Position numbers and translations under genes: made by a program
Notes under the pieces: generated by a model
Database searches by the model: none
What the model was told of the DNA's origin: nothing
The model's input: the letters and a program-made list of their open reading frames with translations, nothing else
Assembly: GCA_964036045.1 (NCBI GenBank)
Contig: OZ038378.1
Span: forward strand, 105,152,001 to 105,216,000
Length of the DNA: 64,000 bases
Direction of reading: 5' to 3'
Source: Eutreptiella sp. 'Long Island Sound 2002'
Lineage: Eukaryota > Protista > Euglenida
Shown: positions 1 to 64,000 of the stretch, piece by piece
Layout: the number at the start of each line of letters is the position of its first letter
How positions within the stretch are numbered: the stretch's first letter is position 1

Positions 1-827
1 AATCTTTTCTAGCCCACCAAAATGCAGCCAGGAACCCATGTCATCAACAAAGATTCCACGTGCCATGTCACCTTCCTTGCCTCAATGCAAGCCACGTTCA
101 ACACCAAGGAACACTTTAGACATTCCTCAAGGGCCAATCCAAGGAAAAGTGAGCAAGATGACGAGGCGCGGGAGGGGGGCCAAAAAAAGTCACGGTATCA
201 CCTTCTTTTTCGTACCCCGCCCCCTTAGTGAGGGTACGGCCCAAAAAAAAGTACCCACTCTTGGGAAGCCACTGGTTGCATCTTTATAGGGTGTAACTGT
301 AGCCAACATTATGCATTGATGTCCCCAAACATTCCCCATTCTACCACTACAAATTTGGTAGCCCGACATATCCCTGTCGGCCCAAAGTTTAGCCACCACA
401 AGCTGAAGGAGCTTGCTGTGAGGCCCCAAGAGCTACTCAGGCATTGCAAACTGCCCACGTTCTGGGACCCAATATAGGCACAAATTGGGACTAGCTCACT
501 TGTCTATTTTGTGTTTGCGATTTGACGTATCTTAGCGACAGTGGCACCAACCTTGTGTGACATGTTCGAAACATCGTATATGGTGGTCGCCTCAGCAGTC
601 CATCTCTTTTGGGGTACCATATTGGAGGTGTTTTTGAAGTGGGCAGAAATTTCTCCTAGTCTTTGAGCTTTCATGAAAATAGGCATAGCTATGTTCAAGT
701 TCATTCGGTTTGGGCAAAGGGTCTGCTAGCTTTTTTGGTGTCATGTCAAATAGGCTCCCCTATTGACAGTTGTCTCAAGGCCGAGCGAAATTTGTGCCCC
801 TGTTGGTGTTTCCCTACCTTTTAGGTA

Positions 828-2241
828 TTGTTATTTTTTTTTTGGCCTCGCCGAAAGTTTTGCCGGCTTTTCCTTTTTCCCCAACTATTGCTGCTTTTTT
901 TCCTGTATCCAATACATATGTCCGAATTTTCTCCCAGGTTTGTTGTGTCAGTGTGTTCGAAGGATGATATTGTTCATACTACCCCACAAAACTTCTTTGT
1001 TGTTGTGACCAGTTCCTCACCTTTGACTATAAATGCCCATGCTGCAATCGATAGAGTTTTTCATTCGATGGCCAAAGGGTTGGCTCGAAATGCTTTGCCT
1101 GGTCAAAAATTTTTGCAATTGTGCCGTGCTTTACGGAAGAATCGCACGTTGCGTGACTCGGTTGCCCAAATAAAGGCAGAAGCTGCACAGAAGAAGCCAC
1201 AACGATGGTACCCAACTTTGTGCATCGGTTCCATCCCCTATAATGTCTTCTACGCCGTAGTGCCGTCCCCTTGTCTAACTACGGCTCGGGGTGTAATTGG
1301 AGAATTTCCTTTTGCCGCCAGCGACGGAAAGAACGTGCCTTGGACCAGTGCACCACGAGGCAGGGCCTGTATTCACCTGCGTGCCGGACTTGCAACTTAC
1401 GCCTTGTGTGACTGTATGTTGTGTCGCCAAATTTGTATTTGGGTTGACAATTTAACGCGTTATAGGTCAGGTTTTGATCCCCGTACACCTGATCTCATGC
1501 TGAATTGCACCGCAGTTGTAGTATTGCACACTAGTGTTTTACCCCACTACTCGGTTTACTCGGCTCTTCCCGAGCTCGCACAAGTTGCAGCCAGGTACCA
1601 ATGGTTGCAGATGACATGTTTCGATTTATGTCCGTACTTTTTGACGGTATTGATGTCGCCAACGGAGGTGTTGAGAGAGTATGTCTTTGTGCCCCTTTGG
1701 GCGTTGCACGTCGCAATGTACGTTTCCTAATGTGGAGAGCCTTTTTCTTATAAGAGTTGCGGTCCGGAACAAACATGCATCTTGTAGTTGACATGACATG
1801 TGTTGAACACCACACTAGACACGCCGTACCACTACTTATAAGAATGAAAATACCTTTTGCAGTATTGACGCTCTGTTACACTGCAGCCTATATTCCCTGG
1901 AACGTACCGCAATTGCTCCTGGGTTTCTCCACATGTATGACATTTGGCACAGGTACAAGTATTGTGTTCACGTGATTTATCGGGCTATCCTACCCTTCAT
2001 TAAGTTTTTGGAACAAGGTACTGGCCTACAAGTTAGTTCTATCTTGCGGCGCAAGGCAAAGGTCATACATATGGAAAAGACACTACTAGGTCTTTTGCTT
2101 TCTACACCGTTCAATGGAGCCAAGCTAGATGGGCATGTGTCCAGTTTGCTGGGTAATCATGAGGATTTTGCTACCATTCTGTTGAAGTATGTACGATTGC
2201 TGCTAGTCTTGAAGTCGTACATGTACACATATTCAGAGTGA
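828..2241 (+). pseudogene. Degraded coding-like region of unknown family (300-aa ORF plus broken downstream ORFs)
   Basis: ORF 828-1730 reads like natural protein after its low-complexity start and has Cys/His clusters (RACIHL, CDCMLC). It is followed by same-strand ORF pieces 1757-1975 and 1933-2241. No family recognised. Confidence 0.3.
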
Positions 2242-5178
2242 CTCACATGCTGCAGTGATGTTTGTGGTGGTCTCCGTTGTCTTGTCGAAAACTAAAATCG
2301 AAACACGCCATGGTGCCTTCGTCGGCCATTACACCACACTCGTCAAGCATTACAGTAGTGTGATACAGAAGGGTTTCTTGTGGTTCCTCTGCATCTTGAA
2401 GCCCATCCAAAAGCAGTGCCATTCATTGTGAAGTAATGGGGGCTAAGCCATCAATAGTCTCCATTTGGTGAAGGCCTGCAAAGCGGCGTCTAACCTCAAG
2501 GGGGCAATTTTCTTTGACCTCAAATACCCAAAATACCAAACAACAGCTAGCGGTCTCCATGTTTTGCATCTCAAACCCCGGTTTGCGTTTTTGGCCAGCA
2601 GTGTAGACATGTTGACCCCCCCCTCCCACAAAAAGTACCTAGCACGTAGCTGCAGACAAATGGGGCATACAAAGATATCACATAGGGGCCGATTTTAATG
2701 CCACCACAACATTATTCTGAATACCAGCCACATACTTTTTCCCTTTTCCTTTGCATTCTACTTTGCCAGAAGGTGGGGTGGTGTTGGGTGGTCGGGTGGT
2801 GAAATATGCTTGTGCCGATGCAATCGACGCCATGGCAGCCACGGAGAAGCGTGCAATGTATCCCGCCCTTGGTACCTTCAAACAAGTGGAGGGCATTATG
2901 CCTGACTAACCTTTGGAACTAGTGGCTCACATGGATGGGATCAAAAGTACTTTGCTTGGTCTCAAAACGATTATGAAATTTGTGAAAAAAGTCCATTTGG
3001 GCCCGGCACCTCTTGCTTCTAGAGGCAGTTGCCATCGGGTTGGTCCATGACACTAGAGGCATTTCACTATCAATTAGGGGACTGTATTGGAATAATTCGA
3101 TCCATCTTGCTGCAATTTGACTATTTTTTGCTTTATTCAACGAAGTTTGAAAACCCAAGGATCCCCCTTTTGAGTCTATACTCTTCTACAGCTACACTGA
3201 GTACCATTGAAATGGCGAAACAATAGTGTGGCATAAGGTCACACCTGAGGGTTGCTGATGGGAGCTTGGGTTGAAGTGGAGGACAGCCCTGGCCACCATG
3301 GTCAACAGTAATTAAGGCACCTCTGCGGTCACACCCTAAATAACAGGGCTCGCGGGATCTTTTGCAGCATCAAGTTGCTGGGCCTGTTTGTCAGAAGTCT
3401 GATGCAGCTGTTGTGATTATTCAGCCTGCAGCGTGCACACAAGTTGAATCAGGCACTGAAAAAGTGATTGCTAAGGTAGGCCGTGTTGAAATAATGGCAG
3501 TGCTATGGATCCCCCATTCCCAATATCATTAGCTCGTTGCCCTTTGCTGCTTGCGTCATGGAGGCGCCTAGGCTGTGGAAAACAAGCCTGCACAACCTGC
3601 TTGCTCACATTTTGCTGTCTATTGTACCTCCTTCCATTCCTAGTCAGGGTGCTGATGTCCGAGCCATTGTTGCTACACGGAAGGCCACTGTTGCAAAGGA
3701 GGAGTCTCAGTGTGGTGTTTCAATATACAAGTTGTCTTCCAAAACCCCATGGTACAATTCCAGTACCCACATACTTTCCATTTGCTCCGGTGCCCCCTTT
3801 GAGAAGAAATGGCCCCGTTACGTTTATCCTAAGGGACCCATGTCCTTTGCGATGCATGTTGAGATTTTCTCGTAAATATTGAACCTTGTGCCTATCCCAA
3901 ATAATCAAAGCAAGGTTTCTGCTTGGGACCCTCTCTGTGCATTTTGGGAGCATGCCGTCCACTAGGTTTTGTCCATGACTGTAATGCCGTGTTCGCCCTA
4001 CTTCGCGGACACCTTCTAGTGCTTGATGTCTTTGTTTAGTCCCTGAGAGCGTCTATCAGCAAGGTTAACACCCGTCTCCCCAAGTTCTGCAAAGATGCTT
4101 TTGATTATCGTCAAAGGTGGTTTTCTTGTTAAGTGTACGGGTGCTAGGTAGGTTGATATTGATCCACAGGAGGATGAAAGCCCGATGGAGCCACAGGCAG
4201 GCATCACATCCGCCCCCAAGAAAAAAGCAAAACCCGTCCCTGGCCAAACCCCAATACCCCCGGCACCACGGAGTCCACATAGGCCAACCCTGCGTCCTCC
4301 TTCGGTAGTCTGGTTCAATCAGACAGTTGCTTGATCACCTTTTTGACCCATTTTTCCCCCTCCCAGGGTGGCAACACAGAATCACAGGGTGCTACCACTC
4401 CGAGTGGAACCCCCAAGCCAGCTCTTGTTGTGCCTGCCAAGAAGACCCGTGCTTTAGGTCTGTGGAAGCGCTGATATCATAAGATTTCCATTGTATTTTC
4501 TGCAAGGATGAGGTTTGGCCTCATTTTTTGCCAATTTTTGCTGCTGCAATGGTTTTCCCTAGTGGTGATGTCTACTACTGCGCCGTCCTTCATCGCCTAT
4601 TCAGGTGGCAAGTATTTCCCTGTGATGGACAGCCATTTTCACTTTGACACTTTGATTATCACTGCTGCCGTCTTCACTGTGCTGCTTTGCTCTCACATGC
4701 ACCAATTTCCATGACAATATTTCCTGGTTTGAAGGAGCTCGACGAAATTTCGGATGGCTTGGCCTGTTTGGGTAAATAAGCCTATGTATTTTGCTTTTTG
4801 TGACAAAGCTGGGCGAAATTTCGGTCGGCTCCATACAAATAGGAAACACAGCAGTATGCTTTGGGTTTGTTGTTTTAATGTTCAAATGTAGCTTGGTTGT
4901 CTTGTTAGTTACCGTTGGCATTGACACGTCTCACATGTTAACCATGGAATCAAGGGGCAACAGGAATGGCAACCCTCCCCACCCATTTGTGACATTTTGT
5001 GGGCTATTTGCTGGAAAGCCATCATTTTTATTTTTGTGGCATGTGTATTTGTACAGTTTATGTGCAATCGTAGAACCCAATTGTTACATTTACTTCAAAT
5101 GCACTCTTTCATGTTGTATCTTCCCATCGAGGGGGTGAGGTAACCCCAAAAGGATACCCGTTTTCTAGCAGTATTTTT

Positions 5179-7087
5179 TTGTTTGAAACATGGGCTTCCT
5201 CAGAACCAAGGGGGGGGGGGGGCGTTGGCAGTTTGCGACGCCTAAGAAGGACGCCGATGCTGCAATTCGCACATTTCATCACCACTCCTTCTGACGTGAT
5301 TGAAGTGTTGCGCACCATGGGGGTAGTGCAAATGCTAGCAGTTGCGCCACCTACGGTGCACTCACCCATGCCCCGAGTACTTCTTGGGCTTCTTCTTCCC
5401 AAATAGTTCGGTCCCGCAACAATGTGCAAGAACACCAGAAGGCTTATGTTGCCTTTGTTGGTGACCATTGGTTTGGCTGGTGGAGGAAACAGTTGTCGAC
5501 ATGAGTGCGGCCAACTAGAAGCACGTTCGGGCGGCACTACATGTTCAGCCAAAACCACTTGCGCTTCGTGCAGGAAAATCATCCACCCCAACCACGGGAG
5601 CACACACTGGTGACCCATTACTTCCAAAGTTGTACCCCTTTCTCTCGTAGTCCAGCTTGAACCATCCAACGATGCAGCAACACACGTGCCCTCACACCAG
5701 CACACGGAGAACATGGTGCAATGCATCCCATGGAATCATTGGATCCTTCGCCTTTACATGGCACGTTTATATATTTCAAGCCCGAGCGCGCAACTAGACG
5801 CCATGCGGCCTTCTCATGTCCGTGACGTAGTAGTAGATAAGCCCGGCGTAGAATGGTTTGCATTTTTGATTCCAAACGGCGGCACTTTTGCAAAAAATGG
5901 GGGTGTGAGTGACAGCTCTGTAGGCACAGCACATTGCTCGGTCATTGGGTTGGCTGTTGTTCTAGGAGCTAATTGCGGGCTAGGATTCCTAGTGGATTGT
6001 TTTGCTGAGTTCGAGGATTTGTGCATCCGCGCCAATGGTCGCCGCCATGAAAAGTGGACCATCATTCGAACTTTGGCTCGCAGCATTGATGCATGGTAAC
6101 ACTTGCTGACAAGTGCAGAATAGACAGCATTGGTCCTTGCGGTTGCCAACGACGCTTAGCTGGAATTGCAAAGGCCCGTGGCTCGGCTCATTGGTGCGAC
6201 ATGCCACTTCGGATGTTATGGGAGTCGTGTGCAAGGCATTGAAAGTCGGAATGAACACCGAGAAAGAGAAAGCTGTTGCCGGTCTAGCCGCTGTGGGCGT
6301 GAGTGGGTGTGAATTTTTGAAAGATACCAACCGTGGTGGCATGTTACCATCATAAGACACAGTTTGAAGAGCCGTTGCGTCCCCGGATGTCGCCACCGTG
6401 TAATGAACAAGCTGAAGACCGCCAAAACGCTTATTCAGCCAATTGTTACATCTTGTGCCCACGGATGGTTCGCGAAGCATAATATGGAAACCGGCTGTAC
6501 ACAACGAGCAAATCAAGTGCCTGCTACCACTATTTGCCCATTCGATATAGCGATACAACAAGGAGCAACACTTGAAGGTGGATGAAGACCACTCGGGTTA
6601 TGAAGCCTATACCTCGGAGCAAGAAGTTTCGTGGCACTCCCTAGCGAAGGAACGCGCTCGGAAGTCCAAACCGCCAACATGCAACCCAAATTGTAGCACT
6701 TACTGCGATAAGGCAAAAGGACGCCTAAGCTAGTAAAAGACTCCGCGGCGAGGATAGATGGCCACAAAAGGTGGTGGCCAAAGCTCATGACGCGGAAGAG
6801 GATGCATGGCAGCACCAAGTGTTCCACCTAGAACACCAAGATGCCGAGCAAGCTATGGCAAGCCAAGACGTAGCTGATACCGATTATGATCAGCGTTGAG
6901 GGTTAGACACCTCAGCTTTTGACAAAGAGACAGTGGACAACAGTTCGGGTGCCTCTAATTCTCTAGACTCCAACTCCTCCAATTCAAGCTCCAACACATC
7001 CTCATCATCTACCTCCTCATCTAACTATATTGCTACAGCCCTCATGGCTAGTACCTCAAAGCAAAAGTGCACCAAAAAGAAAGAGTA
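5179..7087 (+). pseudogene. Degraded Cys-rich coding-like region ending in an acidic/Ser-rich tail
   Basis: Successive + strand ORF fragments (5422, 5686, 6113, 6364) with Cys clusters (CASCRK, SCAHG), then a stop-interrupted tail (..DAEEDAW..SNSSNSSSNTSSSSTSSS..KQKCTKKKE*). Family not identified. Confidence 0.25.
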
Positions 7088-8466
7088 GGGTAACTCGCCA
7101 ATTGCAGTCCGATTTCGGCCCGTCCTTCACGGTCCCCCCGAGATTCTCTAAAATTGGTTAGGATTCCCTGGAATGTTTTGGATAGATCTACATACTGGCC
7201 TTCAGGCTATTGGGCCATAGCATCACATCCCGATTTAGTGCCAAAAATCGCCAGAAGTATGGCGACAACCAGAGAGCCCTGAAAGATTCCGCTAAGATGC
7301 GCATTTGCCAAATGACGGCACAAATCGCCGCCCTTCTCAGTGGTGCCTCGTTTGGGCGCTACACGGCACCATTTCGTACAATTTGTGGTTTTGCAGGTAG
7401 GTGCAAACCTAGGCTACTCGGGATGGCGGGTAGTAGCCGCTTGGGGGATGCCGGTCCGGCTTTTGCCTGTTGGCAATGTTTGCAACCCTTGCTTGAGCTT
7501 GGTGCTTTTTCTGTTTTTGCCAATTGTGTACATGGAGGAAAACCCCGGGGGCAGCCACCGTGGTCTCAATAAAAGCCATTTTTTCTGTTTTTTGATTGGA
7601 CCGATTCGGCAAGACTAATGTTGGCTAACCAAGACCCATTTCCTTGTGCAATGTTGGATCATTTAGATAAGGGTAGGGTTGGGTTGAGTCGAGAACAGGC
7701 ATCAAGTTCGGGGGGACTGTTGTTCTTCGATAGCGATGAGGTGGCAAACTCCGAGCACAAAGTTATGACCACCAAAAAGGCTTGTGGTGATGAAGAAGAG
7801 GTTGTACCTTGTTCCTAACCCGTTCTGACGTGGAGATTCGTCCCAATGACATTCTCCTCTAGAGGATCGGGTAGATGTCACCAAAGAGTTAAATCGTAGC
7901 GGCAGCCCGTGCGGGCCGCTTCAGTTGGTTCTAGTCAATACTTACTTGTGGCCAAGGCGGCCACGACGTCCCGCGCTTGCGCTGAGGCAGGTCCAAGAGT
8001 TGCCCAAACTGATAGCCAGAGGAGGGCCCTAAGCCAAACTGCAACACGAAGGGCAGGGGCGGATGTTTAGCCTTACGATCATATTGAGGCTGTCCCGCAA
8101 TCTGCCACTCAACCCGCTCCACCGACTTCTGCCTCTTTGTTGCTTTCCAAGTACGGTGCAAATTTCGAGAAATTGTTGCTGGGATTTCTGGAGCCGCATT
8201 TCTCAATAGCGTGGGTCACGAGCCACGCTTGCATATTTTTAGATTTTGGCAACTCACGGGCGCCATCACGCACTAAGCGCGGCTGTGCCGCGCGCAGCTC
8301 TCGGGACATCATTTCGCCAGCTTTTCACAATCGGCAAGTTACCCTACTCGGTGAAACGTAAGCCTTCCGTTGAATATGCAGCTTGAAAGAACACAAAGGA
8401 CGCGTAATTTTACACGGATTCCCACAAAAGTCTTGTGAGGTAATTTGGATATCCATTCCTCGAACC

Positions 8467-8539
8467 GGCTTGGATCTGCATTGTGTGAGCTGGCTTGGAT
8501 CTGCATTGTATGAATTGGCTTGGATCTACAATGTAGATC
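8467..8539. repeat. 25-bp tandem repeat x3 (GGCTTGGATCTGCATTGT...), third unit ending in a hairpin
   Basis: Units start at 8467, 8492 and 8517. The third contains GATCTACA-A-TGTAGATC (perfect 8-bp arms). Confidence 0.85.
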
Positions 8540-8910
8540 ACTACGTCATCGTGGGTCAAGTGCCATATCTTGGCAACGCAGCTGTGGCGTGTCCCTAGTT
8601 TGATGTTGTAAAGTCAAACGGCCGGGTGGAAAGTTTGGCGTTGTGGGGTACGCAACGGATATGGGGAGCCATCCGAACCACGCGGGGTCCATTACCTAGC
8701 ACTCTAAGGTATTGGACACGTACAAAGTGTAGGGTGCAGCCAAGGAAGGGTGGCCTAGGAACCCCCCTCAAAATGACATGGTAGTGCACTGCTAAAGTAA
8801 CGGACCACACTTATGGGGGGTGTGTTGGGGGGTCAAAATAAGCGTATAGGAACTATCACGACCCCGGTGTCGGACCACGATAGTCAATTTTTATCGGGCA
8901 GGCACGCCCC

Positions 8911-9035
8911 TAGGAACCCCTTCCTAGATTTGGCACCCTTCCTAGACCCCTTCCTGGTAGGAACCCCCCTTCCTAGACCCTTCCTAGACCCCTTCCTGGG
9001 CAGGAACCCCCCCTTCCTGGCCACGAACCCCCCTT
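8911..9035 (+). repeat. AGGAA-C(n)-TTCCT motif array
   Basis: Repeated taggaacccc(c)ttcctag units. Confidence 0.8.
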
Positions 9036-9045
9036 TTTATGACCC

Positions 9046-12000
9046 TTGCTGCACCTCAAAGACAGCCCGGTTTTCGCAATGTCTGCCTGTCCCTTCGCTT
9101 GGGCCTGGATGGCGGCCGTCACATGCCCCGCCGGTACACGTGGCTGCTCCCTTCCGGAGGGGCAGACATTCCACCGCACCGCCATCCCAACCAACTCCGC
9201 CGTGACTTGGCCGCCGGGCACGACCATTGGCCGGTTGCGCATCACCAAGTCCATCGTCCGCGACAGGGACCCCTGTGCCCTCTCAACCCCGACATCACCG
9301 CTTTCCACGTGCGGCCAAGCGGAGCGCACTATTCCTCCTTGCTGGACGTCCCTGTCCACCCGTCTGCCCAGCGACCACGCCCGGATCCACAACCAGTACA
9401 TGGCTGCCCGCCCTGTGGATGCCGAGCCGCCCACCACCCTCCGCTTCGCTTCCACGAAGCCCAAGCCCGCCACCTTCCACAAGGAGGGGTGGTACAAGGA
9501 GGCAGCCAAGAGGAAGGTGTTCCTGTTCGATCCACGGCAGTCCGGTGAGGAGACCCTCCCCATCTAGTCCCTCTCCAGTCGCTCAACGTGGGAGTGGGAC
9601 GGCGACGGCCCCGGGCTCACCGTGCCGAGTGCCTATGCGGCCAGCGGGCCGCTTGCCCTCCCCGTCACCTCCACCCCACTCTTTGTCGCGCACACCGACC
9701 CCTTGTTGGCGCTACCGCGTGACTGCCCCACTGCCGTGAAGAGCGACCCCAGCCAGCTTGCCAGCCTACAGCACTTGTTCATCCGTGGTTTTTTTGCGGA
9801 GTATGAGGTGCAGGAGGCCCACAAGGAGGCATTGGTGATTGGCGAGGAGCGCTGGGCCCGCATCTTCAACCATAACCGCCCAATTGCTCGCCGAGCTCAG
9901 GACCCGCCGGACTGCAAAATGGTGTGGGTGAAGCTTGAGCACATGTCCAGGCATCCGGATGGGGGAGGAACACATCCAGCTGTGGGATCTACCGCGCCTG
10001 ACAGCCATAGTGACGCGGGTGAAGGCCAAGCTGGAAGCGATCTTGGGCAAGACGCTGCACGTCATGACGCAAGGGTACATCGACTCCATCAGCCATGTTC
10101 GACAACTGCCGCACCGAGATTTCCTAGCAGCGTCACTTCCTTTGGCTGGCATCGCCCTCTCCGTCTTCTGGGCACCGTCGATGTATATCCCTTATGAAGA
10201 TGTTTGCGCACAGTTCGTCGCCATGTCTGCCCGTGCCTTCCCTCGGCCTTGGATCATCCATCGCATGCCGATGAGAAGGGGTTCCCTCTGGGTGATCTGC
10301 TCGACGGTGGTGCATGAAGGAGGCGGCCTACCATTGGCTGCGGAACCGGGGTCCCGCCGTCTTATTGGGTTTTGTGGGCTGTTGACGCATACCGTGTCCT
10401 ACGCCACCACCCACTCCATCACGCCCCCGTTTTGAGCGCACAAGGCCGCTGTGAGTTGTGGAGTCTTCGGATGCCGCCGGAAGCTGACAAGTGAGAAGTG
10501 TTTTGGGTGTGGAGTCCAAGTCTTTTCCGCAATCACACGGGGATCGAGTGCAGCAAGTGCGACACTGAAGCAGCACCAGCAGCAACATCCGATCCACGGA
10601 GTGCCGAGGCCGCTGATCCGAGTCATGTCCCTGCCCTTCAGCACATGGTGACCTGTTTGATTCCATCGGATTGGACGGCGCTTTACAACGGGCATTACGA
10701 GGCGTCGACGGCACCACATGTGATTCCCGCTGACACAACCCCCAAGCCGGAGGACTGCCCACTGGCGGGGCATGCACACGAGAGCGAGTGGCTGCCGTGG
10801 CCGAGATCGGAACACCACGCCTTGTTGGTTACGCCGCCTGGGAGCATTCTGGTGGTGGTGACCGGCCGCTTCGCAAGATTCGCCCGGGGAACCGAGGAGA
10901 GCAGTGACCTTTTGGTGTACCGGATGGAGATGACACCACCCAAGCCCAGAATTGTGGACCCGAGCTTGTTGATGGCGGCCGGGCCGATCGTTCGCAACAC
11001 CAGGGTGGCACAGTAGCAGGCCTTTTGGTGCCCATGCCAGCACGTTAAAACACTGTCCCCTTCGGATCGGGGGGCCTTAGGTTGGAGGGGTTCACAATGC
11101 AATGCGGCAAATATATGGTCAGTACCGGTTGCCAAGGGTCAGCGGTAGTGGCAATGCAAGGGGAGGGTTGTTTGGGGCCTCGAACTGGGCACAGTGTGTG
11201 GGCTGTGGCATGTGCATGCTCCTCAGGAACCCCCCCCCCCTCCCGCACAGGAACTGTCCCAGAACCCCCCAGGAACGCCCTTCGTGCACAGGAACTCCCC
11301 CCTTCCTGCACAGGAACCCTCCCAGGAACCCCCCATCAACCCCCTTGTCGCACAGCAACCCCCCCCCCTTCCTGCACAGGAACCTCCCTTCACGCGCCCC
11401 TTCCTAGAACCTTCATGGACCCTTTTTGCACAAGAGCCCCCCCCCCCCCATCCTGCGTAGGCACCCCCTTCCTAGACCACTTCCTGTCCCCTTTCGTCAC
11501 TGGCATTTTGCGCACTTCGCTTTATGCTGACGTCGACGTGTACCCGCGGCTGGGTCTGGAGTCCGTCGATGAGGAGGAGCGGGCAGCCCCGCTGCCAGTG
11601 GCACCATCGGAGGCTCCGCGGACTGTGGATGGGCGAGCACCAAGTCTTCAAGACCCTCTGACATGGCTGTGGCAATCGACGCTGACCATCACGGACATGC
11701 ACACTCTGGTGACCCGGCAGGTTGGCACGATCTGGTATCGCGACTGCACACCGACCGTCCGGAAGGGGAAGGCAACCGCTGCCCTGCAACTGCGGTTGCT
11801 AGTGGCATGTACGGACAGTCTGGCGGAGCCGCCCCAGCGGCATGGATGACATGGCAAGAAGTACGTGGTTGCGCAGTACTTGTGCCTTGTTGGCCATGCC
11901 AAGGCCAGCAACACATGGTCTTTCTTGGTGTACAGGGAGCAGACTAGCTTCAAGAGTTCGAAGAGTCTGGCAAGGCTAACGGGTTTGGATGCCGGTGTCC

Positions 12001-12700
12001 CCATTGAGGTGCAGGACGTGGTTGACGAGTGGCTTGAGAAGTACCGCAAGCGGCAAGAACAGGGTCAATTGGGTGGACGCTCGCACGTGAAGAAGGAGCC
12101 GGGCACGGACGCAGGCACACAGCCACGGTGACAGCAACCTGGGGCCGAGGTCAAGTCGGAGCAATCAGAGAGGGCGGCGCGGGGAATTCTGAAGCGACCT
12201 GCCCCGAAGACCGTCATCATGACTCCCCCTCCAAGTGGCGCGTACTAGGCAGCCCGGGGCGGGCAAGTCCAATGGCAATGGACACGGGGACAGTGATCAC
12301 GCAGCTGGCACCTGGGTTGCAGGAGTTTGTGCGCACGGCGTTGAAGGAGGTGTTGCCTGATGCCGTTGAGAAGGCAATGGCAAGTGGCGGCAAGACCCAG
12401 GCAGAGCGGGCGACGGAGCAGGCAACCAAGAAGGAAGAGAAGCACGGGAACAGATCGTCAAGCACGAAGCAACCATTGCAAGTTTGCGGGCACAATTGGT
12501 TGCCTTGGAAGACCGTGTGGAAGCTTCCGAAGACGCGGCGCGCAAGGCGCAGGCAGGTAAGGTCAAGGCCGAGTCTCTGCAGGAGGAGAAAGGTGCGGAA
12601 TGTGACCAGGTGTTGAGCATCCTCAACCGCATGTACGGCTAGGGCCCAAGCCGCAGCAAGTGATGAGGAGTGGCGAGGCACGGTGGCGATGAGAGCGCAA
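9046..12700 (+). pseudogene. Co-oriented cluster of orphan ORF fragments (probable TE or viral cargo genes, frameshifted or spliced)
   Basis: ORFs 9046-9567, 9622/9935-10435, 10498-11016, ~11475-11849, 11865-12131 and 12128-12616 are all on +, GC-rich and coding-like. They are interleaved with AGGAA-Cn-TTCCT arrays. No family recognised. Confidence 0.4.
11225..11475 (+). repeat. AGGAA-C(n)-TTCCT motif array
   Basis: Repeated caggaacccccc..cttcctgcaca units. Confidence 0.8.
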
Positions 12701-13271
12701 GGATCCCGAGTGTCCCTCCGGCCTTGGCGGCTATTGAGGGGTGCTCGGGTTCTGTCAACCCGTGTGGGCATGAGACGTGGAGAGACAACTCTTATTGGCA
12801 CACTGAGAGGGAGTTGCGTCCCGGTGGTTGCAGCACATGTGTGCTGTGACCAACACACTCCCAAGATTGCACGCATACATGCAAGGCCGTGCGAACGCGC
12901 CAAGGGTTGTGTGACGCAGTGCACAAAAAGAATCCATACCTTAACCCACAACCAATAACTAGTTTTTTTTGGCGTAACCCTAACGCATATCTAACCCTCA
13001 TCTTATTTTGTGCGCGATAGTTGCGTAGGATAGTAGTCACGTTGTGCGCAGGGCGCGTAAAGAGGTGCCACGAGCGGGAAGCTTCACATAGCTTCATCCT
13101 TGGGGGCACCACCGAACTTTCCAAGCTCTCCAAGCATGGACGCGGTTGCATGGCATGTGTGGTGGGAATGCAGCCCAGGACGCATTGTCCGGCCCCCATG
13201 TGACAGTGGTGTTTGAGAGGACCTGGGTAACATCTGTTGCGGTTGCGATGGGGCAGTAGAGCGAAACAGCA

Positions 13272-13510
13272 GGTACAGGAAGGGGGGAGTTCGTGTGCCG
13301 AAAGTGTCTAGGAAGGGGTACAGGAAGGGGGTTCTTGTACAGGAAGGGGGGGGGGTTCCTGTGCAGGAAGGGGTCCGGGAAGGGGTACAGGAAAGGTTTT
13401 CCTGTACAAGAAGGGGGGTTCCTGTGGGGTTCATGGGACAAATCGTGGCCAGGAAGGGGGGGGGTTCTTGTGCAAGAAGGGGGTTCCTGTGGGGTTCCTG
13501 TGGCACTTCT
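13272..13510 (-). repeat. AGGAA-G(n)-TTCCT motif array (reverse orientation of the 8.9 and 11.2 kb arrays)
   Basis: Repeated caggaagggggg..gttcctgtg units. Confidence 0.8.
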
Positions 13511-13551
13511 TGTGCACATCCTGCCCTCATAATTCTTGGCAGGCTTTCACT

Positions 13552-13815
13552 TTAAATATAATGCAAAACGCCGTTGCCGATCTCCCTGCCAGTGTCGTTC
13601 CTCTGACCCCGTATTGTGATAAGGAGGTTGATGCACGGCGACAGAGAGGGAAATACATTCGCGGCGCTGTGGGCGCTGTGCTTGGAGATGACGACATCGT
13701 TGTGCGCACAAACAGTAAGAGTATAGTGATTGAGTCCAGGAGCCACGAGGTGCGCGATGACAATGAACAACATGTCTCCGAGGAAGTGATCCAAGTGTTG
13801 CAAACAGCACACCAA
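13552..13815 (-). pseudogene. Possible Ulp1/C48-like protease remnant
   Basis: VAPGLNHYTLTVC resembles the NHW-x-L-x-V catalytic-His strand. QRNDTGREIG..VL loosely resembles Q-x-N-x-x-D-C-G. The catalytic Cys and Asp are not visible. Confidence 0.2.
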
Positions 13816-14422
13816 ATGAGCCTCTCCACACGCAACATGTCAAAATTGGAGCGCACTTGTCCACAAAGGGGATTAATGGAGGGGCACAGCAAAACTGTTG
13901 CCATATGTCGCAACGGCCCTAGAGGTATCATTGGGGGTGCTATCACGCCGATCTGCCGCTGTATGTAAACTCCTTGAAGTAGTGCAAATCCAGCGGACGT
14001 TGAGTAGGGCGTGCGGTACGTTTTACATCCGTCGCCAAGACCACGTACCCATCTCCAACATGCCATTTGCCACATGTAGCCGTCTCTGGCCGTTTCTCCA
14101 TAGCATGCTTCCCAGCACCATGGCAAAAATAAGCAAACAACGTGCATTGCGGACACCGGTGGTATTTATGTTTAAGGGCATAAAGGGCTGCGAGTACTCC
14201 CCGCTAAGCATCATGTCGTAGCGCCCCACTGCGGCCTTCTGTCCGCGATAAGAGAGCATGGGCCGAGGAGCCAAGTAAGCAACCGCTGGACCCCGGGTCC
14301 GTACAATCGCCCTTTGTGGCAGTTCAGTGGACGCGCCAAGTCTATTGTGAGCCCCAGGACGTCAATCTTACCACGTAGCTGTTTCGTTTCCTTGCCATGG
14401 GGGCAGCCAAGGAAGGATGGCC

Positions 14423-14725
14423 TAGGAACACCCCCTTCCTAGGGTTTTTCTACTCCTACACGTTACGACGGCACCCGAAGACTTTGAACACAAACACCGC
14501 ACCTGCAATGCGCCTACTTTGGGGGACGTTGGGTCCCGGGTTTGCGATGCCCACTTTTGTGGTGTTTGGAAACCCCCTTTTGAGCAAGAACCCCCCTAGG
14601 CACACCCCTTCCCGGCCAGGAAGGGGGGTTCCTACAGGGGGTCTTGTGCAGGAACCCCCCCCTTCCTAGACCCCTTCTTGCGCACGAACCCCCCTCCCTA
14701 GACCCTTCCAATGACCCTTCCTGTC
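14423..14725. repeat. AGGAA-C(n)/G(n)-TTCCT motif arrays in mixed orientation
   Basis: Units at 14423-14443 and 14585-14725. They are preceded by a 27-nt direct repeat (14403-14429) of 8736-8762. Confidence 0.7.
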
Positions 14726-14769
14726 CCCAGGCAATAGCACACAAATCCGTTCGCTGGGGCTTGAATCGC

Positions 14770-15600
14770 ATTCTGCCACCACATTGATGTCGTCACCGGT
14801 CCACATGTTGCTTGCGTCGATTCACTAGGCCGACCGCGGCCTTGTCGCGCCTCGTACTATTGCAACCCGACACTCTATGCGTCGGTGTGCACCACGTGCC
14901 TCATTCCGAGGCGTGTGATGCGGGGTCGCCGAAGGCACCAACCGCGCATCGCGTTTTCAGATGCCGCTTGAACGGATGGTTTCTGTATTCCGTCGGAATA
15001 CTGTGAAAAATGTACAAACTCCCAATGCGCAAACTATGCGCCGTGAACACATGCCCAATGTAATCAAATCTTTCAATGTTTCATTGACTCGCTTCACAAT
15101 TGCGTTCGCAATACGACACGAGCCATGCTTCACGTCAAGAACGCGGTTGCATGGTCCAATTGCCCTCAAAAATGAGCCCCACCTGCATTGCGCCCGTACA
15201 AAATTGGCACGTGCCAAGGAATAAATGCACTGGTAGCCCAACCACCATTTCCCCTTGTGATAATTGGCCGAAAGCATGGCTTTACCATCACCTGTCAAGG
15301 CACATACACTGGGGATGTGATTCCCCAAGTGCCAAACATCCATAGTGCTCAGAACATCCAAAACATCCTCATTCAGGTTTGCCTTAGTGTCAACGGCCCG
15401 GAGACAGTGCGTGTCATCCGGACCATCAAGCGCCCACCACGTCGCCCAGCGTCGCACGTCGCCTGCAGCTGCTACACCCTCTAACCAAACGGTCACGTGG
15501 ATGTCGCATTTGGTGGCCGAGGTCTGCCACAGTGGTGTGGCATGTGCGCAAATGATAATCAAGAGCCGGTATGAGGAGCCACATAGAGAAACTGCAACGA
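14770..15600 (-). pseudogene. RAG1/Transib-like DDE transposase remnant
   Basis: ORF 14957-15658 has ICAHATPLW (eroded D1), ALTGDGKAML (Transib-type DGK), YQCIYS (eroded CxxC) and VLDVKHGSCRI (DxLH-like). A downstream frame gives NMWTGDDINVV near 14790. Confidence 0.5.
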
Positions 15601-16151
15601 TTGCCAAAGGCATGTTATGCATTGGAAACATCCTTATTGTGTGTGGTATGTGCAACATGAGAAGAAAAAGTTTTTCTTGTAGGACCCACTCTTTTCGTAC
15701 CCCCCCCCCCCTAGGGGAGGGTCACCATTGGAAAAAAAATATCTCCCGGTGTGAAAAAAATTACTCCTCCAAGATGGCATACAAATTGACACGATGCAGG
15801 TGCTTATCGAAACCACCGAAGAAGAAGGCAACGAAGGGATTCTAGCGTGGAAGGTGTAGTACACCATCTTGCATGGCACCATGCATTGCATCAATGGCCT
15901 TCTCCACTATCAAGTGGCGCGAGGCATTGTGCCCGTTCATTGAAGTCAAGGAGAAATGTAGAACAATGCGCTCCCTCATGGCACGCATGCACGTGCATGT
16001 GTGTGACCCCATGTAACCTTCAACCAAACAAGCAAAATGGCTGCCTGGGCATCAATCATCATTGCTACGTTGACCATGGCCCCCCCATTAATTAATTGTA
16101 CATGAATGTCTCATGTGTGGATCTGAATGGAAAGGCGAGGGAAGTTGTGCT

Positions 16152-16320
16152 GGAAACCGCCCTAGAAGGCGGTTCCAACGGTAGAAGGGTGGCCAGAAAG
16201 GGTTTCGAGCGATGGAAGGGGGGGGATTACCAGTGCTTGAAGGGGGTTCCTATAAGGGTTGGCGCACGACAAGGGGGTTCGAGCGGGCGTTTCACAGGGG
16301 GTTCGAGAACCGAAAGGGGG
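16152..16320 (+). repeat. AGAAGGGGGTTC motif array
   Basis: Degenerate agaagggggttc/aagggggttcc units; same family and orientation as 23638-23752. Confidence 0.65.
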
Positions 16321-16887
16321 CTGTAGCAAGCAGAGAATGGGGTTGCAACATCACCGAAGGTCCTCTCCATCCGGTCATCTTCGCCTTTTTGTGCCACAGC
16401 CCTCGCTAGACATCTTGCCGTCGTTTCTTTGTTCCAAGGGGACTGTCATCAAAGAAGCGGAGGAGAGAGTCTTTGTTGCAGTTCTAGCAAGGGTTATGGT
16501 TACAAAGGCCAAGCAACAGAGATTGTTGGGCAACGAGATTCTCCACCCATTACATGGCCGCCAATAGCGACTTTGAGCACAAAGGACTGTCCCGAATTTT
16601 TTTTTGCTGCAGGGGAAGAATGATTGATGGCGGTGCCCAAGTTTGTGTATTAAAACACAGCCGTAAGAGTTGCTGGTTATCCATTTGCACGTTCGCATAT
16701 CAAAATGGACCTTCAGAATCCATCATATCCCCGGGTTGTTTTTATGTGGCTGCTGCCACGGCACATGCGCAGAGATCAAACATGTATGATTTGTGGGCTG
16801 TTGAGGCCAATGGGTGTTGGACCACACATTTTTTCGGATTTTGAGGCTCATTTCGAGAATTTTGCGCCTCCCTGGGTGGAGTAACCG

Positions 16888-17434
16888 TTGACGGTGCACG
16901 GGTACAAGGTTGACCACATGGTTGTGCAGGATGATGCTGAAGGGACCGAGATTGTCAAGTACGAGGGTGCTCCCAAGGGAAATACCCCCGTGCAAAAAGA
17001 GGGCAAGCCCGCAAGGACCAAACGCAAGCCCACACCGAAGGAAAAGCCAGAAAAACCTCACACCGTGAGCTGCAGCCCGCCCCGTAAACCCGGCTGCAAT
17101 TCCGTGCCTCGTGGATGAGACCGTGCGGGGCACTTTGCATGGCGTGGTGCACACATTGGAGAGAAATGTGCAAAGCCCATTGCGAGATATTCCCCTCGCT
17201 GCAATGCATGAGGCCTTGAAGGTCGAAGCCACGACCCATTTGTCCTGTGAGGTGCAGAAGCTTTCGGGGGCCCTCGTTGTCGCCAATGGTAAGGTAAAGG
17301 CCGCACACACTAGGGCACAAGAGTTCCATGACACACTAGATGTAGACGGGGAATTGAAGGTCATGCACGAGAAGTGGCAAGAGGAAAAGAAATGGTCCCA
17401 CAACTACCTCTCCATTTTGGGGAATCACAAGTGA
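16888..17434 (+). pseudogene. Frameshifted orphan gene (Lys/Pro-rich then helical part) immediately upstream of the element A insertion
   Basis: Overlapping ORFs 16888-17118 and 17111-17434 with coding-like composition. Confidence 0.3.
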
Positions 17435-18070
17435 GCTATGTCACAGTGCGTCTAGCTCTTTTCGGTGAGTTGGCGGATATATTCCTTTGGCTACCACGCG
17501 TAGAACGCATAGCACGAAATTTTGTCGTGTTTTTGCTTTTATGATTGTTTTGTGCTTTCGGGGGGTTTTCGAGGGTGCCCGACGCAATGGAACTATCTGT
17601 TTAGCTCAATTCAACCTTCGAGGAGAGAAGCACAATTGCCTCCTGCCTCTGCCTCTGTCTTGGTGCTACGCGTGCTGTGTGTGTTGCGCGTCCTGCGTGT
17701 TTCGGTCCGGTGCCTCTGAGTCTGCCTCTGGAAGTCTTCCTACGCGTTCTACGCGTTTTGCAGGGGCTAAGCGCTTCACACCCATCATACCACCCCCGAT
17801 TTTTTTTTTTGCCATGCTTTCACCCGTGTACTCTGCCACACACCTGCACTGGTTCCCAATGGAACTGAAACCTGCGTATTCCAACGACAATTGCCTTCTG
17901 CCTATGTGTTTGCCTTGGTGCTACATTGCCCACGTGTGTTGGGTGTTTTGTGTGTTGTCGTTTTTCGCTTCTGACGTTGCCTCCGGAGCCGTTCTACGCG
18001 TGCTACGTGCTCTGCAGCATGTTTTTGTCCCAACATTCATAGGCCGCTTTGCTTTTATGGTGCAACAGCC

Positions 18071-20881
18071 ATGCCTGCACCCCTGTACCCCGCCACACAT
18101 TCTCAATGGTTGCATAAGGGTGGGAAGCTGGGAGACTGGGAGCATCCGGAGAAACTGAAGCACGACGCCTTCGTTGTCTTTCAAATTAGACAAGCCACGA
18201 GTATGTGTGTGTGTGTCTTTGTTTTCATCTCGCTTCTCGCCTTGCACCGTTGTCCTCCTCACCCCCTTGTGTCGCAGCGGGGTGGCATGCCGGATGGGTC
18301 AATCGGAAGAAGAAAGGGGCCAAGGACAAGCAGGAGAAAGAATTTTGGTTGACGAACCTCACAACGTATCAGGTGTACCACGTTCACGGGTTTGCGGTTC
18401 ATGTGACCACTATTTTGCGCTGCCTGTTGTCCCCTACCGCCTCTTGCACCCTTTCACAGGTCAAGGCCCCGAAGGGCAAGCCACATGCGCCGCATGTGGT
18501 GCAGGACGTTCGCAACAAGAAGGATGGCTACTTGAAATACAAAAAGGTGTTTTATGTGTTCTGCGCGTTTTATCCGTTCCCTTTTCCGTTGCCTCTGGAT
18601 CTGCCTCTGGTTGTGTGTTATGCCTTTTGCGCGTTCTTGGCGCTCTGCGTGCTTCCTCTGGTATTGCCTCTGGGGTTGCCTCCATGTGTCTTGCATGTTC
18701 TGTATGTTCTACAGATTCCGCGCGACCGGCTGTGGACGTGGATCCAAGATGAGGGAACCACGGAGAGTTCGGATGAGGACGAGTGGAAGAGGATTCGGAA
18801 GAGGAGCCGGAGGAGGCAAAGCAGGCGGAGGAGGAGGAGGAGGAGGAGGAGGAGGGCAGTGATGCTGCCAGTGTGAAGTACGAGGACGAGCCCTCCCTCG
18901 CCCAACGCGCACCCCGAAGCACCCACCTCACGGTGGTTGCCCGCATGGCCGCAAAGGGGACCCCTATGAAGGCGAAGCCAGAGGCAAAGCCAGAGGCAAG
19001 GCCAGAGCCGGAGGAGCTGTCCAAGAAGAAGAACGAAAAGACCAAGAGTCCACCCAAGAAGAAGAGCAGCAAGGGCAAGAAGGTGGAGGAGAGGCCCAAG
19101 CATGTGCGTTACGCAGTGGAAGGCGAACCGCACAGGACGATGCCCACAGGTGCAACCCGAGGGGAGAAGTACCAAGCCGGGGCTACCTACGACAACGATG
19201 TGCAGGTCATGCAGTGCACCCTGGAGTCGGAATACGAAGTGTCACTCGGACGAGTATGCCAACACTATAAAGTGTGTTTGGCCGAGGAAACACAAGCGCG
19301 CCGCGAATTGGGCCTGGCACTGCTTCTGGTGACGGACGTGCGGGCGTACAGTGTGCAGATGGTCCTCCGCTGTGGCACGAAGAATGCACAAAGCACAGCC
19401 GCTGCCAGAGAACTGTTTGAGGAGCGATACCCCAGCAGCTCACCCCGCCAAGTCGCCACCGGGTTGATCAAGGGGGTGTCGGTGTGCACGAACTGTGTCG
19501 AAGCCCCGGACAGGCCTACGGAATTTGGTGACCCCGCAGCTGCAGGCCTGCCGTTGGCGAAATTGAAGGGGGAGCCCCTGTCGTCTGGATACCGACCACG
19601 GCGCAGCATGGACCAGCTGACTGCGTTTGGTGCGGAGGGAATTGTCGACATGCCCACTAACACTTTGCAGGTGTACTGCATGTGTTGCGTGTTCCCTCTG
19701 TAACGCCTCCAGTGCAGCGTGTAGCGCGTCTTCGGCGTTCTGCACGTGCTACGTGTTCCCGACATTGCGCCTCTTCGTTGCCCCTAGGGGTGCCTTCCGG
19801 TGTTGCACGCGCTTTGCGTGGTCTGTACAAGAGAAGCTGTCGCGCATGGTCCGCATGGCTGGCCTCATGGCGTACACCTTAACGGAGGACAGAGGTGTCG
19901 ACCTCCCCGACACAGGGGCATGGACACTCGTGAGAAAACAAAGGATGCAAAGAGGCAGCGGGTGTGCATTCCTGTGCTGGGCGTCGTGGCTCGGGTCTTT
20001 TCACTTGCCTCTGGAGTTGCCTCCTGTCTGCTTTGGGCGTCCTACGCATTCTACGCGGTCTGCCCGTTCGATTCTGTGACTGCCTCTGGATTTGCCTTCC
20101 CATGTCTTACCTGTTTTGCGCGCTCTGCATGTTCTGCAGACAACCTGGGAGGAGTATGGGTATCCGCAGCAGCATGGGTATCCGTATGAGCCGCGATACG
20201 AGTATGAGCCGCTGTACGAGTACCAGCCGATGAAGACGGATCCGGAAATGCCTTCGAGCTCCGGGAGCCTCCCATATGGGTCCGACCCGTACAGGTACCG
20301 GCCCCAGGATTTTACGCCGCCACCCACGTATCCTCCACCGCAAGGAATGTTGCAACCACCGCCAACGCCGGGGATCCCACCAGCGCCAATACTCCCACCA
20401 CCCCAGCCACTGCCGCAAGGACCTCCGCCACCACCGCCACCGTCCGGGGAGCAGCAAGGCAGGCCGGAGATGGGGCCGGAGACGGGACCCCCGCACACGG
20501 AAGGTGCACAGGTGCGCGTTGCACATTAGTACTATGCGTTCTAGGGGATTGGCGTGTAGCCTCCGGGTGTGCCTCTGGATGCGAGCCCCGTGTTCTCCGC
20601 GTTCTGCGCCTTCCACACGTTTTCGTTTTGGTGCCTCTCGGATTGCCTCTGGAGGTGGGTTGCATGTTTCACGCGTGTTCCGTGTTCTGCAGCACCCAAT
20701 CAAAACGGAGCCGGAGGACGAGTCGACCGCGCCAATGGATCCACCGCAGGAGCCGGAGGCAGCCAAGGAAGAGAGCGCTGGGGCGCCGAAGAGCGATGCG
20801 GAAATGGGAGAGGAACCCCCGGAGGAAGCCGCAGTGGCGGGAGAGGAGATGGAGGAGAAGGACGAGATAGTGCAGATTTAG
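18071..20881 (+). CDS. Multi-exon accessory (cargo) gene of element A, unknown family; at least one frameshift
   Basis: GT-AG exons at approximately ..18200, 18278-18372, 18461-18546, 18715-19670, ~19790-19957, 20140-20511 and 20693-20881. The peptides align with element B (e.g. WHAGWVNRKK/WHAAWVNRKK; VLRCGTKNAQSTAAARELFEERYPSSS/VLRCRTKNAQSAAAAREYFEKRYPSSS). There is a frameshift near 18783, and the true start is uncertain. Confidence 0.75.
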
Positions 20882-21448
20882 TAAATCGGGCCGGCCTAAG
20901 TTGGAGCAGCCCAGGCAGCATTTTTTCAAACACACATGAGGGGGATGAGTGGCCCGACCCTGATGAGGTCCGCGGCAGACAAACCTCACAACCCCTCTTC
21001 TTTTCCAGGCCAGTGCCGTTGGCCCAGCAAGCACATTCACAGCCAACCCCTCAGTGGTGGCATCCGTAGGCGGCGCTTCCATTGGGGCACCGACGCCGGT
21101 ATTTATTGCGTTGTGAATACTTTTTCGACGTTCGGATGAATGGTGGCGGCTGCGGCCGCTGCTCTGCGTGGACCATGTAGGGTGCATGGGCACCGTTTCA
21201 AGAAAGCAACAATTGACTTGTTCGTGTTGCCGCCCCCATTGCCCCATCCCCTGTCCTTCGTGTGTTTCGTGTAATACGCGCTCTACGTGTCTGCTTCTGT
21301 GTCTGCCTCTGGAGGTCTTGTTACGCGTTCTGCGTGTGCTGCGCGTTCTGCACGTTCCGCTTTTGCTGCCTCTGCTGTTGCCTCTGGAACTGCCACTGGT
21401 GTGTTGCGTGTTCTACAGAGTCTCATTTCTCAACAATCTTTGTTTGTG

Positions 21449-23052
21449 ATGCCACCAAAATTTCAACCACCGCTGTACGACCATAGGCTCCCACGGGAGG
21501 ACTGTGCGGCCGATATCCAGTACGGTATCCGGCCCGGGGAATCCTGGCTCATCGGCTATACTGAGGACGAGGTTTGGGACCATATCATGGCCCCCATAGA
21601 GAATCTACAATGCCAAGCCCTACGGGACCACGGAAGGCCAGACCTGCTACCTCTAGTACCTAGGTACAATGCATTCTAATTCTATTGGGGATGGTGCGAC
21701 CAATGCAGGTGGACGGGTTTTGGGACCGCAAGGGCCTATTATACAATCCCTATATGGCAAACATGCTGACGCGTCGCCAATACTACTTGCTGCAACGGTT
21801 GCTACGTACCGATGTCGTCTCGCTACTGGAAGACTGCAATGGCCAATGGGCGGGAGCGTGGTGCATGGGGGGTGGGGCCTGCGGCGATGAGTCCGTGGTG
21901 CCCCACAAGGGGATGCTAGCGGGCCCCTTGAAAATGTTCATAGCCCGGAAACCGCACCCAACCGGGATAAAGTTGTATTGCCTGGCCGATGCAACATGGG
22001 GGTACGTGGTGGACCTGTATTTGTACACCGGTGTACGTGGCCGGCTACGCCGCTACGGCACTGCGGCGGGGAACTTTGATGCCAAAAACATCATGAAGTT
22101 ATGGGCATCATTGCTGCCCGAGGGGACGGTGCTATGTGCCGACTCCTTTTTCGGGTCCCACGGCCTTGCAAAGGAATTGGCCGCCAACAAGCGGGCATTC
22201 CTCATGATGACGAAGAGGTCCACGTACGGCGAGACATGGGCCGGGGAGCAGGTGCAGGAGGGGCAGACGGCGGTGTGCACTGTTGCGGATTTCAAGTACA
22301 GTCTGTGCACGTACAAGAATCCGAAGGTCGGGCACAAACCCCCCCGCGTTGTGCCGATGTTGACGAATGTGTGGTTTGCCCGAAAGGGACCACCTCACCG
22401 GCGAAGCGGGCGGGAAGTGCACCCTGTGGTGGCGGCGTACCGCACAGTGTCGCGCGGTGTCGATGGTGTGAACGAGATGGCCCTGCAGATGAGGCAGGTT
22501 GGCCGCCAGATGACATGGGCCCACGCGGTGCGTGCGTTCGTGCTCCGGTACGCGGTTGCGAATGTGTTCGCAACTTGCCGGCAATTGGGACTTTGCAAGG
22601 AGACCACTAGTATGTGGGAATGGCAATGGCAAGTGTTGCGGCGGCGGTACTTTGCCCACCCCCTACGACAAGAGGTACACGTGTCGGTGGCGACACAACG
22701 GCGGCGTGTGTGCCACTTTTGCAAGAGGGGAAGAACCGGCTATGAATGTACCGGTTGTGGAAAGGCATTCCACGTGTTGTGCTTTGCACCGGGACATGGC
22801 TATGGAGGTGTGCAAGGCGCACGGGACATGGAGGTAGACGAGGAGGACGAGGAGGTGTGGGAGGAGGACCATGAGGAGGACGAAGAGGACGGGGAGGATG
22901 AGGAGGACGAGGAGGACGAGGAGGACGAGGAGGACGAGGAGGACGAGGAAGGCGAGGAGGACGAGGAAGGCGAGGAGGACGAGGAAGGCGAGGAATACGA
23001 TGAGGATGAGGAGGACGAGGAGGATGAGGAGGACGGGGAGGATGAGGAGTAG
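21449..23052 (+). CDS. piggyBac-family (DDE_Tnp_1_7-like) transposase with Cys-rich finger and acidic tail; one 1-nt frameshift at ~21676
   Basis: Catalytic-type motifs GDESVVP, CADSFF and SRGVDGVN; KPHPTGIKLYCLAD; C-terminal CHFC..CTGC..FHVLC finger. The N-terminal 76 aa (ATG 21449) are in another frame, and one missing base relative to element B restores FIILLGM. Confidence 0.9.
22828..23049 (+). repeat. GAGGAC/GAGGAGGAC coding microsatellite (poly-Asp/Glu tail of transposase A)
   Basis: 9-bp and 18-bp periodic units read directly. Confidence 0.9.
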
Positions 23053-23095
23053 TGTGGTGGAATGGGGGGCTTGAACGAGACGATCATGGAGGCCG

Positions 23096-23177
23096 AGCCT
23101 CTGCTATCCCTACCCATGGGACCAGTGCGAACCCTGGGGGACAACCGCGTAGGCTGGATACCCAACTGTGAGGACGC
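23096..23177 (+). other. Conserved 82-nt non-coding 3' element of element A
   Basis: Differs from the reverse complement of 28642-28724 by 4 transitions and 1 indel. The changes are not codon-biased and one creates a stop. Confidence 0.75.
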
Positions 23178-23637
23178 GGCCCCTCCTCGATGTGCGCCCG
23201 TGTGCTAAGCGGCGTGCTGCGCATTCTGCGCGTTCTGCGCGGGCCGGTATTCCAATTCTGCACGTGCCTCTAGAGGCACGTGTTCGGCGTGCTACGCGTT
23301 CTGTGCGTGTTACTTGGTCTGTACGTGTTGTACGCGTTGTGCGCGCTCTACGCGTTTTCAAAACTTTACGTGCAACACCGTGGGCCACAGAAGCGCGCCT
23401 CTGGCCAGAAACTTACAGATGGTAGCCAAAGGAATATAGGGAAGGTACTGGACATTGCCCTTTCAAGTGCAAAAACTGTTGCGTTCTAAATGATGTCGAA
23501 AAGGAAACCCCGGTAATTTCTTCGTGCAAAGCGTGCAAGTGGAGAGGGACAATGGCAACGGTTTGCAATGGATGCTGGGGCGGGAGGGGGGGAGGGTTAG
23601 TTGGTTTGGTAGTCACCATTTTTGCCGGAAAGGTCGC

Positions 23638-23752
23638 TGAAAGGGGGTTGCAACGTTGGAGTGGGACGGTCTTCCGCACAGAAAGGGGGACGCAGTCTAG
23701 CGGTAGAAGGGGGGGTTCTAGCATTAGAAGGGGGTTCCAGTTGGGGTTCCAG
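23638..23752 (+). repeat. AGAAGGGGGTTC motif array
   Basis: agaaggggggttctag/agaagggggttccag units. Confidence 0.65.
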
Positions 23753-24750
23753 TGCCTATTCCAAGTCTCCAAGTGTTTTACATGGACAAGGCTGTGGTAG
23801 CCTTCGTGCAAGCACTCCCACCCTTAAGGGCCTATTCGCAATTGAAGGACCATGCCCAATGTCATGTTACCATGTACCCTCCTTTGCTGTTCAAGGAGAA
23901 ACTGCGTGCACCAGTCTTTGGCACACCTTGGAAGGTAAACCCGCTGTCCTATGGTTGGGTAATTTTCATAGGCGTAACTTCCGGCCTGTGCCTGGTAATG
24001 AGAACCGGTCCCTCAATTGTACAGCCGGTGCTATCATACTCTTGAAACGACCTGCTGACGTTATGCCGCCTTGTCTCTCGGTTTTGCGGCAGAGGATTGG
24101 GTACACTGCAGATTTCTTGGTGCAGAGCCATAAAAACTTCATTGATGGCTTGCAAGGGTTGATGGACGACCCCATCCGCCTTCAACATGTTCGTTGTCCC
24201 TTGGACATACGACGGGCTAATGTTACCAGCCCAGCTTGGACCCCCTTTTTTTCTAACAGACCTAACTGTGTCCGCCACCCCTGACCTTGTCTCTATTATT
24301 CACGGTCTCCAGGAGGTGCAGCAGCACACACAACACCGTCTTCCACTGTTGGTTGACGAAAACATACACTAACGAGTTCTTTGAACAGCTAGCGGCGTAT
24401 GTGCAGGAGATGGACTATGTCTACTTGGTTAACTGGGACGCTTGGATGCCAAGGATTAGGGTTTGTATGCCAGTTTTGGTGCAGAGGCCGGGGGACGGGG
24501 AGGATGAGGAAGGGGGGGACGATGTGGAGGAAGAGGAGGAGGAGGAGATCGTGCTGGTCGGAGGTAGTGACAGCAAGAAGAGGAGCACGCCCAGCAAGAA
24601 GAAGCCGTGCTCCGAGGACAGTGGGGATGAGGATGATGGCCCCCCCAAAAAGCCAGCCAAAAAGGCCAAGGACAGTACCCCCCTCAGTACGTTCCACGCC
24701 AATGTGGGACAAGGGCAAGAAGGCTCCCCCGAAGAAGAAGTAGACTGCGT
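23752..24750 (+). pseudogene. Degraded orphan gene with acidic and Lys-rich C-terminus
   Basis: Overlapping ORFs 23752-24045, 23622-24284 and 24287-24868 (..GEDEEGGDDVEEEEEEE..KKRSTPSKKK..PPKKPAKKAK). Confidence 0.3.
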
Positions 24751-24867
24751 TGCGCGCTCATCACTGCCTGTGTCTTTGTCGGTATTTGTTTTCGACTCGA
24801 TTTGCCAACTGTTGCGCATCGTGTTCTACACAGGTGTGAGACTGGTGCCCTTTTTCATGTTTTGGTA

Positions 24868-26222
24868 AATTTGGGCGCTGCAGTGCCCAAATTCATCCAC
24901 TCGCCATTTTTTTACCGCTGTTGCGCCATTTCTTTTGTAGGCATTGTTGCCCTCATTTATTATTGCATTGGCTGCACTGGCGGCGCCTCCATTGCTTGTT
25001 GGCTGCACTGGTAGTGCATTGTTTCTCACTCTTCGCATACCATCACAGTGAATGGGTCAGTAGCAGCTGTAACAAAAAACAAACCAAGATTTTGCATGTG
25101 CTTGCCTGTCATCATCCTTGCTTCATGTTTTAGGTTGCATTTAGCAGCGTCGTTTGAAATGCACCAGCGGATGACATGGAACAATTGGATTTTTCTTCGG
25201 ATGGACACTGCAGTGCCCAAATTTCAAAGGAATACATGAATTTTGACTGGCACATGTGGTACCCCCTACACACAATCATTTTGGATAATTCAAAGGCTTT
25301 TAGGGGTGTTCCTTGCAGACCATGTGAGCCAAACACCTACGTTGCACACCCCTCTTGGGTTGGACACCTATAGCCCTCTTGGAACGTGGACCACACCTGT
25401 TGTGTAGAACAGACCATATATTAAAAAACTCTTGCTCGGCAACACGGAACCAAGTGTCCAGCAGACAATTAACGGTACGCTTGTCCCTTTGTTGGATGTA
25501 TTCGCCAACGGACCGCCTACTTCTCCACTCGAACCGGAGATCCAACACCCACGTACAAAACTCATCGGCACCCTTATCCCTACCCCTAGCCTCAGATAGA
25601 TCCTCCTTTGAAGCATATACCTTCGAAATGAGGAACTGCCGGAAGGGAGCCGCATCCATGGACAAAAGTGCTATTTGGTGGCAGCAAAGGTAAAGGGACA
25701 AAGAAAATAGAGGCACCATCACAAAACAAACCTGATGCGGCATAGTTCAAATTCAGCCAGCGAAGATCCAAACAATGTATCCCCCAATGGATGTGCAACA
25801 TTCCAAAGCCTGGGTACACTCCAAGGTGGCAGTCAGACAACCGGCAATATATTTCCAATGAGCAGCGGATGAGTACCAACGGCCGATGAGTCATACGTCC
25901 TTCGTCAGATGATACGGAATGGGAACCAACAGGAGTGAAATGCGGAGTTTGAAATTTTTCGGGCACTGTAGTGCCCAAAAGTAGTGGAAGTCCATTTTCA
26001 AGTGCATATTTGGACAGGAATGGAAGTGATTGGGCAAGGTACATTGTATGTGGCCTTCCGAGTATAACACCGCCGTGCGATGACCCATTCATGACCGGTA
26101 TGCCAAGTTTTGATGCCTGCTGCTGCAGTAGGACATTACCTGTGGAGATGACTACAGAGGTGTACTGGAGAACCCAGTGAAAAAAGTCATTTCAATTTTT
26201 TGGGCACTGCAAAGCCCAAAAA
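24868..26222. repeat. Four dispersed copies of the palindrome (T)TTGGGCACTG|CAGTGCCCAA(A)
   Basis: 24868-24893 (26 bp, 1 mismatch), ~25202-25223, ~25956-25980 and ~26197-26222. Confidence 0.75.
25300..26180 (-). pseudogene. Probable intron-containing degraded gene, unknown family
   Basis: Coding-like minus-strand blocks (WVLQYTSVVISTGNVLLQQQASKLGIPVMNGSSHGG..; GRMTHRPLVLIRCSLEIYCRL..; FLISKVYASKEDLSEARG..LLDTWFRVAEQEFFNIW) separated by AT-rich stretches. Confidence 0.3.
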
Positions 26223-26999
26223 TTTTAGATGATACCAATTTCAGCCTGGAATAGGAGGTGTATATGTGCACCTCTGGGAGCAACTAAAGGCGAGGTTGTT
26301 GTGTCCCACGCTGAAAGTACACGTGTAGTTGGCCCAAAAAATGGTATGCTTTTTTGGGTGCACAAAACGGATGTTAACATCGCCATGAATTGTGCTCTTT
26401 AGCAACGAAGTCTACGTGCGTAAAGGGCCGCCTAAGTTAGGCGCCCATGGACGCCTGAGGGCGACACCTTTGGCAACTAACTGTGGGCCGAAGGCCCCTA
26501 GGGGGGGGGGGGGGTGCAGGGGTAGTTGGCGTCCTAGGATCCGCGGAGTCGCCCCTTCCGTGACCAAGAGAGCAGTTCAACATAACACCGCTCCCCCCAG
26601 GATTCATGGTTGCACAGTCCGAAAGCTCGGCCACCAAATTCAAACACATTCATGCAATTCCCGTGAAATTCGCATGAATGAGCATGCACCGCCACATGCT
26701 AGCACAAAGGTGAACATGTCGTGGATACGAATTTCGCACCAAATTGGTGCAAACTTGGTTGAAACTTTGCAAAGTTCACAGATGCCACACAATCTCCACC
26801 TCACTTGTCGTGGCTACCTTTGGCCTAGCCGCCGTCCCCCCCGTGGCTGGCCATCCCTTGGCCACTCTGAGGGCTCACTAGCCCCTCGATAGCACCAAGA
26901 AAAGCGGTGCCTGGGGCATTTTCGAGTTCGAGGTCAATTGCTGCACTAGCAATACAAGCGGGGTGTAGTGTCCCAGCACTGCCGCCTGTGCGTCCATTG

Positions 27000-27558
27000 T
27001 GGGCTGCACTTGCGGCGGGACATCGTCAAAGGACACATTTTGCCCAAACTTTTGCAACAACAACTGAACGACCCCAAAGGCCACAAACCTCCGCTTGGCG
27101 CATCTATGCCTATGCACTTGCAGGCAGAAAAAGCATGCCCTCAGGCTTGGTGGAGGAGGTTGGCGGTTGGGGGGAGGAATAACGCGCTCTGCTTGCTTTT
27201 CCTGCTTTGCCTTCCGCCCTACACGGGCACAAGGCTACTCCTTCAAGGCATCCACCCGACCCTAGAGCAGGTCCGTGTCCCGTTCGGCAACCCTATGCGC
27301 CACCACGGCCACAATTGTCTCCCCCCTCGACACCTCAAGTTGCTTTCGCAGGCGCTCCAACTCCACCTGGGCATTGGTGTGCTCCTCGGACTGTTGCTCC
27401 TGTTTTTGCCGCACCCATTGGGTGATGTCACGATGCTTGCGGGGCTGCTGTCTGACGTCGGATGGGCGGTCATCTTTGGGGACTGTCCTTGGCCGGCGAG
27501 GAGTACGGAGTCGGCTTGGGCTATGCCTCTTGCCCGCTGCCCCGTATGACCTACTCAT
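27000..27558 (-). pseudogene. Coiled-coil, gag/ORF1-like remnant
   Basis: ORF 27262-27558 (QKQEQQSEEHTNAQVELERLRKQLEV) continues through stops; composition evidence only. Confidence 0.2.
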
Positions 27559-28641
27559 TTCGTCATCATCCCCATCCCCCCCCCCGGCCTACGTGATTCC
27601 CCTGCCTTGCATGGCGGCGCATGCATAGCCATGCATTGCCCGGTCAATTATCATTACGTGCCCCCCAATGCCTAATGGATTGGGGAGCAAAACACCAGCT
27701 TGATGGAGAATCTGCCTATCCCCCCCCCCGCCCCCCGGACGATGAATGGCTGCGTCCAACTTTCTAGTGGCCACCCGTGAGGCGGTAGCCAAAGCGGGCC
27801 ACTAAAGCCTTACCCTCCGCCGCCCACCCCAAGACAACACCCTCCTTCATGGTTACCGGGTGGGAGAAAATGATGTTGTGGGGGGCTTCGCCTTCTCGGA
27901 TGGGGTGGTGACACTCAAACTCCAGGCCGCAGCCAACAATTACTTCGATCCCTCCTCCCTTGGGGGCACAAGTGCCTTCCATGCATGTGGTGTGGCTTGG
28001 TGTGGGAAAACAGTCCTTTTGTCGAATGCTCGGTTGTTGTCGCCCGTGGCCCCAGTGCCATGATTGGGCATGGGGATGACATGGCTTGGGGATTAAACCC
28101 GTACCGGGGACCAGACTGGGCGCCGGGCTGGGGCCCGGACTGCAACACCGGTTGGGGCCCCAACTTGGACTTGATTGGGGTGCTAGAGATGTTGTCCCGC
28201 AGTGCATGGCCTGTGTTTGGGTGTACTTGGATGATGGGCTTGGACTGCTTCTGAGCTTTGAAGGAACCCGCGTGGGGGCTCAGGCGATTGAACTACTCCT
28301 GTGAGAGGTATGCAATAATCTTGTGAATTCGTGCATAATTAGTGCGAAATTCATGGTAGTGTACTAACAAGGCTAGATTCAAAATGTTCCATTGTCTACA
28401 GAGGGGACGTTTCTGTCCGGGAGCGCTCTGCGCGGCACAATAGGTGCCGCGCGTGTTGCTTCATTACACGCAGCCCGCGCAGCACGTGGACAAAGCAAAA
28501 AACACACGCATAACGCGCATAACCGCAAAACGCGCAGCACGGCGTTCGACACGCACACTTAGAAACAGACTTCCGGCACGCGCAAAACGCGTAGCACGCG
28601 GAGCACGTCACTATTGCACACGCGCGCACTTTTGGGGGGCG

Positions 28642-28724
28642 GCGTCCTCACAGTTTGGGTATCTAGCCTACGCGATTGTCCCCCAGGGTTCGCATTGGTC
28701 CCATGGGTAGGGATGGCAGAGGCT
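28642..28724 (-). other. Conserved 83-nt non-coding 3' element of element B
   Basis: Counterpart of 23096-23177. Confidence 0.75.
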
Positions 28725-28780
28725 TGGCGGCCATGAACCCCAAGATTCCACCACGTCCGCCCTCCACCACCTTCCCCTTC

Positions 28781-30114
28781 CTAATCTTCGTCACCCTCCA
28801 TGTCTTCGTCTTCTTCCCCGTCACTCTCCTCCTCCTCCTCACTCTCTTCCTCCTCATCCTCCTCCCCCTCCTCCTCACTCTCCTCCTCCGTGTCATCCTC
28901 ACTCTCCTCCCTCTCGCTTCCATCGTCCTCCGCCTCTTTGCTCTCCTCGTCCACATCCGCCTCTACCACCCCGGTCACCCCATGTGCCACGGCAAAGCAC
29001 CCCACATGGTACCAGGTGCCGCACCCACAACAAACGTAGTGGGTCTTGCCCCAGTTGCAATGGTTGCACACGCGGCGGCCCGGCATCCGCACCGGCATGT
29101 GGATGGGCTTGGCCACTGCCACTTTACAAAAGCGCCGCCGGATAAGGTCCCACTGCCAGTCAAACATGGTACCCGTTCGGCCCCAACCGAGGGACCGGCA
29201 AGTCGCGTATGCGTTGACCACGGCATACCGGAGGACAAACACACGCACCGCGTGTGACCAGGTCATCTGACGTCCCATGTGGCGCATCTGGAGGGCCATC
29301 TAGTTGACGGCATCCACCCCACGCGATAGCTGGCGGTAGCTGGCGACCACTGGGTTCACCTCATTCCCGCTGCGGCAATGCACGGGTCCGGCTTGTGGGA
29401 AGTGGACGTTAGTGAGCATTGGCACTACGCGGGGTGGCTTGTGAACCACCTTTGGGTTCTTGAAGACCACCATGGCGTACCTCGCGTCGTCCACATTGCA
29501 CGTGGCGGTTTGCCCCTCTGCTAGCAGTTGTCTTGCCCTGTCCACCCCGTACGTGGAGCGATTCGTCATCGTCAAGAAGGCGTGCCTCCTCGCAGCCCGA
29601 TCACGCGCTAGTTCGTGCAATCCAAAAAAGGAATCCGCATAGAGGATGGTCCCGGAAGGGAGGAGACCTGCCCACATGGTCATGATCCGTTGGGCATTGA
29701 AGTTGCTTGCACTGTTGCCAAACCGCTGCTGGTGCCCGCGTCTGCCCGTGTACAGGTACTTGTCCACCACGTACCCACTAGGGCATCGGCAAGGCAATAG
29801 AGCTTGATGCCGGTTGAGTGGGGCTTGCGGGCGATGAACATCAGTATTGGGCCGGCACGTATGCCTTTGTGCGGCACCACGGACTCATCGCCACATGCCG
29901 CGCCACCGAACCGCCATGCACCAGGCCACTGCCCGTTGCACTCTTCCGGTAGCTCAACAACGTCGGGCCGGATGGTACGGCGCAAGACGTAGTACTCCTT
30001 GCGGCTTAGGAATTGTGCCATGAAGGGGTTGTATAGTAACCCGTCCCGTTCCCAGATGCCATCTACTGCCATGGGTCGTACCATGCCTAGTAGGAGGATG
30101 AAGGCGTTGTACTT
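28781..30114 (-). pseudogene. piggyBac-family transposase pseudogene of element B
   Basis: GDESVVP, YADSFF and SRGVDAVN motifs, a CNHC..CCGC..YHVGC finger and an acidic tail. It has a frameshift near 29780, a premature TAG at 29300-29302, and the N-terminal ~60 codons are deleted relative to A. Confidence 0.9.
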
Positions 30115-30199
30115 ACGGAAATGGGAGCCACCGCTCGAACGGGGCGGATTGTAGAGGCACAACACAACCATATGGGTATGACGCGCAAACAACAGTGGC

Positions 30200-33130
30200 A
30201 CCACAACGCGCACCTGCTCACCTGCCGGACCACCATTGCCCCCTGCCGAGTTCTCCGCACCCGCTGCGGCGCCTTCTGCGGCGTCCTTGGGTCCTTGTTC
30301 GGCCTTCTCACCTTTGGTCTCTCGGGGAAGCTTGTGCACAACGCGAAAAACGTGACGTCTCTCTTCCAAAGGCAACGCGGAGGCACGACACGTAGGACCT
30401 GCAAGACGCGTAACACGAGCAACACAGAGCACATCGGCCTCTAGAGGTGAAGAAGAAGCACACGTGGAGAACACCCAGCACAACAACCTGCTGCTCCTCC
30501 ATGGCACCGGCGCTAGTTCCTTCCGTTCCGCGAGGGGGCTGATTGTCCCGCGTCTCGTCGGTCTCCTGCGGATCCTGTGGAAACGCAAGGGGGGCAACCG
30601 AGGTGCAAAACATTTGGCAAACGAGACCGGGGGTCCACATACATGTGACTCACGGCTCCGTACAAACCACGCATTGAAAGCCGCAACGGAGGACGTACGA
30701 TCGCGTTGGGTCCGCACCCGCCCACGCACCTTCTTGATCTGTGCCACATCGGTGAACGGGCCAAGCAGCTCCTTCGGTTGAAGCTCCGATGGCTCGGACG
30801 TTGCGAAGGGGGGCGCGCCATAGGGCGGAGGAGCTGGGGGGGGGGGGGGGGGGGGGCAGCGCGCCATGCGGCGGAGGCGGGGGGGGGGGGCGGCAGCGGC
30901 GGAGAGGGGTGCCACTGCGGGTCTTGATGGTAGGAGTGTTGGGGTTGACGGTGGGCATGAGGGGGCGGGTACTGTGGTGGCGGGGAGGGAAGGTGCGGGT
31001 ACCCGCTCATGTGAGGGGGCTCCCAATCCCAAGGGGCAGTGTGCACAACGCGTAGCACGGAAAGACCTCCTCGAGAAGCGTACATAGAATCATACGTGCA
31101 AGACGCATAAAACGCGCATCACGCGACGATGGACCTCCAGAGGCGGAGCGGAGGCAACGTCACGCACACCACCGACACCACAAAGCACGCAAATACCCGC
31201 GGATTTTCTTCCCCGTCAGCTCTCGGGTGCGCACCAACGACCATGCTCCGGACGCCGGCAGTTCGAGGTTCCGTTCCTCTTCCAATTCGTACGCCATCAG
31301 GCCGGCCATCCGGATGAACCGGACCACCCTCTCCTGCTGAACGCGGAACACCGGGATTGTCAGCGGCACGCTAGAAGCAAACGCGTGGAACGCGCGGAAC
31401 GCGCATAACGCGCGGCACGACGTTGCAGAAGCACAACAGAGGCCCTGTGCAACACCTGCAAAACATCCGTTTCCATGTCAACAATGTCTTCAATGCCCAT
31501 TGCGATGACCCGATCGGCCCCGCCACCTCCATGACCACTTCGCGGGCCTCCATCTTCAGCTTGGCCAGACTGATACCCTCTGATGGCGGGCTGAGGTCCA
31601 CCGGCCGTTGGGGTGCGGCGGCGCAACCCGTACAAACCAAAAGGCCCTTCAAAATCCCCTCCGCCACTTGCCGCAGGCTACTCGAGGGATACCGTTTTTC
31701 GAAATACTCGCGGGCTGCTGCCGCCGACTGGGCGTTCTTGGTCCTGCATCTCAGCACGCTTTGCACGCTCGGGGGCTCGACACTGGTGTGCAGCAGAACT
31801 GCCAAACCGATCTCTTGCATGGACTTGGGTTCCTCCGACCAGCAGTCCTTGTAGTGCACGACCAATCGGCCCAAACTCGCACTGAAGTCCTCCTCCAAGA
31901 TTTTCTGCATTGTGTCCACATCACGGTCGTACCCGCCCTCGAGCTGGAACTTCTCTCCTCTTGTCGGTGCGGCGCTGATACTCTTCTGCGGGCCCTTTCC
32001 GGCAATCGCAAAGGACACGTTACCACGGGACACCTTGGCTTTGGCCTGCTTTTTCTTGGGCATCTCCGCCTCAGACTTCTTTGGTGGCACCTTGGGCGGG
32101 CTCTGCTGCTCTGACTTCCGCTTCTTCTTCTCTGCCATTGTGTGTGGCTCCTGCTTGACTTCCAGCACGGTGGACCGTGCTGCCTTCGCGGAAGAAGAAG
32201 ACCCTTTCTCCGGCATAACGGGGTCCTGTGGGTTGTCCTCGTTGGCCCCTCCTCTTGTTTCGGCTTCTTCAGGGCGCGTCGGGCCTGCTTCTTGCCATGG
32301 GCTGTCTCGTCGTCCTCTTCCTCCTCAGTCTCTTCTTCCTCCTCCTCCTCTCCGTCGTCTGCTGATGCCTCCTCCCCCTCTTCCTCCTCACTCTTGTCCT
32401 CTTCGCTCTCCAACTAGGTCCACAAACGGTTCTGTTGGATCTGCAGAACACGCAGCACGTGTAGCACGATGGCGGCGCCCCTAGAGGAGGAATGAGAGGT
32501 ACATCACCGGAACGCACAGAACGCGCAACACGGGAACACACGTATGACACGGGGCAGACTCACTCACAGATGCAACACGCAGCCCGCGCAACACAACCTT
32601 TGTGTACTCGAACCATCCATCCGTCTTGGCGCGGCAATCTTGGACTTTCGCGGGAGCGCGCGGCTTTCCTTTCTTCGTCTTCATCTGCAGGCAGCAAAGT
32701 TAGGGAGGGGGTTAAGCAGCTTACTGATAATGGGCAGTGGGGACGGTGCGAACATACGAAACAACATGGCACGTGTCATGCATGGATGTTTGATATGCGG
32801 CCACGTTGGTGAGGAATATCTCATCCTCTCCGCAATCCCGGCTGCCGACCTTCTTGCGGTTCACCCAGGCTGCGTGCCAACGGGCTATGAAGAAATGTGT
32901 GGCACGGCCCTAGAAGCAGAAACAAAAAGGCGAAACGAACGGCATCGACGTGGGAGGCATCAAAAGGCACAACACCCGCACTCCACCCCGTTGAACAATC
33001 AACGACATGTCTGTTGTTTGATCTCGAACACGATGAACGCGATTTCCTTCAGCGTGGCCGCGTTCCCCCAACTGCCCAAGCGGCCCCCCTTGGCAAGCCA
33101 CTGCTTGTGGCTGATCGGCAAAAGGGGTAC
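30200..33130 (-). pseudogene. Multi-exon accessory gene of element B (paralogue of the A cargo gene)
   Basis: Exon peptides HKQWLAKGGRLGSW..AFIVFEIKQQT, RWHAAWVNRKK, KGKPRAPAKVQDCRAKTDGWFEYTK, NRLWT*, TRGEKFQ..RYPSSSLRQVAEG, IRMAGLMAY and a Pro-rich exon; intron positions match A. Confidence 0.75.
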
Positions 33131-36100
33131 GGGCAAAAAGAAAAGGCCGAGGTATAGGAGGACGCGTAGCTCGCGCAAAACGTGGGTTCCGGCCTCCAGA
33201 AGCATGGTGTTCGTTACGCGCGGCACGCGGAGCACGCCCTGCACGGATATGCAACACCTTTTATTGGGTCTTCAGAGGCACACCTAGAATCAAACGCTTA
33301 GAATGCGTAACACGCGTAACACGCGCGGCACATGAAGCACGAAAGCCATGGTAGAGGCAATGGCACGATACGCTCCTCACATGGAAAACGGTGGGAATGA
33401 ACAAAATGGATGCTTCCACGAGGTCCGGCACGTTCGAAAACCCCCCGGAACAACAAAACTTTATAGATTCATTTTTGACGGACAAAAAACGTTGATTCCG
33501 TTCTGCGCGTGGTGGACAAAGGAACATGGTGCATTGATGGAAATTCATGCTCATCTTGTGCAAAATTCGCGTGAAAATAGCAAGCACTGTGTGCACTTCA
33601 ACGTCTGCGAACAGGATTGTGTAGGGCATGTGATGGACCACAGCCCCGATTTCGCCTTCTTTGGGGGCCTTGAAGTAGGCGCAACGTTGTTGAGTTGGCA
33701 TGCCATTGTAGGGCAAGTTCGTGGGAGGACATAGCCAACGGCAAAGCGGACACTAGCATCTGCATCCATGGTGCCGGTTTTTTGAACCTCGAGCTGGTAG
33801 GGTCCCCACTTGCCCACACGTTCCCCAACTCGGAATTGGGCGACGTGTGGGCTACTATGGGAGAGGAACGCGGGGTGGAATACGCAGGTGGAAGCGACAC
33901 TTGGCTCCTCGGGGTTGAAAAATGGTATCGACCATATCCTTGTTAGCGACCCCAACTATTGCCTCAACCCCCTTGCCCAACCACATCACCTGTTGCAAGT
34001 TGGCACCAGCTGTTGATCTAGGGTAGCTGTGACTGCCTTTGCGGCCCCGCTCCCCCACACGGGTAGGGGGTCAAGATGAGTTGCATTCTTGTTTATGAGG
34101 AAGTGATGCTTGTCCGGTGACCACTATGTACATGTCACTGCTTGGTGTGGCAGACCATTTTTTTTGGGGGGGGGGAGATGCCATGTTGCCGAGATGTGGA
34201 CGCATCGACAAGGGAATCACCCTTGGACGGAGGCAACTCATGAAAATGTGTCTCGCTGACGTAACGCAGTAACGGTGAGTGGAGCCGTTGTGGAGTTCAA
34301 TGCGAAACTGCGGGCATAATACCGAAAAAATTGACAAATGGCATTTAGAAAATTGGCCATCACTGGGGGGGCAATAGATAAGGGTCACCGCAGTTGTCGG
34401 TGTGGTCATGCTGATCTGCGGTATCCGTGATATCAATGGCTGGGGCCGGGGTCATATGGTACCGATCTGCAACCCCACCAACATTCCCGGGCAGTCTGTC
34501 CAAAAATGTCTTAAAACTGCCGACGCACATGGCGGTGGAGGTGCGGACCTTCGATTCCCGGCGTTGGGGCAGCTCTGGAGATATCAGGCACTTATGGCTA
34601 GGCCGACGTGGGAAAGGGCTATAATGGCACGTTAATGCTTGGAAAAACATCCAGAAAGGGGCAACCCATCCACAAAAGCGTTTGCGAGAGGAGGGGCATC
34701 TTGTCCTCGTGTAGTGGGGGATCGGGTGTGGCATACACAGGGGGCAGTCAAGCAAGGGGCTCTTACGGAGGGGGGACGAAGGGGTTGGGGACTGTCAAAC
34801 CTTGATACGAGGCTTGGGAATTGGTGGTCTACAACGTGGGGGTGATGAGGTTAGAAAGGTGGTGTTCAGGGCCAAACCATGGGTGGGTGGGGGTGATGGC
34901 AAGATCCTCCCACCTGCTTGGCTGGAAGATATGCCATCGGAAGGGGAGGGAGGAAGGCTCTTCCTTTTCAAGAGTGTTAAAGTCCTCAAGGCCGACTATA
35001 TAATATCGTAGCACACGGGGATGGTAACAAGGTCGTCAACAGGGTACACCTTGCACAGTCCCTCCTTGTGCTTACCCTACCCTTGCCCTCCATAATCCCC
35101 AAAATAGGTTCCACAGTCTTCTCCCGTGGGATAAGGCTAAGTGCTAAAATGCCCATAATAGCCCCATGGAGCCCCAAATACACACGTGGGGCCCAACCCT
35201 AACGCAATAAACTTGACTGTGATGCGAAGGACCCATGTCAATGTGCACTACCGCAGGGTGATCTTGCTCTCCCGCCTATTTCACAATGGCCCCATGGGCT
35301 GCACTGTCGTCATAGGTTCATTGTCTGACACCGGGTGTCAACCCACATGGGCCAGGATCGAAAAGATCTTTGAGTAGGGGAAAGACAAGATCGCCAAGCA
35401 TTTGGACAAGATTTTTAACTTGGTTCACCTGCCGCCTAAGCAACTCAAAACATCGCAAGCCAATTTGACGCTGTCTCAGAGATGGGCAATTGTGCCCGTG
35501 CCTAAAATGCGTCACCCGAAAAACGGGACAAATGGGGTGGTCTGACTATCAGCGAGTATTTAGTGACCAATGAGTTGCGGCTTCCAATAGGAACCTTGCG
35601 TTGGGACGATTCACCCCGTGTGAATCGTCTTTTTGAATCTAGGTCGTCTTTGACCAATTTTCGACACATTCTTTGTGTTGTGCCCGCGTGCGATGCTCAC
35701 TTCTTCTCAAATTCAGGAAATTTAAGTCCTTCAAAAATGCACTTTGGTATTGTGTTCACTTTCACAAGGCGATCCGAAAAAAAACATTCACATCATCATT
35801 CGCACGTGCAATCAAAGTGCCCTCACATGATTTAGGCATACGGTTTTGGGAGTGGGTGTTGGCGGCGGGATGTGATATGGACCGTAGCTGAGACAAGCGT
35901 TGGGACAACAGCAAGTAAAGCTCAATCACGCATTGGTAACAATGTGCGAGTTCTGGGAAGCACATGTGACATGAATGAAAGATTCGTGCAATTCGTGAGC
36001 AATTCGTGCTACACTTGTGCGAAATTCACCTGCCGCCCCACACTCTCCTATGAGTTGGAGCCTGGTGACGTTCGACTCCAATGACCTCTCCCTTGGGGGC

Positions 36101-37617
36101 ATTGTGAAATGGGCGAGACAGAAGGGCTTGTGTTTTTGCAAGTGCGTATACGATGGTGGCTCTGTTGCTGTCTGCAAATCAAAACTTAAAAAAGGTGCAT
36201 ATGGCATCTCATTGTTTTCAGCGAGTGTGGGATAACAAGAGCAATGCGCCACGTGATTAAGGTTGCTTTAGTCCTTGTGCCCCGGGGCGCACAGCCACAA
36301 GCAAGCAAAATAGAGAGAAGAAGATAAAGCGCATCAACTTACACATTATGTTATTTGGCAAGACATAGAACCCACTTGTTCGACAACTAGGGTTTTACCA
36401 CGACAACACCAGCACGCCCCTAACAGTGACAGGGGCAGGTGCCGGAGGGCCAGGGAGGGGGGGGTTGGGGTCCGGGGATGGGAGGCTGGGGAAGTGGCGG
36501 AGTAGGTCCGCTAAGTGAGGTGGGCGGGAAGGACACGGGGGGGGGATGGGGGCTTGGGACCCGCTGGTTTAGGGACGTGGCCCAGCGGGCGGGGCAGCCG
36601 CACGGCGGGGGGCCAGAGATGGTAGTAGGGTGGTGGCGACGGCTCCTGGGGGCAGCACTCCCTCCGGTTGATCTCGATGACCCCCTGGGAGGGGCGGGGC
36701 AGGCCTTGGGCACAGGTGCGGCGGGAGCTGCTCGAGAGGGATGGGTTGTGATAGGGTGCAAAAGAAAAAAAAAGAAAAAGAGGACTGGCCGGGCAATGGG
36801 GCTTGGGTAAGGCACTCCGCAGCATAAGCGGCCAAGGCCGCACCCCCTTGTGGCACAAGCCCCGCTGAATCAAAACACAAGCACCCGGTCTTACCTCCAC
36901 AGGCTAACCTCATCGTGTTTTCAGGGTGTGAGTGGGGTCAAGCTCCTAGGTCGCCGTCACAACACGGTCACAAAAAAGGCGGAAGGACATAGTGAGCCAT
37001 GGGGGAAAGGGGGGTTGGGCCCTCGGCAATCTACCGGGGTGTGCACCCCACGGCACTGACCAATGGACGGTTGGGTGGTCCATGGCGGTCGTCACCCGCG
37101 ACGAGCGACGTTACCCCTGGCTGGGCTGACACGTACGTCCGCTCAACCGGTGAGCAGGCGCCAACCAAACTTAGATGGTACTGCGCATGGGGAAGGTTCC
37201 TCAACCGGGGAATCTGCAGACTCCCAGGGTGCCCCGGTATCCCACAGCTCCGCCAAACAAAAAAAAACCTTGATACCGATAATGTGCTTAGGTTAAAGTA
37301 TGGGTAGGTTACGAGACATCAATATACCGCCCTAACTAACCACCAGGACCCAGTCTGACAGTCACTGCTTGACCAGACACAAGGGGGGAGGCAACACGAC
37401 AAGCAGCCAATCACCAGCACAACGAAGGCGACACAGAGGGGAGAAAGGGCCACGGTACCGGTAAGGGCACGAACCGGAGGAGCGATACACGGTAGCCGAA
37501 CACCAGGAAGATTGCCAACCCACACACGGCACATAAGTACGGAGCAGACATACATCGGCGGCGTATGGGGTGGGACTAGATAGGCAGGAAGTGACAAAGA
37601 GGGACAAGGATCACCGT

Positions 37618-38052
37618 GCGGTGTTCTCCCCGACTAGGGGGGAACCTGGTGTGCGCTACTCAACAGCTCAAGCGCAACTACGGCCCAGAGGAACTCTGTC
37701 GGGAAGAATGGGAACGAAACGACGAGGAGATCGCCGCTCTGGACCTATAGGGCGCTGCCAGCCCAATGGAAGTAGAAGCAGAACTCCCCGACATGAATGC
37801 CGAGGAGATGGCTAAGGAAAGCTTCTACCTGGTGAAGTTGGTCATCGGACACCGCTATCGCCAAGGGTGGCGTTTCCTCACCCTCCGGGAAGGGTTGGGA
37901 GTTGAAGAACCTACCTGGGAACCCTTCTCTGCCTCTCGTCTCCTGAGGGACGCCTGAATTCTGTTCTGGTGGACTACTTGTCCCAGAACAACCTAGGGGA
38001 GTTGATGAGGCTCGCTGAAACGCTTGCCTCTCGGAAGAAGCCTAGGGACTGA
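37618..38052 (+). pseudogene. Ty3/gypsy integrase C-terminus with chromodomain (fragment C)
   Basis: ITVRCSPRLGG then FYLVKLVIGHRYRQGWRFLTLREGLGVEEPTWEP (chromodomain consensus Y.V..I..HR..FL..W.G...TWEP). Confidence 0.75.
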
Positions 38053-38267
38053 ACCCTTCCTATACCTGCCTATGTTGGTGTGAGTGTGCTGATCCTAGGG
38101 ACCTATGAGCAAGCTGCAGAGATGGTGTCCTAATTATACCCAAGTCTGCACCCTTGCTGAACCCGGCGGATGTCTTACCGGTGCCACGGCGTACGCCCCG
38201 GGTCTCTCCGCCCCTAGGTGCCCAATTTCTGTGCTGGCAATCCTTGGGGGAATACCCAGCGATAACG

Positions 38268-38643
38268 CCAATTGTCCACCTTGTCTTGTTGCTCCTTCAG
38301 CCACTTACCCACAGTGGAGTAGGAATCCTCAGGATAGGGAGCGTGTAGGAACCACGCCGCGCGTCCCATGAACAGTTCATGGGGCGTATAGCCAGTTGCC
38401 GAACTCTCTTGGGAGTTCATCATCAAGGATATGACGGGGAGTACTCTCACCCAGTCTTTGGTGCGCTCAGTCTTATCCACAGATAGGATCTTGTAGGGCC
38501 CAAAGTAGGGGTCATCGCCGGTGGAGCGTGGCCAGTCGGGTAGCCGACTGTGGTGCACCAGCACCCAGTCTCCCTCTTGGTAGGAGGCTTGTTCTTCTTG
38601 TTCCACTGGCTCTCCCTCACTCTCTGGAGCATAGCCTTGGCCT
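38268..38643 (-). pseudogene. Ty3/gypsy integrase fragments in permuted order
   Basis: On the minus strand, AKAMLQRVRE..YQEGDWVLV..YFGPYKILSVD (GPY/F region) precedes KDWVRVLPVISLMMNSQESSATGYTPHELFMG, which is normally upstream of it. Confidence 0.75.
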
Positions 38644-39699
38644 GCGAGGGAAGGAGAGGGTATAGGCAGGGTGTGGTGTCAAGGATAGGTAGAACGCAAG
38701 GCGCCCCGGTGCAGCGACGAGGGGAGCGGGTCGGGCAAGGGGGGGAAGAGGGGGGGGGGGGCGGAGAACACCGGGACACATGACATGCGCATGATCGCAT
38801 CGCAGAGAACAAGAATTGACAAAATCCAGCCGCACAGGCCATCCAAGGATCGCCCCACCATCACGGAACTGATGGAGGGGAGGCTAGCGGGGGTGGACAT
38901 GGAGGGGATCCTCTTGCCGGGCCTCTCGCGGCACCTGCCGCGGTCCGCCTACCGGGAAGAGGACTGTATGGCGGGGAGGGGGCAGGTAATGGTGCGGCAA
39001 ATTGTGCCGCATGAGCAGCGCGGGGAGGAGCAACCACGGGACCTACGACCAGTGACGAGCAACGAGCATCGAGTGGGGGCGGACCGAAGGGAAGACGAAG
39101 AGGGTAAAGGGAGGCAAGGGCGCGGCAATAGGGGGACGACCAGTGCATGGCACAGCGCAGGGCACAGCGGCGGACAAGGAGCTAGGAAGGATGGGCAGAG
39201 AGCAGAGAGCAGGGTGAGGGAGGGTAGAGCATAGGGCTCGGAGAGGGACGCGGCCCTCTGGTGTGGTTGAGGGGTGAGCAAGGTGCCGGCCCCATGGGGG
39301 CGGCCGCAAGCGCAAACAGCGGACAACAGACACTTGGTAGGAGACGCGGAGGTCCTTTGGGCACCATGTTTGCTACCGGACGAGGAGGGTTCAGTACATA
39401 CTTCCACCCGTGCCGGAAAATGAGCTTTGCAGGGTACATATGTGTTTAGAACCAAACACTCACTACACATCCATCCCCTCCTGCGGTGCATGCGACGAGT
39501 GAAGGGACTGGAGAAATGGTGTGCCATCCTTCGGAAGAATCACCGGTGGGTATCCGACAACACATGCACGTCATACACCAATCTTTCCGCGGAATGTTCA
39601 TAATCTGGGCCACACACACACCTCCTGCAAGATGAGAAGTACCCACACTGAGGAGGCAACATGAGCTGCTAGTGTGGGTATCCCCTTGTTTGCCACCAA

Positions 39700-40244
39700 G
39701 GAGTCAGATTTAAGTTGCTCGGCAATGTGCTCTTGCAGTAAAGCCCGTGTGTGGCACATTTTGATCCAAAAAAAAACACATATGCTATCACAGGGATCCA
39801 AACTGAAGCCCGTAGCACTCCCGGAACAATGCTGTTGATTGCATCACTTCCCGGCGCCTTTGCAAAATGCACGTCACCCGGAACTCCACGAAATGTGGCC
39901 CCGTTCCCCGTAGTCTACTGAAGCAACAGCATGTGGGTGGTGGTGATAGTTAGTAAAAACTGCTTCAACAAAGCACCATACATTTCACAGCCTCACCCCG
40001 AAAAATGGACGAACAAGACCGCTTTCATGACACTAGCGTTCCACAAAGGAATTGCATCGGGTAGCACAACCACCAACATGCATTTGTCAGTCCTATTACA
40101 TTTACCATTCCCATCCACCATTGCCAATTGAACTGGGACCGCCACCACGTCCTTCCACTGCGTCGAAGGAGCGCTCCCTTTTTGTACTCGGCCCCCACTA
40201 ACCGTCACTATTTCCGGCAAGTATGGTGTCAACCGGGTCCATTC
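39700..40244 (-). pseudogene. Weak transposase remnant related to the 15-kb copy
   Basis: VVLPDAIPLWNASVMKAVLFV resembles ICAHATPLWQTSATKCDIHV at 15.5 kb; downstream sequence is too eroded to follow. Confidence 0.3.
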
Positions 40245-40630
40245 GTTTGGCCGTTTTGAATGTGTTCCAGGGCTTTTTTGGCCCAAAAAATGGCTGTTTT
40301 TGGCCCTAAACCGCAGTTTTTGAAACTGAGGTCTGCCACTTGCGAATTCCGTTCCTGGCCGCCACCGTTGAGTTTCTTGCTCAAATTTTGTGTGATTGTA
40401 CATCACACCCATAGGTATCATGCACCAAAATTTCACCCGAATCTGAAGCACCACGACGGAGATCTGATTTTTTCCTATTTCGCGCGTGCTGTTGCTTGCT
40501 GCTTGCTGCTTGCTTGCTGCTGCTGCTGCTGCTGCTGCTAAACCTGGTAGGTCCACCCTAGACCCTAAAAAGGGTTATAAAACCAAGACTGGTTCCACCA
40601 GCTCAGTGACCTAGCCCTAACCCTAGCCTT
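40245..40630 (+). repeat. Dispersed repeat copy 1: AT-rich body + (GCT/GCTT)n + telomere-like CCCTAA
   Basis: Near-identical by eye to 49650-50040. Confidence 0.85.
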
Positions 40631-41565
40631 GGCTCTCACCTTAGGCTAGGGTCAGAGTGAGTGTTGGGGTCCAAAATGGAGAGCAATAATGTGGCAAAAG
40701 CAGCCATGAACGAAATTGGAGGGATCTTGTTCAGCCCAATCAACATGGCTGGCATGGCCAAACCAACTGGCTACAAAGGTTAGGGTTAGGTTTATGGTGA
40801 TGCTATGGTTAGAGGGAGGGCAAGGGGAGGTAAGGGGAGCCTGTGCCCCCCCCCCCCAACATCCCAAATCGCCCCACCTGGACCCCCCCCCCAACCGACC
40901 CTCGTGGAGCCCCCCCCCCACCGACCCTCGTGGAGCCCCCCCCCCCCATCGCCCCTCCTAGACCCCCCCTCCAATGCCCCCCCGCCCCTCCCAAGGGGCC
41001 TCCGGCCAGCAGTTAGTTGGGGGGGTAGTTGGCGTCCAGAACCGAGGGGTCGCCCCCCCCCCCCCCCGGGCTCTTGCTCTACCCATCTAACATTGTATGA
41101 AAGTGGCCCTAATTTCATTGTTCTCTGTTTAGCTTGTGCACCATGCCCCTCGGAGCTGCGACCAAGAACATTGGCCCCTTCCACGTTGTGCGTTCACGAA
41201 GATACATCAACCGTAGGCTGGAGTCACTCAAAGTAGTTGGTAAAGAGCTGGGGGCCCCGTACACATTTTCCACTTCTCTCGGAAACGGGGCACATAGTGT
41301 TAACTCCCCATAGGGAGAGCTCGTCACCGTCCCCACCGAGGGAACTAACCCTATGGGACACGACCGTGTCCGTAGTATGGCGCCTCCCGTCACTCCACCC
41401 ATTGACGACGGAGGCCCAATACCTCACATCGCAGCTAGCAACGGGCGTTACCGAGCCTGACATGTACAACACCCTACGACAGCTAGCCCAACCGGCCGCT
41501 CAAGCCCTCGAAACGGTGGACGGGAACGGCACCATCATCTACAGTGCAACATGCCCCTTGCCTAG

Positions 41566-42757
41566 GTGCGGCACTTATGCGAGTGCAACCCCAGACCTCT
41601 TGTAGATGTACAGTTGGCTAGACTCACCCAATACCATTGGCTGCTCATAGCCATTGACGGCACCCACAGGCACGAGGCCAGCTACGTGCACTGCACGATA
41701 GGGGGTACTACTCGTCCGGATGACATAGCTAATGGGTGGCTCATGGGAGGCTCTAAGCAATGGAGCACCATCTGTGCACTGGCTCAAGAGGTGGATTGAC
41801 CAGGAGCTCGTTGATGCCAGCAAGGTCAACACTTTGAACACCGCCTGGGCGACCAGACAGCCCCTCTTTTTTTTTGTGTGCCGATGGAGAGGCACAAATT
41901 TTGCTTAGCGGGTGCAAGAATCGGAGGGTTGAGCCCCAACACGCAATTGTTTGTCGGGTATGTGGTCGTCATAGGGCTGATTGGTTGGTCAATTTTGGCA
42001 CCAAGTGAGATGCCAGTCTCCCCATGAGTGCTGTTAACCGGCACATCACAACTGCACGTCGCATTCCTGATTATAGGCTCCATGGTCTCATGTGGGTTTG
42101 TATGCGTGGTATATATGGAATGAGGACTGCCATAGTGGCAGCCATTGGCAAGTCGGGTGCCATGGTGGCCTGCACCGTCCTCCAACCTACACTAAATATC
42201 GCTCGGCTCGCGGCCAAGACGTGGACCCAAGGGACTATAAGTACGGAGATGGCCAGCGAAAAGGGTAGAATTCGACTTGAGTGTCCCGCGGCCGTGCACC
42301 TCATCCGGAACAAAGGGTGGGAAACCCGAATTGATGAGTGTGTCCATAGGGGGTGGATGGAAGGAGAACATGTTGAAGGACAACCCTAGGTGGATGTCTG
42401 CTGCAAGTGGTGGACCAATTTTAGTGCCATGTGTGTGTTTGCATGGCACAAACGGTGGTTCACTTGGGGAGACCTAAAGCTGTTGAGGGAGTATGGTGTG
42501 GCTATGGGCCAAGCCCATCTATCGTTGCACTGGGGGAAACTTTTGTGGTCCCACTTGTGGATCGATCACACGTATTTTTTTGCTCACCGGTGGCGAATCC
42601 CTGTAAACTTGCATGTTTTACAATGAAGGGGAGCCACCGGCGACCGAACAGCATGTCGCGCAATAGTGACGGCCTAAGCCTTTGGCGGGGCATGCTAGGC
42701 GTGCAGGTGGTTGTGGATAACCACACCATTGGTGACAATCTCCGCCGCGAGGGATGA
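41566..42757 (+). pseudogene. RAG1/Transib-like DDE transposase pseudogene
   Basis: Ordered motifs LLIAIDGT (D1, 41656), CADGEA (D2, 41883, after a poly-T frameshift), VCRVC, IPDYRLH, HLWIDH and MKGSHRR (E position, AAG vs GAG). This parallels the RAG1/Transib D...D...CxxC...DxLH...HxxxxH...E layout. Confidence 0.6.
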
Positions 42758-45619
42758 GATCCCACCGAGCGGACTATGTGAGGCCAAGGCTATGACCTCA
42801 GCTATGTGAAGACTTGGGAGGAACAATTTCAAGCCGGAAGAGGCGGCGTTAACTCAAGAAGTATCAGGAAATGGTGTCTCTTGTTTTGCCTACCGTCCAC
42901 CTGTCTTGTGTCTTGTCACATTGGAATTCACAGATATTCGTGCGAATTTCGTGCGACATTTTTGCACAATTCACGCGAAATTCACATCAAGTTCACGTTC
43001 ACAAACTAACCAGAAGGATGCTTAATTGGACTAGTGTGAAGGCAAGAGAAATGGGGGCAGTGAAGTTGTGGTTCATCAAGGAGTGTCTCTTTTGTGGTAC
43101 CCCACGAAATATTTTTCTAGAATTTTTGGGCACAGAGCTGCCTTGTAAGAGGGACAAAGGGGGGGACTTTATGGCAAAACACGGTCACATTCACACTAGG
43201 TTCGACGCTCATTCAAAAGGACCGTTATCGGCCAATCACAAAGGGCACAAAGAAGCGCTAATACAGACAAATTCGGGTGATCGACCCGAACCTGCAAGCT
43301 CCCATATTTAATCCTTCGGCATCCACTACACCATAGAGGTGGCGAGAGCCGCACGCAAAACAGCCAGTGCAGCAATCACCAACCAAGCCCCAACAATGAT
43401 GAAGGACCAAAGTTCAAGCAGCGATCAATACCGCCATTGCCAACGACGGGACCCGCAATGCATCGACAACAAAGGAATCTTGTGGGCCAACACCCAAGCC
43501 GGCAAAAAATTGGATTTTGCATAGGCGACGCACGGCAACTTTGTGGGGGCACACCAGATGCCATAGCTGCCTATGTGTGGCACCCGCGACATGACATGGG
43601 CCACATGGCGTTGGGGCCACATGCATTGGGACAACACTAGACCGCCATGGGAACATGAACAACCCTAGTGCCCATTGTGTGTTTGCACCCTACACCACCG
43701 CCTTGTGTTTTGCCACCATTGGAAGGTTGCATTCTGCAGCCCGTGGGTGTCTAGTTGGGAGTCCTCGTGTTGCTATGCAGCGGATTGGTGCGTTGGGGCC
43801 ACAACCAACGACCTCTATCATGCGGCATGTCTCCGCATTGTTCCTTCTTTCCGGCACCGAGTGCCACCGGTCTATGGCACTCAAATTAGGGAGTGCATGG
43901 CGTGGCAGCAATACCAAGTCCATGGAGTAGGCTCCGGGGCTTGGTCACCATGCTGCTGTGTGACCTGCGAGCACCCTGGCTGCCGCTACCGCATGCCCGC
44001 TTGGTACACCAATCTTTGGCTGTGCACCACACACCCCAATGCCATTGACACCATCCTCCACCAATACCTTGCCCAGCCATAGATTCTGTACTACTGGGAA
44101 ACAATGTTACATGATGCCCTCCAGGACGCCATGACTAGGCAACAATCTCCTGCAAAAGCGACCTGCCTCCAAGACGGTAGCCGAATGGGCGCGGTGAGGC
44201 ACTAGCGATGGCATGTTGGTGCCACCAGTATGGGTTACTTTACTAGCGTGGCAGTCACCTACCGCAATAGAGAGCACCACAACGTGCATCATGTGAGCTT
44301 CAGGTCTGTGCCTTAGTGCCCCAGTGCCCCAGTTTTTCGTGGAACCCGGTGTATCATATGAGTCAGATGCCCGCTTTTCAAGAGCTTGCTTGAATAATCA
44401 GCTTTCAACAATTCGAGTCAGCCCCCCCCCCAAAAAAAGTTTTGCAAAAAAAGCAATGTAGTGACGGCTGGTTATGAGCTGTGCAAGTGGTGGATTCAAA
44501 GGAATGAAAAAAAAGGACCAAAACCTATCATTTTAGACTATTTTTGGCGTATATCAAGTATTTGATGGGTTGCATACACATGGTTAGCAACTCAAATGAT
44601 GAGACTACACCTTACTTCTTTGGTATCAAATGAACTCATAGGCACCATGTAGGACCCCTCTTTTGGGAAAGTATGCTCCCCAAGGTGTGCAGTACTGCCT
44701 TGTTTTTCAATACTTATCTACTTTTTTCCAATTTTGGTGGTGCCATCTATAGCCTTGGGGACTGATGTGGTGATGAAGAAAGAGGAAGCAGAATGTGGCA
44801 GGACCCCTTGAGCACAAACAACAATGTTCAAGGCCCCATTGCCACCAGGAAATGGAGTGCTTTACATTTGCTAGGGCTTGGTTCGACATTGGTCAATACA
44901 GAGCTTCGTGGAAGTTGTTCCCATCGCACTTGGGATGCCAACCAAGTGGTGTTAGGCTTTTCTGACCTGCTGTTGCCCTTCTTGACCGCTCAATTTCTCA
45001 AATGCTTCCTTATGTTGAGGCTGGCCAAAGAAGGGTAAAATGAAGTGTAGTTGGTCTAAAGCTGTAGCGTAAAGCTTTTGTGATGCTCTCCCTGGTGTTT
45101 TGTGCTTTTTGAAAGGGTTTGTGTTGACTTTTTTCATTGCTACAAAAATGCAAAGCAGCCTTGGAAATTGCGCGTTCCCACATCAAGAGCAAGGTCACAA
45201 AGCATCCTTTTTCTGGAATGAGCTTTTTGGGATGCTCAAACATTTTTTGTTAGCCTGCTCTGCTATATCTTTTTGGCGAAAAGCATTTGTGCCCGCTTTG
45301 AAGACTTTTTGCCTCTCACAAAGTGCATTTTCTTCTCGTTCTTTTGGGAGTTTGGAGCCGACCTAATTGGAACTAGGTGGCCTACAACCAATTGTTTCAG
45401 GATCCCAAGTGGCATTGGAAAGACCTTTGAGGAAATGGTTTTCCCGTAATGACTGACAGATAGATGACACCCAATAACCTTACGAGCCTTCGTGACGTGC
45501 ATCACTCCTGGTTGCCAGTGAGACAAAGAAGGGCGTTGGTGTATGAATCAGGCTTGCCATCATTCCCATCCATCATTGTTCATTGCTACATCGTTCGCCA
45601 ACGCAATACATGGCACTCA

Positions 45620-45900
45620 GCAGGCACTTTGAACACTGTGCACTGCACTACCACACACATTTTAAAGTGCACACTACCCACTCTGCACACCTCCATGGAC
45701 ACAGATTACTCACCACTCTGCACATGGGACACTCTGCACAGTGCCGTTGACAGTTTGCACATTGAACACCAAGCATTACACCCTGCACACTGTGTGCACT
45801 GCATATTGATCAATCTGCACACAAAACACTATGCACCCTGCAGACTATACAGTGTGCATTCGGCATACTGCAAACTGCATAGGCTGCACAATTTGCGCCG
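45620..45900. repeat. Degenerate TGCAC(A)-rich minisatellite
   Basis: Many tgcac/tgca words at ~15-25 bp spacing. Confidence 0.55.
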
Positions 45901-46146
45901 TTCTGTTCTTTTCAACGACAAAAGAAAACCTGCTGCCATCAGAAATCAGACTGTGTCCATTCCAATGAACCTGGTTGAGAAAAAAAAGATATGGGGACGT
46001 GCAATTTCTTGAGCCCGACATGTCTCTGGCGAGTGCAGTGCACTGCTCCTGGAACAATGATAGGCACAAAGATGATGATAATACCAATGATGCATGGCAC
46101 CACTATTTGGATGGCAGTTCGTTTTCTCTGCATTGTTGACCTTCAG

Positions 46147-46316
46147 GGGGTCCTGGCAAAGGAATGTACACAAAATTGTACCGCAATGTGATCAATGTCC
46201 ATGGTCACTGGCTGTGGGGTATAGAGGCTGTGATGAGCTCGTTCAGCGATACTGGTCTTTTTGGGCTGTATGCTCAGGCTGAGCATCAGTATTCCAAGAA
46301 CCTACTCAGTGTTACA
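46147..46316 (+). CDS. MPPA: Internal exon of mitochondrial processing peptidase alpha subunit (peptidase M16 family)
   Basis: Encodes GGPGKGMYTKLYRNVIN..SFSDTGLFGLYA, the glycine-rich loop signature of MPP-alpha. It is bounded by ttcAG (phase 1) and GTatgt (phase 0). Confidence 0.85.
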
Positions 46317-46809
46317 GTATGTTCTGTTGTGGCCTCTGCTCATATCAGTGCCGAAGCAGTGCTCCGCAAACAAGAGAGGCCCCTTGTTGTTCAGCTAACA
46401 GGCTAAGCATCACCAGTAGGGTTGGGACCTGGGCCTCTAGGGTGGGATTGTTTCGATTTCAGCAGCGGCTTGCGGTAGGTGATACCTTCCACGATGCACC
46501 ACTCACGGGGGCTGTTCCTGGTCAGGACCCGGCCCCAAAGGGGAGGGGTGGGGGCACTACAGACCCCGAAATGGTTGTACAGAACAATGGATTTTGTGGG
46601 CGCCAGAGGCACCGGAGATTTCGTTTTAGGCATACGGCAGGGGGAAATTTTTTTGTTCGACCCTATGTGTCTATACTCAAAATACTCAGAATTTTGTGGA
46701 GAATTCCAAAATTACTGAAAAGCACAAAAAAGGATTTTGACCCCGACCCGACCTCCGGGTCGGACCTTGACTGATGGGAGCCTGAGTTGATGGGCAAATC
46801 ACCTCGAAG

Positions 46810-47640
46810 AGAGGTTGTTAGATCAAGCGCAGGCGCGGGCATCGTATACCCCCCCTATTTTGGGGTCATTCGCGTAGCATACCCCAAGGCATGATATTGG
46901 ATGTCCAACCCCTTGTAAAATCATTATTTTGCCCAATAAGACCATCCCCCAATGGATTTTTTGATTCTGAGGCCTCTATCCCCTAAAACTGGATATCACT
47001 TTTTTGAGGGGGGGGATGGGGGGGTCAAAAGTTTTCGCTCAGAAGGCTCCAAGCAGTGGGGAAGCTTATCGGTATCACATAACCGCGGGTTGAATGGTAA
47101 CGTAGCCGGCACAAAGTTTTCGGTCGGCGGTTCGAATCCTGGTCGGCCAACTGTTGGCGGCGGCGGCGGCGGCGCCGTATTCAGCCGACCGGGGTTCGAA
47201 CCGCCGACCGAAAAGACTCCGGTCAGCAGCATTACCATTTGGCCACTGCATGGTCTGAGGCGAAAGGTCTCCCCACTGCTTGGGGCCGCGTCTGCCACTG
47301 ACAAGAAACCCAAACTGTGTGTTTCTGTCTGACTGACTGCTGGCCTGGCTAAGGGACTGATTGGCTGACTGGCAACCTCTCGTCGAGGTACACTGCCGAA
47401 GGCAATAGAATCCCCTCGCAGAGGTTGTTAGATCAAAGCCAGGCAGGCGTATATAGGGGAAAATGCCACATACCCCCCCATTTTGGGCGTTTTTGGGCCT
47501 ATGCGCGTACCCTACCCCAAGGGGTTGAATTGTTAGTTTAACCCCTTGTAAAATCATTATTTTGTCCAATAAACACATCCCCCAATGAGTTTTAGGTCCG
47601 GACCCCCCCAAGCCCCCCCCCACTTGAATCCCACTTTTTT
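46810..47640 (+). repeat. Two related direct repeat copies (46810-47020 and 47418-47640) around a fold-back element
   Basis: Shared gaggttgttagatcaa..ccccttgtaaaatcattattttg..catcccccaatg. Confidence 0.7.
47093..47239. repeat. 147-bp fold-back element with tRNA B-box-like arms
   Basis: 31-bp arms at 47117-47147 and 47184-47214 (2 mismatches) containing GGTTCGAATCC; outer AATGGTAA/TTACCATT; (GGC)n loop. Confidence 0.85.
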
Positions 47641-47697
47641 GAGGTTTTGAGGGAGGTGGGGGGGGGTGGGGGGGGGGTCAAAAAAGACCCCCCCTTT

Positions 47698-48615
47698 TTT
47701 TGGGTCAAAAACCATGAATCTTTTGGTTTTTTCGATTTTGAGCCGAAAAAGTGTTTCCGGGTCCCGACTCCATGGGGTTTGTATGGGGCGGAGTGGGACG
47801 AGCGCTTTATGCACTTTCCAGCCATTTTTGCTATGTTGGCGGTTTTGGCGAACCCGGGGACCCCGTGGTACCCACTCTGAGGGGTGTGAGTGGGGATGTT
47901 GTGACAGTATATGCCTACTAGGATACGGAAGGACCTGTTTTTTTGCAGTCTCAAGCCTTGCTGAGAGGCGGTCACAACCCGTGCCAAAGCTTCGAAATGA
48001 CCGTTTCCACCAAAAATGGCCTAGTGAATGGGCCGGTACACAACCTGCTTGTGCAGTTTTTCACCCTGTAGAGCTCAAAAATCGAAGTTTTCGCAACTTT
48101 TTTTTGATATTGAGATCACCTAAAATGACAATTCAAGGTATGTAAAGCATGTTTTAGGCCGTTTTTCCGTGTTTTTCACCCTGTTTAGTTATTGAGTGCA
48201 CGGGGGGGGGTCTCCCAAGGGATGGGTACACGACCTGCTTCTGCAGTTTTTCACCCTGGGCAGCTCAAAAATGGAAGTTTTTGAAACTTATTTTTTTGAT
48301 ATTGTGATCACTTAAAATGACCATCCAAGCTATGTAAAGCATGTTTTAGGCCGTATTTATGTACTTTCCCCTCTATTTGGGTATTGGGTGCGCGGGGAGG
48401 GGGTCTCCCAAGGGATTGGTACACAACCTGCTTAGGCAGCTTTTCACCATGGGCAGCTCAAAAATCGAAGTTTCCGGGATTGGGGATGTTATGACAGCAT
48501 ATGCGTACTGGGATATGGAAGGACGTTGTTTTGCAATCTCTAGCCTTGCTGAGAGACGGTCACAACCTGTGCCAAAGATGCGAGATGACTGTTTCCACCA
48601 ATAATGTCCTAGTCA
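47698..48615 (+). repeat. Composite repeat: ~350-bp leader + ~190-bp satellite units
   Basis: The leader recurs at 52871-53235. The unit gggtctcccaagggattggtacacaacctgc..aaaatgaccatccaaggtatgtaaagcatgtt..ccgtatttacgtgtttttcacc repeats at 48211 and 48404. Confidence 0.85.
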
Positions 48616-49649
48616 CGGGGGGGCGGCCGGGCCCGGTCCTTGTTTGCGACACCCCCCACCCCCCCCCACCCCCTCCCCCCCCCGGGTTTTGAAAGATAGT
48701 GGTGCCGGGTCGGCCACCAGCAAGTGTCCCTAGAGAAAACTGTCCGGCGCCGAAGGCGCCATTTTTTTTTTCATACTACGTGTTTATACTCAAAATGCTC
48801 AAAATTTTGTAGAGAATTCATATTTGGGCTATATGAGGGCTGCAGGCCCTAATAGCAACCCTAATCAAGACTGAATATTGGGACCGAGCTGGTGGGGGAG
48901 GGAACATCAGCTATGACTGGTGAGGGACATCAAGAATGATTCACACATTGATGGCCCTTGACAAAGTGGAATTGGCTTGCAAGTGAACCCCATCACCACG
49001 AGGCCCACTTTCAAGGCTTTTTGGACTTCTGAGGGGCCAAAATACCCCAAAATGGGCTCAAAATGGGCTCATTTCACCCGTTTGTGCACCCCAAATGGTC
49101 TAGGATGAGGTTTGGAAAAATGCGTTTTGACCCATTTTTTACCCATTTTTGGTCCCAAAACAGCCCATTTCCAAGGCATTTTGGGATTTTCGGAGGACCA
49201 AAATGGGCCACCACAAGCTCAAAACGGTCCAAAAACACTTGTTTTAGCGTCGCACATGGTCGAGGATCATTTTTGAGAAAAGTCATCTTTTTGCCCCTAC
49301 TGGACCCTGTTGACCCATTTGGGCACCCACCTGTTTGGGCTTGAGCTCGCAGCTTGCCGCAACCTAGTTGGCCTAGGTATGGGGGTCTAGACGTCCATTT
49401 GGGCAATTTTGAGGGGTGGAAACCACAAAAAGTGGGGGGTTGCGGGTGGAGTAGGTGCCCTCGGAATCGCATTTTGAGCCATGTAGCCAAAGATATGGCC
49501 TATTCTTGGTTTGTGGCTGTCGGCATTTGGAGCTTCTGGGGGCCTTTTTGGGCCGTTTCCACGACATATCATGGAGTTAGAGGGCCGCAAAGAGCTCGTT
49601 GACATGGGGAAGTCAAGCCGCACGTGGAGTGTACCCACCGTTTCCCTTT

Positions 49650-50040
49650 GTTTGGCCGTTTTGAATGTGTTCCAGGGCTTTTTAAGCCCAAAAATGGCTG
49701 CTTTTGGCCCTAAACTGCAGTTTTTGAAACTGAGGTCCGCCACTTGCGAATCCCGTTCCCGGCCGCCACCGTTGAGTTTCTTGCTCAAACTTTGTGTGAT
49801 TGTACTTCACACCCATAGGTATCATGCACCAAAATTTCACCCGAATTTGAAGCACCACGACGGAGATCTGATTTTGGCCCATTTCGCGCGTGCTGCTTGC
49901 TTGCTGCTTGCTTGCTGCTTGCTTGCTGCTTGCTGCTTGCTTGCTAAACCTGGTAGGTCCACCCTAGACACTAAAAAGGGTTATAAAACCAAGACTGGTT
50001 CCACCAGCTCGGTGACCCTAACCCTAACCCTAACCCTAGG
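49650..50040 (+). repeat. Dispersed repeat copy 2 (sister of 40245-40630)
   Basis: Direct alignment by eye, including the (GCTT)n tract and gctaaacctggtaggtccaccctaga. Confidence 0.85.
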
Positions 50041-50101
50041 GCCAACCCTAACCCTAGGGCTAACCTTAACCCTTACCTTAACCCCAACCCTAACCCTAAC
50101 C
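50016..50101 (+). repeat. Interstitial degenerate telomeric tract (CCCTAA)n followed by a C-rich tract
   Basis: accctaaccctaaccctaaccctagg..taaccctaaccctaac; C-rich units continue to ~50270. Confidence 0.85.
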
Positions 50102-50332
50102 CCCCCCCCTCACCCCATCCGACGCCCCCCTGACCCCCGGCCAGACCCCCCCCGACCCCCGGCAGGACCCCCCCCAGACCCCTGGTAGGACCCCCCCCGA
50201 CCCCCAGCCGGACCCCCCCCCCGACTCCCGGCCGGACCCCCCCGAACTCTGCCCCCCCCCCCCCCCCGAGTTTTGAGAGATAGCTGGGGGGTATGTCGCA
50301 TCAAGACCGGTTGTAGTCGCCCCCCCCGTGGT

Positions 50333-50659
50333 CCTAGTGAATGGGCCAGTACACAACCTGCTTCTGGAGTTTTTCACTGAGGGCAGCTCAAAAATCGAAG
50401 TTTTTGAAACTTTTTTTTGATATTGTGACCACACGATAGGACCATTCAAGGTATGTAAAGCATGTCTTAGGGCGTATTTACGTGTTTTTCACGTTATTTG
50501 GGGATTGGGTGCACGGGGGGGGGGTCTCCCAAGGGATTGGTAAACAACCTGCTTCTGCCCTTTTTCACCCTGGGCAGCTCCAAAATCGAAGTTTTCGGAC
50601 CTTGCTTTTTTGACATTGAGATCCCTTAAAATGAGCATCCAAGGTATGTAAAGCATGTT
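50333..50659 (+). repeat. ~190-bp satellite units (left flank of the truncated LINE)
   Basis: Same unit as 48.0-48.5 kb; it stops at aaggtatgtaaagcatgtt. Confidence 0.85.
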
Positions 50660-52378
50660 ACAAGCACCGCAACCCCTACCGCTGGGAAGACTTCGTTGGC
50701 CCCCTGCTGGGGGACGCCGTCCGCCACCAACCTCGGCTCCAGCCGGGGGTGCCGCCGGACTGGCGACGGCCCCAGGACTTCATCCACGACCTGGTCAGGT
50801 GGGCCCGGGCGCTCGCCTGGATGCCGGGGCCGGCGGAGGTCTCCTGGGCTGAGCTGGCCCTGGACTACGAAGGTTTCGTGGGGCAAGCGCTCCCGGCCTC
50901 ACTGGACCACCGGCTGCGGGGCACGCGCCTGCCGCTGGGGGAGCGGGCCCAAGTTGTGCGCAAGGCAGTGAGCCCGGTGGAACGCCATCTGGCGGCGGGC
51001 ACGCTGCTGAGTGGGGCCCCGCTAGGGCGCTGCCGCTTGCTCCCCCCCCTAGGGGGCCACGTTTGCCCGGGACTCTCGGCTCGCCCGTACTTCGCGGCGC
51101 GTCGCGAAGTTATGTTGCAGCTAATGCGCCTAGCGGCGCACTGCCGTGACACGTGGTTGCGGCGCCAACGGGCGCCTGCCCGCATGCGGCTGCCACTTAG
51201 TGACCGCTTTTTGATGGACTATTTCCCCCGTCCCCTCGAGGGGGGGCCACCTCTGCTCCCGTACGCCCGGAGGCCCCCGCGGGCGCCAGCCTGCAATGTC
51301 CTGCTCGCGGCTCCGCAACGCAGCCGCCCACCGGGGGCGGGCGGCGGCACCCAGGGCGCGCTTTGCGTGGAACATGGGGCGCCGTCTTGCGCCCGGTTCA
51401 GAGGTTTGGGCTGGGGTGTCAGCCGCTGCTGCCAAGCGGGCCACGAAGGCCACGCTTGCTCCTTGGCGGGCCCAGGCTGCCCAAACGTCCCGCACTGGGT
51501 CGCGCCGGGTCGCCAGGTGCTCGTCCCTGAGGGCCGGAGAGCGGGGGCGGCCGCATTGTCCACCTGGCTGGGGCGGGCACGCCCGGCATCACAGGCCTTC
51601 CCGGACCCGGGCCCTCCGGCGCCGCGCCGGTGCACGGCGCCGCCCAGAGCGCTGGGTACTCGCCCCTCCTCCGCCCTCGGGATCCACGACCCCAGACCTG
51701 CGAAACGCCGGGCGCCTAACTGGGCTACCTTGGGACCAGGGGGGCGCGGGGCGGCAGCCAACCGGTGGGGGGGCGGCAGACCCCTTCTCAGCCCGGCCAG
51801 CAGAGGGGGGGCAACGGCCCGGAGCCGGTCCCCGCGCGCGCCTCCTCCACCACGGGGGCCGCGGAGGCACTGTCTGCACCGCGAGACCGCCCCTCCCATT
51901 CTCCCCTGGCAGAGCGACCCCCATTGTCACTCCCTGATGTTTTCAGCCTCATTTCGGCGCCCGTGAGCAGCCGCTAATTGCCGCGGCGTCAATCCGCCCC
52001 GCGGGCTCGGCGGCGGCCTCAGCCGAAGGACGACAGGTCGGTGGCGGACATGTTCTGCGCACCCCCCCCCCTCCCCCTCCCCCCCCCCCCCCCGCACACA
52101 GCGGTCGACGCAGTCAGGGGGGGCTCCTCTGACTCAGTGGCGGACGCGCCCTCGGCGCCCCCGCCATCCCGGTCCACACTACCACAGCAGCGGCGGCAGC
52201 ACGGCAGGGCCAGCACGGAAGAGACCTAGTCCCCTCCGGTTCGTCCCTCTTGGCCGCCGTGCACACACAGGGGGGGGGGGGGGCTGTAGGGAAGGCCACG
52301 GGCGCCTGAACTCAACTCAGCCCACCTCCCCGCCCCTCTGCCTTTGTACATAGGCCAGCCAGCGCTAATAGACGAATG
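50660..52378 (+). mobile_element. 5'-truncated LINE copy (3' end of the family at 53.2-63.2 kb)
   Basis: Colinear with 61430-63240. It carries ORF 50749-51966, and both ends abut the same position of the satellite unit. Confidence 0.85.
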
Positions 52379-53235
52379 GCCTATTTACGTGTTTTTCACC
52401 CTATTTGGGTATTGGGCGAGGGGGGGGGGGTCTCCCAAGGGATTGGTACACAACCTCCTTATGCAGTTTTTTCAGCTTGTCGGCTCAGAAACCGAAGTTT
52501 CCGAAACTTATTTTTTTGATGCTGTGATCCCTTAAAATGACCACCCAAGGTATGCAAAGCATGTTGTGGGCCGTATTTACGTGTTTTTCACCCTATTTGG
52601 TCCGGGGGCGGGTCTCCCAAGGGATTGGTACACACCGTGCTTATGCAGTTTTTCAACCTGGCAGGTCAAAAATCGAAAATTTTGAGACTTGTTGTACCGT
52701 GATCACTTACAATGACCATCCAAGCTATGTAAAGCATGTTTTTGGCCGTATTTATTTCGTTTTTTCCCTCTTTTGTGTGTGCGTTGCTTGGGGTGGATTC
52801 TCTGCAAGGTAGACTTGCCGAAGGCAATAGAAGTTTTGAAACTTATTTTTTTGATATTGTGATCACCGCCTTTTTTGGGGTTGAAAATAACGAATCTCTT
52901 GGTTTTTTTTTCGATTTTCAGCCGAAAAAGTGTTTCCGGGTCCCGACCCCATGAGGTTTGTATGGGGCGGAGTGGGACGAGCGCTCATGCAGTTTTTGCA
53001 CTTCGCCGCCATTTTTGCTATGTTGGCGGTTTTGGCGACCCCGGGGACCCTGTGGTACCCACTCTGAGGGGTGTGAGTGGGGATGTTTTGAAAGTATATT
53101 CCTACTAGGATAGGGAAGGACGTCTTTTGCGATCTCTAGCCTTGCTGAGAGGCGGTCACAACCCGTGCCAAAGACGCGAAATGACTGTTTCCAACAATGA
53201 TGGACTAGTGACTGGGCCGGTACACAACCTGCTAA
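52379..53235 (+). repeat. ~190-bp satellite units plus leader
   Basis: Units at 52431 and 52614; leader at 52871-53235. Confidence 0.85.
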
Positions 53236-53244
53236 TGCAATATT

Positions 53245-54814
53245 TCACCCAGACCCTCGCGGGCGCGTCATTCGGGCCCTCGGGCCCACAGGCTGGTAGC
53301 GCCCCTGGCGGGAGCTGCGGGTGGTCCGCTCCCAGTGACGGTTCGGGAGGTGGGTGTTGGGCGCGCCTAGCCGGGCACCCTGCCAGTCCTCAGGCACCCC
53401 CTCCAGCTCGAGGTCAAAGACCGGCCGGTCGAGTGTGCTTTGGGCCAACCGGATGCAGCGGTGGACGCGAATGGGCACCTCCGACCCAAACGCTTCTTGG
53501 GCCCAGCGCCGTAGCTGTGCATACTCGTCCACCGCCAGGCCCAGCTGCGCGGGGTAGCCCCGGACCCGCACGGAAGTGGGCTGCGCCGGGGCTGGGGCGC
53601 CCAGTAGGTTGGCGATGAGCGCCACCACCTTGGGGTCCGCCGGCTTGGCACCCCAGACGCGGACCCCCACGTTGCCGGGGGCGCCCCCGTCCAGCAACCC
53701 CGCGAACATGGAGCGGAGCTCCTGGTCCTCGGCAAGGGTCTTCCGGACCTCCTTGGAGGGCTTGCGGCGCTCCGGTGGCTGCTTGAACCACATCACGAAC
53801 GCGGGGTGCTGGCAGGCCGTGCCCGTGAAGATCCAAAGCCGGAAGTGTACCCGCCGGGCCTTGCCCCTTGGCACGCATCACTGGCGGGGCCACCGACGAA
53901 GGGAGGGGTGTAGAGACGTCGACCAGCGACCCCCGGACCGCGGCCTGCATGGGCGGGGGCTGGGGCAGGGCTGCCCCCATGAGCGGCTTGAGGTGCCGCC
54001 ACGTGTGGTCCTTACCAAAGGCCCCCACATGGAGCCGACGTACGTCGGCATCCGCCAGGACCGCCGGGTGTAGGAAGCCGACGGCCCAGACCTCGGACGC
54101 TAGGGGATCCTGCGGCGCCGGATCCACGTCTAGGAGCTCCGCCGTCTCCCGGTCATCACCCTTCGGGAGGGGCTCCCAGATGAGCTGCAGGGTGTGCCCC
54201 GGCGGTGTGGGGTCCACAACCTCGGGGTCCGCCCTCTTACAGGGCTGGCGCTCCGTGCGCACCGCACCCTGCAGGGCCGCGCTCGGCGCCGCTGGGCTCG
54301 CCCTCGACCGGCGGAGCGTCTGCAGCATTGCCGCCACCGTGGAGGCCGCCTTGCTGCCTCCCTGGACATGCATCAGCGCGATGACCCGCTGGACGGCGTC
54401 ATGGGCCGCGAGGGCGGCCGCAGCCGCGAGGTGGTCCTCGTGAACCGTGCAGCCCACCAACGCCACGCACCGCAGGGCCCCCTCTTGGGAGGGCTGCTTC
54501 CACTCTGCCGGGTGTCGACCCGGCGTGATCTGGGCGATGCCCCACTCCCAGATCTTGTCCTGGGACTCCCCCTCGTAGAGGCGGAGCGGCTGCGCCGTCG
54601 TGGTCGAGGTGAGCAGGGCCCACAAGGCCGCCGCTGTGGGTTGCGGCCACCGCCTGGCAGCTAGCGGGGCCAAGCCACAGCCGGCCCTCCAAGGGCGCCC
54701 AGGCGACGCAAGGGGAAGCGCCCCCCCCTCCCCCCTAGTCCCCATGCGTGTGGACGGGTACCGCCTCGGGCTACCGGAGCCTGGAGCACCGTGATGGGTG
54801 CCTCTGCCGGTCAA
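53245..54814 (-). pseudogene. ORF1-like coding segment of the LINE (frameshifted; unknown family)
   Basis: Overlapping ORFs 53414-54814 and 53245-53874 with natural-looking protein sequence; assigned to the LINE by position only. Confidence 0.45.
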
Positions 54815-57389
54815 GGCACCTGCCTGCCCACCCCTTCGCCTCCTCGCAGCCCTACCGGGCGTAGGAGGACATCAAGACGGCCCGGAGCAATATCGCCCTC
54901 CAGGGCATCGGCGGCGTCACGGAGTGATCCGCTCCGCCCCCCCCCCCCCCACCCTGCAGGTCGGCCCCGGTCGCTCGACCCATGCCTCGGCGACGCGGTC
55001 CGTGGCGCAGGGCTTCTTTAATGCTCTTAATCGTCCTCTTCGTGATTTCGTGCCTGCACGTGGTGGACTACCCATGGTAGCAGCCCAGAACAGGGTGGGT
55101 GACTTGCGGGGCGGCGACGCGGCCGCGCGACCCGGCTCCACACCGGACGCACCCGCTGCCAGTGGCGGTGGCAAAAGCGGCTGTACCAGCCCCGACGGCC
55201 CCCCCTTTGGGGAGGCCTCAGGGTCCGGACCCCCGGTCCGGCTGGAGGGTGTCTATACGCCCACAGCCCACAAGGGCGCCCCGGCAAGAGGCGATGGTAC
55301 TGGGTCCTCTCTAGGGGAGGGGTGCAGCCCGGGCAACGGCAAGGGTCCCCACGCGGCAGTGGGGGGGTGGCGGATTGACAGGGGGCCCAGCCGCCGCGGC
55401 ACCGCGGCTCCCCCTCGCACCGAGTCTGACCGGCGTAGCGACCGCCCCCCCCCCCCCCCCCGGAACGGGCACCACCCGTCCGGGGAAGGACAGCGATGGG
55501 ATGAGTACCGACCCCCGGCACCGGGAAGCCCTTGCCCCAACTTGCCTACCTTGGAGCCCGGCACGCTGGCGACGCGGACAGAGGCCCAGTGCCCGCAGGC
55601 GGTGGCCCACCTACCGCGACTGATCAGAGCCTACGGGCCAACCGGCGGGGCGGCGGCGGCGCGCCAGATCACCCCGGTGCCCTAATGGACGCGCCCGTCG
55701 CGGCCTGGCGGTGGTAACGGCGGCGGTACCGGCTCCGGCAACACCCCCCACCTGGGGTGGCCCCAATGTCCACACCCCCGGCCCGGCTGGAGAAGGTCTA
55801 TACGCCCACAACCCACGAGGGCGCCCCGGGGCGAGGCGATGGCACTGGGTCCCCCCCCGGGGGCAGGGGGTCAGCCCAGGCAGTGGCGCAGGGCCCCACG
55901 CTGCAGTGGGGGGTTGGCGGTACGAAAGGGGGCACAGCCGCCGCGGCACTGCGGCTCCAACTAGCGCCGGGCGTGACCGGGACGGTGGCCGGAGGCCCCC
56001 TCCCCCACCCGCCCCACTCCCCCCCCCCCCCACAAGGGAAAGCAGGGGCCCGGAGGGCCGGCGGACGACGCGCGCTGCCTCACCAAGGAGCGAGGGGGGC
56101 GGGGAAGCGTGCCCCCCTGCCCTCCGCCCCAGCCCCCGGCCCCCATCGACCGGGCCTTGTCCCCTTTCGACCTGCACCCAGCCTATTTCGCACATGGCAC
56201 CCGGACCAAGAGGACATGGACGGGGACGAGGCCGGGGACGGGGGCGCGGGCACGCGGCCCCGTCCCCTCCCGCCTTCCTCACCAAGCACTAGCTGTGATG
56301 GCCTCTCCCTGGTTCGCTGGTGCTACGGTCAGGCCGCTTGAGTGTTCCCGAGCCGCCCCCAGCGGCGGGGCTGGGCCCACACCGCCTGCGCCGTGGCCCC
56401 CCTCGTGAGACGGCTCCCCGGGGTCCTGCGCCCCCAGGACCTCCTGGCCGGAGCTTGGAACAGGTGGTGGCAGTGCGGTCACCGGCCCGAGGACAAGCCA
56501 GTTTGGATCACCGCCGTTGATTGCCTGAGCGGCCCCGGGTTCGGGACCAAGGGGCCCACCGTCGGCCAGGCCGTGCAGTGGATGTACACCCAGGTCCTCT
56601 TCGCGCGCCCCCCCCCGGCCGAACCCTCGTAGCGGCCGCCTCCCGCACTCGTGGTGTAGGTTCTTGGCCCCCATGTGGCGGGAGGAGACGGGCGAGCCGC
56701 TACGGCGGCAGCCCCGGCCTCGCCGCGTGGAGCGCTGGGACGATCCCCCCTCCTGCTTGTTCCTCCGCCCGCGCCGCCGCCTCACCCTGTTCGAGGGAGA
56801 GACGGCCGCCGGCAGAGACCACGCCGTGGGGGTGGACTGGTGCGCCCGGGTCCGGGACAACGACCCCGCCCGGCAGCCGCCCCCCTACCCTGGGCGTGAG
56901 GCGACGTGGCGGGAGGTGGCCTGTGCCGTCCACGCGCTCCTCCCTGTGGTCCCCGACGTGTGGTGGGCCGTCGTTCCGGAGCCGGGACAGGTTCATGCGA
57001 CGGCACGGTGGCCCGATGCCCTCCGCCGCGCTGGACCGGGGCCAGTCCAAGACCGCATGTACGAGGTCCTCAAGGACACCCTCCGCCTCGCTGGAGTCTA
57101 GGAACGGGGCGGCCCCCCACGTGCGCAGCCGCCCGCCTGCCGTGCGCCCGTGGCAGGACACCGCTCCCCCCGACACCGCCGCCTCTGGTGCCTAGCGCGC
57201 CCACCTTTGGGTGGGGACCGGTGCCTTCTCTGAGAGAGGCACCCTATCCAAATCATCCAAAAGACTTTGCAGCTGAATATCACTCAAAAAATCGTGTTCC
57301 AGGAGGTGGTTGACCACCAGCTTTCCCCCCACGGTGAGCACAAGGTCATTGGGGTCCCTATTAAAGGCCCCCAAGGGCTCGGCGGCAAC

Positions 57390-59246
57390 CACCTCTCCAC
57401 CTCGCGCAGGATGTGTGCCAGCCAGCCCAGCAGCTTGTCGGGAAGGGATCGGAGGTCAGCGAGACTCCGTCCAGCCCCAACGCCGAAGGCTTCATGCGGG
57501 AGAGCCCCTTGCGCAGGCGGGGCCGTCGAGCCGCGAGGCAATCATGGGGACACGCTACATGTGCCTGCCGTACCGGCAAAGAAAGGCCGCCGGGTCCGGC
57601 TCTGCGTCCGATGCGTAGTTGCGATTTATGGGGCGCCAGGCGTCGTGCAGGAGGCCATCCATCTCCGCCAGGTTGGCCGTGGCAGTGCCATCCGGCGTGG
57701 AGAGGAAGGTGACCGGGGGAGCGTAGGATTCGTCCTTCAGCCAACGGTACACGGCCCCCTGATCCGTGGACCGGGCTTCCTCTAGCGAGGCGCGCCACTC
57801 ACGGACGCGGTCCTTGTCTTCCGCCCGCAGCGTGGCCCAGACCTTCCCTGCTAGTGTCGTGCAGAGGCGGCGGAGGGAAGTCAATGAGGCCAGCCGGTCG
57901 CGCGCGCCACCTGGCTCGAAGTCCGCATACTCTGGGCGGAGGGCGCGGAGCTTGTCCAGGCGACGTCGCAGAGCCACCCACGCCTGCTACACTGCGCGCG
58001 GCAACGCGCCCGCACCTTGCGCTGGTTGTTCCAGCCAACGTAGGACTTCCCGGAGAGGCCCCTAGGCCGCCTGGGTGCACGCCACCGGGCAGGTCAGTGG
58101 CCCTCGGTGTCCCGCCGTTGCTTGGGGCAGAGGCGCACCACCCGGAGCAGCTGGTCCGTGGCCTTGCTACGGGGGAGGTGGGGAGGGGCCAGCGGGAGTG
58201 TGGCCCCGGCCGCGAGGGAGTCCGCGGTGATGTCCGGGCAGGCCAAGGCGAGGAGGGTCTCCTCCGCGGTTGTGGTCCAGAAAGCCAAGGCGCGGTCCAC
58301 ATCCCCGGCAGATAGGGCCGCCCGCCACCCCGCCTGCAACGGGTCGAGGAGGCGTTGAATGAGGAGGAGTCGCTCGTGCTCCTCACGCTAGGCCGGCACC
58401 ACTGGTTTGGGGCGGACAAACTTGACCACCCGTTGCGACACCCCCGGAGGTGGAGGTCAAAGCATACTGGGGTGTGCCCCGAAACCGCCCCACGCGGTAG
58501 CCGCTCCGCCGTATGGAGCCACGTCGCAAGCCGCGTGTCAACCACCAGGCCGTAAATGCGCGAAGGTCGGGTGCCCTCCAGGCCGTGGTACAAGCAGAGG
58601 GGATCCCTCTCTAGGGCGGACGAGCTCAAGGTCCGCATCAACCAGCCGGCGGGTTAGAAGGGACGCCAGGACGGATGGCGGCGCCCGTAGCGGATAATCA
58701 AGGTCAAAGTTGAAGTCCGCCCCCCACCAGCTGCGGGGCCGTCCCGTGTCGCGCCACATACTGTGTAGCGTGGCTCCAGAAAGTGCGTTTCACGGCCGAC
58801 TAGGCCGAGACTCCGTACGCCACGTGGGTGTGCAGGGAATCCGCCTCCCACCCCAAGCCCACCAAGACGTGGCACCAACGGGTGGAGTGCCAGAGGGTTT
58901 GGGCGAGGGCGTCCGCCTCGGTGCGGGGCGCCCCCTTGGGGGGAAGAATTTGCCTGGCCGGGATGCCTTTGCGTACCAGGGAATCAAACCCCCAGCTTGC
59001 GCATCCCATATGCCCCGCCCTGGATTCCAAGGGCGCCCCCCAAAAAGCGTGCCAGCCCGAGGCCCCGGCCTGTGCGCGCATCACTTGCTGTGCCACTGCC
59101 ATGAGACGGGTCTGTGAGATTAGCAGGACATCCGGCCGCCAGTCGGCGACCGTGTCCCAGTGCACACGCAGGGACGTGACGTTTGCCAGCTCCACACGCA
59201 TGGGGCCCGGGTGGGGCTCGATGTCTCCGCACCGCAGCAGAAGGAG
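57390..59246 (-). pseudogene. LINE ORF2 N-terminal half: 2A-like peptide, APE endonuclease, linker and start of RT (inverted segment)
   Basis: ANVTSL..DVLLISQT, GADFN, SRIYGLVVD and GHTPV APE motifs; AVYRWLK..PVTFL linker; ends LREVER. Confidence 0.8.
59202..59246 (-). other. 2A-like (StopGo) peptide variant LLLLRCGDIEPHPGP
   Basis: Matches GD(V/I)ExNPGP except H for N; lies directly N-terminal to the APE domain. Confidence 0.6.
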
Positions 59247-59452
59247 GGGGGGGCAGGCCCTGCACTGGGGGGGGGGGGGTCCGCTCCGGCGGCCCCGGCC
59301 GGGGGGGGGGGGGGGGGTAACCCCCACCCCCCACACAAACTCGTCCGCCGCTGGTCAGGGGGCGCAAGGAGTGACGTCAGAGGGGCAGCAAGGCATGCCT
59401 GCAGGTTAACTGTCAAACCAATTCCTGCAGCGCCATGGTAAGACAAACGGCA

Positions 59453-62400
59453 CCTGGGCAAGTGGCCGGCCCGCCTGGCCGAGGGCTACACCGCTCTCAT
59501 CCCCAAAGAGGGTCCGCCGGGGCCCCTAAACACCCGCCCGCTGACGTGCACTGTCCATTGTCCAACGGCTCTGGGCGGGGGTGCGCCTCGTGGACGCCAT
59601 TGCGTGGCAGGAGGCTTGGGCCCACCTGGCGGCCTTTGGATTCCGCCCCGCCCGGAGCGCCGTGGACGGGGCGGCGGTGACACGATTCCTGTTGGAATTG
59701 TGTCGCCTCCGGGGGTGGGCCGTCGCGGGGACAAGCATTGATTACATCAAGTGTTTTGATCTCATCCCTCAGGCGGTCGTGCTGGCCCTGGCGTTGGAGC
59801 TGGGCATCGACCCGGGCGCATGCCATGCCCTCCGGGCCATTTACAAGTAGTTCCGCCGGGCCTTCAAGATCGCAGGGGCCTTCGACTTGTGGTGGCAAGC
59901 CACCAACGGCATCCTCCAGGGGTGCCCATTGTCCGTCATCCTGTTGAATGCACTCACCATGATTTGGAAATGGGAGGTGGACTCCGTGCGCAAACAGGTG
60001 TGCGCCCGGACGGCCGCCCTTGCACCGACCCTGGACGGGGACGCGGCGGACGACGTTGAGCCGGGGGTCCTGCTCCCCCTCAAGGATGCTGGACCTAGCT
60101 ACGCCGCGCTCGAGTCGTAGGGCTACGCGGACGACACTCAGGCAGTGGCCTTGGGCGCGGCCGCCCTCCAGCAAACGGTCCCCCCGATGGAGGAGTGGCT
60201 GCAAATCACGGGGCAGGACGTCCGCGTGGACAAGTCCTTCTCTTGGCTCCACCGGGAACAAGGCGCCCTGGCGGCGCTGCTCCGGGGGGTCCCCATCCCA
60301 CTGGCGACAACCCTCTGCCAGCTCGGCGTCGACATCGCCATTGGAGGCTCCAAGGCCACGGGTCCAGCGCTGTCCCGGCGTCTGGAGGCGGGGCGGAGCG
60401 CCCTGCGTCGCCTTCCCCACCTCTCGACCTATGACCGGCGGGAGCGGGCCGTCAGCACCCTGGTCACCCCGCTGGCCCTCCACGGGGTGGCCGTGGCGCG
60501 GGGGACGGAGCCCGACGTGAGGGGGCTCGAGACCGCGGTAGTGCGGGCCCTGTGGGGGCCGCCGCGCGTGTCCCGGGCCAAGGAGGTCATCTTTACCGTA
60601 CTTTCCAAGGGGCACCGCGTGTCCCCGATCATGCCCACGCGGTATGGGCGCCTCCTCTGGGTGGCCCGCCTGGCCCGCCAGCCGGGGGTCACTCAGGTTT
60701 TCGCCCAAGCTATCGGGGAGTCGGGAGGCCGCCCACCCGGGACGGGCCCCGTGGGGCGCGCGCGCCGCACGGCGGCGTCCCTGGGCTGGACCTTGCGCGA
60801 GGGGTGGTGGTGCTGGGACATCCCGGGGCAGGAGCACCCCCTGCGTGCAGGAGCCACTCTGCCAGCTCCAACAACGGTTCCGGGACAACCTTCGCTGGCA
60901 CTCCTCGCGCCATCTGGAGGCGCGGCGCCCCATCACCTTCGGAGGGCTGGGCGACGGGGCGGATGGCCCGGCTTGCCGCGGGCGCTGCGGGCGGCCTCTA
61001 CGGAGTTCGAGAAGTCTCTGCTGCACGGTCTCCTGTGGCCGGGGCCATGTGGACGGCGGCCCGGGTGTCGGGCCACGGCACGCGAGCCAACTCCGCGTGC
61101 CCCCAGTGCGGCGCGGCGCACGAGGACGTGGCCCAGGTCCTGTGGGACTGCCCGGAATGGGACAACGCCATGGGGACGTGGCTCCCGAGGCTGACCGACG
61201 CAGCGGGAGCCATCCCCAACCTGGGCCCGCCGGACCGGTGGCCCTCCTGCGGAAAGCGGGCATTTTCCCCCTCCGGCTGGCACAGGGGTTGGACCGGTAC
61301 CTCAACGAGTTCCTGTACCGCCTATACGGCATGTACTTGGCGGTCCTCGCTGCTCGTGTGGCGGCTAGCCAGGGGGATCAACCGGGCCACGGTGACTGCC
61401 TCATGCCGGAGCTCCCGCGCCCATGGCCCCGCGACCCCTACCCCTGGGACGCCTTCGTTGGCCCCTTGCCGGGGGACACCTTCCGCCACCAACCGCTGAT
61501 GTAGCCGGGGGTGCCACCGGACTGGAGATTGCCCCCGGACTTCATCCACGACCTAGTCAGGTGGGCCCGGGCGCCGGCTTGGATTCCGGGGCCGGCGGAG
61601 GTCTCCTGGGCGGAGGGGCCTGGACTACGAAGCTTTCGTGGGGCGGGCGCTCCCGGCCTCTCTAGACCATCGGCTGCTGGGCACGCGCCTGCCCCTGGGG
61701 GAGTGAGCCCAAATTCTGTGCAAGGCGGTGGGTCTGGCGGAGTGCCATCTTGTGGCAGGCGCAATGCTGGGTGGGGCCCCGCTGGGGCGCCGCCGCTCGC
61801 TCCTCCCCCTCGGGCGCCGCGTGTGCGCGGGGCTTTCGGCTCCCCCGTAGTTCGCGGCGCCCCACGAAGTCATGCTGAGCTAATGCGCCTGGCGGCGCAC
61901 TGCCGCGACTCGACGGCCCAGCGCTTGCGGGCGCGTGCACGCATGCCGCCACTGCACAGCGACGGCTTTCTCATGGATTGTTTCCCCCGCCCCCTCGAGG
62001 GGGGGCCTCCTCTGCTCCCGTGTGCCCGTCGGCCCCCGCGGGCACCGGCCCGCAGCGTCCCGCTCGTGGCTCCACAGCGCAGCCGCCCTCCGGGGGCGGG
62101 CAGCGGCACGCAAGGCGTGCTCTGCATGTAGCATGGGGCGCTGTCTTGTGTCCGGTGCAGGAGCCTGGGATGGGGCATCAGCCGCTGCTGTCGCGCGGGC
62201 CACCAAGGCCACACTCGCTCCTCGGGGGGCCCAGGCTGCCCCATACCCCCGCCCCGGGTCGCACTGGGTCGCCAGGTGCTCGTCCCCAAGGCCATACGCG
62301 CGGGGGCGGCCGTGCTGTCCTCTTGGCTGGTACGGGCCCGCCCGGCCTCCCAGCCCTCCCAGCCTCGGACCCTCCGGCCGCCCGCCGATGCACTGGCCCG
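59453..62400 (+). pseudogene. LINE ORF2 C-terminal half: reverse transcriptase, CCHC-type finger and long C-terminal extension
   Basis: LGKWP..LIPKEG..RPL, DYIKCFD, GILQGCPLS, GYADD (60121-60135) and CPQC..EDVAQVLWDC; several stops and frameshifts. Confidence 0.88.
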
Positions 62401-63240
62401 CCCAGAGTACTGGGCACTCGCCCTTCCTCCGCCAAGGGGCCCGACGTTCCCAGGCCCGCGAAGCCCCCGGCGCCTAACCGGGCTAACCTTGGGGACCCGG
62501 GGGGGGTGGGTCAACAGCCAACGGGTTGGGGGGCAGCAAACCCCCTATCACCCCAGCCAGCGGGGGGGGGGGGGGCAACCCAAGGCCGATCCCCTCATCT
62601 TCCCCCGCCAGCGTGGGGGGCACGGGGGCGCCAACGGGTGGTGGGGCAGCAGGCCCCCTCTCGTCCCAGCCAGCGGGGGGGGGGGGGGGGGGGGATGGCC
62701 CGAGGCCGGTCCCCTCATCCTCCTCCGCCTACGCGGGGGCCACGGGGGCGTCGTCGGCGTAGCGGGACTCCCCCCCGCCACCCCCCCCAGCAGAGCGACT
62801 CCCCCCGTCGCTCCCAAATGTCTTCAGCCGCATCTCAGCTGCCCTGAGCAACCGCGCTCAGCCGCGGCGACGATCCTCCCCGCGGATTCGATGGGGGCCT
62901 CAGCCAAAGGCCACGAGGTCGGTGGCGGACATGCTTCGCAGGCCCCCATCCCCCCCACGAGCGGCGAGCGACGCAATCGGGCGGGGCCTCCTCCTCTGAC
63001 CCTATGGCGGACGCGCCCTCAGCGCCGCCACCATCCCAGTCCACACTGCCGCCAGGGCGGCAGTACGGCAGGGCGAGCACGGAAGAGACCTACTCCCATC
63101 CGGCACTTCCCTCCCGGCTGCTGTGCAGGCACGGGCGGGGAGCCTGTAGGGGAGGACACGGGTGCCTAAACTCGACTCGGCCCACCTCCCCGCCCCTCAG
63201 CCTCTGTACATAGACCAGCGGACGCTAATAGACGAATGCT

Positions 63241-63610
63241 GTATTTATGTGTTTTTCACCGTATTTGGGTATTGCGTGTCAGGGTGGGGAGGGGTGGGGG
63301 CTCCCAAGAGAGTGTTACACAGCCTGCTTATGCAGTTTTTCAGCCTATACAACTCAAAAATGGAAGTTTCCGAAGCTTATTTTTTTGATATGGCTAAACC
63401 TAAAAGGACCATCCGAGGTATGTAAAGCATGTTCTAGGCCGTACACAACCTCCTTATGCAGCTTTTCACCCTCGGCAGCTCAAAAATAGAAGTTTCCGAA
63501 ACTTATCTATTTGATACAGTGATCACCTAAAATGACCATTCAAGATATGTAAAGCATATTTTAGCTCGTATTCATGTAGTTTTTACCCTATTTTGAATGT
63601 GTGTTGCTTG
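63241..63610 (+). repeat. ~190-bp satellite units (right flank of the long LINE)
   Basis: Same unit; it resumes at gtatttatgtgtttttcacc. Confidence 0.85.
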
Positions 63611-64000
63611 GGGTAGGTTCTCTGCGAGGTGGACTTGCCGATAGAATAGAATTTTACCCCACTTGTGCATATTCAATTTTATCACCGTGTCATGGGGATC
63701 ATTTTGAGGTTTGTATGTTTGGGTACCCACCGACCCCTCACGGGGAGCCCGGTGGCCGACCGCCCGACTCGCCAACCCCCAAGGTTCGGGTCAACCAAGG
63801 GGGGCCGGAGGGGTCCCCCCCCCCTGCAACCCCCAAAACAGTTGCACACCCCTCATGGTCACACATTGGCTAGCAAGCAGCCCCCTTGGAACCACCGTAG
63901 CAGGAGTGGTGCAGACAATGTGTTGTGCAACTGGTTTTTTGCCACTATCTGTTTCCTTGTGATTTGCAGCTGCAGCATCTTGTCCCTATCATGTGGATGC

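Follow-up and report, generated by a model that had tools for sequence, protein, structure and literature searches.

The 64,000-nucleotide window analysed here contains two tail-to-tail copies of a piggyBac-superfamily transposon, A (positions 17479-23437, forward strand) and B (28384-33527, reverse strand), in which a multi-exon gene, referred to here as the cargo, lies upstream of the transposase gene. Very probably, the cargo is a genuine second gene of the element and is under selection. We describe its gene model and the domain layout of its product, the selection that acts on it and its inheritance together with the transposase.

Results

Structure and decay of the two copies

Alignment with a sister copy, L001, showed 96.4% identity to exactly 17479-23437, which fixes the ends of A, with the flanking ATAT included; A is a full-length A-type copy that has decayed. 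These ends are perfect 14-nt inverted repeats, TCCTTTGGCTACCA (17483-17496) and its complement, read on the forward strand as TGGTAGCCAAAGGA (23420-23433), with an ATAT beside each (17479-17482 and 23434-23437, respectively). The cargo of A, also on the forward strand, comprises exon 1 (18071-18200, from the ATG to a phase 1 end with donor GTATGT), exon 2 (18278-18372, GWHAGWVNRKK...), exon 3 (18460-18546), exon 4 (18715-19670, with the end of the N-terminal domain, the acidic and Lys-rich linkers and the Cys/His core), exon 5 (19834-19929, with the RMAGLMAY motif and an ambiguous donor, such that the exon may run about 12 codons longer), exon 6 (20140-20511, Pro/Tyr-rich) and exon 7 (20693-20881, with the acidic tail and the stop codon TAG at 20879-20881, followed by TAA). 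A motif-filled stretch (21259-21418), which resembles an intron and would be spliced as one, has an AG acceptor at its end, 30 nt ahead of the ATG of the transposase gene (21449-23052). The latter encodes a DDE_Tnp_1_7 domain, a C-terminal Cys-rich part and an acidic tail, and is followed by a conserved non-coding 3' element (23084-23180). The frame of the cargo is broken by the loss of one nucleotide at 18784, in exon 4, where other copies have an extra C, and that of the transposase by the loss of one nucleotide at 21673, where the missing base is present in other copies.

B is a decayed B-type copy with an internal deletion and degenerate ends, flanked by ATGT and ACAT. Its cargo remnant (30214-33136, reverse strand) retains eight exons, of which the first four lie at 33136-33007, 32884-32790, 32684-32598 and 32440-31456 and the fifth to eighth at 31333-31235, 31040-30730, 30574-30488 and 30333-30214. 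The remnant has lost the ninth exon, TTG stands in place of its start codon, an in-frame TAG is located at 32417-32415, the frame changes near 32300-32250 and three splice sites are lost. The transposase remnant (28781-30115, reverse strand) is devoid of about 65 N-terminal codons; its frame is shifted near 29776-29797 and interrupted by a stop at 29300-29302. Comparison with the full-length copy L007 showed that B has lost 1,107 bp between the last cargo exon and roughly codon 65 of the transposase. The B copy of the conserved 3' element is at 28640-28736, on the same strand.

The first-pass annotation of this DNA had described A and B as complete elements, which does not hold, since A is frameshifted in both genes and B has stops, lost splice sites and the 1.1-kb deletion. 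The architecture it proposed (end repeat, multi-exon gene, transposase, conserved 3' element, end repeat) was found in both copies, as were the protein blocks it quoted and a phase-1 intron whose acceptor lies 5 nt before the W-H codons.

Gene model of the cargo

Splicing of seven GT-AG exons in L001 (about 96% identical to A) and of nine GT-AG exons in L002 (B-type) gave open frames of 639 and 690 amino acids, respectively, so that the product has 639-690 amino acids and is encoded by 7 exons in the A-type and 9 in the B-type. The positions and phases of introns 1-5 are common to the A- and B-types. Intron 4 is absent from types 3-5 and introns 1-2 are absent from type 5. In types 3-5, the coding sequence runs on without these introns and is colinear with the exons as spliced, and these intron-less relatives confirm the exon junctions. 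In contigs from sequencing runs, including one RNA-labelled run, exons and introns were covered alike and no clean splice joint was found, so that splicing is deduced from the comparison of copies.

Selection and co-inheritance

Comparison of L002 and L007, which represent two B-type lineages (dS 0.26), showed 14 non-synonymous and 24 synonymous changes in the core, with a dN/dS of 0.16 (p=3e-7), while the ratio was 0.37 in the N-terminal part and 0.38 over the whole cargo (p=5e-9). This pair was used in place of the A- and B-types, whose dN/dS was set aside because synonymous sites are saturated (dN 0.37-0.42, with unalignable introns). A and L001 have diverged evenly, by 2.4-3.9% whether in exons, in introns or in non-coding parts, with a dN/dS of 0.78 in the cargo and of 0.81 in the transposase; values of about 0.8 are as expected for the neutral decay of dead copies and do not indicate a lack of function.

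In L004, L005, L006, L007, L009 and L010, the cargo lies upstream of the transposase on the same strand, and one pair of ends encloses both genes. At least six deeply diverged lineages, with transposases that are only 30-65% identical, keep it in the same place, among them three of four loci that were picked by their transposase alone, and the pairwise identities of the cargo and of the transposase group the copies alike. All family data come from one assembly. These sequence comparisons show that the cargo is passed on along with the transposase and is maintained by purifying selection.

The observations above bear on whether the cargo is a mere passenger, derived from a host gene that an ancestral element took up a single time and of no use to the element. 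Such an origin would agree with the lack of a known function or homolog and with the abundance of derivatives devoid of most of the cargo, but we regard it as very improbable in view of the purifying selection in transposon lineages, the identical location in these six or more lineages and the fact that no copy was found outside a transposon context among the loci read, and no relative outside the assembly among 1.84 billion representative proteins. The first-pass annotation had taken the cargo to be a conserved, spliced and long-retained gene of the element, and the open spliced frames, a dN/dS far below 1 and the retention of the gene by most lineages agree with it. It had named recent capture of a host gene, a dN/dS near 1 and absence from most family members as arguments to the contrary, and none of the three was observed: all relatives are in one assembly with every locus read in a transposon context, the ratios between L002 and L007 are well under 1 in the core and overall, and most lineages keep the gene.

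Domains of the cargo protein

The product consists of an N-terminal domain, an acidic tract, a Lys-rich NLS-like tract, the conserved core, a short conserved motif (D.VDM...RTV.AG..Y) and a region rich in Pro and Tyr, and it ends in an acidic tail. The core, which possibly binds zinc, has cysteines that are invariant across six types.

The AlphaFold2 model of the N-terminal domain of type 5 (pLDDT 81, pTM 0.70) has a helix (H22-27) and five strands, and its best matches with Foldseek and VIA-align were almost all Sm/LSm proteins. The VIA-align matches had Z scores of 6-7.7, where the tool calls a Z under 8 common, with an rmsd of 2.0-2.5 Å over 60-72 residues. The N-terminal domain is thus predicted, with moderate confidence, to be an Sm-like barrel. 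The predicted helix and five long bent strands are similar to those of Sm/LSm proteins (the Sm core, LSm1-8, EDC3, Scd6/TRAL and Gemin6/7), and a predicted Sm-like domain followed by long low-complexity regions is an arrangement shared with EDC3, Scd6 and ataxin-2. However, the cargo domain does not have the Sm1/Sm2 signature and its strands are longer than those of Sm/LSm proteins.

A search with the N-terminal domain (L005:5544-5900) gave no match to LSM or to any other Pfam family at E values up to 1, and no Pfam domain, including Myb/SANT, was found in any part of the cargo. The core gave no match in a PDB sequence profile search or in an ESM Atlas feature search, and a core HMM found no relative outside this one assembly when compared with the 1.84 billion representative proteins; no relative of the cargo turned up in JGI metagenome contigs either, which were scanned with a pattern. 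The AlphaFold2 model of the core had a pLDDT of 44 and was therefore not used for a fold search.

Transposase, ends and non-coding parts

The downstream gene has no introns and encodes a DDD transposase. Its product matched Pfam DDE_Tnp_1_7 (PF13843) with E values of 4.4e-18 for A and 7.2e-20 for L001, and the structure of the Trichoplusia ni (T. ni) piggyBac transposase (PDB 6x67) with an E value of 1.8e-6. Alignment of the family member P0207 with 6x67 brought all three catalytic aspartates of T. ni piggyBac (D268, D346 and D447) into register, with GDET, GDSFF and GVDS of P0207 opposite IDEQ, CDNWF and GVDT, respectively; the corresponding motifs in the ORF of A are CGDESV, CADSFFG and RGVDGVN. 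The C-terminus has the Cys/His pattern CHFCKRGRTGYECTGCGKAFHVLCF, to which PHD-like Pfam families matched below threshold only.

Both ends are flanked by ATAT, and not TTAA, in A, L001, L002, L005, L007 and L009; this ATAT could be a target duplication or a part of the end repeat. The 3' element is near-invariant over 95 nt, corresponds to no Rfam family and shows weak covariation. An element-specific motif, not present in the exons, fills introns 3-6 and the stretch ahead of the transposase ATG, and motif arrays are also found in the subterminal regions.

The two genes are co-oriented, with about 570 nt between the stop of the cargo and the ATG of the transposase. This proximity and the intron-like stretch with its acceptor before the transposase would suit a single transcription unit, in which alternative or leader trans-splicing of a two-gene precursor gives rise to cargo and transposase, as in the splice-regulated switch of En/Spm; the cargo would then be one side of such a switch and not a gene in its own right. 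We consider this quite unlikely: the cargo ends in its own double stop codon, and joining exon 1 of the A cargo, which ends in phase 1, to the acceptor at 21418 leads to a stop and is out of the transposase frame. An in-frame splice of this kind was consequently rejected for A, and no in-frame donor/acceptor pair was seen for it in the short derivative L008. A single unit would moreover concern expression, and a conserved 640-aa protein would still need explaining.

Deletion derivatives

Two deletion derivatives are abundant, one with the cargo and no transposase and the other with the transposase and the N-terminal domain of the cargo only. The latter, of the L008 type, encodes an intact transposase of 519 amino acids beside the N-terminal part of the cargo, and its transposase ORFs form the largest cluster (119 members). 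Since derivatives lacking either gene are abundant, and compatible with supply in trans, any role of the cargo is expected to be exerted in trans. The intact transposase of the L008 type, next to a truncated cargo, indicates that the full cargo is not needed in cis; the full cargo might be dispensable altogether.

Discussion

The explanation that we propose as a whole, in which the window holds dead copies of a two-gene piggyBac family whose selected upstream gene acts as a partner in trans, seems to us evenly balanced between right and wrong. According to it, A and B are two dead copies of a multi-copy piggyBac-superfamily family in a euglenid-like alga, and the full form of the element has two genes, an upstream multi-exon cargo and a downstream transposase, of which the upstream protein would act in trans on behalf of the transposase. 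That the cargo is a partner of the transposase in transposition is a tentative proposal, to which we give slightly less than even credence; it rests on analogy, as neither a homolog of the core nor a confident fold for it was detected. The first-pass annotation had proposed a dedicated partner protein, serving anti-silencing, targeting or regulation, and such a part for the cargo is plausible. The tasks of such a partner may include nuclear import, recognition of the ends or of the motif arrays, and assembly or control of the transposition complex, and the scheme would resemble that of the second proteins of PIF/Harbinger, En/Spm and MuDR.

PIF/Harbinger elements, with a transposase and a Myb-like ORF1, also have a second, co-inherited protein gene beside that of the transposase. 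The second protein of Harbinger is needed for nuclear import and end binding, and the cargo likewise has a Lys-rich NLS-like tract. However, the transposases belong to different superfamilies, and the cargo contains neither Myb/SANT nor another Pfam domain. En/Spm (CACTA), with TnpA and TnpD, and MuDR, with mudrA and mudrB, share with the present family the use of two proteins and arrays of short subterminal repeats. The second protein of En/Spm binds the subterminal repeats. Unlike in these elements, to which there is no sequence relation, the motif arrays here also fill introns, and the two genes are separate frames, each with its own stop.

A more specific form of the partner proposal, which we hold to be doubtful, makes this a two-component piggyBac that would have the cargo as an obligate cofactor specific to the element. 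The motif arrays of the family, in subterminal DNA or in intron pre-mRNA, would be recognised by the Sm-like domain and the cysteine core of the cargo, which would bring the transposase to the ATAT-flanked ends, with cargo-only and transposase-only derivatives complementing each other in trans. It is rather improbable, in our estimation, that the cargo instead acts on RNA or against the host, with the Sm-like domain binding element transcripts or the small-RNA or decay machinery of the host and thereby controlling expression or blunting silencing. The predicted Sm-like fold, the filling of introns 3-6 and of the pre-transposase stretch with a motif absent from exons, and the retention of just the Sm-like domain in the abundant L008 derivative would agree with such an activity. 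However, the fold match is weak, the Sm sequence motifs are absent, and Sm-like barrels also serve as protein- or ligand-binding modules.

The comparison with canonical piggyBac (T. ni) shows how this family differs within its own superfamily. The two have in common the DDE_Tnp_1_7 domain, with three aspartates aligned to 6x67, terminal inverted repeats that are short, a flank that is a 4-nt palindrome and, possibly, the C-terminal Cys-rich part. In contrast to canonical piggyBac, the flank here is ATAT rather than TTAA, a second, spliced gene for 640-690 amino acids lies upstream of the transposase, the 3' element of 95 nt is near-invariant, and introns and subterminal regions contain motif arrays. 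In a literature search on piggyBac in Euglena, or on piggyBac elements with a second ORF, the only relevant case was Teratorn of teleosts, a fusion of piggyBac with a herpesvirus that spans 41-182 kb and contains a whole virus (PMC6431247). Teratorn is also a piggyBac-type element with extra genes, but the element described here measures 5-6.7 kb and has one dedicated extra gene.

The cargo would represent a new protein family of about 640-690 amino acids with a predicted Sm-like domain, and an example of a transposon gene in which introns have been gained and lost. PiggyBac is among the best-studied eukaryotic cut-and-paste transposons, is widely used as a genome-engineering tool and is treated as a one-protein system. 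A second spliced gene, selected through long divergence, is unusual for a piggyBac-type element, and the present lineage combines such a protein, kept through deep divergence, with a non-TTAA flank. If its lifestyle is a two-protein one like that of Harbinger or En/Spm, the piggyBac superfamily would be shown to be able to evolve one, and the cargo-only and transposase-only derivatives would provide a natural system for the study of complementation.

Layout and state of the two window copies

A survey of the window by ORF listing, Pfam and self-comparison showed two related elements of the piggyBac superfamily, A and B, arranged tail to tail. The 14-nt ends of element A (17479-23437, plus strand), TCCTTTGGCTACCA and its complement, are perfect, with ATAT beside each; those of element B (28384-33527, minus strand) are degenerate, with ATGT and ACAT as flanks. 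Their transposases are 67% identical at the nucleotide level and their introns could not be aligned. The first-pass annotation had described two well-diverged elements with a common architecture, and this was borne out: both keep the same order of protein-level blocks, beginning with three short ones at the N-terminus, then a long exon whose core is strongly conserved, RMAGLMAY, a Pro-rich block and the transposase, followed by a stretch of 82 nt that is 91% identical. Between A and B, at 24287-24868, is an ORF of 193 aa that contains acidic (EEEEEE...) and Lys-rich (KKPAKKAK) tracts.

The same annotation had called both elements complete, which could not be upheld. In A, the frames of the transposase and of the multi-exon cargo gene upstream of it are each broken by the loss of one nucleotide, at 21673 and 18784, respectively, and both bases are present in other copies in the DNA runs. 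In B, the cargo start codon is mutated, the cargo frame is interrupted by an in-frame TAG (32417-32415) and changes near 32300-32250, and three cargo splice sites are lost. A frameshift near 29776-29797 and a stop at 29300-29302 disrupt the B transposase. B is also shorter by 1,107 bp than the full-length B-like copy L007, the result of a deletion that took about 65 codons from the N-terminal end of the transposase, together with the spacer and the last exon of the cargo. Judged from these lesions, A and B are both non-functional.

Exon structure of the cargo gene

The cargo of A was modelled as seven exons with GT..AG bounds (18071-18200, 18278-18372, 18460-18546, 18715-19670, 19834-19929, 20140-20511 and 20693-20881, plus strand), the first opening with an ATG at 18071 and the last closing with a double stop at 20879. 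L001, a sister copy 96.4% identical to A whose match spans exactly 17479-23437, has the base lost by A at 18784, and splicing of the same seven exons gave an open frame of 639 aa. Nine GT..AG exons gave an open frame of 690 aa in the B-like copy L002, whose introns 1-5 agree with those of A in position and phase, and the previously described phase-1 intron, with its acceptor 5 nt ahead of the W-H codons, was recovered in both A and B. B-like cargo has two extra introns in its C-terminal part (L002 exons 7-9).

In three more distant cargo types (types 3-5), no intron separates the end of exon 4 from exon 5, and in type 5 exons 1-3 also form one uninterrupted coding stretch. Because these intron-less sequences are colinear with the spliced exons of A and B, the exon junctions are independently supported. 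Two donors are possible for exon 5: a distal one, about 12 codons downstream, is also in frame (L001 and L002) and fits the intron-less types better than the proximal one. Run contigs matching A covered the introns as well as the exons. From this comparison of copies, the cargo is predicted to be a spliced gene. Intron 4 is absent from types 3-5 and introns 1-2 from type 5 (L005:5544-5900; retrieved proteins P0133, P0177 and P0165), and we read these differences among types as intron gain or loss inside a transposon gene.

Selection on the cargo and co-inheritance with the transposase

Divergence between A and L001 was even, at 2.4-3.9% across exons, introns and non-coding sequence, and dN/dS was 0.78 in the cargo and 0.81 in the transposase, a pattern that we interpret as neutral decay after insertion. 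Between A-like and B-like cargos, dN ranged from 0.37 (N-terminal part) to 0.42 (core) and synonymous sites were saturated. Comparison of L002 and L007, which is unsaturated (dS 0.26), gave a dN/dS of 0.38 for the cargo overall (p=5e-9), 0.37 for its N-terminal part and 0.16 for the core, where 14 non-synonymous changes stand against 24 synonymous ones (p=3e-7). Most wrong-frame ORFs in a cruder all-frame scan had ratios of about 0.8-1.3, and a few fell as low as about 0.5-0.6. The first-pass annotation had named a dN/dS of about 1 as a refuting outcome, and for the divergence of lineages dN/dS is not close to 1. It is against these values that the rival reading of the cargo as a pure passenger is to be set.

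Hundreds to thousands of contigs in the DNA runs match A, so the family is multi-copy. A protein search with the exon-4 ORF of A returned 138 ORF clusters, all from one ENA assembly (ERZ25074135), which split into an A-like group of 70-94% identity and a B-like group of about 50%. When 1.84 billion representative proteins were searched with a profile, 71 matched, including at least four further, much more distant cargo types, and all 10 matches looked up came from long ENA contigs. A transposase 44% identical to the family (P0229) comes from a different public sample, a JGI metagenome, on a 1.2-kb contig too short to reveal a cargo.

Among loci chosen as distant cargo types, L004, L005 and L006 carry the cargo upstream of a piggyBac-type transposase, in the same orientation, between ATATTCCTTTG...CAAAGGAATAT ends and with a conserved 3' element, and L003 has the cargo without a transposase. 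A rival to the reading favoured below, a partner role in transposition, is that cargo and transposase belong to a shared transcription unit. When loci were chosen by transposase alone, the full cargo was present in three of four (L007, L009 and L010); the fourth, L008, has an intact 519-aa transposase. The copies grouped in the same way by transposase identity (pairwise 0.30-0.95) and by cargo core (0.28-0.93).

Two deletion derivatives look successful. The L002 type (L002:5944-10450) has the intact 690-aa cargo without a transposase (exon-4 ORF cluster, n=59 members), and the L008 type (L008:5679-about 8950) has the transposase (ORF cluster, n=119 members) with, upstream, only the N-terminal, Sm-like cargo exons and the acidic tract. 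The cargo status of the loci read indicates that the two-gene form is the common state. The abundance of deletion derivatives implies that the full cargo is dispensable in cis, and the cargo would act in trans for the element. Comparison of the copies showed the predicted cargo to be a second, spliced and selected gene, co-inherited with the transposase.

The surroundings of the sister copies are rich in other mobile-element genes, coding for a PIF1 helicase, a Helitron-like N domain and a reverse transcriptase (L001:2683-4848, L003:13786-15038 and L002:13270-15353).

Protein domains

For the transposase, matches were found to DDE_Tnp_1_7 and to the solved transposase of T. ni piggyBac; all three catalytic aspartates align, and a Cys/His-rich stretch is present in the C-terminal part. 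No relatives of the cargo were found by Pfam, PDB-sequence or Atlas search. Its N-terminal domain was modelled on the type-5 sequence, which is free of introns here, aligned with exon pieces taken from the other types; the result (pLDDT 81, pTM 0.70) has a short helix and five long strands. Sm/LSm proteins made up the Foldseek top 50 and nearly all of the VIA-align top 30, with Z up to 7.7 and an rmsd of about 2-2.5 A over 60-72 residues, and LSm families were among the matches of an Atlas shape search. We predict with moderate confidence that this domain is Sm-like, and no more than that because the tool's own note counts Z scores below 8 as modest. A rival to a role in transposition is that the cargo acts at the RNA level or against the host.

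Acidic and Lys-rich tracts separate the N-terminal domain from the core, which is encoded in exon 4. Some residues of the core, three cysteines among them (C..., C-x2-3-C), are invariant across six types, and H-x3-C lies upstream in the types where that part is readable, a pattern that suggests a metal site; the AlphaFold2 model of the core was too poor for use. The core is followed by the conserved motif D.VDM...RTV.AG..Y, then by a region rich in Pro and Tyr, and finally by an acidic tail. The Pro-rich exon (20290-20440 in the window; L002:8560-8700) has PPxY/LPxY-like motifs, with PPPTYPPP in the A-type and three PPPLPYGAPP repeats in the B-type. Such motifs are elsewhere ligands of WW-domain proteins.

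Non-coding features

The TCCTTTG...CAAAGGA ends are flanked by ATAT, not TTAA, in A (17479-17482 and 23434-23437), L001, L002, L005, L007 and L009. Because the ATGT and ACAT flanks of B (33527-33524 and 28387-28384) are inverted and not direct, the flanking tetranucleotide might be part of the end repeat rather than a target duplication.

The 3' element, about 95 nt of non-coding sequence directly after the transposase stop, was found at 23084-23180 and 28640-28736 of the window and in L002, L004, L005, L006 and L007-L010. It is near-invariant between copies with transposases only 30-65% identical, and its depth in the DNA runs was 5-8x that of the rest of the element, which indicates that it is common to many more copies or families. 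No Rfam match to it was found and covariation was weak.

Introns 3-6, the spacer ahead of the transposase gene (with the intron-like stretch that ends at 21418) and the non-coding regions at both ends contain the short motif GCG[TC][TG][CGT]T[GAT]C at 0.5-1.8 per 100 nt; the cargo exons have none, and the background of the window is 0.027 per 100 nt. The larger cargo introns, the sequence leading up to the transposase ATG and the subterminal region at each end are filled with arrays of the motif (GCGTTCTGC-like, 9-nt period; 17661-17760, 18547-18714, 19671-19833, 19930-20139, 20512-20692, 21259-21418 and 23212-23360), and the array motif is about 20-60x rarer in the rest of the window.

Possible role of the cargo

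Our literature search brought up no piggyBac family in which a second gene is conserved; the sole piggyBac with extra genes in the literature found was Teratorn, which is fused to a herpesvirus (PMC6431247). We favour a role for the cargo as a partner of the transposase in transposition, by analogy with the second proteins of other elements (Harbinger ORF1, En/Spm TnpA and MuDR MURB), because of its NLS-like tract, possible zinc module and nucleic-acid-type barrel, and because the motif arrays may be binding sites. Two-gene cut-and-paste transposons are already known in other superfamilies.
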